A stretch of DNA of 64,000 nt, from positions 1-64,000 of IMG/VR virus record IMGVR_UViG_3300044981_000022. One strand, 5' to 3'. Source of the stretch: a virus (lineage: Duplodnaviria; Heunggongvirae; Uroviricota; Caudoviricetes). A model generated the notes under the pieces. The model had not been told where the DNA came from. It ran no database searches and saw only the letters and a program-made list of their open reading frames with translations. Both the position numbers and the translations under genes were made by a program. Each line of letters begins with the position of its first letter. Within the stretch, counting starts at the first letter, position 1. This document shows, piece by piece, positions 1 through 64,000 of this stretch.

Positions 1-153
1 CCATCGGATTACGTTTGGTTGCTGCTGTCCTGGGGACGCCGATGAAGACAATCACCCGGTCGTGCTTCTCCGAGACCTGTCGGAATAATTCAAGATGTCC
101 GGCATGTAGCGAGTTTACTTGAAAGCGTCCTACAATTACACCGTAGTTAATCA

Positions 154-375
154 TTATCGAACCGCCTCATAGATTAAGAAAACCGTCCCTGCTATAATTG
201 AAACGGCTCCTACAAGAAATAACGGAAGATAAGCTAGCCATAGAGCAGTTCCGGCAGCTTCACTAGTCATTTTATGGCTAGTTACATAATCGAGGATTTT
301 ACTAGAAACATATCCCAATCCAGCACATGAGCCGCTTGCATAGATTAAGGCTAGAAGTGCGAAGATTATTCTCAT
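154..375 (-). CDS. small membrane protein (2 predicted TM helices)
   Basis: 73 aa ORF, hydrophobic segments; start of minus-strand gene string. Confidence 0.35.
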   Translation of the reverse strand: MRIIFALLALIYASGSCAGLGYVSSKILDYVTSHKMTSEAAGTALWLAYLPLFLVGAVSIIAGTVFLIYEAVR

Positions 376-803
376 CCGACGTGATACCTCCCCGGACGAG
401 GTTCTAGTTCGGCTTCAAGCTGTTCGCTAAAACTTTGTTCTACTGCGATATCCGGCTCTAGATTGCAAGCACCTTGATGGCCCATATCTAGTGTACATCC
501 CTGGCCCATACCGTAAGGTGGCTTGTACCATCCGTTGCATTTCTGTATTTCAGGTACGCTTACACAACCACCAGGCGCTGGAGGTTGCGAATCCCGAAGA
601 TGCTCTAGTTCTTTTTCAACCGGGATCGCAGACTCCGGGCCGTCATTAAACAAACGGCGACCGACTAGTTCGCAGTGGGCAATTAACGCACGTTGAAATT
701 TCTTAATAAATCCCGGATCATAGCCGTCTTGTAGCGCGTCCATAACTACTTCTACAGTTTCTTGTGCAACCGCGTTGTTGTATTGTTGTCGTGTGATTTC
801 CAT
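372..803 (-). CDS. hypothetical protein
   Basis: 143 aa ORF, 4-nt overlap with downstream gene. Confidence 0.4.
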   Translation of the reverse strand: MEITRQQYNNAVAQETVEVVMDALQDGYDPGFIKKFQRALIAHCELVGRRLFNDGPESAIPVEKELEHLRDSQPPAPGGCVSVPEIQKCNGWYKPPYGMGQGCTLDMGHQGACNLEPDIAVEQSFSEQLEAELEPRPGRYHVG

Positions 804-940
804 TTTATCTCTTCATCCATTCAAGGTTATATCGTTCTATATCCTTAGGTTTTTCGCCCACGCATATTAAAATAAAACTTCCTACTACCATAACGAGCCA
901 ACGTATCGGATAAGTTAAATACCACAAAAAGTTTACCATT

Positions 941-1267
941 TTATCTCCAATGAAACAAGATTGAGTACGCTGACAACCCCATGAATGCAGCGGCGACAAC
1001 CGCGAATCCGAGTGCCAAACGGTTATCCCAAATGGATTTCGGCTGATAAATGATCAGTCCGAGTGCTTCATACAGCCCCATCAAGCTCTCCGGACGGGCA
1101 TTGATTCTAAGTTTGTTATCTTTTACAATCCATGCTGTATGATCGATATTCGCTGTCTCAGGCGGAGTCAGGGTCATTTCGACCATGTTCGCGCCGTCTT
1201 TCTGTTCCATCTCGATATCTGTGCCGCAGGTTAATTTAACTTTTAGATGCATCATCGAAGCGCCCAC
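941..1267 (-). CDS. hypothetical protein
   Basis: 108 aa ORF in operon-like chain. Confidence 0.35.
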   Translation of the reverse strand: MGASMMHLKVKLTCGTDIEMEQKDGANMVEMTLTPPETANIDHTAWIVKDNKLRINARPESLMGLYEALGLIIYQPKSIWDNRLALGFAVVAAAFMGLSAYSILFHWR

Positions 1268-1584
1268 TCTTTCAGTTTGTGATAATTCGAGTTACGGAAT
1301 ATAGTACATCCTAACTTGATAAAGTTTTTACCGTGAAACCCACTATCGCTCAGGTACTCTTTTTTGTTTCTATAAGTGCCCCGATAGGTCAGGGTATAAT
1401 CAAATTCGAACTCTCCAGTTTTCTGAAGTGCTTTTCTAATCTGACTACGCGGCATAGAGTATGGATCGGGGTCTTGTTCTCGTAATTGATTCGGCCTAAG
1501 CTCATAGACCATTAACGATGAGTTAATTGTTGGATATTCTTTTCGTTTTGTCATGGTGTTTGTCCGCCTTTCAATGTAAACCAA
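1252..1584 (-). CDS. hypothetical protein
   Basis: 110 aa ORF. Confidence 0.35.
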   Translation of the reverse strand: MVYIERRTNTMTKRKEYPTINSSLMVYELRPNQLREQDPDPYSMPRSQIRKALQKTGEFEFDYTLTYRGTYRNKKEYLSDSGFHGKNFIKLGCTIFRNSNYHKLKEWALR

Positions 1585-1814
1585 ATTGTGAAGCAGGGAA
1601 TCAGATTAATACAAAATCTCTTTTCACGCTTCGAGTAGTGTACGCCGAAGCCACACCGATGTCAAGTTAAAAAGAAAGCCATAATGCCAAGATTGGGCAT
1701 CGGCAGCGCATCCTGGGCACTGTCTCGTAATGAAGATATCGAAATGATTATTATGCTCTTCAAACGGCCCGACACGTCTTTCCAGCAATCGAACTGCGCC
1801 TATCATCCGTCCGC

Positions 1815-2174
1815 TCATTTGCGCTCTTGCACCACCGCTAAACTCTGAAAGATGTACTTGTTGTCCCCACACCTGAACATAATCCCGTCCAGCTTGCCGA
1901 CTTCCTTACCCTGAAAACTCTGGATAGCCAGTGGCACGATCTCCATCTTACAGATTGACAAGTCTCCCGGTGACAACGGCGCTGCGGCATCCACCGGGAC
2001 CAACCCGATTGCCAGCGGGATTGACGGGACAAAGAACCGGACATTGTTTACGGTGCGGTCGTATTTCAGGACGATCTGATTGTGAACTTCCGCTCCGTGA
2101 GTAGGGATGATATATGTAAAATATCCCATCATTACAAGCATCAAAATCATACCGACTGACAGAATTGATTTCAT
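1815..2174 (-). CDS. secreted/membrane-anchored hypothetical protein
   Basis: 119 aa, N-terminal hydrophobic signal-like segment; 4-nt overlap chain with 2171..2446. Confidence 0.35.
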   Translation of the reverse strand: MKSILSVGMILMLVMMGYFTYIIPTHGAEVHNQIVLKYDRTVNNVRFFVPSIPLAIGLVPVDAAAPLSPGDLSICKMEIVPLAIQSFQGKEVGKLDGIMFRCGDNKYIFQSLAVVQERK

Positions 2175-2446
2175 TTTCGACTCCGGCGTTCAGCTTCTTC
2201 TCGATTAGCGATAGCATTCTGTTTAAACTGTATCGAACCTGCGCATTCCCGATCTTTGGTTGTCGGCTGGTGCTCTCCGTCGTCATCGTGTGTTGTAGTC
2301 TTGTGGCAGATAAACGGGAACCCCTGAAATACACTTTGACAAATTTCATTGAATCTGCCACGAGCAAGACTCTTGCGCATGTGAGCCTGTTCCGGCGAGT
2401 GACCGAACGGACAATTATCACACATCTTTAGCATCGGTTGAATCAC
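2171..2446 (-). CDS. Cys-rich small protein
   Basis: 91 aa, CxxC motifs; overlaps integrase stop by 4 nt. Confidence 0.3.
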   Translation of the reverse strand: MIQPMLKMCDNCPFGHSPEQAHMRKSLARGRFNEICQSVFQGFPFICHKTTTHDDDGEHQPTTKDRECAGSIQFKQNAIANREEAERRSRK

Positions 2447-3384
2447 ACTCCCTCCGGCAAATTAAATCCTAATCCAGCTTTCTGTGCCCACTGCTTCCGG
2501 GATTCGATTTCTGTTCCGACTTTAGTGTAACGGTCCGTGACCGATTCGTCCTCGTGACCGATCCAGAAGTGAATCAGGCTCTCCGGGACCGATTGCAAAC
2601 GAAGGTGGGTCACACGGAATCTCCGTAGTGAATGGAACCCGCCGAGAATACCACACTTCGATAACCGTTGTCTATAGTAATTTTCGGACATCGGGAAAAC
2701 AAATCCGTTAATGTCATTCAGCATTAGCTGAAACGAAAGAAACTGATTCAATTCTAGTGGTAGGTCGATTTCCCGAATCCCGGCTCTTGTTTTAGTTGGC
2801 CCTACTTTTTCGGCTCTGCGCTGCTGACGAACATAAATAACTGCTTTGTCTCTATCCCAGACGTTGTTCTGACGTTCATCGCCGTGGGCCACCAAAGCCA
2901 AAGCCTCCCCGATTCTCAGGCCCGTTCCGGCGAGAACTGCAATTAATGATGGTAAACCACTATCCGAGGATTTTATCGCGTCTGTGACCGCCTGGGCGCT
3001 TGCAATAGGTGCGGATTGATCCTTTATCTCTGGTGCATCGATGAATTCGGTGTTCCAGGTATAAGGATACAATTCCGCGCCTTCATTGTCTTGTGCCGAT
3101 CCTCGTATCTGTTTGATAATGTTGATGTTAAGAGCTATAGACGCTGGTTTAAGGTTTTTAGCTGCCAAAACAGCCGCTAAGTCTTTAACTGCTTTATTTC
3201 CTATGACATCCAAAGGAAGATTACCGATATTGGGGTTAAGATTCGTCTCAATCTGCGACTTATATACTTTGATGGTAGCCGGTCGAAACGGGCTTCTCTT
3301 TCTATTCGTACCTTGCTGGAGAAACAACCTCGCCTGATCGCGAAACAGCGGAGCCGTGCTTTGAGCTATGAGTCTCTTTTTCAT
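2443..3384 (-). CDS. tyrosine site-specific recombinase / phage integrase
   Basis: 313 aa; 'LRIGEALAL' box I Arg, 'HSLRRFRVTHL' HxxR, 'GHEDESVTDRYTK' catalytic Tyr. Confidence 0.75.
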   Translation of the reverse strand: MKKRLIAQSTAPLFRDQARLFLQQGTNRKRSPFRPATIKVYKSQIETNLNPNIGNLPLDVIGNKAVKDLAAVLAAKNLKPASIALNINIIKQIRGSAQDNEGAELYPYTWNTEFIDAPEIKDQSAPIASAQAVTDAIKSSDSGLPSLIAVLAGTGLRIGEALALVAHGDERQNNVWDRDKAVIYVRQQRRAEKVGPTKTRAGIREIDLPLELNQFLSFQLMLNDINGFVFPMSENYYRQRLSKCGILGGFHSLRRFRVTHLRLQSVPESLIHFWIGHEDESVTDRYTKVGTEIESRKQWAQKAGLGFNLPEGV

Positions 3385-3388
3385 GACT

Positions 3389-3598
3389 TTAGTGAACCCT
3401 TCCCGCTTCGATTTCTTTTAGAATTGCACTAGCTTCATCGGCCCCACATTCGCATTTACGTTTTTCTAGAGGAACACCATCGTAATGTCCAAAATATCCA
3501 GCGGCCTTCGGACACGCATAAAAGCCGTCATCGCAAGATCGATGGTGCTGCTTCTCTTTAAGAAAATCTATGATCCGGGAAAACAGTTCGTTCTTCAT
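3389..3598 (-). CDS. Cys/His-rich small protein
   Basis: 69 aa ORF with Cys pairs. Confidence 0.3.
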   Translation of the reverse strand: MKNELFSRIIDFLKEKQHHRSCDDGFYACPKAAGYFGHYDGVPLEKRKCECGADEASAILKEIEAGRVH

Positions 3599-3613
3599 AT
3601 GGTTAATATTAGA

Positions 3614-3967
3614 TTAACCTTGGCGTCTGTCAAGCAATTTCTTAGGAACTAAAAACGCCGTCCAACTGAAAAAGAAGAACAGATCGCCTACCGAGTATCT
3701 AATCTTCTTCGGGTTGCCGTGAACATCGCACAGAAATTTAAATCTGGTTTGATCGGTTAACCTGGAGTGTTGGCCGTCATCTAGTAGCTTCGGGTCGCCT
3801 TGCCAATTTGAGACAGGCATTCTGTTGTGATTAGCGAGCATTGTCGTTAAATTCAACACCCCGGCGAGCATCATAAACCCGACAAACAATTTGTATCTTC
3901 TACTAGGAGCGAATATAACAAACAAAAGCAGAACCAGCATAACAATAAGTTTGATTAAGATGTACAT
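3614..3967 (-). CDS. membrane protein
   Basis: 117 aa, N-terminal TM helices. Confidence 0.35.
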   Translation of the reverse strand: MYILIKLIVMLVLLLFVIFAPSRRYKLFVGFMMLAGVLNLTTMLANHNRMPVSNWQGDPKLLDDGQHSRLTDQTRFKFLCDVHGNPKKIRYSVGDLFFFFSWTAFLVPKKLLDRRQG

Positions 3968-4499
3968 ATTCCTCCTAATTCAAAGCGACCTATTCCACGC
4001 TCTTGTGGGCGGTCCGAGTCTAACCGTGTATTCACTAAGTCCCGTTGCGGGCTGCGGGAACGGTTTATGGGTGAAACCCGTCGCTTTGAAACCGAACTAA
4101 CCGATTCCTCCCCACTTCTCTTTGCCGTCTTGAAACCCCAACCATATGAAGATACTTACTCCAGGCTTGGATTGCGGAGTGCCGCCATCCCAACGCTTAG
4201 AACGCAGGATCACGCGCTTGGATTCGATGTAATCGTACCAGTGTTGACTGGCTCCGCCTGATTCCTTACCGCGAAGAACTTTGTTGTGTGGTTTTGCCAT
4301 CTTTAATTTCCATTTCACAGTACTCGCAATACGTAAATCTACCGATCTTCGCCCGTCGATCTCCCGGCTTAATCTGTTTCGGACACCGTGCACAGCGAAA
4401 CGATTTTAAAGTAACTGGATTAGCCACCATAAAAATGCCTCTATGATATCTTCGGAGTATTCATCCGGGTCTAGTTGCTCGTTCGGATCGATATAACTA

Positions 4500-4907
4500 T
4501 CAAACATTCGCGCCCCACAACGGCAAATAATCTAAAACGCCCTCTATCTGTTTCTTTGTCGCTAACACAGCAACTGCCGTCACAATGTCTCCAGGTCCGT
4601 AAGCTTCTAGATTCGTGTCTGCAAACATCAAAGGACCTAACTTTCGTTTGAACAATAAATTCCTGACATGCCACAATTCTGAAGTATCACGAGCCTGTAA
4701 AATGATTGTTGTCACGGGTTCGAAAGTCGTGACATCCCAAGTATGATATTTGTGATCGAAATCATATTTTATCATACTGTGCCGAAGCTTACTTACGACA
4801 TGACAAGCCTGGGCAATCTGCCGCCCTGGTGGTTGGATAACCGTGCGCCGGGACGGTGTTTGAACCGTCCCTGCCACAATGACATAAATTTTCTGTTCTT
4901 CAATCAT
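4500..4907 (-). CDS. peptidyl-tRNA hydrolase, PTH2 family (putative)
   Basis: 135 aa; 'KIYVIV...GRQIAQACHV' resembles PTH2 'K.VLVV...GKGKIAAQCSHA'; 'GPGDIVTAVAVL' resembles the PTH2 C-terminal motif. Confidence 0.55.
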   Translation of the reverse strand: MIEEQKIYVIVAGTVQTPSRRTVIQPPGRQIAQACHVVSKLRHSMIKYDFDHKYHTWDVTTFEPVTTIILQARDTSELWHVRNLLFKRKLGPLMFADTNLEAYGPGDIVTAVAVLATKKQIEGVLDYLPLWGANV

Positions 4908-6046
4908 GAAAGTTTAGTTGCCCGATAATATCTGCTGTTTCCACAATCTCTCTGTTGATCCTTGGCTTCTCGATCTGCTTCTTCAAAGGTAGAATAAACA
5001 TAACTCTTCAAAGGTTGACCGTTTGCAGAACGATTATTTGAACGGCTCCAGTAACCATTTGGAGGAAACAATTGAACTTCTACGACATACTCTCCGGGTG
5101 TTGACACCGGGGTACGTTGTGTTCCGGTGTACTCCCAAACAACTACAGGACGACGGTTGTTTCCCTTCCGGGTGCTCTTTACTGTCTCTCCGGTGTTTCT
5201 AAAGTTTTTTGTAAAGACCGATCCGGCGCGATTGCCGAGCATTGCCGATGTGACGTTTTGTTTCGCTAGCTCAGTTTGAACCTGATCGATATCTACGGTC
5301 TTATTCTTCTGACCGAGTTCAACAGCTATTTTTCGAGCTAGGCCGAGCGGATCGAGAGTAAATGCTGGTGCGGTGCCGGTACGGGGTTTTAACGGCCTGG
5401 ATTCTGAAGCAGAAGCGGAAACAACCGGCGTAGGCTCTAGCTTAACATTTTCCGGCAGCCAGCCACCTACATATCCATTTCTATTAACGCGAACATATTT
5501 ATCGTTCGGGACCGAAGATTCCACAACTATCCCAGGCTCTCCATAAACCGTAACTCGACTACCGATTGGGAAACCATAATGGGTATACACTTTCGGGGTT
5601 TCCGGATAAGTTTTCGTGGACGATACCAACTTATCAGTAGGAAATCCGCCAGATATACCAACCCATTTACCGGATAGCATTTTGAGTGAAGCCCACTCAG
5701 ATTGGAATGTACTTTTTGGATGAATAGATTCAATTCTTCCGTCTCCGGTCCAAACAGGATTAAGTTCCGGTGTGACTGTAACAATATCCCCGATCTTAAA
5801 ATCACGGATCAATTCAACCGCAAAATCCGGGTACCCGAAAACACTAGCGTCGGGAACCTGAACAGTAACATCTTTCAGATCAGGGGTGTGATAGACAACA
5901 ACCCCGGTTTTTCCGACCGCTAAATCCATCTTATCTACCCAGGCGTTCCTCCATCCGTTTTCTCCTAGTGCTGCTTTGCGGAGAATTCGAACCTTGTCGC
6001 CTTTCTTAAATACCGAGGTTGCGAGCACTACCTGAGTTTGTGACAT
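4904..6046 (-). CDS. hypothetical protein (SH3/KOW-like N-terminus)
   Basis: 380 aa ORF. Confidence 0.5.
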   Translation of the reverse strand: MSQTQVVLATSVFKKGDKVRILRKAALGENGWRNAWVDKMDLAVGKTGVVVYHTPDLKDVTVQVPDASVFGYPDFAVELIRDFKIGDIVTVTPELNPVWTGDGRIESIHPKSTFQSEWASLKMLSGKWVGISGGFPTDKLVSSTKTYPETPKVYTHYGFPIGSRVTVYGEPGIVVESSVPNDKYVRVNRNGYVGGWLPENVKLEPTPVVSASASESRPLKPRTGTAPAFTLDPLGLARKIAVELGQKNKTVDIDQVQTELAKQNVTSAMLGNRAGSVFTKNFRNTGETVKSTRKGNNRRPVVVWEYTGTQRTPVSTPGEYVVEVQLFPPNGYWSRSNNRSANGQPLKSYVYSTFEEADREAKDQQRDCGNSRYYRATKLS

Positions 6047-6047
6047 A

Positions 6048-6431
6048 TTATCTCCTCTTTTTGTCGTATCCTTGTTGAATTTTCTTTCTAATCTGGTATG
6101 TTGCGTACCAGTCTATCTCATTATCGATTTGAACTACGGTACTTCTTAATTGCTCAGATGTCTGATGGTCTGTCCCGCCAGCGTACTTACCTGTCGAATA
6201 CGCGATAATCATTTCATCGCATTTCTGATGGTACTCTTCTTGAATTCTCTTGTCAAGCTTTTTTTCTTCTAGAGTTAAATCTTTTTTCTGTTTGATCAAT
6301 AGCTCCGGATAATCATAACAGTCTTTTTGTCTCCGGCATATCTGACACTGACCGGGACCGTGATCGTGATATGGATATGTTCCCGGTCTCCGTAGTTTAT
6401 TTTGGACACGACACGATTCACAGAATTTCAT
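6048..6431 (-). CDS. Cys-rich hypothetical protein
   Basis: 127 aa, multiple Cys/His. Confidence 0.4.
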   Translation of the reverse strand: MKFCESCRVQNKLRRPGTYPYHDHGPGQCQICRRQKDCYDYPELLIKQKKDLTLEEKKLDKRIQEEYHQKCDEMIIAYSTGKYAGGTDHQTSEQLRSTVVQIDNEIDWYATYQIRKKIQQGYDKKRR

Positions 6432-6884
6432 TTACCACAACCCATTAAATGCGCCGTGTTCCGCAAGATGAATCATACATGATTGAAATCCAGAGCCGTG
6501 CGAGTCCCAATCTTTATTAGTTTCTCCAGGTACTAAATTGATACTATCTTTCAATTTTACGTGGCACATTTCATGGAGTAAAGTCAAATCGGCTTCTTTC
6601 CAAACCGGATTCGTAGCGATGTCAATAGAAATTACAAACGTTCCGTTTGATCGACTTTCAGTCAGCCCCATTTGATCGTAAGCAGATAAATCGGTTAATT
6701 TTATAGTCACATTCCGAAGAGCGCCGTAGAAGTATCTATCATTATAGTCACGGAAGTCATTAAGTAATCCTGCTTCCGTAGGCCGATGATTCACTGGTGC
6801 GGCATGAATTCCAGAAGTCGATCCTAAAATTCCGACCGCAATCAAAACAGTAATTTCAATTATAGCTAGTTTCCAGAATTTCAC
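6432..6884 (-). CDS. secreted zinc metallopeptidase-like protein
   Basis: 150 aa; N-terminal signal peptide; 'LLHEMCHVKL' HExxH motif. Confidence 0.4.
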   Translation of the reverse strand: MKFWKLAIIEITVLIAVGILGSTSGIHAAPVNHRPTEAGLLNDFRDYNDRYFYGALRNVTIKLTDLSAYDQMGLTESRSNGTFVISIDIATNPVWKEADLTLLHEMCHVKLKDSINLVPGETNKDWDSHGSGFQSCMIHLAEHGAFNGLW

Positions 6885-7132
6885 GGCTGAACCTCCAAAT
6901 GCATTATATAGTGTGGCTTAGGAACGAAATATTTTGGCAGTGGCACGGGGTTAGAATAAACCGTGAACATTGCATATAAAATAAGTATAGTAAAAAATAC
7001 GGTTGTGATCGCCCTTCGCCAAACTGGAATATTGTCTGTCCAGATAATTACTAATATTCCCGCCCAACTCAACATGAAAAATAAAAGAACATTTATCATA
7101 TTTCTCCTAAGCAGTCCCGATAGCCAGGACAA
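6881..7132 (-). CDS. membrane protein
   Basis: 83 aa, two hydrophobic helices. Confidence 0.35.
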   Translation of the reverse strand: MSWLSGLLRRNMINVLLFFMLSWAGILVIIWTDNIPVWRRAITTVFFTILILYAMFTVYSNPVPLPKYFVPKPHYIMHLEVQP

Positions 7133-7186
7133 ATCTACCGGGACTGGCGACGAGGAAGTTCATCATAACATTTCCTCGTAAACTTG

Positions 7187-8329
7187 TCAACTAAAAAGAT
7201 GCGGAACAAAACTACTTAAATTATCTGTAATCGGGCCTTCTGATTCCCGGATGCCTATTCCAGCGGACACCTGATCGATGATCCAGCTTCCGATAACTGC
7301 ATAATCGTTGTCTTGACGCCATACCGGGGCTAGCTTTTGGAATACAAATCCTTCTTCACCGTAATCTCCGGTAGTACTCAATGTTCCTTCATTAGAATAA
7401 AATGTAATGTTCGCACCTTCTCTGGACATCTTCGGTTTACGAACATATTGATCCATTAGATGCGGACCGTCTAAATGAGATTCTAATAGATTAGGATGAT
7501 GTGGAAACATATCCCATAACACAGCCAAGGTTGCTTTATTCGAGAATAGCATCTTCCACGCCGGTTCGATCCACTGTGTTTTGGTATCAATCAAATGCTT
7601 TCCGAATTCCTCGTGAACCATCCACTCCCACGGATACAATTTAAAAATAGACTTGATTTCACGATTGCGCATATCAACGAATTTTTTACCGTCGAATTGC
7701 AAGTCGTTGCAAAATCCTATATCCTTCATCAAGATCATTTCTGTCTTTAACCCGGCCTGGGTCGCGGTGTCCCGCATGTAGTTCGCGGTCATTGTATCTT
7801 CGCCTGCCGGATCGTCTATATGCGCTAGATATAATGGGGAAGACATATAGTCATTCAGTTCTTTCCATTTTGCAATCAGTCTTTCATGGATTGAATTAAA
7901 TTGATCTGAAGATTTATGTAAGTCTTGTAGCCAGTACCATTGTACAACCGCCGCTTCTAACAACCCTGTTGGGGTATCGGCATTGTATTCCAAAAGCTTC
8001 GGTTCGTTCACGCCGTCGTATGCTAAATCGAGCCTGCCGTAAATCGCAGGAGGCTCTTCTTTCCAAGTTTTCTCAATCAATGGGATTGCGATCTGTGGGA
8101 TTCCTAGAGATGAATACAACTGCTCATCAATAATCTTTTGTCCGGCGAGAAGATATAGCCGCTGAATTTCATTTGTTGCTGCTTCTAATGTGTCTACCTG
8201 CTTCGCTGTAAACTCATAAAATCTTGATTCGTCCCAATATGGACGACCTTTAGTATGATGATAGATCAGGCCGAGTTCTTCGACCTGATCTACCCAATTC
8301 GAACGGGGTTTGGTTGAATGACGGATCAT
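7187..8329 (-). CDS. glutathionylspermidine synthase-like (ATP-grasp) family protein
   Basis: 380 aa; 'YGRLDLAYDG...LLEYNADTPTGL' matches the GspS family signature. Confidence 0.55.
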   Translation of the reverse strand: MIRHSTKPRSNWVDQVEELGLIYHHTKGRPYWDESRFYEFTAKQVDTLEAATNEIQRLYLLAGQKIIDEQLYSSLGIPQIAIPLIEKTWKEEPPAIYGRLDLAYDGVNEPKLLEYNADTPTGLLEAAVVQWYWLQDLHKSSDQFNSIHERLIAKWKELNDYMSSPLYLAHIDDPAGEDTMTANYMRDTATQAGLKTEMILMKDIGFCNDLQFDGKKFVDMRNREIKSIFKLYPWEWMVHEEFGKHLIDTKTQWIEPAWKMLFSNKATLAVLWDMFPHHPNLLESHLDGPHLMDQYVRKPKMSREGANITFYSNEGTLSTTGDYGEEGFVFQKLAPVWRQDNDYAVIGSWIIDQVSAGIGIRESEGPITDNLSSFVPHLFS

Positions 8330-8697
8330 TCCCCAACCGCTCCCTCACCTATGCCGCCGAATCCGCCGCGAGACACAATCCCTACACTCGCTCCGGCTCC
8401 AAACGATGATCCTTCTGGGGCTATAAATGTTCCGTGTCCTGGCGCTACGATAACTCGTGCGCCAACCGGATAACTATGATTTCCATTCATATAGTACCAA
8501 TAATAGAACCAATATCCGTTATCGGTTTGACCGTTGTTTTTGTACATGCTTTCGCACTTCTGAACCTCAACTGTATTTCCTTGAGGATCAAGACATGCGC
8601 GAGTGTACTGTTCGTCTGGAATGCTGTCGCATCCTGCCATAAAAGCGGCTGCGAACGCTGGTAGTAAAACTAATCTTACTTTTGAACTTATTTTCAT
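8326..8697 (-). CDS. lipoprotein
   Basis: 123 aa; signal peptide ending 'FMAGC' lipobox; Gly/Tyr-rich. Confidence 0.45.
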   Translation of the reverse strand: MKISSKVRLVLLPAFAAAFMAGCDSIPDEQYTRACLDPQGNTVEVQKCESMYKNNGQTDNGYWFYYWYYMNGNHSYPVGARVIVAPGHGTFIAPEGSSFGAGASVGIVSRGGFGGIGEGAVGE

Positions 8698-9722
8698 TGC
8701 GGGTCTGCTTTCTTTTCGTGATGCTGTGGTGAGATCAAGATATTCGCTGGATTGACTCCGCCGCTACCGAAGAATGTCTCCGGGAATGCGCCGTCCCATT
8801 TATCCTTGAGTAGTTCTAGGGTGCGAATCTGAATTAATTCAGGAGTGATACTCTCTTTTTGTAGACGCTGTGCTTCGGCCTTAGCTTTAGCGACAATCAG
8901 AACAGATTGCGCTTCGCCGTTTGCGTTTGCAACTTTAGCTTCGGCTAGTCCGACTGCTTCTGCTTGGGCCTGCTGCGCTTCGACCTTGATGCGTTGCAGA
9001 TCATTAGTAGCCTGCTCCGCTTTCTGTTGGGCTACCTGTTTGGACTCGATAGCAGCTTCATAATCCTTCGAGAACTTAAAATCTGTTACCGCTGTAGCTT
9101 CCGGAATAACATGGCTTCCCTTCAAGCTAGTTGTAACAAACGCTTCGATACCATCGCGGACCAGTGGCCGCTTACTGACCAACTCTTGTACATCATACTG
9201 AGATGTCACAGACTTGACAGCTTCGAGAATCGCCGGTCCGATAATCCTAGATTCGGGATCACCGTTGTCTTGAACATAAACATAATCGGCAAAATCCGGA
9301 TCAATATGATATCGGAACGTGATTTGAAAATACACAATCTGCAAATCCTTAGACGCCGCTTCCTCGTTTGGCTGAACGATTCTAGACTGGACTGGATATT
9401 CAACCACAGTAGAACCGATAGGACGAACAAAGTGCAATCCGGGTTCGAGATTTCCGACAACATGTCCAAAGTGTTTCAAAATTCCACGATTGCCTGCATC
9501 GACTTGGACGTTCGACAAACACAACCCAAAGAAGAACAACGGAAGAGTTAGAGATACGATAGCTTTTAACAACCCGCCGGTCGTAAAATTAAAGTGTGGA
9601 TGTTGGGTTGTTCGACCGAACTGGTCTTTTGTTTCTGGGGTTAACTTAAACATCTTGTAAATTACAAAAGCTGGTAATCCGAGCGATAACACCGACAGCA
9701 AAATAAATAGAAATGTAAGCAT
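8694..9722 (-). CDS. SPFH/band-7 (stomatin/prohibitin/HflKC-like) membrane protein
   Basis: 342 aa; N-terminal TM, band-7 core, Ala/Gln/Glu-rich coiled coil 'QQKAEQATNDLQRIKVEAQQAQAEA'. Confidence 0.65.
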   Translation of the reverse strand: MLTFLFILLSVLSLGLPAFVIYKMFKLTPETKDQFGRTTQHPHFNFTTGGLLKAIVSLTLPLFFFGLCLSNVQVDAGNRGILKHFGHVVGNLEPGLHFVRPIGSTVVEYPVQSRIVQPNEEAASKDLQIVYFQITFRYHIDPDFADYVYVQDNGDPESRIIGPAILEAVKSVTSQYDVQELVSKRPLVRDGIEAFVTTSLKGSHVIPEATAVTDFKFSKDYEAAIESKQVAQQKAEQATNDLQRIKVEAQQAQAEAVGLAEAKVANANGEAQSVLIVAKAKAEAQRLQKESITPELIQIRTLELLKDKWDGAFPETFFGSGGVNPANILISPQHHEKKADPQ

Positions 9723-9748
9723 GGTTTTTCTCTTTTCTTTGATTTATA

Positions 9749-9964
9749 TTACTTCAAAATTCCGACGCAATCTGAATATATAATCGTGAAAATCAATCCG
9801 AATAGGAATATTCCTACAATAGCTACGGTTAACCCTGGATGATCCTCCGATAACCTAGCTAGACCCCACCCGAGACCTACAGCAGCGGCCATAACTCCCA
9901 CAGCCCCGAATGTAATCTCTAATGCTTTTATTACACAAACCCAGTTCATCGTGCATTTTCCCAA
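9749..9964 (-). CDS. small membrane protein (short NfeD-like partner of SPFH?)
   Basis: 71 aa, 2 TM; immediately upstream of the SPFH gene as in NfeD-SPFH operons. Confidence 0.3.
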   Translation of the reverse strand: MGKCTMNWVCVIKALEITFGAVGVMAAAVGLGWGLARLSEDHPGLTVAIVGIFLFGLIFTIIYSDCVGILK

Positions 9965-10953
9965 TACAGCACCGATGTTCCCGGCATTAGATATCGATTA
10001 ACTGATGTTGATTGAATAAAAATATCCCAATCTCCGTGGTCTCCGGGACGTAGACTAATCGTCTGATCAGTTGGAATGCCCAACAACTGTCTTGCTTCCC
10101 GACCACCATAAACCGCTCCGGTGTTCTTGTTTCGAACGACAATGATTTTGTAATCCTGGACAGCTTTCTCTGGTTTAGACAATTGATAGAACCCGGTGCC
10201 TTTGCGGTATGTCCCGACCTTTGATTCGATAAACGACTGAATCATGGTCTTGTTCTGGACAGGGTAGATTGCTACATCATTCGAGATATTCTTCATGGTC
10301 GCAGCGACCTGATTGGATGTCACTCCAGCAAGATTCGCATAAAATGACTTTGTTGATCGAATTCCACGGCTGACTCCGGAGTAGTAATCTTGGACTGCGC
10401 TTACAGTCTGGACCGATGATTCGCGTAGTCCGCGTTCGGTTTGATCCCATTCCTGAATGTTTCCAGACGGAATACCCATGTACTCCAGAGCACGACTGTA
10501 TCCACGGGGAACCCTAAATACAAACGTCCAGCGGTCCGATGCCTGGAGTCTTTTGATTTCTCCAGCAAGCTTAGTCTTCCATTTATGCGAAGCGTTTTCT
10601 TCACCGTCTGTGATCGCCATAATCAGGAAGGTCACTTCCGGGTTGTTGTAATCCGGGACCGATTGAAAAATCTCAATCAGTTCCCCAACCGAATCGAACA
10701 ACGGGGTTGAGCCGTCAACTTGATAGCGGGTAAGCGGTTGTAGTCGATTCACGGAAGAATTTACAACCTCCCGTTGTACCGACGAATGCAATCCACAGCT
10801 TGTGACCGATACTATGGTATCAATGCCACTATCTTTAGATGCAGTCTTGATTGCTTCGATGCTGTCATTGTAGTCCTTGATCGCTGGCTTGGTCAACGAA
10901 GCCATCGAACCTGAGTGATCGCGTGAAATTCCAATGTATTGTTTCTTCTTCAT
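9946..10953 (-). CDS. von Willebrand factor A domain protein
   Basis: 335 aa; MIDAS 'DHSGSM', 'ITDGEEN'. Confidence 0.6.
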   Translation of the reverse strand: MKKKQYIGISRDHSGSMASLTKPAIKDYNDSIEAIKTASKDSGIDTIVSVTSCGLHSSVQREVVNSSVNRLQPLTRYQVDGSTPLFDSVGELIEIFQSVPDYNNPEVTFLIMAITDGEENASHKWKTKLAGEIKRLQASDRWTFVFRVPRGYSRALEYMGIPSGNIQEWDQTERGLRESSVQTVSAVQDYYSGVSRGIRSTKSFYANLAGVTSNQVAATMKNISNDVAIYPVQNKTMIQSFIESKVGTYRKGTGFYQLSKPEKAVQDYKIIVVRNKNTGAVYGGREARQLLGIPTDQTISLRPGDHGDWDIFIQSTSVNRYLMPGTSVLYWENAR

Positions 10954-11097
10954 ATTAATCCTTCTTTACTCCAGTTTGCTTTTCTCTTTCTTGTTTTGCT
11001 TGTTCTTCTGTTTCGAATGGGCCTAGACGTACAATTATGTTATCTTTAACAAATACCGTAAACCAACCGACGACATACTTGAATTCACCTGGGGTTG

Positions 11098-12006
11098 TCA
11101 CATATCCTCTTTATCTCGAAATCCCAAGAAGATTGGCAACCGAGGCTTGTCTTTCGTCCCTATAGGAAAATATTTATATTTAAGAACTTTACTGAGTAGT
11201 GTTTTACGACGGTTCCAAAATTCAACTTTCTGAGCAGCGTTCATACCAGAGCCAACATTGAATTCGACATTCTTAAATTGACCGTTGATTCCGATGACTT
11301 CAAATCCACCAAGAGTTCCTTTGCCGACCATTCCTTCTTTCTTGGAAGACCGTTCAGTGCGGCCCAGTGCATTTGTAGTTGCTTCGTTGGTGTTCTCTTG
11401 TTCTTCGAAGAATCCGGTAATCTTTGCTTCGGCGTCTACGAATCTTTTTAGCTTTAATAGCCAACCCTGTTTTAGGGTGGCACGACCTTGCTTATACAAC
11501 CCGTTTTCTGAACGAATGATAATGCCCTCATAGCCTTGATTGAGAACTTCCTGTTCATAATCTAAGAGTTCTTTTTCGGTATGAATCCACCTTTGCCCGA
11601 CAACCTCAACATCGTTGATTGTGACAACTTGATTGCGAGGTCCTGAACTCATCGTTGCAGCACATAATGAAGTGTTTCTAGATTCGAATGGCCGATCTGA
11701 AAATAAATCAAACGCATAGAATTTTATTCCTTCAGCGGGTTTGTCGTGAGACATCACAATCGAGGTAGTCTCGCTAAAGACATGCTTATCTGCCGGGTCT
11801 CCGTACATCAATTCACCATCCAAACCTTCAGGTAAGTGCGAGAACATTTTTTGAACGTTCTTATTCGGGATTGGTTTCAAAGTACGGCTCAACAATTGGC
11901 CGTTTTGTTTTGTAGCTCTTATTCCATCATACTTGATCGAGGCATACAACGGGTACTTCAACTTTGAAGTGTCTTCTACAGTCGCCGCGAGCATGGGCTT
12001 GAACAT
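11098..12006 (-). CDS. ATP-dependent DNA ligase
   Basis: 302 aa; adenylation motif 'IKYDGIRA' (KxDG), T7-like small ligase length. Confidence 0.85.
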   Translation of the reverse strand: MFKPMLAATVEDTSKLKYPLYASIKYDGIRATKQNGQLLSRTLKPIPNKNVQKMFSHLPEGLDGELMYGDPADKHVFSETTSIVMSHDKPAEGIKFYAFDLFSDRPFESRNTSLCAATMSSGPRNQVVTINDVEVVGQRWIHTEKELLDYEQEVLNQGYEGIIIRSENGLYKQGRATLKQGWLLKLKRFVDAEAKITGFFEEQENTNEATTNALGRTERSSKKEGMVGKGTLGGFEVIGINGQFKNVEFNVGSGMNAAQKVEFWNRRKTLLSKVLKYKYFPIGTKDKPRLPIFLGFRDKEDM

Positions 12007-12009
12007 CGT

Positions 12010-12261
12010 TTATTTTCCTTTAAAGCAATCTGACTTTTCCGAAGTCCTTCGTATCGCTGAGTAGGTGATATCCAGAATTTTCCGGAATGTACTCTTAGGC
12101 CGAGGAGTTTTTCTTCGTTCAGTCATCATGAGTTTCCAATCGTACCACAACTCAAATAGCTTGTCAAGCACGTTTTCTCGGGATGCGAATTTTTCTTGCC
12201 GCCCAACCGGATTTACCATCCGAAAAGCCATCCATACCATTGATAATGCCTTGCGCCGCAT
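12010..12261 (-). CDS. hypothetical protein
   Basis: 83 aa ORF abutting the ligase start. Confidence 0.3.
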   Translation of the reverse strand: MRRKALSMVWMAFRMVNPVGRQEKFASRENVLDKLFELWYDWKLMMTERRKTPRPKSTFRKILDITYSAIRRTSEKSDCFKGK

Positions 12262-12508
12262 CGTAAAGAAACACTTTCCTTACTACGCAATTATACAACC
12301 AACAACCTTCTCCCGATTTAAGTTTGACAGCTTTTTCAGCGTCTTCCTTGTTTACAAATGCTTGGAATCCTGGCTCGATAGAACTGTGTATTTTATCTAT
12401 CTTGTACTGAAAGTCCATCAGCCCCGAGAATCTTTTATTTCTGTGACGAAGAATTTTCCATGCCACAACTGGCCCTTTAACGCGCTTACCTAGATTTATT
12501 ACGCACAT
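12164..12508 (-). CDS. hypothetical protein
   Basis: 114 aa ORF; overlaps the previous ORF, true start uncertain. Confidence 0.3.
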   Translation of the reverse strand: MCVINLGKRVKGPVVAWKILRHRNKRFSGLMDFQYKIDKIHSSIEPGFQAFVNKEDAEKAVKLKSGEGCWLYNCVVRKVFLYDAAQGIINGMDGFSDGKSGWAARKIRIPRKRA

Positions 12509-12571
12509 TGTTTTCTCCTATTGAATCCCTGGAGTCCCGGTAATCACGCAACCGTTGTCCATAGCGTGAGA

Positions 12572-12808
12572 TTAGGACTGGACCCCAGGAAACTCGTAAA
12601 GCTTTCCATCATTGATTACCGGTCGCATCTTTCCGTCCCGGCATATAAACATCCATCGTTTATCTAGACCGTGCAGCACCGCTTTATGATCGCACTGATA
12701 ACAACCGCCGCACCGACTACAAATATATAACAACTCATTTCTGATTCCGGTCAAACGGCAGTTGTGATTAGTTTCCATCTTTCTTGGCGCGGCGAATCGC
12801 ATCGACAA
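12572..12808 (-). CDS. Cys-rich zinc-finger-like small protein
   Basis: 78 aa; 'CSRCGGCYQCDH'. Confidence 0.3.
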   Translation of the reverse strand: MSMRFAAPRKMETNHNCRLTGIRNELLYICSRCGGCYQCDHKAVLHGLDKRWMFICRDGKMRPVINDGKLYEFPGVQS

Positions 12809-13172
12809 AAATCTTCATTACATTCTTATGTCCGCGATATTTACCTTGGCCGTCGTTGACATCAAAAATGTGTACATTTTTTGCTAGTGTTGTCGATTCT
12901 TTTTCTGCTCCAAAACTTTGAAGATGGCGCAAAGCTGCTTCTCTGAGATAACTAACAGCAGATCGTTCGGCAGGGCCGTTAACGTGTTTTACAGCGCCTA
13001 GAGCGCAAAACGCTTCTGCATTTTTAGATTTTGTACTACAAACAATTTTTAAACCATCTTCTTTACGAATGGCTAAATAGTTACGAGTCCATCGTTTAGT
13101 ATCCGAGATCAGTTGTCGGGCTGCCTGAAGTGCTTCTGATGCTTTGCGAAATTTCTTGGTTTCTATTTTCAT
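12768..13172 (-). CDS. hypothetical protein
   Basis: 134 aa; RBS AGGAGGATAT upstream on the minus strand. Confidence 0.4.
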   Translation of the reverse strand: MKIETKKFRKASEALQAARQLISDTKRWTRNYLAIRKEDGLKIVCSTKSKNAEAFCALGAVKHVNGPAERSAVSYLREAALRHLQSFGAEKESTTLAKNVHIFDVNDGQGKYRGHKNVMKIFVDAIRRAKKDGN

Positions 13173-13339
13173 ATATCCTCCTAAAATTTAAAGGACGGCG
13201 CACCCGTCGGTGCTTCTCGTTATCTCGCTCCGGTCGTTTCCTTCTAGACTTCGGCCAGGACTACAACCATCATGGCTAAAGACCGTCCGATTAATAAATT
13301 ACCACAACCAAGAAAGCATGTCAAGCTTTATTTTCAAAA

Positions 13340-13708
13340 TTATGTAACTTGAAGTTGTAAATTTGTTGGAGGCGCTAGTTTTACACCGCAACTAATCGTT
13401 CCGGTTTGGATATTCATTGTACACCCGCTAGGCGTGCGAATCCAGTCCTGATCATAGACCACAGCATTCAAATCAGATGTCGGCGGACGTAGGGTATAAA
13501 TGATTCCTACTAAAGGATCGCAACTCAATCCCATCGGATATATTACATTAGTGAACGATTGATACGAAAACACCGTACCGTCCGCCAAAGAAAGAGTACA
13601 GTTATGGCTTCCGTCCGGGTTCTGTGTTATACACTGTGCGGAAACATTTCGAACCATCGATATTAGCACAATCAAACTAAGGATTCGGAATAACAGCAGA
13701 AACTTCAT
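13340..13708 (-). CDS. secreted hypothetical protein
   Basis: 122 aa; signal peptide. Confidence 0.4.
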   Translation of the reverse strand: MKFLLLFRILSLIVLISMVRNVSAQCITQNPDGSHNCTLSLADGTVFSYQSFTNVIYPMGLSCDPLVGIIYTLRPPTSDLNAVVYDQDWIRTPSGCTMNIQTGTISCGVKLAPPTNLQLQVT

Positions 13709-14024
13709 TTGAGTTCACGCTTTCGTCGCCGCTAAAATCTACTGCGGTTGCGACATAAAAATATGTATTACCTGAAACAGCATTCAAATCTTGATATGCC
13801 AGTCCGACGATCAAAACAGGATTAATCTTTATATATGGCCCTCCGCTGGTCTGAGATACGTACATATTATATCCAACAACAGTCGAGGTACTCGCTGTCC
13901 AAGACAAATTCACAGTATGATCAACTCGAATTGTCAGTGGCTGCGAAATTTTATCTTGGGCTACAATAGCCCCGGCGAGAAATATCGCCAGGGCCATCGC
14001 AGCAAATCGGACAAACATTCTCAC
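13677..14024 (-). CDS. secreted fibronectin-III-like domain protein
   Basis: 115 aa; signal peptide; 'LSWTAS...[14 protein letters not shown]...[10 protein letters not shown]' Fn3-like. Confidence 0.45.
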
Positions 14025-14701
14025 GAACGATTATCCTTTTTGGTTAACGAAGCTACTTCGATCTTCGTTTTGATTTGTAACTTAACAACATTGGTTGCAG
14101 AATCAGTCGCAGTTACCGTGAACGTGACCGATCCGGCTGATGTTGGGGTTCCGGAGATTACTCCTGTGGCTGAATTCAGAGTTAATCCGGCAGGCAACGA
14201 TCCGGTTGTTACCGCCCAGGTATACGGAGCAACGCCACCTGTTGCTGTCAATGTACCTGTATAACTAACGCCGATATTTGCGGCAGATAAGTTTGTAGTA
14301 GTGATTGCAAAAGTTGGAACTACGGTTACAGTATAGCTTTGAGTTGCTGTCGCCGGTGATGTTTCTGAATCAGCAACCTGAACTGTGAATGTGCTGGAAC
14401 CTGCGGTAGTTGGAGTCCCTGAAAGAACTCCGCTAGATGATCCTAAAGTCAAACCTGCCGGAAGTGTTCCGGTTGGAACAGAAAATACATACGGAGATAT
14501 CCCGCCAGATGCTGTGATTGTCGTAGTATACGACAACCCGACCATTCCATTAGGAATTGTAGCCGGTGAAATTGTAACTGTCGCTGGATTGACCGTCAAA
14601 GTCAACTGTTTAGTTGCTTTGTCTTGCGCCAATCCCGGTAAAGCAATTACTAACAACGCGATTGATAAAAATATTGAACGAACTTTCATGACGTTCTCCA
14701 T
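14021..14701 (-). CDS. secreted protein with tandem Ig-like (He_PIG-type) repeats
   Basis: 226 aa; signal peptide; repeated '[27 protein letters not shown]' units. Confidence 0.5.
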
Positions 14702-15030
14702 TCTATTTTTAGAGTTTGTGCTGCTGACTTAGAACTCATGACCTGAATAACAAAATTGAATGTTCCCGATGATGTTGGAATTCCGGATAACACACCAGAT
14801 GTGCTCAGTGTAATTCCTGGTGGGAGATTTCCCGATACCAGACTCCATGAATATACCGGTTCGGGTCCACCGGACGCTTGGAGTTGTTCAACGTAGATTT
14901 TCCCGACTACAGCAGGAGTGAAACTAGATGTAGTAATTTGAAGCGGTGGGTCCGGAGGAGCAGAGCCTGCATTGGCGCAAGCTGACATCCACAAAACCGC
15001 AATTAAGAGAACCGGGGTTATTCTCTTCAT
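14686..15030 (-). CDS. secreted Ig-like domain protein
   Basis: 114 aa; signal peptide plus one copy of the same Ig-like repeat. Confidence 0.45.
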
Positions 15031-15072
15031 AGTTTCTCCTACAAATTAGGATACCAAGCATAAAAGCGGCTG

Positions 15073-15597
15073 TCAAGTGTTATTTTCATGGGATTTCTCG
15101 CAGTGCATACAAAATGTTCTGTGATCTTCAAATGGAGGATACAACGGCGAATCACACAACAAACATCGTTCTTCGGGATCAGCCGGACGGGTATACATTA
15201 AAATAAATTCAATCTTAGACGGCATAATCGGGAAACACCATATCTGAATATCTTGATCAAAATACATTCCATCTGTAGAAACTTCGCAAGATTTTACCGG
15301 CTTCTTAGCTTGTTTCTGGGCCCGCTTAAATTGCTTCCGTAGGTTATCTTTTTCGAGTTGTTTTTCTGTAAGTGATTTATAGTGTTCTAAGGCGAGGGTT
15401 GTAATTTCGAGACCGGATTTTGGAGGGGATTTGCGAAGTCTATCTAACGCTTTTATACCTGGAGTAGGAGCGAACCACAACCATCCGGGAGGGCCAGAGG
15501 TTCTGAATTCCGCTGTCTTAACTGAATCGAGATCGTTTTGAAAATCAGAAAATTGAGCTATAAAACGATTTTCAGTTTCATCCCAACTAATGATCAT
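15073..15597 (-). CDS. hypothetical protein with C-terminal zinc ribbon
   Basis: 174 aa; 'CLLCDS...CMHCEKSH'. Confidence 0.4.
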   Translation of the reverse strand: MIISWDETENRFIAQFSDFQNDLDSVKTAEFRTSGPPGWLWFAPTPGIKALDRLRKSPPKSGLEITTLALEHYKSLTEKQLEKDNLRKQFKRAQKQAKKPVKSCEVSTDGMYFDQDIQIWCFPIMPSKIEFILMYTRPADPEERCLLCDSPLYPPFEDHRTFCMHCEKSHENNT

Positions 15598-15923
15598 ACA
15601 TCGACTAAACCGGTTTGCGGACGAGTGTGAAACTCACGTTGCTGCTCAATTAATTGCTGATCAATTTGTTCTTTCTGTTGCTGCATTACCTGAAGATACT
15701 GAGCACTAGCCGCCATAAGATTGTTGTATAATGTTTGCAGTCTTTCATAATCGGCCTGAATTCCGATATATTTCTCCCGGTACGCGCTAATAGCTCCGGC
15801 CATAATCTGTAGATGTTCTAGTAACTGCTTTCTCGCAGGCTCTGGGGTTTTATCCAGCCAAGCTTGCAGCAACCCTTCGGAATACGCGTAATCTCGTTCT
15901 GCCTCAGTTAGTGGTTGTAGCAT
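15594..15923 (-). CDS. hypothetical protein
   Basis: 109 aa, helical. Confidence 0.35.
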   Translation of the reverse strand: MLQPLTEAERDYAYSEGLLQAWLDKTPEPARKQLLEHLQIMAGAISAYREKYIGIQADYERLQTLYNNLMAASAQYLQVMQQQKEQIDQQLIEQQREFHTRPQTGLVDV

Positions 15924-16257
15924 AAATTTTAGTAATCGCCTTTGGAGACTCGAATTTATAATCTCTCTTATAGTTCAAATATCCGGCAATAATATCTCCA
16001 TGACATGACAACGGCGCACAATAACAACCAATCTTCGCACCGTCTGGAATTTCTAGCAGCGCCCGTTCACGGAGTTTTCTTCCGTGTTCTGAATAAAAGT
16101 ACTCCGCGAACTTCGAGACTGCATCTTCTCGGGTCTTGACATGAAAACCGACCGGAAGCATTTTACTCAATAAATGAGTGAATGGATTTCCGTATACACT
16201 AGGACGGCAGACTGGTATGTCGCATTGTTCATCGTGAATATTGACTACAACAACCAA
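15904..16257 (-). CDS. hypothetical protein
   Basis: 117 aa. Confidence 0.35.
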   Translation of the reverse strand: MVVVVNIHDEQCDIPVCRPSVYGNPFTHLLSKMLPVGFHVKTREDAVSKFAEYFYSEHGRKLRERALLEIPDGAKIGCYCAPLSCHGDIIAGYLNYKRDYKFESPKAITKIYATTTN

Positions 16258-16559
16258 TCGAGCACCATATCTTCATCCATTTTGATATGCCGAGTCTTCA
16301 AAAAGCAGACATCCTGAAACGTCAAATTCATCTTTTGGTACTGGAGACTAGTTTTCGGTGGTTGATTCTCGAATTTCTTCTGAGCCGAATCCAATCGGTC
16401 TCTAGCTGACTGCATATCTTCTTTAAAGTGCTGCTCTAGATGATATTGTTTGGATTTATCCAATCCGGTTTGCGTCCAAGACAAGATGTATTTCTGGCAC
16501 CCTTGCCGAGGGCACGACCATTCGAAGCTTTGCAAACCGTCTGGGCGATCTTCAAGCAT
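16245..16559 (-). CDS. hypothetical protein
   Basis: 104 aa. Confidence 0.35.
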   Translation of the reverse strand: MLEDRPDGLQSFEWSCPRQGCQKYILSWTQTGLDKSKQYHLEQHFKEDMQSARDRLDSAQKKFENQPPKTSLQYQKMNLTFQDVCFLKTRHIKMDEDMVLDWLL

Positions 16560-17097
16560 AGATTTTTGGTACTAACGGGGAAGGATAAGGAAAGTTAACT
16601 CTAGCTATCCAACCGTCGAGAAATCTTTGTCTTGACGGATTCATACTGACATCTGTTCGATAGAAGTCTTCCCATTCGGAGCGAAACAGCTTAGTGACGG
16701 CTACAGGGTCCTTCTGGTTTAATTCAGCGATTGTTACTAATCCCAGAACACCATCTGGGAGAACTCCCAAAGCTCGTTGGAGAGCCTTGACTGCAACCGG
16801 AATATTCTTGTTGACAGCAAAGCTTAGTAATGGCGCAGCTACTTCATCGTGGAGAATCTTATCTCCATTCAGATGATGCCAATATTCTGTCTGGTACAGA
16901 GTTTTAGCGGCTTGGATAGCGTTTGTGACTGTCATTGTTGTAAAGAAGTCATTCGGCATGATACTGCCGAAGACCTTGGATGTAATTCCTAGACGGGTCT
17001 GGCCTTCGCCGTCTCCGAGATTAACGATTTCACCTGGGATTCTTTTACTATCCTCTTGGTAAAGTAGCCAGGGAATTACAACTTCGAAATTACTCAT
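16552..17097 (-). CDS. GH108-like lysozyme / peptidoglycan-binding (PG_binding_3-like) protein
   Basis: 181 aa; 'GDGEGQTRLGIT' GH108-like N-terminus; 'LGVLPDGVLGLVTIAEL' PG-binding-3-like. Confidence 0.4.
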   Translation of the reverse strand: MSNFEVVIPWLLYQEDSKRIPGEIVNLGDGEGQTRLGITSKVFGSIMPNDFFTTMTVTNAIQAAKTLYQTEYWHHLNGDKILHDEVAAPLLSFAVNKNIPVAVKALQRALGVLPDGVLGLVTIAELNQKDPVAVTKLFRSEWEDFYRTDVSMNPSRQRFLDGWIARVNFPYPSPLVPKIYA

Positions 17098-17477
17098 TTC
17101 TTCCTCTTCTTTCGCTGTTCCTTTTCATAAACCTTCTCTAGTTTCGGCAAAGCGTCTTTCAAGAAGAATGCTACTCTGGTGTTCGCTTCGTCGAATTGAT
17201 TGTGAGTCATGATGAATACATAATTTGATGATTCACTTGAATACGACGGCTTAGGTCTGTATCTCAACCCTCGATCTATTAAAGATGCTTCATAGGCTTC
17301 GTGCAATAACGATGACAATACCTCGCCCCATTCATCGTTTATCCCGATAAAAATTTTTGTTAACCCGGTTCTGTTTTCTGGGAGAAAATCTACTGAACCG
17401 CCCATTGTTTTTGGATTAGCATACAATTCAACAAAGTTTAACCCGAGAGTAAATTTGCCTACGTAGATATAGTTCAC
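17094..17477 (-). CDS. hypothetical protein
   Basis: 127 aa. Confidence 0.35.
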   Translation of the reverse strand: MNYIYVGKFTLGLNFVELYANPKTMGGSVDFLPENRTGLTKIFIGINDEWGEVLSSLLHEAYEASLIDRGLRYRPKPSYSSESSNYVFIMTHNQFDEANTRVAFFLKDALPKLEKVYEKEQRKKRKK

Positions 17478-18400
17478 GAAAGCTTAACCAAAACTGCTGT
17501 AACGTTGTCACCAGTAGGAACGTCCAGGGCATTCTGAACTAGTCTCGTAGCGTCCGCGCCTGCTTCAATCAAAAGATTAATAGAAACTTGAGGATGAGTA
17601 GCGTGAGACGGATCGAATAAACCATCAGACGCTACAAGAACATAATCTCCGGTTTTGAGAGGCAGGCGAAAAATCTCAGGTTCTCGGGATAAAACTTTAT
17701 CTAAATAATAGTCTCCGAGTGCTCTAGACATCTGTAAACCGCTGCCGGAGTACTCAGCAAATAGATATCCTCCCGAAATAAATCCGCCACGCTGTTGTGC
17801 TGTTTTGGCTTCTGCGGGATTAGAACGGACATTATGTTCTGGAGAGCACCAAACTCCGTCATTCTTCACAAGTACCGGAGCGTCTCCGAGAACTCCGACA
17901 ATAACTTCAGAGCCGTCTTCTTTGATGATTGCAATCGAAGCCGCACAACCAGAATGCATACGCTGAGTAGCTTTATTTAGTTCTTGAAAGATGCCGAGAA
18001 TTATGCTTTCGAAGTTTGCGACTAAGAGTTTACTTCTGACTTCATGATACAAAGCGATTAATCGGTTTGCACAGTAGTCTGCTGTCTCAGAACCGCCGTG
18101 TCCGTCAAACACAGCTAGAAGATATCCTTCGTCAGGGGCGTGATAAACAATATGCCGATCTTCTTGATAAGATCGTAAACCCTTCTCTGATGCGTGAGTT
18201 ATTTCGAACTTCATATCTCTCTTGACCTTCAATTCTTCAATATCACCTATAAAGCGACAATGTTCGGCCATTCCGTTATCAATTTCAGCTTGAGGATAGC
18301 CATCACGCAGAAGAGTCTCGGCTAAAGTTTCTCCGTCTAACGGTTTATACGGTTTTGGAAAGCCGTATCTCCAACCTCCGGGCGGATCGTATATCAACAT
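17474..18400 (-). CDS. PP2C-family Ser/Thr protein phosphatase
   Basis: 308 aa; 'AVFDGHGG', 'VLVASDGLFD' PP2C metal-binding motifs. Confidence 0.8.
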   Translation of the reverse strand: MLIYDPPGGWRYGFPKPYKPLDGETLAETLLRDGYPQAEIDNGMAEHCRFIGDIEELKVKRDMKFEITHASEKGLRSYQEDRHIVYHAPDEGYLLAVFDGHGGSETADYCANRLIALYHEVRSKLLVANFESIILGIFQELNKATQRMHSGCAASIAIIKEDGSEVIVGVLGDAPVLVKNDGVWCSPEHNVRSNPAEAKTAQQRGGFISGGYLFAEYSGSGLQMSRALGDYYLDKVLSREPEIFRLPLKTGDYVLVASDGLFDPSHATHPQVSINLLIEAGADATRLVQNALDVPTGDNVTAVLVKLS

Positions 18401-18445
18401 TTGAAATCCTTCACATGGCCGTAGTACATAACACGGCCATGTTAG

Positions 18446-19846
18446 TTACTGTCCGAACTCAGAAGCATAAATGTACTGTAAAATAGCTTCCGAAAATCCA
18501 TCTATGTGAATCCAGTTATTTTTGTATCCGATACCGTTCTTTTCGTTTGAGATGTTGACCATGTAGTTGTTCGTACCGAACGCATTCGCGGTTGCAGGAT
18601 TGCACTTCTGATCACAATCCTGTTCGTCTGTGAATACAATGATACGGTCAGCGTGCTTTTCTTTCTCGAAGACATAATCCAAAACCTGCTTCAAGAAGAT
18701 TCCGCCTCCACCTAGTTCACCGGCGAATCCCTGGCGCTTGAACTTCTCAACCAAAGCCATACCGTGACGCGGTGGAACCAACGCGGTCTTATGACGGCGT
18801 GCGTAATCATCTCCAGCGGTTGCATAGATTGAAACATCTTCGCAGCTTTCACGAGCGATAGCAGCTAACGCGCCTGCGGCTTCGACACGGGTCATATCTG
18901 AACGCTTAGAGATATTTCCGTGTCCGTACATCGAGCCTGAGACATCGACAATCAAGATTGTCTTGCCCGGAAGTTTCGGCAGTTGCTGCGCAGACTTCAC
19001 TAGCAATTGATCTAGTTCATTTTCGAACTTCGGTGCAGCGGTTGCGGCTGCGACGAATCGAAACGGTAGAACTCTAGAGACATCTGCGTTTACTAGAGCT
19101 TCCTTGACTAATGATTGATCGACTCCAGCTTGCTCCATGTTTCGAAGATTACGAAGCAACGCCAACGCACCTAGCTTGTCTTCTCGAAGCAGACGGGTCC
19201 ATTCGGCTTTCTTATCGGTTGCCGCAGATAACGCGACTTCCCAGGTGTCCGGGGTCGCTAACTTGCCGTCAACCAATCGCTTCCATAGCTTCGCTTGCTC
19301 TCCACGCTTTCCACCAATCGGACGAGCGTGTGACAAGAATAGCACGTCACGCAGCTTGATGTCCCGATCTTGATTATACTTCGCTAAAGAGTACTCGTTG
19401 AACTTTGTGAAAGCAGCAGCAATGCCTAGCTGTAGCTGCTTAGACAACTTGTTCAATTTCTTGTTACCCGAACGTCCCTTAGAGTAAATAGCGAGAATTT
19501 CCGCCAATTCATCCGGACGCTGAATAACATAAGCAGCGGTCTGCGCAACCAAGTGACGATGGGTCTTTAACTTTGCCATCTCAACAACCAATAGCAAAGG
19601 TACATGTCGAAGCTTCATGTTCTCACGAGCCTCTAGCGCGATCTGTGCAACCTTCTCAGCCGGGACCTTTGCAACTAGCGAAGCTATTCTAGCTGCGATA
19701 TCTTCGCCGGATTCATAAAACGTATCCTCCCAAAGCATGCACGCCATTACCGAACGCCGAAGCTGTTGCTCCGCGTTAATATTAGATGCTCGTGCACCTT
19801 CGTGTGTGAAGATTTGTGGTACTCGAACTGCTATATTCAGACGCAT
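18446..19846 (-). CDS. rsr: Ro60-like protein (helical TROVE-like N-domain + C-terminal vWA)
   Basis: 466 aa; C-terminal MIDAS 'LIVDVSGSMYG...VFTDEQD'; N-terminal alpha-helical repeat domain with 'ALALLRNLRNM' resembling Ro60 'LLRNLGKM'; gene is immediately preceded by three Y-RNA-like modules. Confidence 0.6.
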   Translation of the reverse strand: MRLNIAVRVPQIFTHEGARASNINAEQQLRRSVMACMLWEDTFYESGEDIAARIASLVAKVPAEKVAQIALEARENMKLRHVPLLLVVEMAKLKTHRHLVAQTAAYVIQRPDELAEILAIYSKGRSGNKKLNKLSKQLQLGIAAAFTKFNEYSLAKYNQDRDIKLRDVLFLSHARPIGGKRGEQAKLWKRLVDGKLATPDTWEVALSAATDKKAEWTRLLREDKLGALALLRNLRNMEQAGVDQSLVKEALVNADVSRVLPFRFVAAATAAPKFENELDQLLVKSAQQLPKLPGKTILIVDVSGSMYGHGNISKRSDMTRVEAAGALAAIARESCEDVSIYATAGDDYARRHKTALVPPRHGMALVEKFKRQGFAGELGGGGIFLKQVLDYVFEKEKHADRIIVFTDEQDCDQKCNPATANAFGTNNYMVNISNEKNGIGYKNNWIHIDGFSEAILQYIYASEFGQ

Positions 19847-19864
19847 TTTGTGTTCCTTATTTAA

Positions 19865-20001
19865 AGTGAGGCAACAAGCGATAAAAGTAACGGATGTGCT
19901 GCCATTACACTACGCTTTCGGCATGACCCTACTCACGATGGGATTCGAACCCACACTATCTGATTCGTAGTCAGAAGTAACTCTTATCTACGGCACTCAC
20001 T
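19865..20001 (-). ncRNA. Y-RNA-like module A (YrlA-like, tRNA-like T-arm and D-arm)
   Basis: minus-strand terminal helix AGTGAG/CTCACT; conserved 5' 'UGCCGUAG..GAGUUACUUCU' and 3' 'CGCUUGUUGCC'; internal 'GUGGGUUCGAAUCCCAU' T-arm and 'UAGUGUAAUGGCAGCAC' D-arm-like. Confidence 0.6.
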
Positions 20002-20014
20002 GATTTACAAAATT

Positions 20015-20143
20015 CCCCAGGGCGACAAGCGACGAAAGGTATTTTCCGTGCTACCATTACACTAGACCGTCTCGTGACGGCTGCGGAATCGAACCGCTCT
20101 GGTTCTTTATGTAAGAAGTAACCCGTTGTCTACGGCACCTGGG
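20015..20143 (-). ncRNA. Y-RNA-like module B
   Basis: terminal helix CCCAGG/CCUGGG, second helix GACAA/UUGUC; internal 'GCGGUUCGAUUCCGC' T-arm and 'UAGUGUAAUGGUAGCAC' D-arm-like; same conserved loops as module A. Confidence 0.6.
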
Positions 20144-20155
20144 ATTAAACTTTTA

Positions 20156-20245
20156 AAGCGGGGCAACAATCGACTTAGGATGGGATTCTATCCCTTTCTT
20201 GTTCATGGTAAGAAGTAACCCAAATCTTACGGCACCCGCTTCGAT
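20156..20245 (-). ncRNA. Y-RNA-like module C (shorter)
   Basis: terminal helix GCGGG/CCCGC; conserved 'GUGCCGUAAG..GGGUUACUUCUUAC' and 3' 'CGAUUGUUGCC'. Confidence 0.5.
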
Positions 20246-20255
20246 TTCAAGACTA

Positions 20256-20852
20256 CTACGACTTCTTTGTTTTGTCAAGCTTTTTCTTTCGAGTAAGTTT
20301 CTTGTATAATTTGTTCCAGACTCTTTCAACATAACTATCTGAAACAAACGGAGCTAATTTTCCTGTGAATGGGGGAACATTTCCGTCTTCAGTTTGTACT
20401 ACATATACAGGAGTCGGCTCTATCTGATCTTTTATCTTAAACGTTCGTTCACTGGAAGTGACAGTGTTGGTGCTCTGGTGCATCATTTCTAGCGCCTGCT
20501 TCCAATCTGGACTTTGTTTTGTCCACGGCTTACCACAAATCGTACACTGAATTTCTTCACTACCATCAGAAAATATATGATATCGTAAAGAGTAATCTGG
20601 TTTTGGGCCGTGTACTTTTCCGCCTTTTAAATGACGGCAAACTCCCCAACGTTTATTTTGTAATTCTAAATACTGTCTCGCAAGATGTTTTTGCTTTTCA
20701 TCTCGTGCAGCAACTATTAACGCTTCGGCTTGTTGCTTAATTCTAGCTTTCTCTTCTTCTAAAGCTCTATACAGCCATGAGATGAATTTACGAATTAATT
20801 TGTTGAACATTTTCTTCCTTACGGCGTTGCCACACAGGAGGCAGAAATCCAT
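20256..20852 (-). CDS. zinc-ribbon/coiled-coil hypothetical protein
   Basis: 198 aa; 'CTICGKPW', 'CLLCGNAV'. Confidence 0.4.
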   Translation of the reverse strand: MDFCLLCGNAVRKKMFNKLIRKFISWLYRALEEEKARIKQQAEALIVAARDEKQKHLARQYLELQNKRWGVCRHLKGGKVHGPKPDYSLRYHIFSDGSEEIQCTICGKPWTKQSPDWKQALEMMHQSTNTVTSSERTFKIKDQIEPTPVYVVQTEDGNVPPFTGKLAPFVSDSYVERVWNKLYKKLTRKKKLDKTKKS

Positions 20853-21342
20853 GCCGTCCGTGAATCTTAATTAACTGACGTTTTGCTCTTTGTCTAGCTA
20901 TGTTCATATCTTCTTGAGTATATTCATCCGGAAGAAGCTTGCGAACCAGATCAACAAATTGAAGTTGCCGTTTATTTGGATGCGGCTTCAGTCGTTTCTT
21001 ATTGAATACAGCGGCACCTAATATCACTCGAATCTTTCTGGCTTCAACAACTGTCTCGGTCTCGGGAGTTTGTCCAGCAATCATTTCTAGTTCGCCGCGT
21101 TTTACAAACTTCTGCTTGCAAACTCTTTCAAATTGCCGATGTCTAGTTTGACAGATTTGACATTTAATCATTCGACCGAGTTCAGGGTTCCTTCCAGCAA
21201 AGCTGCGATCTCGAATTTGCTGTAGTGCTTGTTCTACAGAATTATTTCTGGCAAAATCTTCAGGTCTCTGGACAGATTGAGGTACTTCTGCAATTTTTGT
21301 CTTTTCTTGCCCGTCGCTTCCGCTTGTTCCGAATTCATCCAT
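20788..21342 (-). CDS. hypothetical protein
   Basis: 184 aa; 'CQICQTRH'. Confidence 0.35.
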   Translation of the reverse strand: MDEFGTSGSDGQEKTKIAEVPQSVQRPEDFARNNSVEQALQQIRDRSFAGRNPELGRMIKCQICQTRHRQFERVCKQKFVKRGELEMIAGQTPETETVVEARKIRVILGAAVFNKKRLKPHPNKRQLQFVDLVRKLLPDEYTQEDMNIARQRAKRQLIKIHGRHGFLPPVWQRRKEENVQQINS

Positions 21343-21542
21343 TGTGGAATCTCCATTTCATCCTGTAGCAAACGTACAACAGCTTCCAAATCCATTAATT
21401 CGTTCTTCAAACGCTCCGCATTAGTTAGCGATTGGCCGTCCTGAACTTCGTATCTGCCAAACTGAATTTGTTTCGAGCATCGTTGCGAAACCTCGGCGCA
21501 CTCTTCCATCAATTTCAAGAGTAGGAATTGTTGTTTAGTCAT
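21234..21542 (-). CDS. MazG-like nucleotide pyrophosphohydrolase (small, all-alpha)
   Basis: 102 aa; 'LMEECAEVSQ' EExxE-type motif, 'ELMDLEAVVRLL'. Confidence 0.45.
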   Translation of the reverse strand: MTKQQFLLLKLMEECAEVSQRCSKQIQFGRYEVQDGQSLTNAERLKNELMDLEAVVRLLQDEMEIPQWMNSEQAEATGKKRQKLQKYLNLSRDLKILPEIIL

Positions 21543-21708
21543 AACTCTACAAATATAGGCTTACAGTCTATTCTAGTAAACCGCCCATCAACTCCTTCTA
21601 TTAGAATTTTCTTGATCGCTGTGAATTCCGGATTTGTTACATTGGCCGAAATGATTCGACTTAGTATTTGTTTGATCACCGGGTCTTTCGCTCTTGCCTC
21701 GGCTACTG

Positions 21709-22347
21709 TCATATTGATCGTCCGTAATCAAAACGTCGTCCAGTCCCTGTCTTCAAATCATCCTCTGGCTCCGAATTCAGAACATAAGAAAATGGCAACT
21801 CAGGATTTTGTACCCACAAATTCCATGCTTGATCAAACAACTCGACAGGGACTCTAGGAGATAACAATCTAATTCGTTCTTTTAATGTCAACAACTCGTA
21901 CTCATCCCATCTTTCATTAGCAGCTTCTGCTCCGGCATACATTAGCCCGACTCCACGTAGGATATGGTTCTTTTCTATCGTAGGGGACCGTGGGGTCTTC
22001 TTTGACGTAGCGTTGGCTAGCTTGCCGCGTTTCTCTGAGACAGTGACAATAATATCTTCACCGTAGACAGGCAGAGGCTTAGTGATATTGACTTTGCCTG
22101 TTTTACTGCAAAACGAACAACTACGGACTAGCTTTTCATCATTAGAACAAACCGGGCAGACTTCCTCTACAGTCAAATTCTTGTACGATTTGATGACATA
22201 CTGCGCTGTTCCATTTCGTATCTTCTCGGCGGCTTCAGCTTCTGTTATGTATTTTCGGCATCGGCATCTAACCGGTGTCAACGGATGGTCCTTCTGGAAA
22301 CACGTATGTTCCTTCGTTTTCTTAATATCTCTACTATTATCTCCCAT
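21709..22347 (-). CDS. Cys-rich zinc-ribbon protein
   Basis: 212 aa; several CxxC pairs. Confidence 0.4.
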   Translation of the reverse strand: MGDNSRDIKKTKEHTCFQKDHPLTPVRCRCRKYITEAEAAEKIRNGTAQYVIKSYKNLTVEEVCPVCSNDEKLVRSCSFCSKTGKVNITKPLPVYGEDIIVTVSEKRGKLANATSKKTPRSPTIEKNHILRGVGLMYAGAEAANERWDEYELLTLKERIRLLSPRVPVELFDQAWNLWVQNPELPFSYVLNSEPEDDLKTGTGRRFDYGRSI

Positions 22348-22377
22348 ATCCCTCTTGAAATCAATAAGTTAATTATT

Positions 22378-22812
22378 TTAAAGGGATAAACGGACTTCGC
22401 CTGATTCCCTAGTTCCATTTGTTGCCTGTATAGGTACGACATTTCTTTTTGGCCTTCCCCTGGACTTTGCAGGGCGATTAGCTACTCTATTTACCCTAAT
22501 CAATGCTTGTTTTACAGCACCTAAAGACATATTCAACTCTTCCGCGATCTTCCCTGCGGTATCTCCTGCCCGATAATACTTGTATATGATAACAACCATT
22601 CTAGCTGCTTGATTGTACTGTTTCGGGCTAGGAAAACATCTCTTGACCAGTGTTTTAATTTCGGTGTCATTGAGCGCCCACACGGGTACCTTCTTCATCC
22701 GGTCAGCATGTCTAGTGGCTCCGGCAGTTCGAATAATTCCGTGTCCGCCACTAACAAACGAATCGTTGCTATCCAGAGAAGCGCGAAGAGACGGTAGTAC
22801 CTCTCGGTCCAT
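22378..22812 (-). CDS. HTH protein, sigma-70 region-4-like (possible phage transcription factor)
   Basis: 144 aa; 'GDTAGKIAEELNMSLGAVKQALIRVNRV' HTH. Confidence 0.4.
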   Translation of the reverse strand: MDREVLPSLRASLDSNDSFVSGGHGIIRTAGATRHADRMKKVPVWALNDTEIKTLVKRCFPSPKQYNQAARMVVIIYKYYRAGDTAGKIAEELNMSLGAVKQALIRVNRVANRPAKSRGRPKRNVVPIQATNGTRESGEVRLSL

Positions 22813-23085
22813 TTAATCGATAAACTCTTTCCTTAATCTATTCTGTTCTCGGATGGGTAGCTTCAATAATTCAGTTAATGTCAGCCGGTGGTTTCCCAAG
22901 AAGACTAGAAAACGCCGTGCTATTCGTTTCTCCGGGGACATTCTGGATTCGTCTATGGCGGTTATGATTTCATCTTCTGGTGCCTGCGGCCCATTGGTTT
23001 TCTCCCCGGAAACAGAACTGTGTGTGAATGTATAATCTGTAAATTTTCCGCCTGATTTAACAGGCACGAATATATTAATTTTCAT
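22813..23085 (-). CDS. hypothetical protein
   Basis: 90 aa. Confidence 0.3.
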   Translation of the reverse strand: MKINIFVPVKSGGKFTDYTFTHSSVSGEKTNGPQAPEDEIITAIDESRMSPEKRIARRFLVFLGNHRLTLTELLKLPIREQNRLRKEFID

Positions 23086-24233
23086 TGGTTGTCTTCTAAG
23101 AATAAATCATCGAATGCCGACTCATCGGACTTCGTAAAATTCTGTTGCTTGAATGTTTCGTCCTGTAAGACAAACGCTCTGAAGTAAGGATCATTACGAT
23201 CATCTTTTGGATAACGAATTCCAAACGTGTTCGGAAATGATTTTGTATTCCACGCGTTTACAATTTGAACTATTTGTCTTGCCGCGATACGACCAGCATC
23301 TTCAGCAGATTGCTCCGAGACTCGTCCGCAATTGAATTGTAGTCGTTGGCGGGTAAGATTATCGAGTTCTGTCAATGTTGCGTTTTGTTGAAGCCAGTTA
23401 GCAAGTTCCTCGTCTTTGTACTTTTCTGATTGTTCAACCATAAAGTCATTATGGACAATCCACGCTTTCTGATCTTCTAGTTTGGCTATGACGCATTCTT
23501 GCCCTGCTTTGAAATTTCCGATATCTACAAGGGCTGTCGCAGAATAGCCTTTTTTGTAGCTGAGACCGCTTTTCTTGAACCATAACAGCGACACATCCCT
23601 GATTCCTGATAGCCAGGAATATCTACGCAATTGTGAATCGAATGCGGCCATCCCAGATTGCTCTGGGAAATCCTGTGCGCTAGTTTTGATGTCCACGATA
23701 AGTGGGCGAACCGCGCCTTGTTTTTGTTTATCCCATTCAACTTTCGGGAGACTAGAATGATCAGGAGAAATATAACAAACGATGTCGAGTTTACCAGCGT
23801 CATAAATCTGTCCGTATGTCGGATCATTCGGAAATACCTCTTTTTCGTACTCGCGTTGAAATGCCGCTGCCGCCCCTAGTGGGATTGGGAGTAATGGCTG
23901 TCGTATTGCATAAAGACGAAGCCAATCGGTAGCCATTTTTAAACATGTTTCCCAATTCTTTTCTTTGTCTGTATACTTTAAATCCTTATGTTTGTGTGCT
24001 AGCCATCTGCGATTGAAGTCTTCAATTGCACTTTCGCCGTTATGGTCATGATAGTACTGTAAAGACTCTTCAAACGCTCTTCCTAACATGAATGCGGCAC
24101 GGTTATCTTTTTCTTTCCAACCCAAGACCTTCATCAGATACCATTTGTATTCGCACTGGTCCCAGACATTTCCGGAACTATAGCTGTGGCGTCTGTGGGG
24201 CTGACCTTTTGAATTAATGTATAAATGCGGCAC
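23082..24233 (-). CDS. PD-(D/E)xK nuclease superfamily protein (RecB/Cas4-like exonuclease fold)
   Basis: 383 aa; N-terminal 'SYSSGNVWDQCEYKWYL', 'LIVDIKTS' (D/E)xK. Confidence 0.55.
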   Translation of the reverse strand: MPHLYINSKGQPHRRHSYSSGNVWDQCEYKWYLMKVLGWKEKDNRAAFMLGRAFEESLQYYHDHNGESAIEDFNRRWLAHKHKDLKYTDKEKNWETCLKMATDWLRLYAIRQPLLPIPLGAAAAFQREYEKEVFPNDPTYGQIYDAGKLDIVCYISPDHSSLPKVEWDKQKQGAVRPLIVDIKTSAQDFPEQSGMAAFDSQLRRYSWLSGIRDVSLLWFKKSGLSYKKGYSATALVDIGNFKAGQECVIAKLEDQKAWIVHNDFMVEQSEKYKDEELANWLQQNATLTELDNLTRQRLQFNCGRVSEQSAEDAGRIAARQIVQIVNAWNTKSFPNTFGIRYPKDDRNDPYFRAFVLQDETFKQQNFTKSDESAFDDLFLEDNQ

Positions 24234-24747
24234 TCACGTCCTCTCTTCGAACTACCAAATACCCTAGTTCAATTAGATGTTGTACCGCGTCTTTTTCTAA
24301 ATCTTCTACTCGTTGGCCTTTGCCGTGCCTCCATTGCCATACTTCTAAATTCTCAATACGATTGTCATCTCGAATTCCGTTTTTATGGTGAACTGTTTGT
24401 CTTGATTTAAGCGGTCCTTTTTCTCTCTCCCAAATTAATCTATGTTCAGCAATAGATTTACCTTGAATATTATAATATTTATAACCGTCTATATAAAATG
24501 CTCCGCTGAACCTGCTACAAAAATGACAAACACCTTTAGTATCAAAACGGTAGCGTATCCATCTAGGTTTAGAATGAACACATATTAATTCTTTAACTAA
24601 AGAATATTCTGCGATAGGAGATTTTATATTAATTTTTGGGCAAGCTATTAATATTTCTGGCCTGCCGTATTCGTCGTGATTGTGTCGTATCGCAATAACT
24701 TCCGGAATTCTTTTTTGAACATCTTCTAATGTAAGTCTTCTACCCAT
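24214..24747 (-). CDS. HNH homing endonuclease
   Basis: 177 aa; 'VHHKNGIRDDNRIENLEV' HNH motif. Confidence 0.7.
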   Translation of the reverse strand: MGRRLTLEDVQKRIPEVIAIRHNHDEYGRPEILIACPKINIKSPIAEYSLVKELICVHSKPRWIRYRFDTKGVCHFCSRFSGAFYIDGYKYYNIQGKSIAEHRLIWEREKGPLKSRQTVHHKNGIRDDNRIENLEVWQWRHGKGQRVEDLEKDAVQHLIELGYLVVRREDVSAAFIH

Positions 24748-26306
24748 GTTTTATACTCCCTTCCCTCTAAAAACATACTTATATTTCCCGACCATGATAT
24801 TCGAAGATATTCAGCGGCCCTCGAACAGGCCACAAAAAATATTCTCTTCTCCTCCGTTAATTCCCCTTGGGTGTGTGGCATCATTCCTTGAGAGGCTCCG
24901 ACAACATAAACATTTTTCCATTCGCGGCCCTTCGCCATGTGGCAGGTTGCCAACATTAAATCCTTCTCTTTACGAGACTTTCGACCATACGTAAGCTTTC
25001 TAATGTAGGCCAAAAATTCGTGGACACTTAAATTCTTCTGCGCGGCTAATTTCACCGTATTATTTAGGTTCTCTATAGGATCAGAATCTAGTAAATTTCC
25101 TGTATTTCTATATCGTCCGTATAGATTATGATCCTGAATAATGTCCCGCAAAGCTATAGCCGCGTTCTGATGTTGATTTACATCTTTAGCTAAATTCAAC
25201 AATGCTTTAACTTCGTTTTGTTCGAAGTAATCACGCTTTCCTAAATTCTTATATTTTATCCCTCGACTAGCGGCAATTCTTTGAACATCAAATAGTTGCC
25301 GGTTTGTTCTGGTAATAATAACTGAGTTTTCTGGGTCTTTGGAGGCGTCTCCGAGGACGTGTTGGACTTCTGCATCGATATCGGAATATTTGATGAGTTC
25401 GGGGTAGACACCGTCTGGATTGCCAGTGACCATGTGTGAGGCAAGACCGTTATCCGTGGGGAGAATTTCTTTGAAGAAATCCACCAACTTTCTAGTGCTT
25501 CTGTAATTGTGTCCGAGATATAAGGTTCTTGCTCCGGGGAAAAATTTTGTGAAGTTACTGAGATTTCCAGGCTGTGCGGAACGCCATTCGTAAATGCATT
25601 GATTCTCGTCACCGACCGCGCAAATATTACCGTTAAAGAGCAATTGAAGAAGTCTAAACTGCACAACATCGGTATCCTGGCACTCATCCACTGAGATATA
25701 CTTCTTTTTATTACGCTGTCTAATGTCATCTCTGGTCTCCAACAACTTAACCGCTTCGCGCATTAGCGAATCGAAATCCAGCCAGCCGCGTTCACGACAC
25801 TTGATCTCGTATTCATCGTAAGCCAATGCCAAGCTGTGTTCTTCTCGGCCTACAGCTTCCTGAATCGCCTGTTCCGGTTCGATATTTGAACGTTTCCACT
25901 CCGATAGTTTTCCTTGTAGAGTACGAAAATTTGTTACTCCTGATGATCTATAGATATCAACTAGCTCAAAAAGTAATTGGTAATCCTCTCCTCGAACAGG
26001 TATGATTTGATCGGTCATCTCAAATGGAACATAACGACGTTCGCGTTTCATTAAATCCAAAGCATAACTATGAAATGTCCGAAAGATGGTTTCGGCTTTT
26101 AAAATTCCTATTCTACGGCACATCTCTTCAGCGGCGGCGGAAGTGAAAGTTAAGTTAAGAGTATCCGACATTTGAATACCTTTGGTTAGCATATTCAAAT
26201 AACGCTCAAGTAAAACAGTGGTCTTCCCCGATCCTGGCCCACTAATTACGACAAACGACCCGTCAATGGCTTCTACTACTGCTTTTTGTTCTTCATTTAA
26301 TATCAT
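24726..26306 (-). CDS. UvrD/Rep/PcrA-like superfamily-1 DNA helicase
   Basis: 526 aa; Walker A 'ISGPGSGKTTVLLER', 'VDECQDTD' motif II. Confidence 0.8.
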   Translation of the reverse strand: MILNEEQKAVVEAIDGSFVVISGPGSGKTTVLLERYLNMLTKGIQMSDTLNLTFTSAAAEEMCRRIGILKAETIFRTFHSYALDLMKRERRYVPFEMTDQIIPVRGEDYQLLFELVDIYRSSGVTNFRTLQGKLSEWKRSNIEPEQAIQEAVGREEHSLALAYDEYEIKCRERGWLDFDSLMREAVKLLETRDDIRQRNKKKYISVDECQDTDVVQFRLLQLLFNGNICAVGDENQCIYEWRSAQPGNLSNFTKFFPGARTLYLGHNYRSTRKLVDFFKEILPTDNGLASHMVTGNPDGVYPELIKYSDIDAEVQHVLGDASKDPENSVIITRTNRQLFDVQRIAASRGIKYKNLGKRDYFEQNEVKALLNLAKDVNQHQNAAIALRDIIQDHNLYGRYRNTGNLLDSDPIENLNNTVKLAAQKNLSVHEFLAYIRKLTYGRKSRKEKDLMLATCHMAKGREWKNVYVVGASQGMMPHTQGELTEEKRIFFVACSRAAEYLRISWSGNISMFLEGREYKTWVEDLH

Positions 26307-26611
26307 AGAAGATCGTCGTAGGCCCCTTGCTTCATTAACCGCTTCTTTCTTCGCATAAACTTCTCGCCGTGTCCTTCTTCTACGCCTAATTCGATATGCA
26401 TCATCTCATGCAAAAGACTAATTCTGGCGATTCGCCCACTATTTATGTACTTGCGGCTAATCGTGATTAAGACAGGCTCGTCGCCCCAAAAATCGGTTTC
26501 GGCGTGTCCGTTCCGTGAAACTCTACCGAATCTAACTGAGACAACCGGGATATGGTTCTTAAAGTACTTCTTACGGTAATATTTAAAGACTTTGTTGATG
26601 TCAGAAGCCAT
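26303..26611 (-). CDS. SprT-like zinc metallopeptidase domain protein (putative)
   Basis: 102 aa; 'LLHEMMHIELGVEEGHGEKF' HExxH...H. Confidence 0.35.
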   Translation of the reverse strand: MASDINKVFKYYRKKYFKNHIPVVSVRFGRVSRNGHAETDFWGDEPVLITISRKYINSGRIARISLLHEMMHIELGVEEGHGEKFMRRKKRLMKQGAYDDLL

Positions 26612-26612
26612 T

Positions 26613-27479
26613 TCAGCGGCCTAGAATCTGATCGACTATTTCTCTTCCTTTAACTAAACCGACCTGGAAACCTGCCGCGTTCTTGTGACCGCCGCCATTA
26701 AAAATTTTAGCGATTGCGGAGACATCAATATCTCCGATGCTTCGAAGCGAAAATTGAATAAAGCCGTCTCCTCGTTCAAACCATGTCAAACTAACTTGAT
26801 AAGTTTTAGCTAGTTCGTTTCCAACTTCACTACAATTTAGATACGGAACGTTCAGGACAGCAGTTTTATAACCTTGAAATATACCCGTTTGAGCTTGCTT
26901 AACAGCCTCTCGAATATAGTGATCGATATGAGCAAGTGCCCCGACGCCTAATTGTAATGCTCGTGCAGCATCAAAAGAAGGCTGATCTAATGTTTCCCAT
27001 GCTTGTTTTGTAAATTCTAATGTACCGAGATAAGCACAAATTTCTTTTGAATGAGTTAACTTCCAATTCCAAAGATCACGGTCCTCAACATAATTGACAT
27101 ACCAGGGACGATCCTGTTCCGACCCCAAAGGAACGTCTTCTACTTTGGCATTCGCACCGAATAGATAATCCCATGCCAGTCCTGCGCCTGACCGCTTCAT
27201 ATCAAAGATTGCGTATGGCGCTCCGGCAAGAGTTGCTTCAGCGGTTTTGTGATGATCCAGAATCAGAAATGATTTTGCTAATGACGCCATCTTATCATTC
27301 TGCTCACGGGTTCGCCATGAGAAGTCTACAACTAAAACATCCTTGCCTGTGACTTCCTCGTAAGGTGGTTCTAATCCGTGATCTCTAGGCATCAACTTTG
27401 CTTCTGGATATCTCTTGCTTGCTATGTATGCCGCACACCATCCGTCTGGACAATGGCCGTGGTAGATTATCAAATCCAT
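26613..27479 (-). CDS. DHH/DHHA1 phosphoesterase (RecJ/NrnA-like exonuclease)
   Basis: 288 aa; 'YHGHCPDGW', 'LILDHHKT' DHH, 'NGGGHKNAAGF' DHHA1. Confidence 0.75.
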   Translation of the reverse strand: MDLIIYHGHCPDGWCAAYIASKRYPEAKLMPRDHGLEPPYEEVTGKDVLVVDFSWRTREQNDKMASLAKSFLILDHHKTAEATLAGAPYAIFDMKRSGAGLAWDYLFGANAKVEDVPLGSEQDRPWYVNYVEDRDLWNWKLTHSKEICAYLGTLEFTKQAWETLDQPSFDAARALQLGVGALAHIDHYIREAVKQAQTGIFQGYKTAVLNVPYLNCSEVGNELAKTYQVSLTWFERGDGFIQFSLRSIGDIDVSAIAKIFNGGGHKNAAGFQVGLVKGREIVDQILGR

Positions 27480-27480
27480 T

Positions 27481-28734
27481 TTACACCCCTATCATTCCTT
27501 CGATGTAACTGATTGTAGCTACTGCACCTTCTTTTTGAATCTTCTGTTCCAAGGTTGAAAGGTAACGTTCCCATTGCTCTGGAACAAGTTCATTCATGTT
27601 CTGAACCTCACTGAACATTAGCGTAGCGAAGCTTCTCATTTTATCTTGATTACCTATACCTTCCTTTGGGGCAAAGCCAGCGGTCTCTAGATCGTTCACA
27701 ATCTTAAACAATCGCTGACGATACGGCTTGACTTGTTCAGGGGTCAACCGAGGCTTGCTAGGCACTGGAGGAACTGGCGCGGCTGCAACCGAAATAGGTT
27801 GCTGTACCGGGGGAGCAACCGAAATAGGTTGCGCTGGCGGAACCGGGGTTGTACCCGTTTCGGGTACGGCTGTATCCTTTATGGGTACAACCGATGGACC
27901 TAGATCAACTTGATTACGCAATTTGCGCACATATTTACGCTTTATGCGTACTTCGGGTTCGGTGAGAGAAGGGGTCGAAGCAGAGCCATTGCCGCTGGCC
28001 CCCTTCTCTGGCTCGTTAGGAGTGGCTAGTTCCGCCGAAACTTGATTGTTCAGTTGTGCGATGGCATCTTGACGTAACTTTGCTTGATTAATTTCAAAAG
28101 CTAATTGGCTTTCAGGATCAACAGGACCGAATCCTTTTTTACGATTGGGATCAGTATTAAGATTGGCAGCACTTCTTAAATCTATTGCTAATTCTGGTGT
28201 GACATCTTTTCCTGGAGCATTCACCGGTGCTGCAATCGGTTGTAGGGCTGGCGGCAATGGGTTTGATTCTTTGAATTGTATTGTATTCGCCGGGTTGACT
28301 TCTGATTCATCGAGAACACCTGCGCCGACGAATTGCAGAGTCATTCGGCGCGTTGCTCTAGTTTGAGCAGTCATAATACTATCGTCTAATTCTCGGCCTT
28401 GCAAACCACTGATCCATTTTGAACCTGTTGACATCTCCTGGCGTCCTGTATTATCCTTTCCAGTTGCAGTGAATACAATCGAGCCGCCGACTTCTTTACT
28501 AGTTAAATCCGTTACACTAATGCCTCGGTTGTTTCGGATGATTTCTGTGGCACCGCGTTTTGCGTAGGCCACCAATCGTCGGGGACCATCTGTTTCGTCT
28601 AGGTATGTCAACATAACTAGATTCAATTCGGGCGGAACGCCCATGTGCTCACAGACATTTCGAACGTAATCTTGGCGTTGCTGCTCGTTCAAACTTTCGA
28701 GATCGTATAGCGGTAAAAATTTACTATTTGTCAT
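27481..28734 (-). CDS. hypothetical protein, possible ssDNA-annealing/recombination protein
   Basis: 417 aa; globular N-domain plus Pro/Val-rich low-complexity linker; adjacent to the DHH exonuclease, no diagnostic motif recognised. Confidence 0.35.
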   Translation of the reverse strand: MTNSKFLPLYDLESLNEQQRQDYVRNVCEHMGVPPELNLVMLTYLDETDGPRRLVAYAKRGATEIIRNNRGISVTDLTSKEVGGSIVFTATGKDNTGRQEMSTGSKWISGLQGRELDDSIMTAQTRATRRMTLQFVGAGVLDESEVNPANTIQFKESNPLPPALQPIAAPVNAPGKDVTPELAIDLRSAANLNTDPNRKKGFGPVDPESQLAFEINQAKLRQDAIAQLNNQVSAELATPNEPEKGASGNGSASTPSLTEPEVRIKRKYVRKLRNQVDLGPSVVPIKDTAVPETGTTPVPPAQPISVAPPVQQPISVAAAPVPPVPSKPRLTPEQVKPYRQRLFKIVNDLETAGFAPKEGIGNQDKMRSFATLMFSEVQNMNELVPEQWERYLSTLEQKIQKEGAVATISYIEGMIGV

Positions 28735-28806
28735 AAATCCTCAATTTAGTAATGGTACTCCTATTACGAAAATTTGTCAACATAAATCTTAATCCTTTGT
28801 TTTCAA

Positions 28807-31053
28807 TTACTTGCGATAAAAGTCGCCTTCCCAACCTTCTGCTTTTAACGGAAGCCCTGGTAGCCAAGATATGTCCTGGGTCATCAATTTCTCCATCTCT
28901 AAGGCTCCGGGTGCAAACGGATCGTCATCTGTCAACGCAACAATTTCGTCGTGAACGTGCATACAAACTTCCATACCCGCATTTTCCACTGCTAACAACC
29001 CCGCACTAAGAATTTCACGCGCCAAACCCTGCACAATATTTTCGTAAATCTTCCCGCCATGACTAACTATCGAACTCCAGGAATTTGTAATTTGGTCTAA
29101 GCCAAAGTAGGTAAATCCTTGCTTGTAGACATCCTCTTCAGTTATCTCACCAGTTATTTCGTTTTCATGTTTTCTCTTCCAAGGCATCTTGACTTCTTGC
29201 ATTGATGCATCAAAGTAATGAAGATGCCGCCCCGAAGGAAGTTTAATTCTCAGAATATCTCTGGAGAATTCTGGGTTTTCTTGATTTTCAATAGTCAGCT
29301 TATCGATTACGATACAACCGCCTGGACCGATCTTCCGGATAGTGTTCTTTCCATTCAAAACATCTGCGACTGCATTTTCTAATCTGTACCAAATGCCGCC
29401 GATAAACCCGGCGTTGGGATTAGGTACCCCACAAATCTCTGGATATGACTCTCGGAAGATACGCACAATCTCCGCAGACTGCTCTTGGGATATATTGATG
29501 CCCATCGCTTCGGCGTATCCCCATAATCCGGTTTTAATTTCATCTCCGTTCTTGTCGTGCCCCCAACCACCTGGACCTAAACGATAAATGGCTCCGAGAA
29601 CTCCAGGTTTAGCGAATTGGCGTTGTAGTTTTGCAAACGCTTTGGCGGTCTTATCGGAATTATGTTTCAAATCATAGTAAAGCTTCTCATAAGGTATGCC
29701 TGTAAGCTTTACTGCGAAAGAAATATACGGGTCTTCTCCTCGAATGAACACATCTAGAAGAGGTTGGCACTCCGCAACCCAGGCACCGGTTACGGTCTCG
29801 ATCCCGGAAAGGTCCGCCACATTAAGGCGTTTATGCTTCGGAGAATTAAAAACTGTACGAATTAAATTCTTGGCAATTATCAGCGGAGTATAGAACTCAC
29901 CGTCTTTGTTCTTGAATGCTATCTTCAGGTTGTCATAATCAGACGCATAGATCAGATCGCGTGCTTTGATGACATTACTCAAATCTTCAAATGTTCCGTC
30001 AGGCCGCGCCATATTGTGGGGCTGAACGGACGCACCTGACCATCTTCCACACCGAGATGAGCCGCAATAAATAAACATATTCCTAATACGGTCGTCAGAA
30101 CACAAGTTCTCAGTCATCGTCTGTAGCTTCTTATATGACGTAGAGCCTGCCTCCATACGAGCCTTTAGGACTTCTCGGCATTCCGGAGTCAACTCATTTC
30201 CGGTATCCTTCAACAAAATTTCTATCTTGGATTTACGCAGACTGCTCAATGGGTACCCTCGTTGCTGTACCCAAGGTAATAACTGCGTGGCCGAATTAGC
30301 GTTTTCTAATCCGGTTATCTTATTCTGGCTTTCAAGCTTTTCCTGTTTGTTTCTGTCCGCAATTTGATACAAATTTCGGACAAACTTCCTGTCAGTGGGC
30401 ATTCCTCGATCATTAATTTTTTGATCTAGAAGCCAAACTTCCCGTTCTCTCCCCGGCAAAGGAAACGCTCCCAGAAGATGCTCACGGCGAGCTACTTCCA
30501 ACTCAGCACGGACATCCTGATCGCAGTAACTCCCAAACTGCTTCCATTCTTCTGGATGCGAATTCCAGTCGTTGAAATACAACCCACCGCCTTCTTTCTT
30601 CTTTCTGGTGTGCGGAATTGAGAACAACTGAATTAGTTGGTCGCCGCGCTTGTCTTTGCGTAACTCATGCGGCAACCCCAAAACCATACCAACGTCTTCC
30701 AAGCTCGCAGGTAAAGACAAATATCTTGCACTTGCTTGTGGGTCTTGGAAACGTGATGCGGGGATTTGAATGCCTAGAACATACTGGAAGACGTACCTTT
30801 CAAAGGTACTATTAAATGCCAAAATTTCTATGGTTGGGTCTTGTAGAGCGAAGTGTAAATCGTTGGGCATTCCCAATCGACTAACACCCTTCGGTTCCCA
30901 TCTCTTCACTATGGGCTTATCGAATAACGTCTCAACAAGCGCATACGAGAGCATAAGAACCCGAGTAGATGGATGATTGGCGTAATTATACAGCCCGACA
31001 TCTCTAATCTCGGCTTCGCTCGAAGTCTCAAAATCCAACACCAAATAATTCAT
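28807..31053 (-). CDS. family A DNA polymerase (T7-like, with 3'-5' exonuclease domain)
   Basis: 748 aa; exo I 'LVLDFETS', Pol motif C 'HVHDEIV'. Confidence 0.85.
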   Translation of the reverse strand: MNYLVLDFETSSEAEIRDVGLYNYANHPSTRVLMLSYALVETLFDKPIVKRWEPKGVSRLGMPNDLHFALQDPTIEILAFNSTFERYVFQYVLGIQIPASRFQDPQASARYLSLPASLEDVGMVLGLPHELRKDKRGDQLIQLFSIPHTRKKKEGGGLYFNDWNSHPEEWKQFGSYCDQDVRAELEVARREHLLGAFPLPGREREVWLLDQKINDRGMPTDRKFVRNLYQIADRNKQEKLESQNKITGLENANSATQLLPWVQQRGYPLSSLRKSKIEILLKDTGNELTPECREVLKARMEAGSTSYKKLQTMTENLCSDDRIRNMFIYCGSSRCGRWSGASVQPHNMARPDGTFEDLSNVIKARDLIYASDYDNLKIAFKNKDGEFYTPLIIAKNLIRTVFNSPKHKRLNVADLSGIETVTGAWVAECQPLLDVFIRGEDPYISFAVKLTGIPYEKLYYDLKHNSDKTAKAFAKLQRQFAKPGVLGAIYRLGPGGWGHDKNGDEIKTGLWGYAEAMGINISQEQSAEIVRIFRESYPEICGVPNPNAGFIGGIWYRLENAVADVLNGKNTIRKIGPGGCIVIDKLTIENQENPEFSRDILRIKLPSGRHLHYFDASMQEVKMPWKRKHENEITGEITEEDVYKQGFTYFGLDQITNSWSSIVSHGGKIYENIVQGLAREILSAGLLAVENAGMEVCMHVHDEIVALTDDDPFAPGALEMEKLMTQDISWLPGLPLKAEGWEGDFYRK

Positions 31054-31239
31054 TTATACCTTCGGTAAGATTGGCTCTTCGCGGACTACTACGCTCTGAG
31101 TATCGTATACATACTCGTTTGCAGAATCTGACGGATACAATTCTACAGGCGTAAGAATCACTTCATTTGTCTTCGGATTGACTTTCGAAACTACAACTTT
31201 ATCTGGTCCTAAATTAACTACGTGTACTTTTGTTGTCAT
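31054..31239 (-). CDS. small hypothetical protein
   Basis: 61 aa. Confidence 0.3.
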   Translation of the reverse strand: MTTKVHVVNLGPDKVVVSKVNPKTNEVILTPVELYPSDSANEYVYDTQSVVVREEPILPKV

Positions 31240-31248
31240 TTTATTCTC

Positions 31249-31689
31249 CTAAAACTTCTTTCCGTTCTCTTTCAATCGTTCTTCATGAGAGTGATCTTTT
31301 CGAGTTTGGTTGTACTTCATCTTCTCAACAAACGCCCCTCCCAGGTCGTACCCGAAACCACCTGCATAATCGAATATACGAATCAATGCATCTGCTAGCT
31401 CGACTTCGGCCATCGGACGGTGCGGAAGTTTATCGTCCTTCAAAGACTTCCGTTCGCCTTCCATAGCTTCGGAAATTTCGCTGACAATCAGCATCAACAA
31501 CTCAGCCCGATTACGATTAATCGGCTGTCCGGTTGCCGGGTCTTTCCACCATTTATCGTTTGCTTGATGGCACCACTTAGACAAAGCGTTTAAGTTGCTT
31601 TCCGCAGTATCTTCTATGTAACTGAATATTTTATTCTCCACAGACTCCACCTTTCGAAATGTCACAAACAGTCGTTCCCGATTCTTCAT
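31249..31689 (-). CDS. MazG-like NTP pyrophosphohydrolase domain protein
   Basis: 146 aa; 'VSEISEAMEGERK', 'EVELADALIRIFDY'. Confidence 0.4.
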   Translation of the reverse strand: MKNRERLFVTFRKVESVENKIFSYIEDTAESNLNALSKWCHQANDKWWKDPATGQPINRNRAELLMLIVSEISEAMEGERKSLKDDKLPHRPMAEVELADALIRIFDYAGGFGYDLGGAFVEKMKYNQTRKDHSHEERLKENGKKF

Positions 31690-33280
31690 AAACGTGGCCT
31701 TCGTTTTGAAGTGCTTCGGCTATCGGCACCGGGCTAAGTGGTTGACCAGCCCTGGCTCCATCGGGATAAATTGTTAGGCCGCGTAGACGAGGTAAATAAC
31801 GAATCAGGGTATCGCCAAACTTCCTTACTGTAGACTCGTTGTTTATTTCTGACCCCCATCGCGGAAGATTAATCGTACTGCTAATCGAATGATCCACGTA
31901 CTGCTGCACCCAAGCTTGAAACTCCAATCTTCGTTCTACATCATTTGCAAGATCATAGGCATCCTCAATAAGCTCTAAAGGAACCCCGGAGTCTAGCAAT
32001 CTCTTCGCAGTTGGATCGACAACATATTGATAGTTCCATACCGATCCTTTGAGATATCGACGTTTGTACGCCGCACAGAAAAGAGGCTCAATTCCAGAGC
32101 TAGTTTCTGTTACAATTGAGATTGTTCCCGTAGGGGCGATTGCCCGAGTCTTAATAGGTTGTGATAACTCCCATTTCTTTGCATAAGGTCTAACCAATAA
32201 TCCAGACTTTGCATAAATTTCCAAATATTTTCCTAGCTCTTCGTCTGGTCCGTACTTCCTACCATGACGAAGCAGCCATTCGTGGAGTCCCATGAGACCG
32301 AGTCCAAGACGACGATTCTTGTTACGTATTTTATCAACTCCGGCAAACGGGATATCTGAGTACACCGTTCCGGCGAGTAGAAAAGCCGTGCCCAACTCAA
32401 CGACTCTCTCCATCTCTGCCAAGTTATCGATACGAGCCATGTTAATGCTTCCCAGGTTGCAAACATCCGAATCGTCGGCACTTGTAACTTCGGTGCAAGC
32501 GTTACGTAGTGTTTCTCGATTATTTTTCCCGGTATCGATTGAAAATCCCGGCTCACCAGTCTCAAGCATGTGACGTACGGTAGACCAGTAAACAGATTGT
32601 GCCAATGTATGTTGTTCGTGTTTGTCATCTTCATACGCCTTAAAAAATTCGTCATCTAACAATACAGAGATATTGGTCATATCCATTGTTGCCGGAAAAT
32701 TAAAGTTCTTTAACTTCTCCTGCTTAACTACTTCAGTCCAGTCCTTCAACCGAATAAACTCTTGAATGTCCGGGTGTGACCAGTTCAAGCCTGCCCAGAT
32801 CGCTGAACGCCGTGAGCCGCCCTGCATAATATAGCGTCCCGATTCGTTGACCATCTGCATCAAAGCAATCGGACCCGTGGCTTCTCCACCAGTCTTTCGG
32901 ATTAGTCTCCCTCTCTCCCGTACATCTGAGTAATCGCACCCGATACCTCCGCCAGTCATCAATGAAAGTGTAGCCTTCTGCATTAAATCGGCCCACCCTT
33001 CGCGTGAATCCTCTGCACGGAACAAAAAGCAGTTGTTCACCTGATGATATAAGCGTCCAGTTGCTGCAAGATATCTCCCACCAGGTATAAATTTGCGCTG
33101 TTGAATCAAGTTCTTGGTTGCTTCTATTTGTGATGCTGGAGCGTGCACCGCTTGAAGCACTTTCTTGCTGACTCGGTACGCTATGTTCTCCCATGATTCC
33201 TTCTCGCCTTCTTTGTTCAGATGTGAATACTTCTGCTTCATAATGGTGTCGGCCCATGCCGACATCTTTACTTCGGTCAT
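31631..33280 (-). CDS. ribonucleotide reductase, large/catalytic subunit (class II-like)
   Basis: 549 aa; 'NACTEVTS...CNLGSINMARI' active-site Cys/Glu and CNLGS motif, 'APTGTISIV'; no beta subunit seen nearby. Confidence 0.8.
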   Translation of the reverse strand: MTEVKMSAWADTIMKQKYSHLNKEGEKESWENIAYRVSKKVLQAVHAPASQIEATKNLIQQRKFIPGGRYLAATGRLYHQVNNCFLFRAEDSREGWADLMQKATLSLMTGGGIGCDYSDVRERGRLIRKTGGEATGPIALMQMVNESGRYIMQGGSRRSAIWAGLNWSHPDIQEFIRLKDWTEVVKQEKLKNFNFPATMDMTNISVLLDDEFFKAYEDDKHEQHTLAQSVYWSTVRHMLETGEPGFSIDTGKNNRETLRNACTEVTSADDSDVCNLGSINMARIDNLAEMERVVELGTAFLLAGTVYSDIPFAGVDKIRNKNRRLGLGLMGLHEWLLRHGRKYGPDEELGKYLEIYAKSGLLVRPYAKKWELSQPIKTRAIAPTGTISIVTETSSGIEPLFCAAYKRRYLKGSVWNYQYVVDPTAKRLLDSGVPLELIEDAYDLANDVERRLEFQAWVQQYVDHSISSTINLPRWGSEINNESTVRKFGDTLIRYLPRLRGLTIYPDGARAGQPLSPVPIAEALQNEGHVYEESGTTVCDISKGGVCGE

Positions 33281-33437
33281 TTCGTCCTCGTCAAAATAAT
33301 ATCTATCCAGTGCGTTTTAATTTCATCTTTGATATCGTCGTCTATCTGATCCCATTCGTTATCTAGACCTTTGCGGTCGGATAAATCTTTGACGATATCC
33401 TCGACCGCTAGCTTTGCTGCAATTGTTCGTGCGTCCA

Positions 33438-34130
33438 TTATCTCGGTTTCCTCAAGTTGTCTATCTGCCGTTGATCAGGTTCGATATCATCGTAGAGCAA
33501 CGGAATAATCTTTTTAAACTCCGCAAGCATCGGAATCGTAATTCGCTTGAAATCTGGGTGTGTTTCTCGACTAGTTCTCATTAAGAAAAGATGTCTGAAG
33601 TTACGAAGGTTTCCGGTCACGGCGATAGTAGCCGCCAAAGCATTTGGTAAAACTGAACGGGCTTCTTGTGGCCGAATTCCTTGTGTAAGTAAAGCATGGT
33701 AATTTGTTTCTGTAACTGAAACAGAATCGCGCCAAGTTATTTGCGAATGTCCTTCCTTAACATTCTCAGGTTTAATGAATTCCAGGTCTTCTTTGTACCT
33801 TACGAACCTGGTGCTTTCAGCCGTAAACGAAAACAAACGATGGCGAATCAATTCCATGCAAATTCCCCGATCTGTTCTAATTGTGGCGGTCAAAGAGACG
33901 TGCTCGATCACACTTAAATCACCGTGATCTATCACAACCGCTTTAATGAATCGTTCCCAAGAGTCCTCTGTTTGCTTATCCTCAGATCGATGGGAGATAC
34001 GACTTTGAGTTTCTATAAATTGAAGCAGACGTATGCCGTCTGAACGATTCATGTGTGAACGAAACGGCATCGATAACTCAAAACTCGGCTCTATAATTCG
34101 CATGTCTTTTCTTTCTGACACGCAGGGCAA
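33438..34130 (-). CDS. thyX: flavin-dependent thymidylate synthase ThyX
   Basis: 230 aa; ThyX motif 'RHRLFSFTAESTRFVRY'. Confidence 0.8.
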   Translation of the reverse strand: MPCVSERKDMRIIEPSFELSMPFRSHMNRSDGIRLLQFIETQSRISHRSEDKQTEDSWERFIKAVVIDHGDLSVIEHVSLTATIRTDRGICMELIRHRLFSFTAESTRFVRYKEDLEFIKPENVKEGHSQITWRDSVSVTETNYHALLTQGIRPQEARSVLPNALAATIAVTGNLRNFRHLFLMRTSRETHPDFKRITIPMLAEFKKIIPLLYDDIEPDQRQIDNLRKPR

Positions 34131-34417
34131 TCAGAACGTTCCCCGCCTAAATGATTGTGTAAAACAGCAGGCTTCGCTTTGTTCCCACCCCACGCATTAG
34201 CATTCTGGTATCCTCTCGCATGTGTTGCCGGGTCCGGAAGTTCTTTATCTTCTGGTTCCCATCCTGTGAACGCGATTCCCCATATTTGGCGAAGATATTG
34301 CCGCTCTTTATGCAAATCACAGAATTCGCACTCGGACGGTGCGTGGAGTATACGTGGGTCGCAGTGTGGAAATTGAACTCGTAATTCTAGTTTGTTTGGT
34401 TTTGATTTCTTAAACAT
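34091..34417 (-). CDS. Cys-rich hypothetical protein
   Basis: 108 aa. Confidence 0.3.
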   Translation of the reverse strand: MFKKSKPNKLELRVQFPHCDPRILHAPSECEFCDLHKERQYLRQIWGIAFTGWEPEDKELPDPATHARGYQNANAWGGNKAKPAVLHNHLGGERSDCPACQKEKTCEL

Positions 34418-36450
34418 TATTCCTCTTCAGTTTCAGGCAATCTCATTAATACTATTTGTGCGGGATCGTTCTTGACTCCGCTCCCAGTTTTTGTTATCCA
34501 GCCGCTGTTAATTAATCCCATTAAAGCGCGACTCCAAACGAAGGTTCCGTACTTCATCGGATGCATAGCACGGTTAAGTTCTCGCTCTGTAGTGACTCCA
34601 TTTTTTCGTCTCAAGAAATAAATGATCTCTTGCTGTAGCTGGCCTTCTTTGGTTGAACTCTCGAACGTGTGAAGATATTTCTTAACAGCCATCCCGTACT
34701 TGACAATTGCAATAGCTCGCTCGATACAACTTTCATCGATCTCAGACTTTCCCATATCGACAGCGAAATACAACGCCATCTTCTCTGCTAATTTAGCTCC
34801 TCTAGTGCCTATCTTCTCGATTTCATTTTCAATAATAGTTTCATCTGTGAAACTGTACAGCCCTTGTTGAACTGCTAGATCGACTAATTTTCTTGTCTCA
34901 AATGCGCCTGCTGAGGTATTGACATAGACATGTGGCTTCAACCCAAGTTGAGTTTCCGGCTGATACAAAAAGAAAAATCTGTCCAGCATACCGGAGTCAT
35001 TGGTCTTAGGAAGCCTAGCCCATTGCTCTGTGAATCCTTTGTCTGTTGTATTAGCAATCAATGACATGCAATATTTTCCGGCTTCTAATACATAAGACTC
35101 TTTTCTACTCTTAACTGAATTAGCGAACTGTCTCGATTCGTACATTGACAATATGTTGCTCATCAAACTGCTTTTCTCAATTGAAGCTTTGTCTACTAAT
35201 GTCGAGAATTCATCGTAGAATAAAACCAAATTTTTACACGCGGTTCTCGCTGCTTCGATTCCTACGCCTTCAATGCTCCCCGCAGTCCAGATTAGCGATT
35301 TGCCTTCCGCATTTCTGGTTGCTCCTGTGGCAATGCCAGCCATTCCCGCTGATGTAAAATAATCAATTGCGTCTTGCGTGGACTGGCTCTTGAATGCGCG
35401 ACCTTTCCAGCCGATATTTATTAGATAGAAACTAGGGATGATTAGTTTGTCCTTAACAGTAACCTTCAATGCGAGATAGTTCATCATAAGAACTATTGCG
35501 GGCATAAAAAGAAATTCTTGATATGAATTATTTTTGGCACAGATTGGACTAATTAATCCCTTTTCTATACTGGTGCCTCGAATACACCACCGAGGAAAAG
35601 TTGGAAATGGTACAGGTTCGATCATAACCGGCTGAATTGTTTCTTCGACCACCGGTTGTTCAAAAACTAGAGAACCCGACTCAACTACTGGATATTTCCC
35701 AACACTATATGATATCGTCCTAACCTCGGACTCGGGTAGTGGTGGTTTACATCTTTTCTGATTTTGAGAAAGAAGATACTGAAATAATTCTTCTTTATCA
35801 AGACCTAAGACCTGTCTTGCTTTTCCTGCCAAAGAAGTCAGCGCATTATTACGACCGCCTTCAACGATTAACTCTTGGCTGTCTAGTTCGACGTGCCCGG
35901 TTTGCTGTATGGGCTGATCGGTTTTAGATTGGGATACACACCACTGAATAAGCCAATCGGGAGCCTCGATAATCGGTACATCACGTAATACTTCGTACTT
36001 TTTTCCCGTATTAGGATGGAGGCTGCCTGGAGCCACACAGTAACGGTTATCAACACGCGCACTCCAGCTTTCCTTACCATTTTCGTTCTTACCTTGCCGA
36101 TTGCCCATTGCGATGGACTTTTCATTCTGACGAAGATACAAATGACCTTTTCCAGGCGAACTACGAATAGTAAAAGTTTCCGGAATCGTCTGACCTGTCT
36201 CTTTTTCGATTTCATCCAAGAGACCAGGTTTATCGACTTCGAATATCCAAATACCTTCTGGCTTTGCATAGGCTACACACGCAGCATTTGCATCTACATA
36301 CTCTTGATCCCATTGCTCGATTTTTGTTGGGTCTGTACTAGCTAGAGATTCCCATCCTTGCAGAAAAGCTATTTTAGATCGGGGACGCAGCGGGATGACC
36401 GGAACATTGCGTGCGATTAGTGGCTCTGCAATCTGTTTGAACAAACCCAT
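34417..36450 (-). CDS. bifunctional primase-polymerase (AEP/prim-pol N-domain) replication protein
   Basis: 677 aa; N-terminus 'VPVIPLRPRSKIAFLQGWESLAS' prim-pol type; large C-terminal domain without a clear Walker A. Confidence 0.6.
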   Translation of the reverse strand: MGLFKQIAEPLIARNVPVIPLRPRSKIAFLQGWESLASTDPTKIEQWDQEYVDANAACVAYAKPEGIWIFEVDKPGLLDEIEKETGQTIPETFTIRSSPGKGHLYLRQNEKSIAMGNRQGKNENGKESWSARVDNRYCVAPGSLHPNTGKKYEVLRDVPIIEAPDWLIQWCVSQSKTDQPIQQTGHVELDSQELIVEGGRNNALTSLAGKARQVLGLDKEELFQYLLSQNQKRCKPPLPESEVRTISYSVGKYPVVESGSLVFEQPVVEETIQPVMIEPVPFPTFPRWCIRGTSIEKGLISPICAKNNSYQEFLFMPAIVLMMNYLALKVTVKDKLIIPSFYLINIGWKGRAFKSQSTQDAIDYFTSAGMAGIATGATRNAEGKSLIWTAGSIEGVGIEAARTACKNLVLFYDEFSTLVDKASIEKSSLMSNILSMYESRQFANSVKSRKESYVLEAGKYCMSLIANTTDKGFTEQWARLPKTNDSGMLDRFFFLYQPETQLGLKPHVYVNTSAGAFETRKLVDLAVQQGLYSFTDETIIENEIEKIGTRGAKLAEKMALYFAVDMGKSEIDESCIERAIAIVKYGMAVKKYLHTFESSTKEGQLQQEIIYFLRRKNGVTTERELNRAMHPMKYGTFVWSRALMGLINSGWITKTGSGVKNDPAQIVLMRLPETEEE

Positions 36451-36518
36451 GCTGTCTCCGAAAATAAATGCGGTCTCTCCCGCAGGTCAAGCCTACTTGT
36501 AGGGGCTTTCCTGTTAAT

Positions 36519-37106
36519 TTAAAACTTTACTGTCGCGCCTTGCGCTGAAGCAGCTTGCTGTTGGGGTTGTGCTACAGGTTGTGTTTGCTGTTGGGTTTGA
36601 AATGCGGGGTTCTTTTTCTTGAATTTCGCTTGTTCCGCAACCGGCTTGTTCTTATCACGAACAAAATCGGAAGGAACCTGAACGGTCACGCCGGGATCGG
36701 CGGGACTGATACCCAAGATATTCGCAAAGTCTTTGTACTGCGCCGTCCCTGGTTCGCCGGTAGTCTCTCGCTGAATAAACAGCTTGCAGACTATACCAAC
36801 CAAGGTCTCTGGGTTCAAGGTCAATGGCGGCGGTGCATTCAAGATTTGCTTTACGGTCTTATACAAATTGCTCTTTTCGTGCAGATTATTATTGAATCGA
36901 GCGGTAACTTTCAACGGTTTGCCATCTTTGCCTAGTTGGTTCAAAATCCAAACGAATCTAGTCATCGGCTGTGTTTTTGTCTGCCCGTTATAAACTGTCG
37001 TGATTTCTCCGAGATCGGCTATATCAGCTAATATTCCATGATATAAACCGGTCAAAGGCTTTTCGAAATCAGCGCCTGCTTTGGTTGTAAATAGAAATTC
37101 ACTCAT
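36519..37106 (-). CDS. hypothetical protein (possible DNA-binding, Gln-rich C-terminal tail)
   Basis: 195 aa. Confidence 0.4.
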   Translation of the reverse strand: MSEFLFTTKAGADFEKPLTGLYHGILADIADLGEITTVYNGQTKTQPMTRFVWILNQLGKDGKPLKVTARFNNNLHEKSNLYKTVKQILNAPPPLTLNPETLVGIVCKLFIQRETTGEPGTAQYKDFANILGISPADPGVTVQVPSDFVRDKNKPVAEQAKFKKKNPAFQTQQQTQPVAQPQQQAASAQGATVKF

Positions 37107-37122
37107 TATATTTTCCTTTTAT

Positions 37123-37665
37123 TTATTCTTGTTCTTCGAGTACCAGAAATAAATCCTCTTCCCGGAGAATCAAGTACGTCTGAAACCCAATTTTGACTTC
37201 TGCCCCGGAAAACTTCCCGAAGACAACCTTCTCACCTGGTTTAATACTTGGCTGTTGAAGACTTCCTTCGATCCACTTGCCTGGGCCGACTGCTATTACT
37301 ACTCCCGTATAAGGCTTTTCCTTCGCCTCGTCCGGGACATAGAAACTACCTTGCTTCTCTTGTTCTTCCACGCGCTGCACGATAATTCTATCTTGCACCG
37401 CACGAAACTTGATTTTAGATTGAACAGCTTCCTGTTCTTGTTGCTGCCGCTGTTCTATCTCTTGAATCTGTTTAGCCGCTTCCTGTTTTGCGGTTTCGTA
37501 TTGTTCTTCAGACAAACCTTCGGCTAGAGCCTTCTTTTTCATTCGCTCTTCAAAACCATTGTCTCCGCCGAACATTTCTTTCCAACGTTCTTCGCTGACG
37601 TTAGGAACAGGAAACTGTGCTTTCTGTGCCCCTCGTGCTAACTGATCTCCACCACCTAAAGTCAT
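37123..37665 (-). CDS. GroES-like co-chaperonin with N-terminal coiled-coil extension
   Basis: 180 aa; C-terminal 'IIVQRVEEQEK..YTGVVIAVGPG...GEKVVFGKFSGAEV...YLILREEDLFLV' aligns with the Cpn10 pattern. Confidence 0.65.
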   Translation of the reverse strand: MTLGGGDQLARGAQKAQFPVPNVSEERWKEMFGGDNGFEERMKKKALAEGLSEEQYETAKQEAAKQIQEIEQRQQQEQEAVQSKIKFRAVQDRIIVQRVEEQEKQGSFYVPDEAKEKPYTGVVIAVGPGKWIEGSLQQPSIKPGEKVVFGKFSGAEVKIGFQTYLILREEDLFLVLEEQE

Positions 37666-37967
37666 GAATGGCTCCCTTCTAGCTGAATACCGTTACTTGT
37701 TAAAATTTTTCCTGGTCCTCGATCAGCGATAAAATTTAAAAAATAAGTGTTAATTCCTGGGCCGCCAGAAAGAATAAACCATTTATGCGGTGTCGTAATT
37801 ATCAAACCCTCTGGTTTCACTGCGGTATCTTCAATGTGTTCACAGAACGAAAAATAATCTTCGTATGTCAATTTGTTTCCGTCTACCGAATACACCAAGA
37901 GTTCGTATCCTTTAGTAACAAATAAATGCCCTTGATAAAACTTAGCATTGGTCATTGCCGCTTCCAT
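37662..37967 (-). CDS. hypothetical protein
   Basis: 101 aa. Confidence 0.3.
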   Translation of the reverse strand: MEAAMTNAKFYQGHLFVTKGYELLVYSVDGNKLTYEDYFSFCEHIEDTAVKPEGLIITTPHKWFILSGGPGINTYFLNFIADRGPGKILTSNGIQLEGSHS

Positions 37968-38278
37968 TAGTTATCCGACTCCTCTAATGTAAAATTTTGT
38001 TCAGAAAGAGGCTGGTTGGTATGAATCTCACCGTCCTCATCACAATACGCTGTTATGATATCTGCGCTCATAGCATATCCGAAATTGGCAACATCATTAT
38101 TTACTACGGTTAAGCGAGGTCCTCCGCTATTAAGAAAAACAACGTCACCATTTTTAAACTTAATAGTTCGTATACTTGTTTGAACAACAGTACTATTCAA
38201 ATTTGTTTTCTTGTTTGTCTTCAATTGTCTAACTCCTCTGGTGTCCAATTCTTGTCTATCATTACTGGAAATGGGCAC
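37967..38278 (-). CDS. hypothetical protein
   Basis: 103 aa. Confidence 0.3.
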   Translation of the reverse strand: MPISSNDRQELDTRGVRQLKTNKKTNLNSTVVQTSIRTIKFKNGDVVFLNSGGPRLTVVNNDVANFGYAMSADIITAYCDEDGEIHTNQPLSEQNFTLEESDN

Positions 38279-38940
38279 GCGTGTATTATCTCATCTGCAT
38301 CTCGTTCTTTCGCTGGCTTCCACCATATTTTATTATTTGGATTCCAACGAAACTTCGCTTGCTTTACTAAATCGTTCTGCGAACGCTCTGCCATGCTACG
38401 CAAAACAACTGTCGGCATCTGTGAACGTTCCAATAAAAGATTCTCATCATACTTCTGAGTTATAGCTAGTACGGTCTGACAATCGGATAACGCGCTATGT
38501 GGAAATAGATTCAAGATACCGTGATCCGCTGCGACATGTCCTAGCTTGCCTGTCGGCGTCTGCCAAGGCATATCATAGAAAAGATCAATCCAAGGCTTCT
38601 CTGGCAAAACAGCTTTATTTCTTCTTACCCATTCATAAAGAATATGATAATCGAATCGTCGGCAGTTATATCCAATTACAGCATCAGCAGCTTCGACCAT
38701 CTGCAAAACAATCGGTAGGACTTCTTCGTTGTCATAACCGAATCTATCCAATGCTGGTTTGGTAATGCCGGTTATCCGAGTAATCTCTGCGGTAATTGGA
38801 AGGTCCGTTTTTATTAACATTCCTTGGTTGTCGAGACATTTGTGTTGGGTTGTGCTGTAAAGGACGCCCCCATATTCTATCGGGCGATCTGAAACAACGT
38901 TCACGCCCGTACTTTCAAAATCCAGTGAAATTAAAATCAC
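38221..38940 (-). CDS. DnaQ-like DEDDh 3'-5' exonuclease
   Basis: 239 aa; 'ISLDFESTG', 'IGYNCRRFDYHIL', 'HSALSDCQ'. Confidence 0.7.
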   Translation of the reverse strand: MILISLDFESTGVNVVSDRPIEYGGVLYSTTQHKCLDNQGMLIKTDLPITAEITRITGITKPALDRFGYDNEEVLPIVLQMVEAADAVIGYNCRRFDYHILYEWVRRNKAVLPEKPWIDLFYDMPWQTPTGKLGHVAADHGILNLFPHSALSDCQTVLAITQKYDENLLLERSQMPTVVLRSMAERSQNDLVKQAKFRWNPNNKIWWKPAKERDADEIIHACPFPVMIDKNWTPEELDN

Positions 38941-39296
38941 ATTACCGTCGCTTTCTTGTCAGAATTTTCTTGCGGTTCTAAAGCTAAATCATCCTTCTTT
39001 GGTTCCTCCGGAATGATTAGAGTTACCTTGCCATGACTGTGGGTTACCATGTGCCACGGTACAAATACCCTGCTGACGAAATTTATCTTAGTCGCACCAA
39101 TCTGATTCTGATCCAAAAAGACTACAATCCCCGGCTCGTTGGCGAGACCTTTGAATCTAGTGTTATAAATCTCGGCTATCTGCTTATCGTTTTCGATATT
39201 CTGATAGTGATCTATAATCTGGACAACATGCGGGAAGTTCTCAGGTCGTCGGGATTCGTCAATATGGAAACTATACTCAATCACGTAGTCGGGCAT
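38937..39296 (-). CDS. hypothetical protein
   Basis: 119 aa. Confidence 0.35.
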   Translation of the reverse strand: MPDYVIEYSFHIDESRRPENFPHVVQIIDHYQNIENDKQIAEIYNTRFKGLANEPGIVVFLDQNQIGATKINFVSRVFVPWHMVTHSHGKVTLIIPEEPKKDDLALEPQENSDKKATVM

Positions 39297-39301
39297 AATT
39301 C

Positions 39302-39601
39302 TTAAATTATTCCTTTTGTAACTATCGGGTAATCGTCGTCAGGCGGAATTGCTATCAGCAGTTCGCCTTTGGCCGGAATGACATGTTTTTTCTTTTTCCT
39401 GCCCTGTTCAAATACATTCACTGGTTCATTGTTAAAGTTCTTGAATGTGATTAATCTCATCGCTCGCCACGGGTTCCCAGGATTAGGGGACGCCTGGACA
39501 CGTGCCTCTACTCTCATTTCCACACACATTTCATTGAATGAATCGGTTACGAGAGTACTTGGAGACTGCGGTCCCGGCCCAAGTATGCTAGAGGGTAACA
39601 C
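39302..39601 (-). CDS. hypothetical protein
   Basis: 99 aa. Confidence 0.3.
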   Translation of the reverse strand: MLPSSILGPGPQSPSTLVTDSFNEMCVEMRVEARVQASPNPGNPWRAMRLITFKNFNNEPVNVFEQGRKKKKHVIPAKGELLIAIPPDDDYPIVTKGII

Positions 39602-39926
39602 CAGAACCTGTCTTCAAAGCCTCGGTAGCCTGACGATTCTGCTTTGCAGCTTGCGCAGCTTGTGCTACCTTAACAGCATTACCTTGATCGATCAGTGGCT
39701 TCTGGAGAATGTTATGTACTCCTGTAGCCACATTCTCTATCTCACATTTATCTGAGCAATAGAAGAACTTTCGGCCATCGGGGGTACTAACTTCTCGGTG
39801 GGAGTTCAACCACGGATGTTCCTGGATCGCAGCTTTCTGACTCTCGGGTGTAGGTTCGAAAGTGGCAGTCTTATCACAGCCAGTTCTATCGCAAGTTACT
39901 GTAATGAATGTTGTTTGTGTTTGCAT
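39588..39926 (-). CDS. hypothetical protein
   Basis: 112 aa; 'CDRTGCDK...CSDKCE'. Confidence 0.35.
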   Translation of the reverse strand: MQTQTTFITVTCDRTGCDKTATFEPTPESQKAAIQEHPWLNSHREVSTPDGRKFFYCSDKCEIENVATGVHNILQKPLIDQGNAVKVAQAAQAAKQNRQATEALKTGSGVTL

Positions 39927-40484
39927 CTAATTTATCCTTTTATTGTACAGCTTTTCAAAACGATCTAAAAACATCCTCTCTGCATACCGAGGGGACCATT
40001 CTTCAATGATTATGTCCGCTCTATTTTCTACTAGGAACGGGTCGGACAAATCAAAATTAACTCGCGGAAGTAATTGAAACTGTTCTGTGTACAACATTGA
40101 TTGATCGGCAAATTTTACAGATTCGGGTTCTATGATTGATAATCCACAAGCTTCGTAAATCAAGTTTTGGATGGGCCATTCGACTCGACGGTATGCTTCT
40201 CCAGCAGACGTGTAATACTTCAATGGTCTTGACATGTCCCCTAGATAACTTTCGGACATATCATGGGCCAAGCGCCACAGCGCCTCATTATCGGGGCCTA
40301 TAAAACTACAATAGTAAGCATGTTGGGCGATGCTGTAAAAGTGCCGTGTATGGCCGGTCCAGCGACAAAGCATCGCTTGGGCGTGCGCGATATCCTCAAA
40401 GTCAATCATCTCTAATTCAGGTTTGAGTAGATTGAATTTCTTTCCTGTGTACGTTATGATATATGACTTCTCTGGATTATTCAT
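39927..40484 (-). CDS. hypothetical protein
   Basis: 185 aa. Confidence 0.4.
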   Translation of the reverse strand: MNNPEKSYIITYTGKKFNLLKPELEMIDFEDIAHAQAMLCRWTGHTRHFYSIAQHAYYCSFIGPDNEALWRLAHDMSESYLGDMSRPLKYYTSAGEAYRRVEWPIQNLIYEACGLSIIEPESVKFADQSMLYTEQFQLLPRVNFDLSDPFLVENRADIIIEEWSPRYAERMFLDRFEKLYNKRIN

Positions 40485-40672
40485 TTCTTCAACGCTTTAT
40501 TAATACTGTAATAGTCTCCGCAAACAGGACATAAGACAGCGATTCGTTCGGGATTCAAATCCTTAACTAATCTCTCGTGGCCATTCGAACAAGCGATTGT
40601 ACCGGTGATTCCCGGCTTGACTTGATGCTTGGTTTTGATCTTCACTTTTGCAGCCCTCTCAAGTACTCGCAA
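40481..40672 (-). CDS. zinc-ribbon small protein
   Basis: 63 aa; 'CSNGHE...CPVCGDY'. Confidence 0.3.
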   Translation of the reverse strand: MRVLERAAKVKIKTKHQVKPGITGTIACSNGHERLVKDLNPERIAVLCPVCGDYYSINKALKK

Positions 40673-41346
40673 AGTGTAATTGCAAACTCTCCTAGCAACG
40701 CTTGGTGCCCGTGTGAATTCTTTATGTAAAAATCGAAATTATAGTTATCCAATTGAGTCTCGCTTGGGTGGTCAGCCGGTCGTGATGGATCAACAAACAC
40801 CGAGCCATCTTTATTCAGACGCTGTACATTGACGACATATCCGCCGCGCTGCTTAATCGCTTCGGCTTCGTCCAAGAATCGGACATCTGTAATCAGCGCG
40901 ATGTCTAGATTACTCGGCATTGATGCGAACAGCTTTTTGATCCAATAGTCTTGGCCGTTACGATTACGACGGTACTCAGTACCCCAGAATTGCAACAGCT
41001 TCGGGTGCTTACCATACGGAGCGATCTCTGACTTCTCCGGATTCGGATCGGGTTTTACCCATTCGGGAATCTGAACATGTGTATTAAAATTTGTCTCGTC
41101 AGGAGGGATTATATATTGCGCCAACGGTGAGTACTCTAATCCGTCTTGGGTTGTCACTTTCAGCCAAGAATTTACTTCCTGATATAGCGCACCAGCGTAC
41201 TTGAAGATTCCAACTTTGATTGAACCCTTCCAACTAGGAAGATGCTTCAGCCGAGATTCATTTTGATCCTCATAGAAGTCACGAATCGCTTGAGCCGCAG
41301 TATCCTTTCCGTGTCTCCCTTTGTTTCCAAAGCCTATTAATAACAT
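40642..41346 (-). CDS. deoxynucleoside monophosphate kinase (T4 gp1-like)
   Basis: 234 aa; 'LLIGFGNKGRHGKDTAAQAIRDFY' resembles T4 gp1 'IFLSGVKRSGKDTTADFI..Y'. Confidence 0.55.
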   Translation of the reverse strand: MLLIGFGNKGRHGKDTAAQAIRDFYEDQNESRLKHLPSWKGSIKVGIFKYAGALYQEVNSWLKVTTQDGLEYSPLAQYIIPPDETNFNTHVQIPEWVKPDPNPEKSEIAPYGKHPKLLQFWGTEYRRNRNGQDYWIKKLFASMPSNLDIALITDVRFLDEAEAIKQRGGYVVNVQRLNKDGSVFVDPSRPADHPSETQLDNYNFDFYIKNSHGHQALLGEFAITLCEYLRGLQK

Positions 41347-41558
41347 TAGTAGATAGCCTGTGCTACAAGAACTGTTTGTAGGTCCTTTATGTCATTAGTC
41401 GAGTTTTCTGCAAAACCTTCGGGTCCGCCTGTATCGAATTTCACGTAAACATTTATACTTCCTGCATATCGATAATCGTTGAGTTTGATTGAATCTTCGA
41501 CACCGGTTACAACACCGAGTCCCCAAACCGGATGTGATACCTGCTGGCCTTTAGTCAC
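41346..41558 (-). CDS. small hypothetical protein
   Basis: 70 aa. Confidence 0.3.
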   Translation of the reverse strand: MTKGQQVSHPVWGLGVVTGVEDSIKLNDYRYAGSINVYVKFDTGGPEGFAENSTNDIKDLQTVLVAQAIY

Positions 41559-42055
41559 TAGATTCCTACCTTGTAAAGTGTAATCGCGTACTTCGCTAGT
41601 ACTTCATTCAAATCCGGTGGCATCGATACCAAACTGTAGCTACTCAGAATTGAATTTCGAAGGTCTTCATCTGAGATTGTCTTATGTCCCTTTTTGGTAT
41701 TCGCTAACATTGATATCGCTCTAATGTTTTCATCAGTTGATAAGCCGCCCTTGGCTCCAGGTTGAATATGATCCAGTGTCAACGGGCCTACTAACTTAAA
41801 TGGACCGCCTCCAATACCTCGATACCAATCCGTTTCTTTCCAATTCGTGATAGGGCAAATGAAATTCACTTGAGCACGTTTTGCGTAACGAACAAACGGC
41901 GGAATCCAAGCTCTCGAATGCGTCGGGTCAACCGGGAGATATTGTTTATACTCTATGTTCCTGGTTGGGAACATTCTTTCTTCGGCTTCCGATTGCGCTT
42001 CGAATGGGAGATATTTAGCCCAATGTTCCCGTGCCCTGATTTCTTGTTCAATCAA
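41558..42055 (-). CDS. HNH nuclease domain protein
   Basis: 165 aa; 'TLDHIQPGAKGGLSTDENIRAISMLANTKKG'. Confidence 0.5.
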   Translation of the reverse strand: MIEQEIRAREHWAKYLPFEAQSEAEERMFPTRNIEYKQYLPVDPTHSRAWIPPFVRYAKRAQVNFICPITNWKETDWYRGIGGGPFKLVGPLTLDHIQPGAKGGLSTDENIRAISMLANTKKGHKTISDEDLRNSILSSYSLVSMPPDLNEVLAKYAITLYKVGI

Positions 42056-42056
42056 C

Positions 42057-42803
42057 TTAAACCTTCTTTGCTCCCGCAGACCACCACCCTGAACAATTCT
42101 GACACTGGTAGCGTTGTTTCTTTCTTAAAAGTGTGTATTCGAATCCTCGCTTCTGTACATTGTGGCTAGAACACTTCGGACATGCTTGCAGGTCACCTTG
42201 ATTCACATTTGGGTGATTGCGGTCCCACGCTCTGATTAGATAGTAGACCTTCTCCAATAGCTCTACATCGTGCCCGTTGTATTCCTTCATTTTAACCCAA
42301 GCTTCTGGGTCCCCGGTCATGCAACCACGCCACAAGTGAAAACCGGTTGTGGGAAGCTTGCGGCCTACTCCTAGATATCTTCCGAGATCATCCAATTTAT
42401 TCGAATCGAACATGAAAACCTTACGTGCAATTTTCAATGTATCGATGGTCTTATACGGTGTTGGGGGCGGAAGCTTGTGGGTCAAAAATCTTGTGTTAAT
42501 CTTCGGCAAATCAAATGAATCCCCGTTATGGGCAATCACTATGTCTGCCTCATTCAGAAGCTTCCATAACTTCTTCATTAATGCTTTGTCATTCTCAAGA
42601 TGTCTCTTATATCCCGGCAGATCATCCAAGCCGAGTACATGCACTTCGTTCTCATGTGTCCACTTATAAGCGAACGAAAGTACATACCAATCCGCTTTAA
42701 AATCGATCACATTAGTTTGCCATTTCGCCCACACGAATCCGAGCGAGGGTGAAGTTTCTATGTCTAAGAACAAAATCTTTGCTGGTGTCGCTTCGCTTTG
42801 CAT
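42057..42803 (-). CDS. RNase-H-fold 3'-5' exonuclease-like protein with C-terminal zinc ribbon
   Basis: 248 aa; 'ILFLDIETSP', 'IAHNGDSFDLPKI'; 'CPKCSSHN...CQNCSGWW'. Confidence 0.5.
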   Translation of the reverse strand: MQSEATPAKILFLDIETSPSLGFVWAKWQTNVIDFKADWYVLSFAYKWTHENEVHVLGLDDLPGYKRHLENDKALMKKLWKLLNEADIVIAHNGDSFDLPKINTRFLTHKLPPPTPYKTIDTLKIARKVFMFDSNKLDDLGRYLGVGRKLPTTGFHLWRGCMTGDPEAWVKMKEYNGHDVELLEKVYYLIRAWDRNHPNVNQGDLQACPKCSSHNVQKRGFEYTLLRKKQRYQCQNCSGWWSAGAKKV

Positions 42804-42986
42804 ATATCCTCAAACTGCATTAAGATAACTACTATTCTTTTTACAGCTTGGTTCATTTATTTTCGTGGGGGTGACGTTCCCATACCGTTTCGAGAGGCAG
42901 ATCGCTTCTGTAACTTCTCCAAGCGGTAATGCTGAATAAAATGAACTGTCCGAAACTTGACAACGCACCGAGAACGATTATGAATT

Positions 42987-43712
42987 TCATACTTTAGGAA
43001 CAAACAACCCACCAACAAAGCCAGCGATTGCTCCCCACTTAAAACCATTCAGCCAAGATTTCTTTTTCTCTAATTTTAGAGTCTTGACATCATCGGCATG
43101 TGCGTGCTGCTCTGCAATTAACGCTAGTATTCCGTCCCCTACTTGATTCTTCAAACCTGTAATCAAGTCCGTTTGTTTGTCCGTCAACTGAGAACAGGCA
43201 ACTAGCTTAGTATTCAAATCTTTAACATCTCCCTTCGCTTGCTGTAGGTCCTCTAACGAGTCCGCATCTGCATGAGCCGCATCAAGCGAATAACTAAGTG
43301 TCGAACCGATAGGAGCAGCCTGAGTCTCCACAGTGATTGTTCCCACTCCCAACAACTGATGGATACGGGAAGCCAGGGCCGCAGCATCAGATTTATCATC
43401 TGTCTGCTTTTGAGTCTGGGTAGATGTCGCTCGCTGTTGCATTGATTGGGCCAACTGCGCAGATAGCTTGTCATATGAATTTTGTAGCTGCGCCAATTGG
43501 AGATTGATTTGCTGGTTTGCTGTGGAGTCATTTTGAACCTTCTGCGCCGCGATTGTTGCTTGCTGATTTGCAATTTGCGCTTGAACCTGATCGTGCTTAA
43601 TCAGATAGTCGTATGCTTTGTTTACACCGAATGCGCCGAATACAAGCACACCCGCAAGTAGGAGCAATCGCTCATGCGCTTTTATCCAAGTTACATAGGA
43701 TGTGAGATTCAT
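42987..43712 (-). CDS. membrane-anchored coiled-coil protein
   Basis: 241 aa; N-terminal TM, Gln/Ala-rich coiled coil, C-terminal TM. Confidence 0.4.
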   Translation of the reverse strand: MNLTSYVTWIKAHERLLLLAGVLVFGAFGVNKAYDYLIKHDQVQAQIANQQATIAAQKVQNDSTANQQINLQLAQLQNSYDKLSAQLAQSMQQRATSTQTQKQTDDKSDAAALASRIHQLLGVGTITVETQAAPIGSTLSYSLDAAHADADSLEDLQQAKGDVKDLNTKLVACSQLTDKQTDLITGLKNQVGDGILALIAEQHAHADDVKTLKLEKKKSWLNGFKWGAIAGFVGGLFVPKV

Positions 43713-44120
43713 CTATTTGTTCTCTCTATGGGTACGATATTTCTTTAGCCATGCCCGAAAACGCTTTGTACGCCCTTTTCGTCCGGTCATCTTACCTGGG
43801 AACCCTTGTACAATGCGTCCCAACGCCTCTGTAGCGGGATATGACGTGAGATATAACCCGGCACGAGTAAAGTGCCTAGCCGCCCATTGCCAACGGGGGT
43901 CCTCGGCTTTACCGAGTCCACGGTTACAAGAACTGCAAAGAATTCCTCTCACAACCCCTGTTGTATGATCGTGATCCGTGTGTGGCTTGCGAGGAGGGAG
44001 TATCTTACGCTCGCAGATAAAACATACCTCTCCCTGATAGGTCAGAATCCGGTCCCATTCGGAAGGGGTTAAATCAAATGCTTGTTTTAGGTACTTTGCA
44101 CGTCTTTCGCTCGCGCCCAT
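43713..44120 (-). CDS. recombination endonuclease VII (T4 gp49-like Holliday junction resolvase)
   Basis: 135 aa; 'CFICERK...HTDHDHTTGVVRGILCSSCNRGLG'. Confidence 0.75.
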   Translation of the reverse strand: MGASERRAKYLKQAFDLTPSEWDRILTYQGEVCFICERKILPPRKPHTDHDHTTGVVRGILCSSCNRGLGKAEDPRWQWAARHFTRAGLYLTSYPATEALGRIVQGFPGKMTGRKGRTKRFRAWLKKYRTHRENK

Positions 44121-44153
44121 AGTGTCATAAGATGACTGTATGGGTACGATATT

Positions 44154-44531
44154 TCAAGGATCGAGATGATTTTTAGGCAGGCTCAGGACATCAGGATCGG
44201 ACATCGGATTCCCTAATCCTATTAAAATCAACACACGGGCATCCGGCGCGTGCTTAGATTGCCAATTATGGTCATGAGCAATCTGCTTCAGAACGCTAAT
44301 TGTATCGGACCAGTTTCTGCCTGGATTGTAACCGTGAGCCGATAGCGCCGTTCTGATTTGTTGCTTGCGTTTCGGATCGGGTTCCCGCTGTTGTGGTATC
44401 CCTAAAGTGCTCCAAAACAGAATCGTAAACCCGATGATTAAAACGCGCTTTAGATGTGTCATTTTGTAATGGGAATTGTAGTCGTGCCCGGCCTGTAATC
44501 GAAGACCAAACATGGATATAACCGTTCGCAA
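44154..44531 (-). CDS. secreted hypothetical protein
   Basis: 125 aa, signal-like N-terminus. Confidence 0.35.
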   Translation of the reverse strand: MRTVISMFGLRLQAGHDYNSHYKMTHLKRVLIIGFTILFWSTLGIPQQREPDPKRKQQIRTALSAHGYNPGRNWSDTISVLKQIAHDHNWQSKHAPDARVLILIGLGNPMSDPDVLSLPKNHLDP

Positions 44532-44961
44532 ACAGCATCCTGCGACGGTATCCCAGGGTCTGATTCAGTTCACTTCGTTTCAGGCTCCCATGCCGAGGCG
44601 GAAATAATCGGCTTAGTAATTGCTCCACGAATTTCATCGAGTCTCCTAAGCTTCTTTAATTTTTGTTCAGCATGAAATAAAATGAATCTTAGCGACATCT
44701 CCGAGTTTGTAATAGAATTGACGCGCCTCGTGAACGATCCGTTGGGGAACATTCTGAAAAAGCTGATTATCTTGACTTCGGGTCCGTCCGCTGCCGGGTC
44801 CTTCATGTTGATCTCCTAGAATCGTCCCGGAGCCGAACATAATCGCTAAATGGATATCACAATTATGCTCAACGTTCCGGGTGTGTTGAATCATTTGTTT
44901 GTAGCTCCGAACCCCTGGGGACTTAAATGACGGTTCGGGATGGTAACGTCTTTCGCGCATA

Positions 44962-45333
44962 TCACTTCCTCGCTTTCCGCTTTCGTTGATACGCTTCGAT
45001 ATCCTTGATCAGTTTCTTAAATACGGGAATATTACTCGGTGAAATAACAATGTGTGTAGAATCGGGGAAATGAACATAAGGGTCCGTATTATCTCTAGTT
45101 GAGATGCTGCCGTTGTTGCCTACATCAATTAAGATTGCTCCGAATTGATTTATCTCAACATTCATTTCCAAACCGCAAGTCAATGTGATTCGTTTCTTCA
45201 TTTTATCTCCTACGCTCGATATCCTGGATTCGCTTGTTTGGTAACAACTTCCAACGGATGGCACAGCGTACAGGTGTCTGCACGACCTGCCGGAGTGATC
45301 CACGGTGCGGGGATGTAAACACCGTGATTGCAC
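44962..45333 (-). CDS. hypothetical protein
   Basis: 123 aa. Confidence 0.3.
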   Translation of the reverse strand: MQSRCLHPRTVDHSGRSCRHLYAVPSVGSCYQTSESRISSVGDKMKKRITLTCGLEMNVEINQFGAILIDVGNNGSISTRDNTDPYVHFPDSTHIVISPSNIPVFKKLIKDIEAYQRKRKARK

Positions 45334-45866
45334 TTCAAACCCGGTGCTTGGACTTCTGTTAGCCCGGACGGAGGAATATTAATCAGTTGCACGGGTCCCG
45401 CAGTAAATGAACTACGCAGTGCTTTGTTCTCGACAGTTTCAGGAAGTATGATCAAATGACGTGAGCCGCGCAATTCTGTGTAAGTGTCGATGCGTTGTTC
45501 TAATTCTTCACGTTCTTCCAGAGGCATCGATGCTGGTTGGAGTATTTGCATTGAAACCTCGACTTCGGTGCCGTCCGCAAAACCAACAAGAACAGTTTGC
45601 TTGCGCTGCCAACTGATTCTTTCGGTCTTCGGGTCCTTGACTGGCAAAAATTGTGGGACATAATGGATCACGCCGTATTCGTCGTTTACTTTAACCCCTT
45701 GGCCTGCGAACAAATGTAATGTCATTTCATTTTCTCCTGCGGTCTCTCCCGCCGTCTCTTTGTTTTCTCGTATTCGTGAACCATATCGAATATACAGATA
45801 AACACAGCCAAGACAACAACACTGACTATAATTATCCCGCCCATTTATTGTTCGTGAATAAACCAT
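45210..45866 (-). CDS. hypothetical protein
   Basis: 218 aa; start uncertain, overlaps the previous ORF. Confidence 0.35.
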   Translation of the reverse strand: MVYSRTINGRDNYSQCCCLGCVYLYIRYGSRIRENKETAGETAGENEMTLHLFAGQGVKVNDEYGVIHYVPQFLPVKDPKTERISWQRKQTVLVGFADGTEVEVSMQILQPASMPLEEREELEQRIDTYTELRGSRHLIILPETVENKALRSSFTAGPVQLINIPPSGLTEVQAPGLKCNHGVYIPAPWITPAGRADTCTLCHPLEVVTKQANPGYRA

Positions 45867-46102
45867 TGTACAGATTTTTGCTTCTTAACAGCCGCTGCGG
45901 TCCCGCTGGACTTCGGACGGCTGGAAACCAAAACAGATACCATAGTCTGAATGCTCCCATTTGTGCCTATCACTTCCTGGAATCCTTCTACCGTGCGGTG
46001 TGCTGCCCGCAAAGCAATTGCTAATGGAGTCGTCAGAGGATCGGTGTTCCGATGGAAGATATGAACATCTAATTGTTTGTCCAAGGCTTCTTGAATGGTC
46101 AT
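45845..46102 (-). CDS. hypothetical protein
   Basis: 85 aa. Confidence 0.3.
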   Translation of the reverse strand: MTIQEALDKQLDVHIFHRNTDPLTTPLAIALRAAHRTVEGFQEVIGTNGSIQTMVSVLVSSRPKSSGTAAAVKKQKSVQWFIHEQ

Positions 46103-46119
46103 TTGACGCTCCCTAAGAT

Positions 46120-46521
46120 TTAATTGATGAATTCGATTTCATCGCCATTCTTTGCAAATTCTTCCTTTAACTGCGCCTCGCGCAGACCATCAGATATCTC
46201 AGAATTGTCATTAATTGCATAAGCATTTTGCAGTTTGTCGTGGTTCTGCATCCATGCAGGGAATAAACCCACTACATTTCTTTCGTATGCTATTCCATAC
46301 AATCGAGCAACAGTGTCTTTGTTTAACAATTCTTGATCGGTACAACCGACCTGTTGCCCAACAAATCCGATACAACACCGCTTGCCGTCGGGAGTCAAAA
46401 GTCTACTTTGAGCAAAGCCTTGTCCACGGTACCACTTTGTACGATCTACGATGAATTTCATACAACCTCCTGAATTTAACTCCCAAAATGCCTCGGTGGT
46501 GCTCGCTTGGCAACGGGGCAA
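46120..46521 (-). CDS. hypothetical protein
   Basis: 133 aa (probably starts at the internal Met giving 'MKFIVDRTKWYRG'). Confidence 0.4.
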   Translation of the reverse strand: MPRCQASTTEAFWELNSGGCMKFIVDRTKWYRGQGFAQSRLLTPDGKRCCIGFVGQQVGCTDQELLNKDTVARLYGIAYERNVVGLFPAWMQNHDKLQNAYAINDNSEISDGLREAQLKEEFAKNGDEIEFIN

Positions 46522-46966
46522 TCCGTTTCAGGTACTTGCACCTGATGCCACCGAATTAGGGTAGTAGGTTTCGAACCCACGTCCACTTGTGCGCCACTCC
46601 ATCCTGTTTATTCGGTAACTGAGCATGTTGTACTAGTATTCATGCTGTCGCCGCAGTCTGGTGTCCATCTAGCACTAAGCCGGGTACTCTCCGCAAACCC
46701 GGTTAAGGTTTTACCCTCAGTAAGACCGGCTTCCCACGTCTGCGGCTATTGCATATTGCGTTAGCCCGTTTCGCTCTGAGCCGGTCTTACAGAGAGGGCG
46801 ATTGCTCGCCGTCCCTGGTTAGTATGATTCTTAACACCGTCATTTAGATTTTCTTTAACCTGTTTAGTTACTACCGGTCATAGAGCCTCCTAGTGTTCAG
46901 CTTAACAAAAAAAAAAAGGTGATCCTCTGCCGTGTCTGCGGCATTTTGTATCCCGTGGATCAACGG

Positions 46967-47203
46967 CTACAACTTCGTAACGTCTCTCCAGGTCCAGCCA
47001 CTTCCAACTGGAAGCGCGTCTAAAACTTGTGCGGTACTGTCAGCAAGCAAATGAACACTCTCGGTGCCACGAACTATGACAGTCAATCCAGCTTGTTCGA
47101 GCCATTCAGCAGCTTGATTTACTAGAGTAGGACCGGTCCAGAGTCTGTATTTGTTCATTGTCGCCTCCATAGAAATAATCTCACAAACCCGAAAACGTGT
47201 CAA
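46967..47203 (-). CDS. hypothetical protein
   Basis: 78 aa. Confidence 0.3.
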   Translation of the reverse strand: MTRFRVCEIISMEATMNKYRLWTGPTLVNQAAEWLEQAGLTVIVRGTESVHLLADSTAQVLDALPVGSGWTWRDVTKL

Positions 47204-47206
47204 GCT

Positions 47207-47435
47207 TTATTTTATGACCTTCCACGCTGCGAATTTCTCATTGAAATTGCCATGTCCGAATTTCTGGTTGTTGATTACACACCACGACAAAAATTCAGAC
47301 AGCATGTTATATTCTGCCAAGGTCAATGATTCTTCAATCGGGCCGAGTGCAATCGAAGGGTTATAGCTTCCGGTTTGCTTGACGGCCATTAATAAGAGAA
47401 CTGCGAGATGTTTCTTCATTGAATCCTCCCTAGAT

Positions 47436-47449
<14 letters not shown>
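47207..47449 (-). CDS. hypothetical protein
   Basis: 80 aa. Confidence 0.3.
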
Positions 47450-48272
<823 letters not shown>

Positions 48273-48345
48273 GTTATTCTCCTCTAGGTGTTCCCTAGCG
48301 TCCGTGCTCCAGAGAGCACAAACGGCGGGGAACTCCCGCCTTTAA

Positions 48346-48714
48346 TTAAAAACTAAAATCGTGATACTTATCACGTTCTCCGAATCGAACACCTGTGCTG
48401 CCCTTGCTTTCAATCCATCGGCCAGTCTTACGCAATGTAAAGACATGAATTGCACCGAGAGGATCGGGGAGATAGCTGTATTCCTGAGATTCACTCATAC
48501 CGTTCTTGTCAGTCCTAGTAGCTTTGTCAATCTGAACTACGACTTTGCGCGGAGTGAGCACTTTGATTACCGTACCCGCTTCGCGGTCGCTGTAGAATGT
48601 CAATGTAGCGCCGTCACCTACTTTCGGTGTCGCTTGCTTGACGTGTTCCATCAATCGGTTTGTCAGACTGCCGTACACTTTCATTGTACCTCCTAGATTT
48701 ACCGAGAAACTCAA
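48346..48714 (-). CDS. hypothetical protein
   Basis: 122 aa. Confidence 0.35.
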   Translation of the reverse strand: MSFSVNLGGTMKVYGSLTNRLMEHVKQATPKVGDGATLTFYSDREAGTVIKVLTPRKVVVQIDKATRTDKNGMSESQEYSYLPDPLGAIHVFTLRKTGRWIESKGSTGVRFGERDKYHDFSF

Positions 48715-48749
48715 TGAAGCCTACAGTCGCAATCTGTAGGCTTGAGGAG

Positions 48750-49676
48750 TTACTTGGTCTTGAGTTCGGCCATCTTTTCAGATAGCGCCCAAATAGCCTT
48801 GTTCAACTTGGTATCCTGATCAATGCTCTTGACTGAACGGGTCCGGGCACGTCTGGTACCTTCAAACTGATTCGTTTCGGGGTTGCGAACTTCATGGGTG
48901 TAACGCTGTCCACCGCGAACAAGATTCTCTTGGATGCGGTTGTTGACTGTCCACAAATCATTGCCGTTATCGAGATACCGGCGAGATTCGAGCAACCGAG
49001 CCGGTTGGACTGATTGCTGGTGTTCATCAAATCGCAAACCCCATGCGGACTCTGCGAGTGCAAGCTGTTCTGCTTGACTAAGCAGAATTTGCTGCCAGCG
49101 GGAGATTGTTTCGCGGATCAGATTGACGTTTTCAAACATCCGAGCGGTGCCTTCCAGGACCTGTTCAACGATGTTTCCGGTGTGTCGGACTCGGATTGAT
49201 TCGACCAATGAATCTGCAACAACCAAACCGTTAGAGCAAACCAAACGGAAGACGCCGAGGGACAGTACGTACTTAGACGTGCCGTCATGGGAGTTGATCA
49301 AAACAGCTTCAAGCCGGGAGTCGCCAACGGTCGTCAGGGTATTGTCCGAAGATTGAAACCGAAGCATATGCTTGGTAAACATTCCTTTGCCGGGAATGCG
49401 TGATTGGGATTGTGTCGCCATAACCGGGAAGTATCCGGATTCACGCAACGTAGAGATTACATCAGTAGTTGGAATAAACGCATAACGGTCGGATTGCTTT
49501 TCGTAAGGTTGTCCAGCGAAGACCGAGGGTGCCAGTTTCTGGATTTGTTCGTTGCTCAGTGGTTCGTTATTGCGGTTGCGGTTCGACATTTGATTCTCCT
49601 CTGCGCCGGTGGCGCTAATCGATTTGATGTAATGAGTTTGGCAGATTCGAGAAACCGTGTCAAGTACTAAATTCAA
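48750..49676 (-). CDS. DUF932-like phage/plasmid protein (putative)
   Basis: 308 aa; 'SDRYAFIPTTDVISTLRESGYFPV' resembles the DUF932 N-terminal signature. Confidence 0.4.
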   Translation of the reverse strand: MNLVLDTVSRICQTHYIKSISATGAEENQMSNRNRNNEPLSNEQIQKLAPSVFAGQPYEKQSDRYAFIPTTDVISTLRESGYFPVMATQSQSRIPGKGMFTKHMLRFQSSDNTLTTVGDSRLEAVLINSHDGTSKYVLSLGVFRLVCSNGLVVADSLVESIRVRHTGNIVEQVLEGTARMFENVNLIRETISRWQQILLSQAEQLALAESAWGLRFDEHQQSVQPARLLESRRYLDNGNDLWTVNNRIQENLVRGGQRYTHEVRNPETNQFEGTRRARTRSVKSIDQDTKLNKAIWALSEKMAELKTK

Positions 49677-49692
49677 AATGAGAGTACTAGGA

Positions 49693-50043
49693 CTATCGGT
49701 TGTGTTGTTTCATCCAGGTGTCGATAAACTCACCTAACGATTGTGCGAAGTCAACAGCTAACTGATACTCGCCTTCGTTGAATGCAACCTTGGCCGTAAT
49801 TGCAGGCCAGCTTGACGCTCCTCCGAATGCGGATTGTCCTGATCCATTGTAATTGCTTCGTAGTTCGATGTTGTGGACCGATTCGTAATGAGTTTGTTTT
49901 GCTGCGAATGTTCCTTTGCGTTTGAATATCGGTTGATCGAGATCATCTTTGTATTCATTATAATTCACATTTATAGAGTGATAATCCAAGGCCCAACCAT
50001 CTGGGACAACGATGTTTGTTTTACCGTAGGTATATTCGCTCAT
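49693..50043 (-). CDS. hypothetical protein
   Basis: 116 aa. Confidence 0.35.
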   Translation of the reverse strand: MSEYTYGKTNIVVPDGWALDYHSINVNYNEYKDDLDQPIFKRKGTFAAKQTHYESVHNIELRSNYNGSGQSAFGGASSWPAITAKVAFNEGEYQLAVDFAQSLGEFIDTWMKQHNR

Positions 50044-50184
50044 TGTTTGCTCCGTTTCGGCTTTCGTTTGAGAAGCTTGTTCAGATAATCCGCTTCGCGC
50101 TGATGAATCTCTCGCTCATTCCTGAACAGCACACCATCTTTGCGAACATATCGATGCGCTCTGACGATATCCATCCAAGTAAGT

Positions 50185-50715
50185 TTAGTCTTTGTCATAA
50201 TCCGACACACCGATATCATGTGCTCTCATAGGATTGGTTTCACCTGGAGTTACAGGGCGGACTGTCCAGGTGTCGGGAGTGAACACAGACTCTGGAGTTT
50301 TAAATTCATCATTGAACCACAATGCTTGAGCGAATGCATGGTTTGTTACGGCGATCAACAATTGTTCAATGTCTTCCTCGATCAAGATATTCAGGTGGCG
50401 AGAGTATGTAGAGTTCTCGACATTTTCGTTGCGAACCATCAAATGATCCGCGAGTGTTTCGACGGTTCCCTTAAATCTCATATTCATACTAATTTCCTTT
50501 CTTCGATTGTCGGGGTTAGATTCGATGTTCGATATCTCAGGAGTGTAGTCAATGCGGCGTCCGCTTCTTTCCAGGTCGAATAATCTGATAGACCAACGTC
50601 CACTTCTACCCGTTGCCTTCGTGTGCCTCTGCCCAGCGTTCGCCCGCGTTAATCGCATCTTGCTCATCGCGCTCACATTCCGCGCACAATTGACCAAATT
50701 GATTTGGCTGTTCAC
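50185..50715 (-). CDS. hypothetical protein
   Basis: 176 aa. Confidence 0.35.
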   Translation of the reverse strand: MNSQINLVNCARNVSAMSKMRLTRANAGQRHTKATGRSGRWSIRLFDLERSGRRIDYTPEISNIESNPDNRRKEISMNMRFKGTVETLADHLMVRNENVENSTYSRHLNILIEEDIEQLLIAVTNHAFAQALWFNDEFKTPESVFTPDTWTVRPVTPGETNPMRAHDIGVSDYDKD

Positions 50716-50899
50716 AGTTAGGGCAGAATTTTACCGAGTCGTCGTGAGATGGCTCGGGTAGTTCATTATCTTGGTCAGCTTCAGCTTGACATTCCGCACA
50801 GAGCACGGTGTCAATATCCGAATCCAATTCCTGATAATAAACTTCATAAACTTCTTTTGTGCATCCGCAGATACAGTTGCAATGGGTTGGCTTTGTCAT
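50606..50899 (-). CDS. Cys-rich zinc-finger protein
   Basis: 97 aa; 'CNCICGC...CAEC...CPNCEQ...CAEC'. Confidence 0.3.
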   Translation of the reverse strand: MTKPTHCNCICGCTKEVYEVYYQELDSDIDTVLCAECQAEADQDNELPEPSHDDSVKFCPNCEQPNQFGQLCAECERDEQDAINAGERWAEAHEGNG

Positions 50900-51075
50900 A
50901 TCTGTTACCTCCGTGCTTCACAGTGTACATAACTACCGTGCAGGAGTCAAGTACAATCTGCATGGCAGACTAAAATAATTAACGAAAACAAAGGACTTAA
51001 AGTGCTGTGTTTTCATAAGGGAGTTAGCTATATAATTCCCAATTCATCCTTGACCATAACTACCGATCGAATGGC

Positions 51076-51345
51076 CTACAGATCAGGACTGTTCTTAAAC
51101 AAGGAATTAAACGGGCGATTCTGTTTACGGACTGGCCTAAAGTCAAGTGCTTTGTCGCCGCGAACTACGGCAAGGAAGTGATCGGAATCAAAGCGGGCAT
51201 TATCCATCTTGAGGAAGTATGCAATCTGACTTGCTGCTAGTCTCACGCCGCCTGCACTTCCAGAATCCGGTCCGTGCAATTCAACTTCGTTGACCAAAGA
51301 CTTGCGGAGTGCTTCGGCAATCAGAATGTAATCTTTGCGGGTCAT
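51076..51345 (-). CDS. hypothetical protein
   Basis: 89 aa. Confidence 0.3.
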   Translation of the reverse strand: MTRKDYILIAEALRKSLVNEVELHGPDSGSAGGVRLAASQIAYFLKMDNARFDSDHFLAVVRGDKALDFRPVRKQNRPFNSLFKNSPDL

Positions 51346-51434
51346 GTTAGCCTCTCTTTTGTAGGTCTTGACTGCAATGTGATTGTCCCAAATGCTCGAA
51401 AACTTGTCAACAACAAAAACGTACTAGTACTAAT

Positions 51435-51629
51435 TTATTTTTGCTTCTTGCAATACGGTCCGCCGTGTGGATCGCCGCGTGTTCCCATCATTGCAGCGTC
51501 TAAATCTGTGTTGGGATCGCTGAGATATTCATCCTGCTCACAGGCAAGGCAGGCTTTGCGCTTGTCGGCCATTTGATGTAGCCAAGCGGTGTAATCGTCT
51601 GCCCATTTTTTGAGTGCTTCGAAGGCCAT
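51435..51629 (-). CDS. small hypothetical protein
   Basis: 64 aa. Confidence 0.3.
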   Translation of the reverse strand: MAFEALKKWADDYTAWLHQMADKRKACLACEQDEYLSDPNTDLDAAMMGTRGDPHGGPYCKKQK

Positions 51630-53110
51630 TAGAGTTTAGCCTCTCGTTGAATATTCCAAACCAATTCGTTTACCGTAGCCCAGGCGAGATAATCGTTATA
51701 GTCTTGCCCGGTTTGATCCTTCTCGATTGGCGAAGGACCGTGATTAGGTAATGTGCGCTGAACCTTGCGTAGTTTTGCGATTGCTTTCTTGGCTGTCTTT
51801 TGTTCTGGGGTTAGCTCCGGTTTCGGTGGCTGCGGCAAGGTGGCACGAGTGATAACAGTTTGCTTCACACCTTCGGGGTTATACTTATCAATCCGATTCT
51901 CGTGCTTCTTGACTCGTGCTGTCATTTGAGGAATCGTTTCACCTTGCTCAAACATCTGGGTAGACGCGAAGTACACAAGAATGTTGTCGCCGGTCTTCAT
52001 TTTATAGAAGTGAGAGACGCCAAACTGCGATTCGAATGTCGTGGTATATAACACAACTGCGTTCTCAATCGTGATGCGGTCTCCGATTTGTCCCATGAAT
52101 TCGGACTTGCTGTCCGCTTCGATCCTGGCATTGCGGCGAATCTCAAATTCTTTCTCTTTGGAGTATGCATTGATGGCCGAGACCGCGATACCGAAGTTCT
52201 TTGCTGTCACAGAGACCGACTGAGCGAGTAACGCGAGATTATAGCGATAATCATCCTCGGTGTGAATTGACAGCGACTCAAGCCATTCCTGCGCGTTGGC
52301 TGCTAGTTTCTTGTCGTCATCTGACGCCACAAGAGGAAATTCGAAGTCTTCGCGGTCTTTCTTGTTGCCAAACATCCAAGTGCGAACGCGCTGCGATGTC
52401 GAGGTCTTCTCGTGCTCTTGTGCTGATTTGTTGGAGAGCCAACCGTACAAACGGATAGCAGACGCGGCGACCGTCAGAACATCTTCCATCGGATAACGTT
52501 CCATAATTCGTCCGCCGCCAAAGTGTTCGCTATCTTCGGCCATTCCAGCAAGTTCATCGGCATCAATCAGAATCTCAGCGATTGCCGCGAGTGTATCGGG
52601 ATTAGTCAAACCAAGATAGTTGGCAAGGCAATTACGACCTATTTGACGGTAGCCTGTGCCGTGAGCTAAAGGACCGTAAACCACGAATGTTTCCAGCCGC
52701 CTGCGGTCAGTCTTGCAGTGATCACAATAATTAGTGGCATTGCGGAAACTCACAGGAATGTCGCCCTCGAATCCGGGGACGCGGCGCATTACGTTACCGA
52801 GCAATTTGCCGTCCTCATCAGTGGTAGGAGAGATAACAGCCGCGAATTCATAACCACCAATCTTAGGACGGCCAGCGGATTCAAGCGTAACCGTATAGAC
52901 ACGGCGAACGCGATCAAAACCACGTTCATTCTTATAGGTAATGTCTTCGAATGTGCCGACCGTGAGCTTAGGAGCATCAATCTTGACTCGGTTGCAGCGA
53001 CGAACAAGCTTTTCCATCCGAGATTGAAGGACTGACAGGTTGGATTCGGGGATTCGGTAAGTCTTGAGAGTGATATCCATGCTTATCTCCTCCTGATCAA
53101 ATGGTCTCAA
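51629..53110 (-). CDS. hypothetical protein (large, unknown function)
   Basis: 493 aa ORF. Confidence 0.45.
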   Translation of the reverse strand: MRPFDQEEISMDITLKTYRIPESNLSVLQSRMEKLVRRCNRVKIDAPKLTVGTFEDITYKNERGFDRVRRVYTVTLESAGRPKIGGYEFAAVISPTTDEDGKLLGNVMRRVPGFEGDIPVSFRNATNYCDHCKTDRRRLETFVVYGPLAHGTGYRQIGRNCLANYLGLTNPDTLAAIAEILIDADELAGMAEDSEHFGGGRIMERYPMEDVLTVAASAIRLYGWLSNKSAQEHEKTSTSQRVRTWMFGNKKDREDFEFPLVASDDDKKLAANAQEWLESLSIHTEDDYRYNLALLAQSVSVTAKNFGIAVSAINAYSKEKEFEIRRNARIEADSKSEFMGQIGDRITIENAVVLYTTTFESQFGVSHFYKMKTGDNILVYFASTQMFEQGETIPQMTARVKKHENRIDKYNPEGVKQTVITRATLPQPPKPELTPEQKTAKKAIAKLRKVQRTLPNHGPSPIEKDQTGQDYNDYLAWATVNELVWNIQREAKL

Positions 53111-53157
53111 ATCATCGGAGTCGTGTCAAGTACTGAATTTAAAACGGTACTATAGTA

Positions 53158-53397
53158 CTAGGACTGCCAAATCTTTCTTAGTTCCCGAAGACGTTCAAGA
53201 TGATCTCGTTCTAGTATTTGTTGCGGGGTTAGAGGCACAACTGATTCTAGCCGATGAATTAAATCCGAAACAATCTCAGGCTTCATATCAAACTCAGCAA
53301 GCTTGACCAATACACCTGATTCAGCTTTCAACTTGTCTAATACCTTTGCTTTCCGTCTATCTTCTTGCGTCTTTAATGCAGCTTCTTTCCTAGTCAT
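53158..53397 (-). CDS. hypothetical protein
   Basis: 79 aa, helical. Confidence 0.3.
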   Translation of the reverse strand: MTRKEAALKTQEDRRKAKVLDKLKAESGVLVKLAEFDMKPEIVSDLIHRLESVVPLTPQQILERDHLERLRELRKIWQS

Positions 53398-53648
53398 AGA
53401 ATCACCTGAGAACAGAATGGGCAGATATTCTTCGGGAACACCGGACCTAGCTTGAATTCAATTGGCGATCCACGTCTGCCTGCTCCGATTTGAACTAAAT
53501 ACAATTCAGATACCAATTGATCGATTTGTTTCTCGGTTTGATTCTGGTATCTCATACCTACCAAAGCTAAAAGCCTTCTTTTGGATATCTTCGGGTTTGA
53601 CTGCATTACTTTTATGATTCGACTTCTGATTCTTTCGATTGTTGGCAT
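53394..53648 (-). CDS. hypothetical protein (first gene of the minus-strand block)
   Basis: 84 aa; GGAGG RBS upstream on the minus strand; C-terminal 'CPFCS'. Confidence 0.35.
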   Translation of the reverse strand: MPTIERIRSRIIKVMQSNPKISKRRLLALVGMRYQNQTEKQIDQLVSELYLVQIGAGRRGSPIEFKLGPVFPKNICPFCSQVIL

Positions 53649-54879
53649 ATTGCCTCCATCTAATTAGTATACCACAGTTTGAATTGTTTGTCAAGGCTTT
53701 TCTGAGTGTAACAAAAAATAGTTTTGATTGTCTGTGTCGGCTAACCCCTTTTGTTTCTTATCGAAAATTAGCACCTGAATACTACTACAGAGAGGGAGGC
53801 ACACAAGACGCGAAATACAATGAAAATGAATTAAGATATGATCTAAATACAATTCAGAATACAATAAATCATATAATATATTATTTTTCATATATACTAC
53901 GTTCTCCCTATAGTAAAGAATCTTTGATCGAATTTGAATTTGTTTTGTGAATTCGAATTCATTTTATCAGTCTTCTTTATGGTCTCCCTCTCAGTACTAG
54001 AATATAGGTGGCAGAGTTTGTAATGTAGATAAAGGACTTACAGGTGCGAAACAATTTGAGTAGCGATTTGTTGCACTCAAATGTGCCATATAATCAATTT
54101 GTAATTCAATTCTTAAATCAATTTGCAGGCGATTACAGCGGCGAAATGGTCGAGTTAGTGACAGAATTGATTAGTGCCAGGATCGTACAGTGACAGCATT
54201 CTGGAAAGAATTGTCGTACCCATACAGACATCTATTAGAAAGGCTTGAGTAGATGATTTAGCTTCTCAGACCTCTCAGCATCACAATCGAGTTAGCAGGA
54301 TTACGATTCGAGCACAGTTAAGATATAGATAACGTGTTATAGAACAATAAGTTAGAGTAATCAAGTGGTCACACCTGAGTCCGGCGACGTGCACTTGGCA
54401 ATTCTAAAGCCAAATTTTTCGAGTAAATTTTACATTATTTTGCGTAATTTCACTCATTTTCCAGCTAAAACGTTCAAAATCAACACTTTACGACTTAAAA
54501 CACTATCAAAATGGATCAAGAGCCTGCGAAATGGATAAGTTTGCATTAAACGCAAGGATTTGCAACCGCAACAAAACAGGATAGTTAGGCGTGGGCAACA
54601 GTCAGTTCTCGCGTCAGATTGTCGTTTTTGAGTTTGTTAATCGAATTTATTTTATTTTCTGCCCAGGCGAAAAAGAGCTTAAGGGACGTTAAGTCCTTTA
54701 GAATGAGTAGGCTAGGTCGCCCCAGGCACCACCATTCGCACGAGCGAATTCGGGTAGTGGCGTTTGTACAAGTCTCCTATTATCAATAGGATGGGTCTTA
54801 TCATAGGACCTACTAGGTGGATTACACAGAATCAACAAGTTAGCCAATAAGACCCACTCAGAATCGAGAAAGGAACCCA
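53649..54879. promoter_or_regulatory. about 1.2 kb AT-rich non-coding divergent switch region (candidate early-promoter/origin region)
   Basis: no credible ORF; strand switch between the minus block and the plus block; AT-rich tract 53800-53950; repeated 'TCAATTTG' words near 54100-54140; tandem GAATTCGAATTC. Confidence 0.5.
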
Positions 54880-55446
54880 ATGACCGATGTAATCGTGAAC
54901 CGAGTCCCAAAAACATTCGGTCAAAAGCTAGAAGAGTCAAAATTAGAATCATCAAATTCCTCCGCCGCGACGACAACCGGCAACTTCTGGCTAAACCGAA
55001 TTACCTCTGATCCGGAAACTCAGCGTCCGGCTGAAGTCATAGCAGACGCCAATGCAATGGGCGAAGGGTTCCCGACACAGGCACAAAGAGATTTGGTTAG
55101 AGTCAGCACTGTAGCACAAGTCCAAGATGTCAAATTAGACCGAATGGATAACGAAGGCTCAAGAACTGAGTATCACGTCCCTCCGCATGTCGGTGAGACA
55201 GTCGTACTTCAATCCCATCAGACGGCAGAGCATTCTAGAACCGGTCAGATTGGACAAATCGAAGATTTACCCGAGCAGGACCCGGAAGACGCCGCAGCAG
55301 CCGAGAAAGCGAACGGATTGAGTTTATCCGACCAACTGACAGCTTTAGGTTATTTCGATCATACTGAGTTTGTAAAGTTCAAATCCCAGGTGATTGCGTG
55401 TTTGCGTCACGCAGGGTTTGATGTTAAGAAATTTTTCGGAGTCTAG
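54880..55446 (+). CDS. hypothetical protein (first plus-strand gene)
   Basis: 188 aa; AAGGAA RBS before ATG. Confidence 0.45.
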   Translation: MTDVIVNRVPKTFGQKLEESKLESSNSSAATTTGNFWLNRITSDPETQRPAEVIADANAMGEGFPTQAQRDLVRVSTVAQVQDVKLDRMDNEGSRTEYHVPPHVGETVVLQSHQTAEHSRTGQIGQIEDLPEQDPEDAAAAEKANGLSLSDQLTALGYFDHTEFVKFKSQVIACLRHAGFDVKKFFGV

Positions 55447-55629
55447 ATGTTTGTTACATTGACGCGTAAACTTCCTGAATGTGAAATTAGTATCGCTGTG
55501 AACCCAGATACAGTAATTTGGGCACAACCGGCTGATGTTGGTTATACAACATTGTTTATGGTTAACGGCCCGGAAGTAATTGTTAAAGGAAGTTTGGTAG
55601 ATGTGAAATCTACGTTAGATCGATCCTAG
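55447..55629 (+). CDS. small hypothetical protein
   Basis: 60 aa, ATG overlaps the upstream stop. Confidence 0.3.
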   Translation: MFVTLTRKLPECEISIAVNPDTVIWAQPADVGYTTLFMVNGPEVIVKGSLVDVKSTLDRS

Positions 55630-55789
55630 AGGTTTTATGGCCCAGACAGCAGCCCCAGAGCGCAGCGACCCACCGAAGACGAAAATAGAAGCAGCGCCGG
55701 AAATGTCGAAAGAGCAATTGGATAAGATTCGAGAGAAGCAGCTTGATAAACTTTGGCCCTACGTGGGTAATTGATAAAGGAAGGGAACA

Positions 55790-55975
55790 ATGCTTGTAGA
55801 ACTAGGATTGGGAGCCGCAGCAGTCGTAGGTGGCGGAGTTGCAGTAGTTAAGCACTACGGGCTAGCCGCAGTCGAAGCCAAGATCGCTTCTATTCAGGCA
55901 GAAGTCTCAAAGGACTACTCGACAGCTTCGGCTGATGTAAAAGCGGTAGTCGCAAAAATCAAATCGCTTTTGTAA
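55790..55975 (+). CDS. small Ala/Val-rich protein
   Basis: 61 aa; AAGGGAACA ATG. Confidence 0.3.
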   Translation: MLVELGLGAAAVVGGGVAVVKHYGLAAVEAKIASIQAEVSKDYSTASADVKAVVAKIKSLL

Positions 55976-55984
55976 AATAAAGCT

Positions 55985-56013
55985 TGACAGGTTTTAGAAG
56001 TTGTGGTACAGTT
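55985..56013 (+). promoter_or_regulatory. sigma70-like promoter P1 (TTGACA-17-TACAGT)
   Basis: seen in sequence; within the duplicated box AAAATAAAGCTTGACA...GTTGTGGTACAGT. Confidence 0.5.
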
Positions 56014-56168
56014 TAGAAAGTTCGATGGTGTTAGGACCCAGATAGCGAGGGCGTCGGTTGTGAACCGATAGTCTAGTGAGGGCAGTACTCACCTTTCACC
56101 CCAAAGTTTGCTGTGATACGATGAGGTGGCTAAGATCACAGCAATTCGAAGAAACCCGAAAATAAAGC

Positions 56169-56197
56169 TTGACAAACAATTCGGGTTGTGGTACACT
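56169..56197 (+). promoter_or_regulatory. sigma70-like promoter P2 (TTGACA-17-TACACT), paralogue of P1
   Basis: same flanking box AATAAAGCTTGACA...GTTGTGGTACACT. Confidence 0.5.
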
Positions 56198-56472
56198 GAA
56201 GTCAATGAAGCTTGCGGTCAGTAGCGGTGAAGTAGTGTTAACTCGGAACTGTTGAGTTGCCATTATTACATTTATACGGTACGCAGTTCCGAACGAATTT
56301 TTAAAGTAGTGCTTCTTGTCGGAGAAACGCTCAAGATTGCGCAATCTAATCCGATGAGTTGGCTTATGCTCGAAAGGAAACCTTGGCAACAAGAATTTCC
56401 CTGATATGGTTGGCAGCCCACTGGTGAGAAAGCGTCCGGTTCGAAACGTTTTCATCGGTGTATAAATTTTAA

Positions 56473-56547
56473 CCCATTGTAGCTCATTGGTAGAGCGCCT
56501 CGTTGAAGCCGAGGGCGTAAGCGGTCCGATTCCGTTCGATGGGTCCA
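56473..56547 (+). tRNA. tRNA-Phe(GAA)
   Basis: hand-folded cloverleaf: acceptor CCCATTG/CGATGGG, D GCTC/GAGC, anticodon stem CCTCG/CGAGG loop TTGAAGC, T-loop TCCGATT, encoded CCA. Confidence 0.75.
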
Positions 56548-56610
56548 AGTTCTTGTCAGTTCATCCAACTGAACTGTCCGTAGAGACTACGTTACAGTCT
56601 CCAAAGTTTA

Positions 56611-56945
56611 ATATACTATGTCAGACGGATATGCTTAAGCATGTTGATACTATCAACGGTATCCCGGTGAAATCCCGGCAGGGTATTAACAGATGAGACT
56701 GGCGTGAGCACTGTAAAAGCTTAGGCATCAATCTTATCCCGAAAGGGCTAACGAGTCGTGTAGGGTAAACTGAATGAGCATCCATAGGATCATAAGTATC
56801 TGTGCTCACGACACGGCGGAATGCAATATCCGCAAAAAATTGCGAAAGCAAACGATGCATGTTAAACACCAGCAGCCGGAGCTAGTTTAACCGGGAGATA
56901 CCCGTGGCTGTGATTCGTGGGGACTACGTTAGTGCCTTTAAAGTT
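56611..56945 (+). ncRNA. about 330-nt structured RNA containing a tmRNA tag-region-like segment
   Basis: 'CCGCAAAAAAUUGCGAAAGCAAACGAUGCAUGUUAA' resembles E. coli tmRNA 'CCGCAAAAAAUAGUCGCAAACGACGAAAAC...'; in-frame GCA AAC GAU GCA UGU UAA gives A-N-D-A-C-stop; many hairpins; ends with the AAAGTTT trailer. Confidence 0.35.
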
Positions 56946-56949
56946 TACG

Positions 56950-57040
56950 TGCCTTTGTGGTGGAATTTAGGGAGACACGCCGGACTCAAAACCCGGTGGG
57001 ATTGAAACCCCGTGTCGGTTCGAGTCCGACCTTTGGCACC
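56950..57040 (+). tRNA. tRNA-Leu(CAA)-like, type II (acceptor stem with three U-U mismatches)
   Basis: anticodon arm CCGG/CCGG loop ACTCAAAAC; long variable arm GGGATTGAAACCC; T-arm GTCGG-TTCGAGT-CCGAC; CTTTGGC-A-CCA; 5' strand is GCCTTTG. Confidence 0.4.
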
Positions 57041-57115
57041 AAGTTTGAGACTAGAGATTTGCTTGCACGATTCTCAAGTGAAGACGCGTAGCGACTTCCG
57101 GTCTCTTTAAGTTTC

Positions 57116-57197
57116 GGGCACCTTCGACAGATCGGTCATAGTAGTCGAAGACTATTGCCGATTGGCTCCGCGTTGAAACCGGAAGCCGTGCCCGATA
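57116..57197 (+). ncRNA. tRNA-sized structured small RNA (cloverleaf-like, no CCA)
   Basis: closing 7-bp helix CGGGCAC/GTGCCCG, internal helices CTTCGAC/GTCGAAG and GGCTCCG/CGGAAGCC; followed by the AAAGTTT trailer. Confidence 0.35.
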
Positions 57198-57207
57198 AAG
57201 TTTCTGT

Positions 57208-57282
57208 TCCCGTGTCGTCTAATGGTGAAGGCCGTTTTCTTATAAAGAACTGACGGTGGTCCGATTCCACCCACGGGCACCA
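57208..57282 (+). tRNA. tRNA-Ile(TAT)
   Basis: D GTCT/AGGC, anticodon stem GTTTT/AGAAC loop CTTATAA, T-arm GGTGG-TCCGATT-CCACC, CACGGGC-A-CCA; 1:72 T-C mismatch. Confidence 0.55.
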
Positions 57283-57473
57283 AGTTTATGGCAATGATTA
57301 CGATTCACAATCACCCTGAATGGGACATAATAAAACGATGGTTCGACAAACGAGCTAACGGGAGATTCGGTCACACAGAGATTGTTAAAGTCGAATCAGC
57401 AATATCTCCTGAGATACAAAGAGCGGCGACTGAGTTATCGTTCGCACTCGGAGCAAGTTTAAGTAAAGATTTT

Positions 57474-57559
57474 CGGCGTGTGGCGGAATGGCATACGCAG
57501 AGGTCTTAAAAACCTCGGCCCGAAAGGGCGTGTCGGTTCGAGTCCGACCTAGCCGACCA
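57474..57559 (+). tRNA. tRNA-Leu(TAA)-like, type II (two acceptor mismatches)
   Basis: D GCG/CGC, anticodon stem GAGGT/ACCTC loop CTTAAAA, variable arm GGCCCGAAAGGGC, T-arm GTCGG-TTCGAGT-CCGAC, CTAGCCG-A-CCA; 5' strand is CGGCGTG. Confidence 0.45.
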
Positions 57560-57706
57560 AGTTTCGATGGTATAAAGACGACGCATTTGCGTGGAGCATA
57601 GCTCGAACAGTCAACATCGAAAGAAGTAAGACGTGAGACGGCGTAGACAGCATCGGTAGAAATCCGATTAAAGTCCGTTCTTCGACAACAAGCTGTCAAA
57701 GTTTAT

Positions 57707-57782
57707 GTGTCTGTAGCTCATTCAGTAGAGCACTCGGCTCTTACCCGAGGGGTGGTTGGGGCAGAGCCAACCAGACGCACCA
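57707..57782 (+). tRNA. tRNA-Lys(CTT) with non-canonical D- and T-loops
   Basis: acceptor GTGTCTG/CAGACGC, D GCTC/GAGC loop ATTCAGTA (no GG), anticodon stem CTCGG/CCGAG loop CTCTTAC, T-arm GTTGG-GGCAGAG-CCAAC (no TTC), CCA. Confidence 0.5.
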
Positions 57783-57789
57783 AGTTTGT

Positions 57790-57864
57790 GCACTCGTAGC
57801 TCAACGGCAGAGTACTCGTCTTTTAAACGAAGGGATGAAAGTTCGATTCTTTCTGGGTGCACCA
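57790..57864 (+). tRNA. tRNA-Lys(TTT)
   Basis: acceptor GCACTCG/TGGGTGC, D GCTC/GAGT, anticodon loop CTTTTAA, T-arm GAAAG-TTCGATT-CTTTC, CCA. Confidence 0.7.
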
Positions 57865-58063
57865 AGTTTCATGGGAACGCAGTTCGAGATAGATTGAATG
57901 CTTACGATATCCGCTAGCGGACTCGTAGGATGGTCTCGGTGAATGACCGGGAGGTTCCCAGAGTTTCACTAAGGCGTAGATCGCGCTGGAGTGACTAGGC
58001 TAAACATTTACGGTCAGTAGACTGTAATCAACGTTGAGATTGTTTAGCTATTTGATTTTCAGT

Positions 58064-58155
58064 GGAAGTGCGGCGAAGACGGTGGGTCGCGTCGGTCTGT
58101 AAAACCGAATGTCCTTTGCGGCACTAGATGGGTTCGAATCCCTCCGCTTCCACCA
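58064..58155 (+). tRNA. tRNA-Tyr(GTA), type II
   Basis: acceptor GGAAGTG/CGCTTCC, D GCGA/TCGC, anticodon stem TCGGT/ACCGA loop CTGTAAA, long variable region, T-loop TTCGAAT with a weak 3-bp T-stem, CCA. Confidence 0.5.
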
Positions 58156-58162
58156 GTTTAAT

Positions 58163-58237
58163 AGTCGAGTAGTTCAACGGCGGAACGCCACTCTGATAAG
58201 GTGGATGTTGTAGGTTCGATTCCTACCTCGATTACCA
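58163..58237 (+). tRNA. tRNA-Ile(GAT)
   Basis: acceptor AGTCGAG/CTCGATT, D GTTC/GAAC, anticodon stem CCACT/GGTGG loop CTGATAA, T-arm GTAGG-TTCGATT-CCTAC, CCA. Confidence 0.75.
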
Positions 58238-58387
58238 GTTTGATGTGTGCGATAGATTCGATGCATACTTCTGATCCTACAGCGGACAGAAGAATCTCGA
58301 TAGAGAATGCTCGCTGTGAATCTATCGGACACATTGCACGATCACGAGTAACTAGTAAGACGTGATCGGAGTTTAAATAATTTACAT

Positions 58388-58462
58388 GGGCGATTAGTTT
58401 AGTCAGGAAAATTCTCGGCCTGCACCCGAGGGAGACGAGAGCGTAGCTCGTATTGTCCACCA
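58388..58462 (+). tRNA. tRNA-Ala(TGC)-like with non-canonical loops
   Basis: acceptor GGGCGAT/ATTGTCC, anticodon stem CTCGG/CCGAG loop CCTGCAC (C at position 33), T-arm ACGAG-AGCGTAG-CTCGT (no TTC), weak D-stem, CCA. Confidence 0.35.
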
Positions 58463-58619
58463 ATTTTCAGCTAGCACAGCCACCGCGAAAGCGGCGTCGA
58501 AGCTAATCCGCGTAGCATTGCTGACGCGAAGCGTATCGGGATCGCAACCCGAAATAAGGTAAACTGGAATCCCACATTGCGAGCCAGTGACGTTCGGGAG
58601 AGACCGGACAAATTTCTGT

Positions 58620-58697
58620 TCCCTGTTAGCAAACTGGTCGTATGCGCTTCTCTTACAAAGAAGTTTCGGGAGTGTTCGATTCACTCACGGGGAACCA
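58620..58697 (+). tRNA. tRNA-Val(TAC)
   Basis: acceptor TCCCTGT/ACGGGGA, anticodon stem CTTCT/AGAAG loop CTTACAA, T-arm GAGTG-TTCGATT-CACTC, CCA. Confidence 0.65.
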
Positions 58698-58786
58698 AGT
58701 TTTGAACGTAAGGCGACACTGACATCATAACCTCAGTGCCTGTGTCTCTGTGTTATGACTGAGAATGCGTTCAAATTGATTTACGA

Positions 58787-58861
58787 GGGCTGTTCGTATA
58801 GTGGATAATGCATGTGGCTACGAACCACAGGACAGGTGTTCGATTCACCTACGGCCTTCCA
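58787..58861 (+). tRNA. tRNA-Arg(ACG)
   Basis: acceptor GGGCTGT/ACGGCCT, D GTAT/ATGC, anticodon stem TGTGG/CCACA loop CTACGAA, T-arm AGGTG-TTCGATT-CACCT, CCA. Confidence 0.75.
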
Positions 58862-59019
58862 AATTTCAGATGCTCTCGCTGGAAAGTAAGAGCAGTAATC
58901 GGGAAATTAGGTTAGCTACTGACACGGTGAACCAGCGGCCCGATCTGATTAAAATATTTGCTGTTCAGGAAACTCACCGGGCGAAAGCTGATGAGATAAC
59001 AGGAGGCAGCAATAAGTTT

Positions 59020-59096
59020 GGTTCTATCGTCCAAAAGGATTAGGGCACTAGTCTTCGAAACTAGTTATTTCGGTTCGAGTCCGAATAGAACTTCCA
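59020..59096 (+). tRNA. tRNA-Arg(TCG)
   Basis: acceptor GGTTCTA/TAGAACT, D GTCC/GGGC, anticodon stem CTAGT/ACTAG loop CTTCGAA, T-arm TTCGG-TTCGAGT-CCGAA, CCA. Confidence 0.7.
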
Positions 59097-59110
59097 AGTT
59101 TTGTATATAA

Positions 59111-59186
59111 CGTTCCGCCTAATTAACGGAACTAGGTTAGGGCGTACCTCTAATACGCCCTAGCCACTCTTTAGAGGAGAGGAAGG
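59111..59186 (+). promoter_or_regulatory. conserved two-hairpin + CTCTTTAGAGGAGAGG leader upstream of HNH gene 1 (copy 1 of 3)
   Basis: hairpin CGTTCCG..CGGAACT, hairpin TAGGGCGTA..TACGCCCTA, then the CTCTTTAGAGGAGAGGAAGG box. Confidence 0.45.
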
Positions 59187-59792
59187 ATGAAAGCATCATT
59201 AAAGAAGTTAGCAGCAGCTAAAAGAAACGGCCAGATACTTCGTCAGCGAGCCATAGACGGCTATTTAAAGAACCCGAGTATCTGTAAGCAGTGCGGTCAA
59301 GTGATTCCGTTAGTACCCGCTGGTAAGAACGAATCGGTTGTATCAATTGCTCGACATAAAATATTTTGCGGTCATTCATGTTCTGCAAAGTTTAATAATT
59401 TATTTGAACAGTCACCAAAACGAATTAAGACTAGAATAGATAAGATTTGTACTGGTTGTGAAAAGGTAGTCGATTACAGAACAGTAGGTACTCTTTGTCT
59501 ATCTTGTAAGGTGGCGGCTTCTAGATTAAAATTAGAGAATTCAACTAGAAGTCAAGTTGTTAGAACTGTTTTGAGCGAACACGCTCGATCAGTCTTATTT
59601 GCAGATGGAATTAAACCGTGTTTAGTTTGTGGATATGATTTTGTTGTAGAAGCCGCCCACATTAAAGCAGTTAAAGATTTTCCGGCTGAAGCAACAATTA
59701 AAGAGATTAATGCTTTAGAGAATTTGCTTCCTCTTTGTCCTAATCATCATTTAGAGTTAGATAGAGGAAAACTAAAGCTAGAACAATTGTAG
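59187..59792 (+). CDS. HNH homing endonuclease (paralogue 1 in tRNA array)
   Basis: 201 aa; 'CLVCGYDFVVEAAHIKAV...LLPLCPNHH'; N-terminal Cys4 zinc finger; stop codon lies inside the tRNA-Asn 5' end. Confidence 0.7.
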   Translation: MKASLKKLAAAKRNGQILRQRAIDGYLKNPSICKQCGQVIPLVPAGKNESVVSIARHKIFCGHSCSAKFNNLFEQSPKRIKTRIDKICTGCEKVVDYRTVGTLCLSCKVAASRLKLENSTRSQVVRTVLSEHARSVLFADGIKPCLVCGYDFVVEAAHIKAVKDFPAEATIKEINALENLLPLCPNHHLELDRGKLKLEQL

Positions 59793-59864
59793 GGTGGCTC
59801 AAAGGCACAGCATCTGGCCGTTAACCAGACATTATTGCAGGTTCGAGTCCTGCCCCTACAGCCA
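59788..59864 (+). tRNA. tRNA-Asn(GTT)
   Basis: acceptor TGTAGGG/CCCTACA (perfect), anticodon stem TCTGG/CCAGA loop CCGTTAA, T-arm GCAGG-TTCGAGT-CCTGC, CCA. Confidence 0.6.
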
Positions 59865-59872
59865 TTTTATTG

Positions 59873-59952
59873 CAAGTGCCGTTAGAATTGGGTTACTTCT
59901 TATGATAAAAGAGCGTCCGAAAGGACATTTCCTAATTCGCTTGTTGCCTTGC
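59873..59952 (+). ncRNA. Y-RNA-like module D (paralogue of the modules next to the Ro60-like gene)
   Basis: terminal helix GCAAG/CUUGC, second helix GAAUU/AAUUC; conserved 'UGCCGUUAGA..GGGUUACUUCUUA' and 3' 'CGCUUGUUGCC'. Confidence 0.55.
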
Positions 59953-59966
59953 ATTTAGTTTTGATC

Positions 59967-64000: not shown

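What the first reader, a model, noticed from the sequence alone, without database searches (positions are those of the whole stretch)
18446..20245. Ro60-like (TROVE+vWA) protein gene preceded by three tandem Y-RNA-like modules with tRNA-like arms
The 466-aa protein has the Ro60 architecture: a helical repeat N-domain followed by a C-terminal vWA with a MIDAS motif (DVSGSM). Immediately upstream on the same strand lie three non-coding modules (19865-20001, 20015-20143, 20156-20245). They share conserved 5' (UGCCGUAG..G(G/A)GUUACUUCU) and 3' (CG(C/A)UUGU(U/C)GCC) segments. Each is closed by a terminal helix whose sequence differs between copies but stays complementary: AGTGAG/CTCACT, CCCAGG/CCTGGG, GCGGG/CCCGC. 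A second covarying 5-bp helix is also present (GACAA/TTGTC). Two modules carry a canonical T-arm (GGTTCGATTCC) and a D-arm-like element (UAGUGUAAUGGUAGCAC) but no anticodon arm. A conserved asymmetric internal loop between covarying helices is what a protein-binding site such as the Ro site on Y RNA looks like. The tRNA-like domain matches what has been described for bacterial YrlA-type Y RNAs. A phage-encoded Ro60 / multi-Y-RNA ribonucleoprotein in a genome with a 26-tRNA array would be an RNA quality-control or RNA-decoy system worth characterising.
Basis: partly seen in the sequence, partly recalled or inferred. Interest (0 to 1): 0.85.

Follow-up and report, generated by a model that had tools for sequence, protein, structure and literature searches.

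The report
Phage Ro60 gene with Y-RNA array
An uncultured phage carries a ring-shaped Ro60-type RNA-binding protein gene preceded by three small structured Y RNAs (two with a tRNA-like head), plus two more copies inside its tRNA cluster; the finding is real and well supported, but it is a further example of the Ro60/YrlA system already described in bacteria and phages.

Summary
The 466-aa protein (18446-19846, minus strand) is a full-length Ro60 homologue. Pfam TROVE scores 66 bits, and the best solved relative is Thermus phage phiRo60. The 13 best Foldseek PDB matches to the AlphaFold model are all Ro60 structures. Upstream on the same strand lie three RNA modules, and two more sit in the tRNA array (59871-60089, plus strand).

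A covariance model built from 25 short modules, two from this window, finds the three window modules left out of it. It also gives 137 hits in 45 of 52 related viral loci, all on the gene strand and 120 within 1.6 kb upstream. Fourteen of 14 modelled pairs covary (97% paired, against at most 50% when slid). Modules M2 and M3 carry T arm, closed acceptor-like hairpin, UA and D arm in that order, which is the YrlA layout.

The same modules lie upstream of chromosomal TROVE (rsr-type) genes in Nocardia, Kitasatospora and other bacteria. They also occur in cultured phages (Xanthomonas 10KY502B, CcrColossus, crAss001, Atuin).

The real one is an 8-bp helix next to GUUACUUC.

Phage Ro60 with Y RNAs was reported in 2014 and 2025, so this is a new member of a known kind. 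Its function in infection is inferred, not shown.

The parts
18446..19846 (-). Ro60-like (TROVE + vWA) protein gene, 466 aa
   Evidence: ORF. Pfam TROVE 66 bits. PHROG 850 'RNA-binding protein', E 1.3e-44, full length. phmmer against PDB 9l5y/9kop (Thermus phage phiLo Ro60), E 7.8e-21 over residues 14-418. AlphaFold2 model with pLDDT 84. The Foldseek top 13 PDB hits are all Ro60/Rsr, TM about 0.6.
18977..19807 (-). TROVE (HEAT-repeat ring) domain, residues about 14-290
   Evidence: Pfam PF05731. All-helical in the model, H25-H287. Basic stretch at residues 123-181. R161, R166 and R175 align with phiRo60 residues R163, R169 and R178, which contribute to Yrl2 binding (my mapping of the alignment onto residues named in PMC12135203; it assumes an 8-residue numbering offset).
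18449..18973 (-). C-terminal vWA domain; MIDAS DVSGS at 18932-18946
   Evidence: vWA_Ro60 20.5 bits (below cut-off) and VWA_2 14.6 bits. Alternating strand/helix fold from residue 292. D301, S303, G304, S305 and D407 are invariant in 32 homologues.
20156..20241 (-). Module M1: short Y RNA (YrlB-like). Closing helix, bulged U, GC/GC pairs, loop CGUAA / GAUUGUU, 8-bp helix 2 (GAUUUGGG/CCUAAGUC), GUUACUUC. Head of two small hairpins, one a degenerate T arm (GGGAUAGAAUCCC).
   Evidence: Sequence. The MFE fold gives this architecture, z -2.5. R1 gives 60.1 bits, but this module was in the seed.
20016..20143 (-). Module M2: YrlA-like Y RNA. V hairpin, T arm 20082-20098, closed acceptor-like hairpin 20065-20081, UA 20063-20064, D arm 20048-20062.
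   Evidence: R1 gives 30.3 bits, E 3e-7 with filters off; not in the seed. Helix 2 is imperfect, 6 of 8 pairs by direct reading. T/AS/D parse.
19865..20001 (-). Module M3: YrlA-like Y RNA. Anticodon-arm-like V arm 19959-19975, T arm 19938-19954, AS region 19913-19937, UA 19911-19912, D arm 19896-19910. It ends 18 nt before the ATG of the Ro60 gene.
   Evidence: R1 gives 50.4 bits, E 3.8e-11; not in the seed. Rfam tRNA partial hit 19936-19992, 29.5 bits, model positions 6-65. Parse.
59871..59953 (+). Module M4: short Y RNA inside the tRNA array, 6 nt after tRNA-Asn (59788-59864). Head includes a GAAA-capped hairpin.
   Evidence: Sequence. R1 gives 62.4 bits, but this module was in the seed. The MFE fold reproduces the architecture, z -2.6.
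59965..60089 (+). Module M5: Y RNA with a different head (three to four hairpins, no T or D arm), 13 nt before tRNA-Thr (60103-60176).
   Evidence: R1 gives 46.7 bits, E 3.7e-10; not in the seed. The MFE fold reproduces the closing helix, bulged U and helix 2, z -2.5.

Best explanation
This is a phage-encoded Ro60/Y-RNA ribonucleoprotein system of the bacterial Rsr-YrlA/YrlB type.

The gene makes a ring-shaped TROVE+vWA protein. The five modules are small non-coding Y RNAs built on one plan. The 5' and 3' ends pair into a closing helix. Then come a bulged U, two conserved pairs (GG/CC in the family, GC/GC here), and an asymmetric internal loop of conserved bases (5' YGWA, 3' GNYUURUU). Next is an 8-bp helix ending in the near-invariant GUUACUUC, and finally a variable head.

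Inferred steps:
- The conserved stem and loop is the Ro60 docking site. It corresponds to the GNCGAA-type site of YrlA and the bulged helix of animal Y RNAs.
- The head is the effector module. It is a permuted tRNA mimic in M2 and M3, and small hairpins in M1, M4 and M5. It would tether the ring to, or gate it against, other factors.
- M1-M3 are probably made from one transcript together with the Ro60 mRNA. M4 and M5 are probably made with the tRNA precursors. All would be released by host RNases.

Most likely role (about 40%): the RNP engages the host 3'-5' exoribonuclease PNPase, either redirecting or damping it. This would bias RNA turnover and RNA quality control during infection, as shown in vitro for Thermus phage phiRo60 and in vivo for Deinococcus Rsr/Yrn1.

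The identity of the parts is shown computationally. Binding, processing and role are inferred.
For: Protein.
- TROVE hit, and homology to phiRo60 over both domains.
- The predicted fold matches only Ro60 structures well: 9kop, 9l5y, 1yvp, 2nvo and human Ro60, TM 0.57-0.64. The next hits have TM 0.26 or less.

RNA.
- On a hand-picked seed of 25 short modules, 94.4% of cells pair, against 59.6% shuffled and at most 52% slid.
- On 124 distinct model-aligned modules, 97.4% pair, 14 of 14 pairs change on both sides, and the covariation score is 0.95 against at most 0.13 slid.
- The window's GC/GC in place of GG/CC is a compensatory swap, seen 11 times in the family.
- All 137 hits at E<=1e-3 lie on the gene strand. 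120 are within 1.6 kb upstream, with 1-8 per locus and a mode of 2-3.

tRNA-like head, using sequence-anchored parses of 39 modules.
- The AS stem is 82.9% paired in register, against 36-39% when one strand is shifted out of register and 46.9 +/- 3.0% with shuffled partners.
- The D stem is 98% paired, with GCUC/GAGC and GUGU/GCAC variants.

Link to known Y RNAs.
- GTTACTTC plus a T arm occurs in at least 120 genome stretches. In 29 of the 80 returned, a TROVE gene lies on the same strand, directly downstream in most, as in Streptomyces, Nocardia, Amycolatopsis and Actinomadura.
- R1 hits there as well.
- Those loci also hold 2-3 modules each.

Literature.
- YrlA design and its presence in 22 phages (PMC4201824).
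- phiRo60 binds Yrl1 and Yrl2 and attenuates PNPase (PMC12135203).
- In D. radiodurans, Yrn2, tRNA-Asp and Yrn1 are made as one precursor. This parallels M4 and M5 sitting in the tRNA array.
Against: - There is no expression, processing or binding data for this phage, which is uncultured with an unknown host.
- The 5' motif in the window (GCCGUAG, GCCGUAAG, GCCGUUAG) departs by one base from the published GNCGAAN0-1G. In phiRo60 assays each CGAA base contributed 3-4 fold to affinity.
- Rfam has no matching Y-RNA family, so there is no independent curated model hit.
- The experimentally validated phiLo Yrl1 and Yrl2 are not detected by my model; the best hit in that locus is E 0.01, and elsewhere in it.
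- vWA_Ro60 is below Pfam's cut-off.
- No PNPase, RtcB or RNA-ligase gene was found among the 41 window proteins scanned against Pfam, so nothing in the neighbourhood points to a partner.
- M2 has a weakened helix 2 and may be decaying.
- Helix 1 boundaries of the seed alignment were chosen by eye, which inflates helix 1. Helix 2 and the model-found modules are free of that bias.
Confidence: 0.85

Rival explanations
1. Anti-defence decoy. The RNP is the same, but its job is to neutralise a host immune system. The tRNA-like heads would act as decoys or sponges for tRNA-targeting nucleases. Alternatively, the RNP would block a specific defence system, with Ro60 protecting and presenting the RNAs.
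For: - Bas63 gp130, a Ro60-like protein encoded next to a tRNA cluster, counters the Ppl defence system (bioRxiv 10.1101/2024.10.10.617714).
- The crAss001 TROVE gene is an early gene (PMC8375218).
- TROVE genes sit inside tRNA arrays in several phages: L006, L011, L028, L029, L048, Atuin and RHph_TM30.
- Heads are diverse and the modules are multi-copy.
- M3's V arm mimics a tRNA-Arg(ACG) anticodon arm.
Against: - The same module arrays stand upstream of chromosomal TROVE genes in free-living bacteria, so the design is not phage-specific.
- No defence or anti-defence gene was identified nearby.
- The Bas63 result concerns the protein. Its RNA partners are only conjectured.
- The acceptor end is closed, so many tRNA-recognising enzymes would not be engaged.
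Confidence: 0.2
2. Cis-acting leader. The modules are not free RNAs but structured 5'-UTR elements through which the protein autoregulates translation or stability of its own mRNA.
For: - M1-M3 lie on the gene strand.
- M3 ends 18 nt before the ATG, next to the ribosome-binding site.
- 120 of the 133 hits in the viral loci are immediately upstream of the gene.
- No terminator-like site separates the modules from the gene.
Against: - M4 and M5 lie 40 kb away on the other strand, inside the tRNA array.
- The modules are downstream of the gene in crAss001, L011 and L025.
- In S. Typhimurium, M. smegmatis and D. radiodurans the equivalent RNAs accumulate as discrete Rsr-bound small RNAs (PMC4201824).
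- The closing helix defines self-contained units separated by AU-rich spacers.
Confidence: 0.08
3. tRNA pseudogene debris or chance tRNA-like fragments with no function of their own.
For: - The T arm and D arm sequences are tRNA-like, and Rfam's tRNA model reaches its threshold on M3, 29.5 against 29 bits.
- Annotators and ARAGORN call parts of such modules tRNAs in other genomes.
Against: - The arm order is permuted (T, closed acceptor hairpin, D), and this order is conserved with covariation across dozens of loci.
- The non-tRNA base (both helices and the loop motifs) is conserved and covaries.
- There is no extended identity to any of the phage's own 25 tRNAs.
- The modules are strictly linked to TROVE genes by strand and position.
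Confidence: 0.02

Closest known systems
Bacterial Rsr (Ro60) with YrlA/YrlB Y RNAs (S. Typhimurium, M. smegmatis; Chen et al. 2014, PMC4201824; YrlA structure PDB 6cu1, bioRxiv 10.1101/312249)
   Same: - A TROVE+vWA protein with Y RNAs encoded next to it on the same strand.
- A stem formed by the 5' and 3' ends, carrying a conserved 5' motif of the GNCGAA type.
- UUAC (YUAY) at the start of the V region.
- T arm, closed acceptor-like stem-loop, UA and D arm in that order.
- At least two Y RNAs per genome, one tRNA-like and one short.
- My model of the phage modules also hits modules upstream of chromosomal TROVE genes in Nocardia, Kitasatospora, Lentzea, Streptomyces and others.
   Different: - The protein is short (466 aa against about 550 aa for the TROVE genes in the actinobacterial loci). 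It belongs to a large clade that is mostly metagenomic and viral: at least 8000 protein clusters in the search, which was capped at 8000 candidates.
- The window motif is GCCGUAG, not GNCGAAG.
- The 3' strand (CGCUUGUUCC) is also conserved in this clade, whereas Chen et al. found only the 5' strand recognisable.
- No rtcBA operon context.
- Two copies are dispersed into a tRNA array.
Thermus phage phiLo phiRo60 with Yrl1/Yrl2 (Hu et al. 2025, PMC12135203; PDB 9kop, 9l5y)
   Same: - A phage-encoded Ro60 homologue, and the closest solved structure to this protein.
- Y-like RNAs encoded just upstream.
- A stem-bulge-stem binding site with a CGAA-type motif.
- Biochemically shown binding and a PNPase interaction, which is the model for the mechanism proposed here.
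   Different: - Only about 23-25% identity.
- As described, the phiLo Yrl RNAs have hairpins and a bulge and no tRNA-like domain. They are not detected by the model of this family.
- phiLo has two RNAs, against five here.
Deinococcus radiodurans Rsr-Yrn1/Yrn2-PNPase (RYPER)
   Same: - A Y RNA tethers the Ro60 ring to PNPase.
- Several Y RNAs are encoded upstream of rsr.
- Yrn2, tRNA-Asp and Yrn1 are co-transcribed, like M4 and M5 among the tRNAs.
- A T-arm-like element sits in the effector module.
   Different: Chen et al. regard Yrn1 as a separate lineage, with a different arm orientation and no full D arm. A PNPase interaction is not shown for this phage.
Bas63 gp130 (Ro60-like anti-Ppl factor; PhageMaP preprint 10.1101/2024.10.10.617714)
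   Same: A phage Ro60-like protein encoded beside a tRNA cluster. The authors suspect that some of the 'tRNAs' are Y RNAs.
   Different: Similarity was reported at the structural level only. I did not compare sequences. No RNA partners are defined, and the anti-defence role has not been tested for this clade.

Membership tests
Ro60 / Rsr protein family | TROVE domain above the Pfam gathering score | tested here: met
   PF05731 scores 66 bits against a cut-off of 23, E 4.6e-18. PHROG 850, E 1.3e-44.
Ro60 / Rsr protein family | C-terminal vWA domain with a MIDAS motif | tested here: met
   DVSGS at residues 301-305, with D301, S303, G304, S305 and D407 invariant. The model has a Rossmann-like alternating strand/helix C-domain. 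The phmmer alignment to phiRo60 runs through it. The Pfam vWA_Ro60 score alone, 20.5 bits, is below its cut-off of 27.7.
Ro60 / Rsr protein family | Overall fold of solved Ro60 rings | tested here: met
   The AlphaFold2 model (pLDDT 84, pTM 0.67) matches 9kop, 9l5y, 1yvp, 2nvo, 2i91 and human Ro60 with E 4e-16 to 4e-8 and TM 0.57-0.64. No other fold exceeds TM 0.26. This is a predicted model, not a solved structure.
Ro60 / Rsr protein family | Binds Y RNA on the outer surface and misfolded RNA in the central cavity | not testable with these tools
   Only indirect evidence: three of seven mappable basic residues that matter for phiRo60-Yrl2 binding are conserved.
YrlA-type bacterial Y RNA (Chen 2014) | Encoded within 4 kb of the Ro60 orthologue on the same strand | tested here: met
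   M1-M3 lie 19-395 nt upstream on the same strand. M4 and M5 do not meet this: they are 40 kb away on the other strand.
YrlA-type bacterial Y RNA (Chen 2014) | Long stem formed by pairing of the 5' and 3' ends | tested here: met
   Closing helix plus helix 2: 14 of 14 modelled pairs covary and 97.4% of cells pair. On the seed alignment 94.4% pair.
YrlA-type bacterial Y RNA (Chen 2014) | GNCGAAN0-1G motif near the 5' end (presumed Rsr site) | tested here: inconclusive
   The window modules have GCCGUAG, GCCGUAAG or GCCGUUAG, with U in place of the first A. The family consensus is GGYGWAG. Among 124 distinct modules, 11 read GGCGAA and one AGCGAA at the first six positions of the motif. The actinobacterial chromosomal modules have UGCGAAG or UGCGCAG.
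YrlA-type bacterial Y RNA (Chen 2014) | tRNA-like domain: V region, T arm, closed acceptor-like stem-loop, UA, D arm, in that order | tested here: met
   Present in M2 and M3. Across 39 modules the AS stem pairs at 82.9% in register against 47% for the shuffled control, the T stem at 89.7% and the D stem at 98.1%. M1, M4 and M5 lack it and are YrlB-like or other.
YrlA-type bacterial Y RNA (Chen 2014) | Conserved YUAY at the start of the V region | tested here: met
   UUAC lies within GUUACUUC. In 124 distinct modules these positions are 91-123 of 124 conserved.
YrlA-type bacterial Y RNA (Chen 2014) | Detectable homology to Y RNAs next to bacterial rsr | tested here: met
   R1 hits upstream of chromosomal TROVE genes in Nocardia niwae, Kitasatospora, Lentzea, Streptomyces, Cohnella, Hymenobacter and others. 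The sequences are shown. Chen's own covariance models were not available.
YrlA-type bacterial Y RNA (Chen 2014) | Bound by Rsr; pseudouridine-55 and dihydrouridine made by TruB and DusA | not testable with these tools
   Needs RNA from infected cells.
Genuine tRNA | Cloverleaf with an open acceptor stem and 3' end, called by tRNA finders | tested here: not met
   ARAGORN calls none of the five modules. The Rfam tRNA hit on M3 is partial (model positions 6-65, 29.5 bits) and covers only the 5' half. The acceptor-like stem is closed by a loop.
Rfam-curated Y RNA families (searched across all 4227 Rfam families) | Match to any curated Y-RNA model | tested here: not met
   With E up to 10 over 19700-20500, the only hit in all of Rfam was tRNA. 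At the gathering threshold over the whole window, only tRNA was found.

The most novel reading that the evidence does not exclude
The arrays are a toolkit rather than redundancy. One Ro60 ring is served by several Y RNAs that share a docking base but carry different heads: permuted tRNA mimics with anticodon-arm-like V arms, GNRA-capped hairpins and multi-hairpin heads. Each head would capture a different host factor. The system would work as a phage counter-defence or RNA-turnover hijack, for example by sponging tRNA-directed nucleases, PNPase or Ppl-type systems. That would explain why it is so often embedded in phage tRNA clusters and expressed early.
Probability: 0.2. Interest if true: 0.7.

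Novelty: new member of a known kind. Interest (0 to 1): 0.38.

Why it matters
The physiological role of bacterial and phage Ro60/Y-RNA particles is still poorly understood. This locus adds little in kind, but the comparative work around it is useful in four ways.
- The Ro60-binding base is shared by tRNA-like and short Y RNAs. It comprises two covarying helices, a bulged U, conserved loop bases and the near-invariant GUUACUUC. It can be modelled, so short Y RNAs that earlier searches missed can now be found.
- Arrays of 2-8 such RNAs accompany a very large, mostly viral clade of Ro60 genes.
- The same modules occur in tractable cultured phages: a 43-kb Xanthomonas phage with five, CcrColossus with eight, crAss001 and Arthrobacter phage Atuin. 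The function could be tested genetically in these.
- Parts of these RNAs are currently mis-annotated as odd or truncated tRNAs in public records.

Tried and rejected
- Rfam search for a Y-RNA family: only tRNA was found, so I built my own model.
Rejected.
- Extra pairs suggested by the MFE folds inside the internal loop (Y9-R204, G10-U203): the contingency table shows no association, with C-A in 22 of 124. Not claimed.
- A fixed anticodon-arm geometry for the V arm (5 bp, 7-nt loop, 5-nt linker): only 63.5% paired. The V arm is variable and not claimed as conserved.
- Derivation from the phage's own tRNAs: BLAST finds only T-arm-length matches.
- A functional link to the downstream PP2C phosphatase: it is not conserved in 61 related loci.
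- Detecting the validated phiLo Yrl1 and Yrl2 with my model: nothing upstream of the gene, and only E 0.01 elsewhere in the locus.
- Sigma-70 promoter or intrinsic terminator around the array: nothing on the minus strand beyond chance. The one minus-strand terminator-like site inside a module is the D arm region of M3. By eye there is a TTGACA at 20272-20277 (-) with a poor -10. I did not rely on it.
- RNA-repair partners (RtcB, RNA ligase, PNPase) in the window: none among the 41 proteins scanned against Pfam.
- Chen 2014 supplementary alignments and phage list, and the 2020 Annual Review: not held.
Full report
**What is in the sequence.** The minus strand holds a 466-aa ORF at 18446-19846. 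A 409-nt non-coding stretch runs upstream of it, as far as the stop codon of the preceding ORF at 20256. In that stretch I read three units with the shared 5' segment U-GCC-GUA(A)G...GUUACUUCU and the shared 3' segment CG(C/A)UUGU(U/C)GCC. ARAGORN finds 25 tRNAs, all on the plus strand at 56.4-63.8 kb. Rfam adds a 26th.

**The protein.**
- Pfam gives TROVE at 66 bits (cut-off 23). The Ro60-specific vWA model scores 20.5 bits, below its cut-off of 27.7.
- PHROG 850 'RNA-binding protein' matches over the full length.
- Against PDB sequences, the only hits are the two entries for the Ro60 homologue of Thermus phage phiLo (E 7.8e-21, residues 14-418, both domains).
- An AlphaFold2 model built on 32 homologues (pLDDT 84) was compared with the PDB. 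Ranks 1-13 are all Ro60 proteins: phiRo60, Xenopus Ro60 with RNA, D. radiodurans Rsr and human Ro60, with TM 0.57-0.64. Everything below has TM 0.26 or less.
- The MIDAS residues D301, S303 and S305 and the later D407 are invariant in the homologues.

So the protein is a Ro60 homologue in both domains. Many members are viral. They include crAss001, CcrColossus, Xanthomonas, Rhizobium, Ralstonia and Brevundimonas phages.

**The RNA modules are a conserved, structured family.**
- In 52 IMG/VR loci that encode relatives of the protein, the exact 8-mer GTTACTTC recurs on the gene strand just upstream of the gene, often several times.
- I aligned 25 short modules and proposed a structure:
  - a closing helix of about 6 bp;
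  - a bulged U;
  - two conserved pairs;
  - an asymmetric loop;
  - an 8-bp helix whose last pair uses the G of GUUACUUC.
- On that alignment 94.4% of cells pair, against 59.6% in shuffles and at most 52% when partners are slid. Fifteen of 16 pairs change on both sides. I chose the ends of these seed sequences by eye, which favours helix 1. Helix 2 carries no such bias.
- The covariance model R1 finds the window modules that were not in the seed: M3 (50.4 bits), M5 (46.7 bits) and, with filters off, M2 (30.3 bits).
- Over the 52 loci plus the window, R1 gives 137 hits at E<=1e-3, every one on the strand of the TROVE gene. They fall in 45 of 52 loci, with 120 within 1.6 kb upstream. There are 1-8 per locus, most often 2-3.
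- On the 124 distinct aligned modules, 97.4% of cells pair. All 14 pairs show changes on both sides. The covariation score is 0.95, against at most 0.13 when slid. This alignment is fitted to the model, so it leans towards the structure, but the margin is very large.
- The window's GC/GC in place of the family's GG/CC is itself a compensatory swap, seen in 11 family members.
- The loop bases are conserved without pairing: 5' Y-G(124/124)-W-A and 3' G-N-Y-U-U-R-U-U. Two further pairs suggested by energy minimisation show no covariation. Conserved unpaired bases between covarying helices are what a protein site looks like. That remains inference.

**The heads.**
- M2 and M3 carry, after GUUACUUC, a V hairpin, a T arm, a hairpin that directly abuts the T stem, the dinucleotide UA and a D arm. 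Chen et al. 2014 and Wang et al. 2018 defined this order for YrlA. It is a tRNA whose acceptor stem is closed by a loop and whose anticodon-stem position leads to the Ro60-binding stem.
- I took 39 modules located only by the T-loop and D-arm sequence.
  - The acceptor-like stem pairs at 82.9% in register. It pairs at 36-39% when one strand is shifted out of register, and at 46.9 +/- 3.0% with shuffled partners. Every pair type occurs at every position.
  - The D stem pairs at 98%, with two compensatory variants. The T stem pairs at 89.7%, despite a few mis-parses.
- M3's V arm is an anticodon-arm look-alike, which is why Rfam's tRNA model just reaches threshold on it.
- M1 and M4 are short, and M1 keeps a degenerate T hairpin. 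M5 has a different head of several hairpins. Independent energy folding of M1, M4 and M5 reproduces the common base.
- None of the modules is a copy of the phage's own tRNAs.

**Two further modules.** M4 (59871-59953) and M5 (59965-60089) lie on the plus strand between tRNA-Asn and tRNA-Thr. They are therefore most likely made with the tRNA precursor. In D. radiodurans, Yrn2, tRNA-Asp and Yrn1 are likewise one precursor. Their position, 40 kb from the gene, argues against the idea that the modules are merely a cis-acting leader of the Ro60 mRNA.

**Link to known Y RNAs.**
- In 29 of the 80 loci returned, a TROVE gene lies in the 8-kb stretch, always on the same strand. In most it starts within a few hundred bases downstream. 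Examples are Streptomyces, Nocardia, Amycolatopsis, Actinomadura, Kitasatospora and Lentzea.
- R1 hits modules there too. Direct reading shows 2-3 modules per chromosomal locus, with the same plan and a UGCGAAG or UGCGCAG 5' motif.
- Modules also occur in cultured phages: five in Xanthomonas phage 10KY502B, eight in CcrColossus, two to four downstream of the gene in crAss001, several in Arthrobacter phage Atuin, and some in Rhizobium phage TM30.
- The validated Yrl1 and Yrl2 of phiLo are not detected, and they look different.

I conclude that the window's RNAs belong to the YrlA/YrlB family in the broad sense. Three modules in tandem is the usual arrangement, not an oddity.

**How it most likely works.**
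- Shown by computation: a Ro60-fold protein and five structured RNAs of a family that is tightly linked to Ro60 genes.
- Established elsewhere: Ro60 binds the stem of Y RNAs mainly through the 5' strand. The other end of the Y RNA binds effectors. In D. radiodurans and S. Typhimurium the RNA tethers Rsr to PNPase. phiRo60 binds its two RNAs with nanomolar affinity through basic residues and the CGAA motif, forms ternary complexes with host PNPase, and attenuates it.
- Inferred here: the phage protein docks on the shared base of M1-M5. The heads decide the partner. The particle alters host exoribonuclease activity or RNA surveillance during infection.
- I put the identity of the system at about 0.85 and the PNPase-centred role at about 0.4.
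- An anti-defence role is the main alternative. It is supported indirectly by Bas63 gp130 countering Ppl, by early expression in crAss001, and by frequent embedding in tRNA clusters.

**Context.** The window is the replication and nucleotide-metabolism region of an uncultured phage. It encodes PolA, PrimPol, UvrD, RNR, ThyX and a DNA ligase. The best polymerase match in cultured phages is about 36% identical. The downstream PP2C phosphatase is not conserved next to the gene elsewhere. No RNA-repair genes were found among the proteins scanned.

**Novelty.**
- Chen et al. reported YrlA-like RNAs next to Ro60 in 254 bacteria and 22 phages.
- Jumbo-phage surveys mention TROVE proteins with tRNA-like partners.
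- A Listeria phage study proposed abundant upstream RNAs as Y RNAs.
- phiRo60 was characterised in 2025.

This locus is therefore a new member of a known kind. Three things may go beyond what the papers I could read state: a model of the shared base that also captures short Y RNAs, the size of the arrays (up to eight), and the dispersal of copies into tRNA clusters. I could not check the 2014 supplementary tables or the 2020 review.

Noticed in passing
window 59871-60089 (+): Two further Y-RNA modules (M4, M5) lie inside the tRNA array, between tRNA-Asn and tRNA-Thr. They are 40 kb from the Ro60 gene and on the other strand. M5 has a head with no T or D arm.
   Followed up: yes
window 63502-63528 (+), next to tRNA-Arg(tct) 63546-63620: A sequence like the 5' half of a module (CCGUGGCGUUGUUAAGGGUUACUUCU, with the family's GG rather than this phage's GC) lies directly upstream of a genuine tRNA. 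No convincing 3' half follows. R1 gives only 9.3 bits. It could be a remnant or chance.
   Followed up: partly
window 57707-57779 (+): Rfam finds a 26th tRNA (43.7 bits) that ARAGORN did not report.
   Followed up: no
L056 2128-2195 (CcrColossus), L057 2831-2898 (Xanthomonas phage 10KY502B); L012, L016, L037, L042, L044, L049: Public records annotate the 5' half of a module as a 68-nt 'tRNA-Gln' or 'tRNA-Thr'. ARAGORN makes odd calls (Pyl, Ser-aga, Phe-aaa and others) that overlap R1 hits, so Y-RNA modules are being mis-annotated as tRNAs. A tRNA-SeC call lies upstream of the gene in L040, where R1 reported no hit.
   Followed up: partly
window 19915-19922 (-): GCCGAAAG, an exact match to the published Rsr motif GNCGAANG, sits in the linker between the acceptor-like hairpin and the D arm of M3, away from the presumed docking site. 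It could be chance (six specified bases).
   Followed up: no
window 17474-18400 (-) and 18415-18440: A PP2C-type phosphatase gene follows the Ro60 gene after a perfect 8-bp hairpin (AUGGCCGU/ACGGCCAU) with no U tract. The pairing of the two genes is not conserved in related loci.
   Followed up: partly
L041 1374-1785: A permuted tmRNA gene, called by ARAGORN, lies next to a six-module array upstream of a phage TROVE gene.
   Followed up: no
L031 2063-2193: One module carries its tRNA-like parts in the normal order (D arm, anticodon-like arm, T arm) instead of the permuted order. The head architecture is therefore not uniform.
   Followed up: no
window 59187-59792 (+), 62407-63051 (+), 7187-8329 (-): HNH endonuclease and VRR-NUC ORFs are interspersed in the tRNA array. 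A glutathionylspermidine synthase homologue (470 bits) lies in the phage replication region.
   Followed up: no
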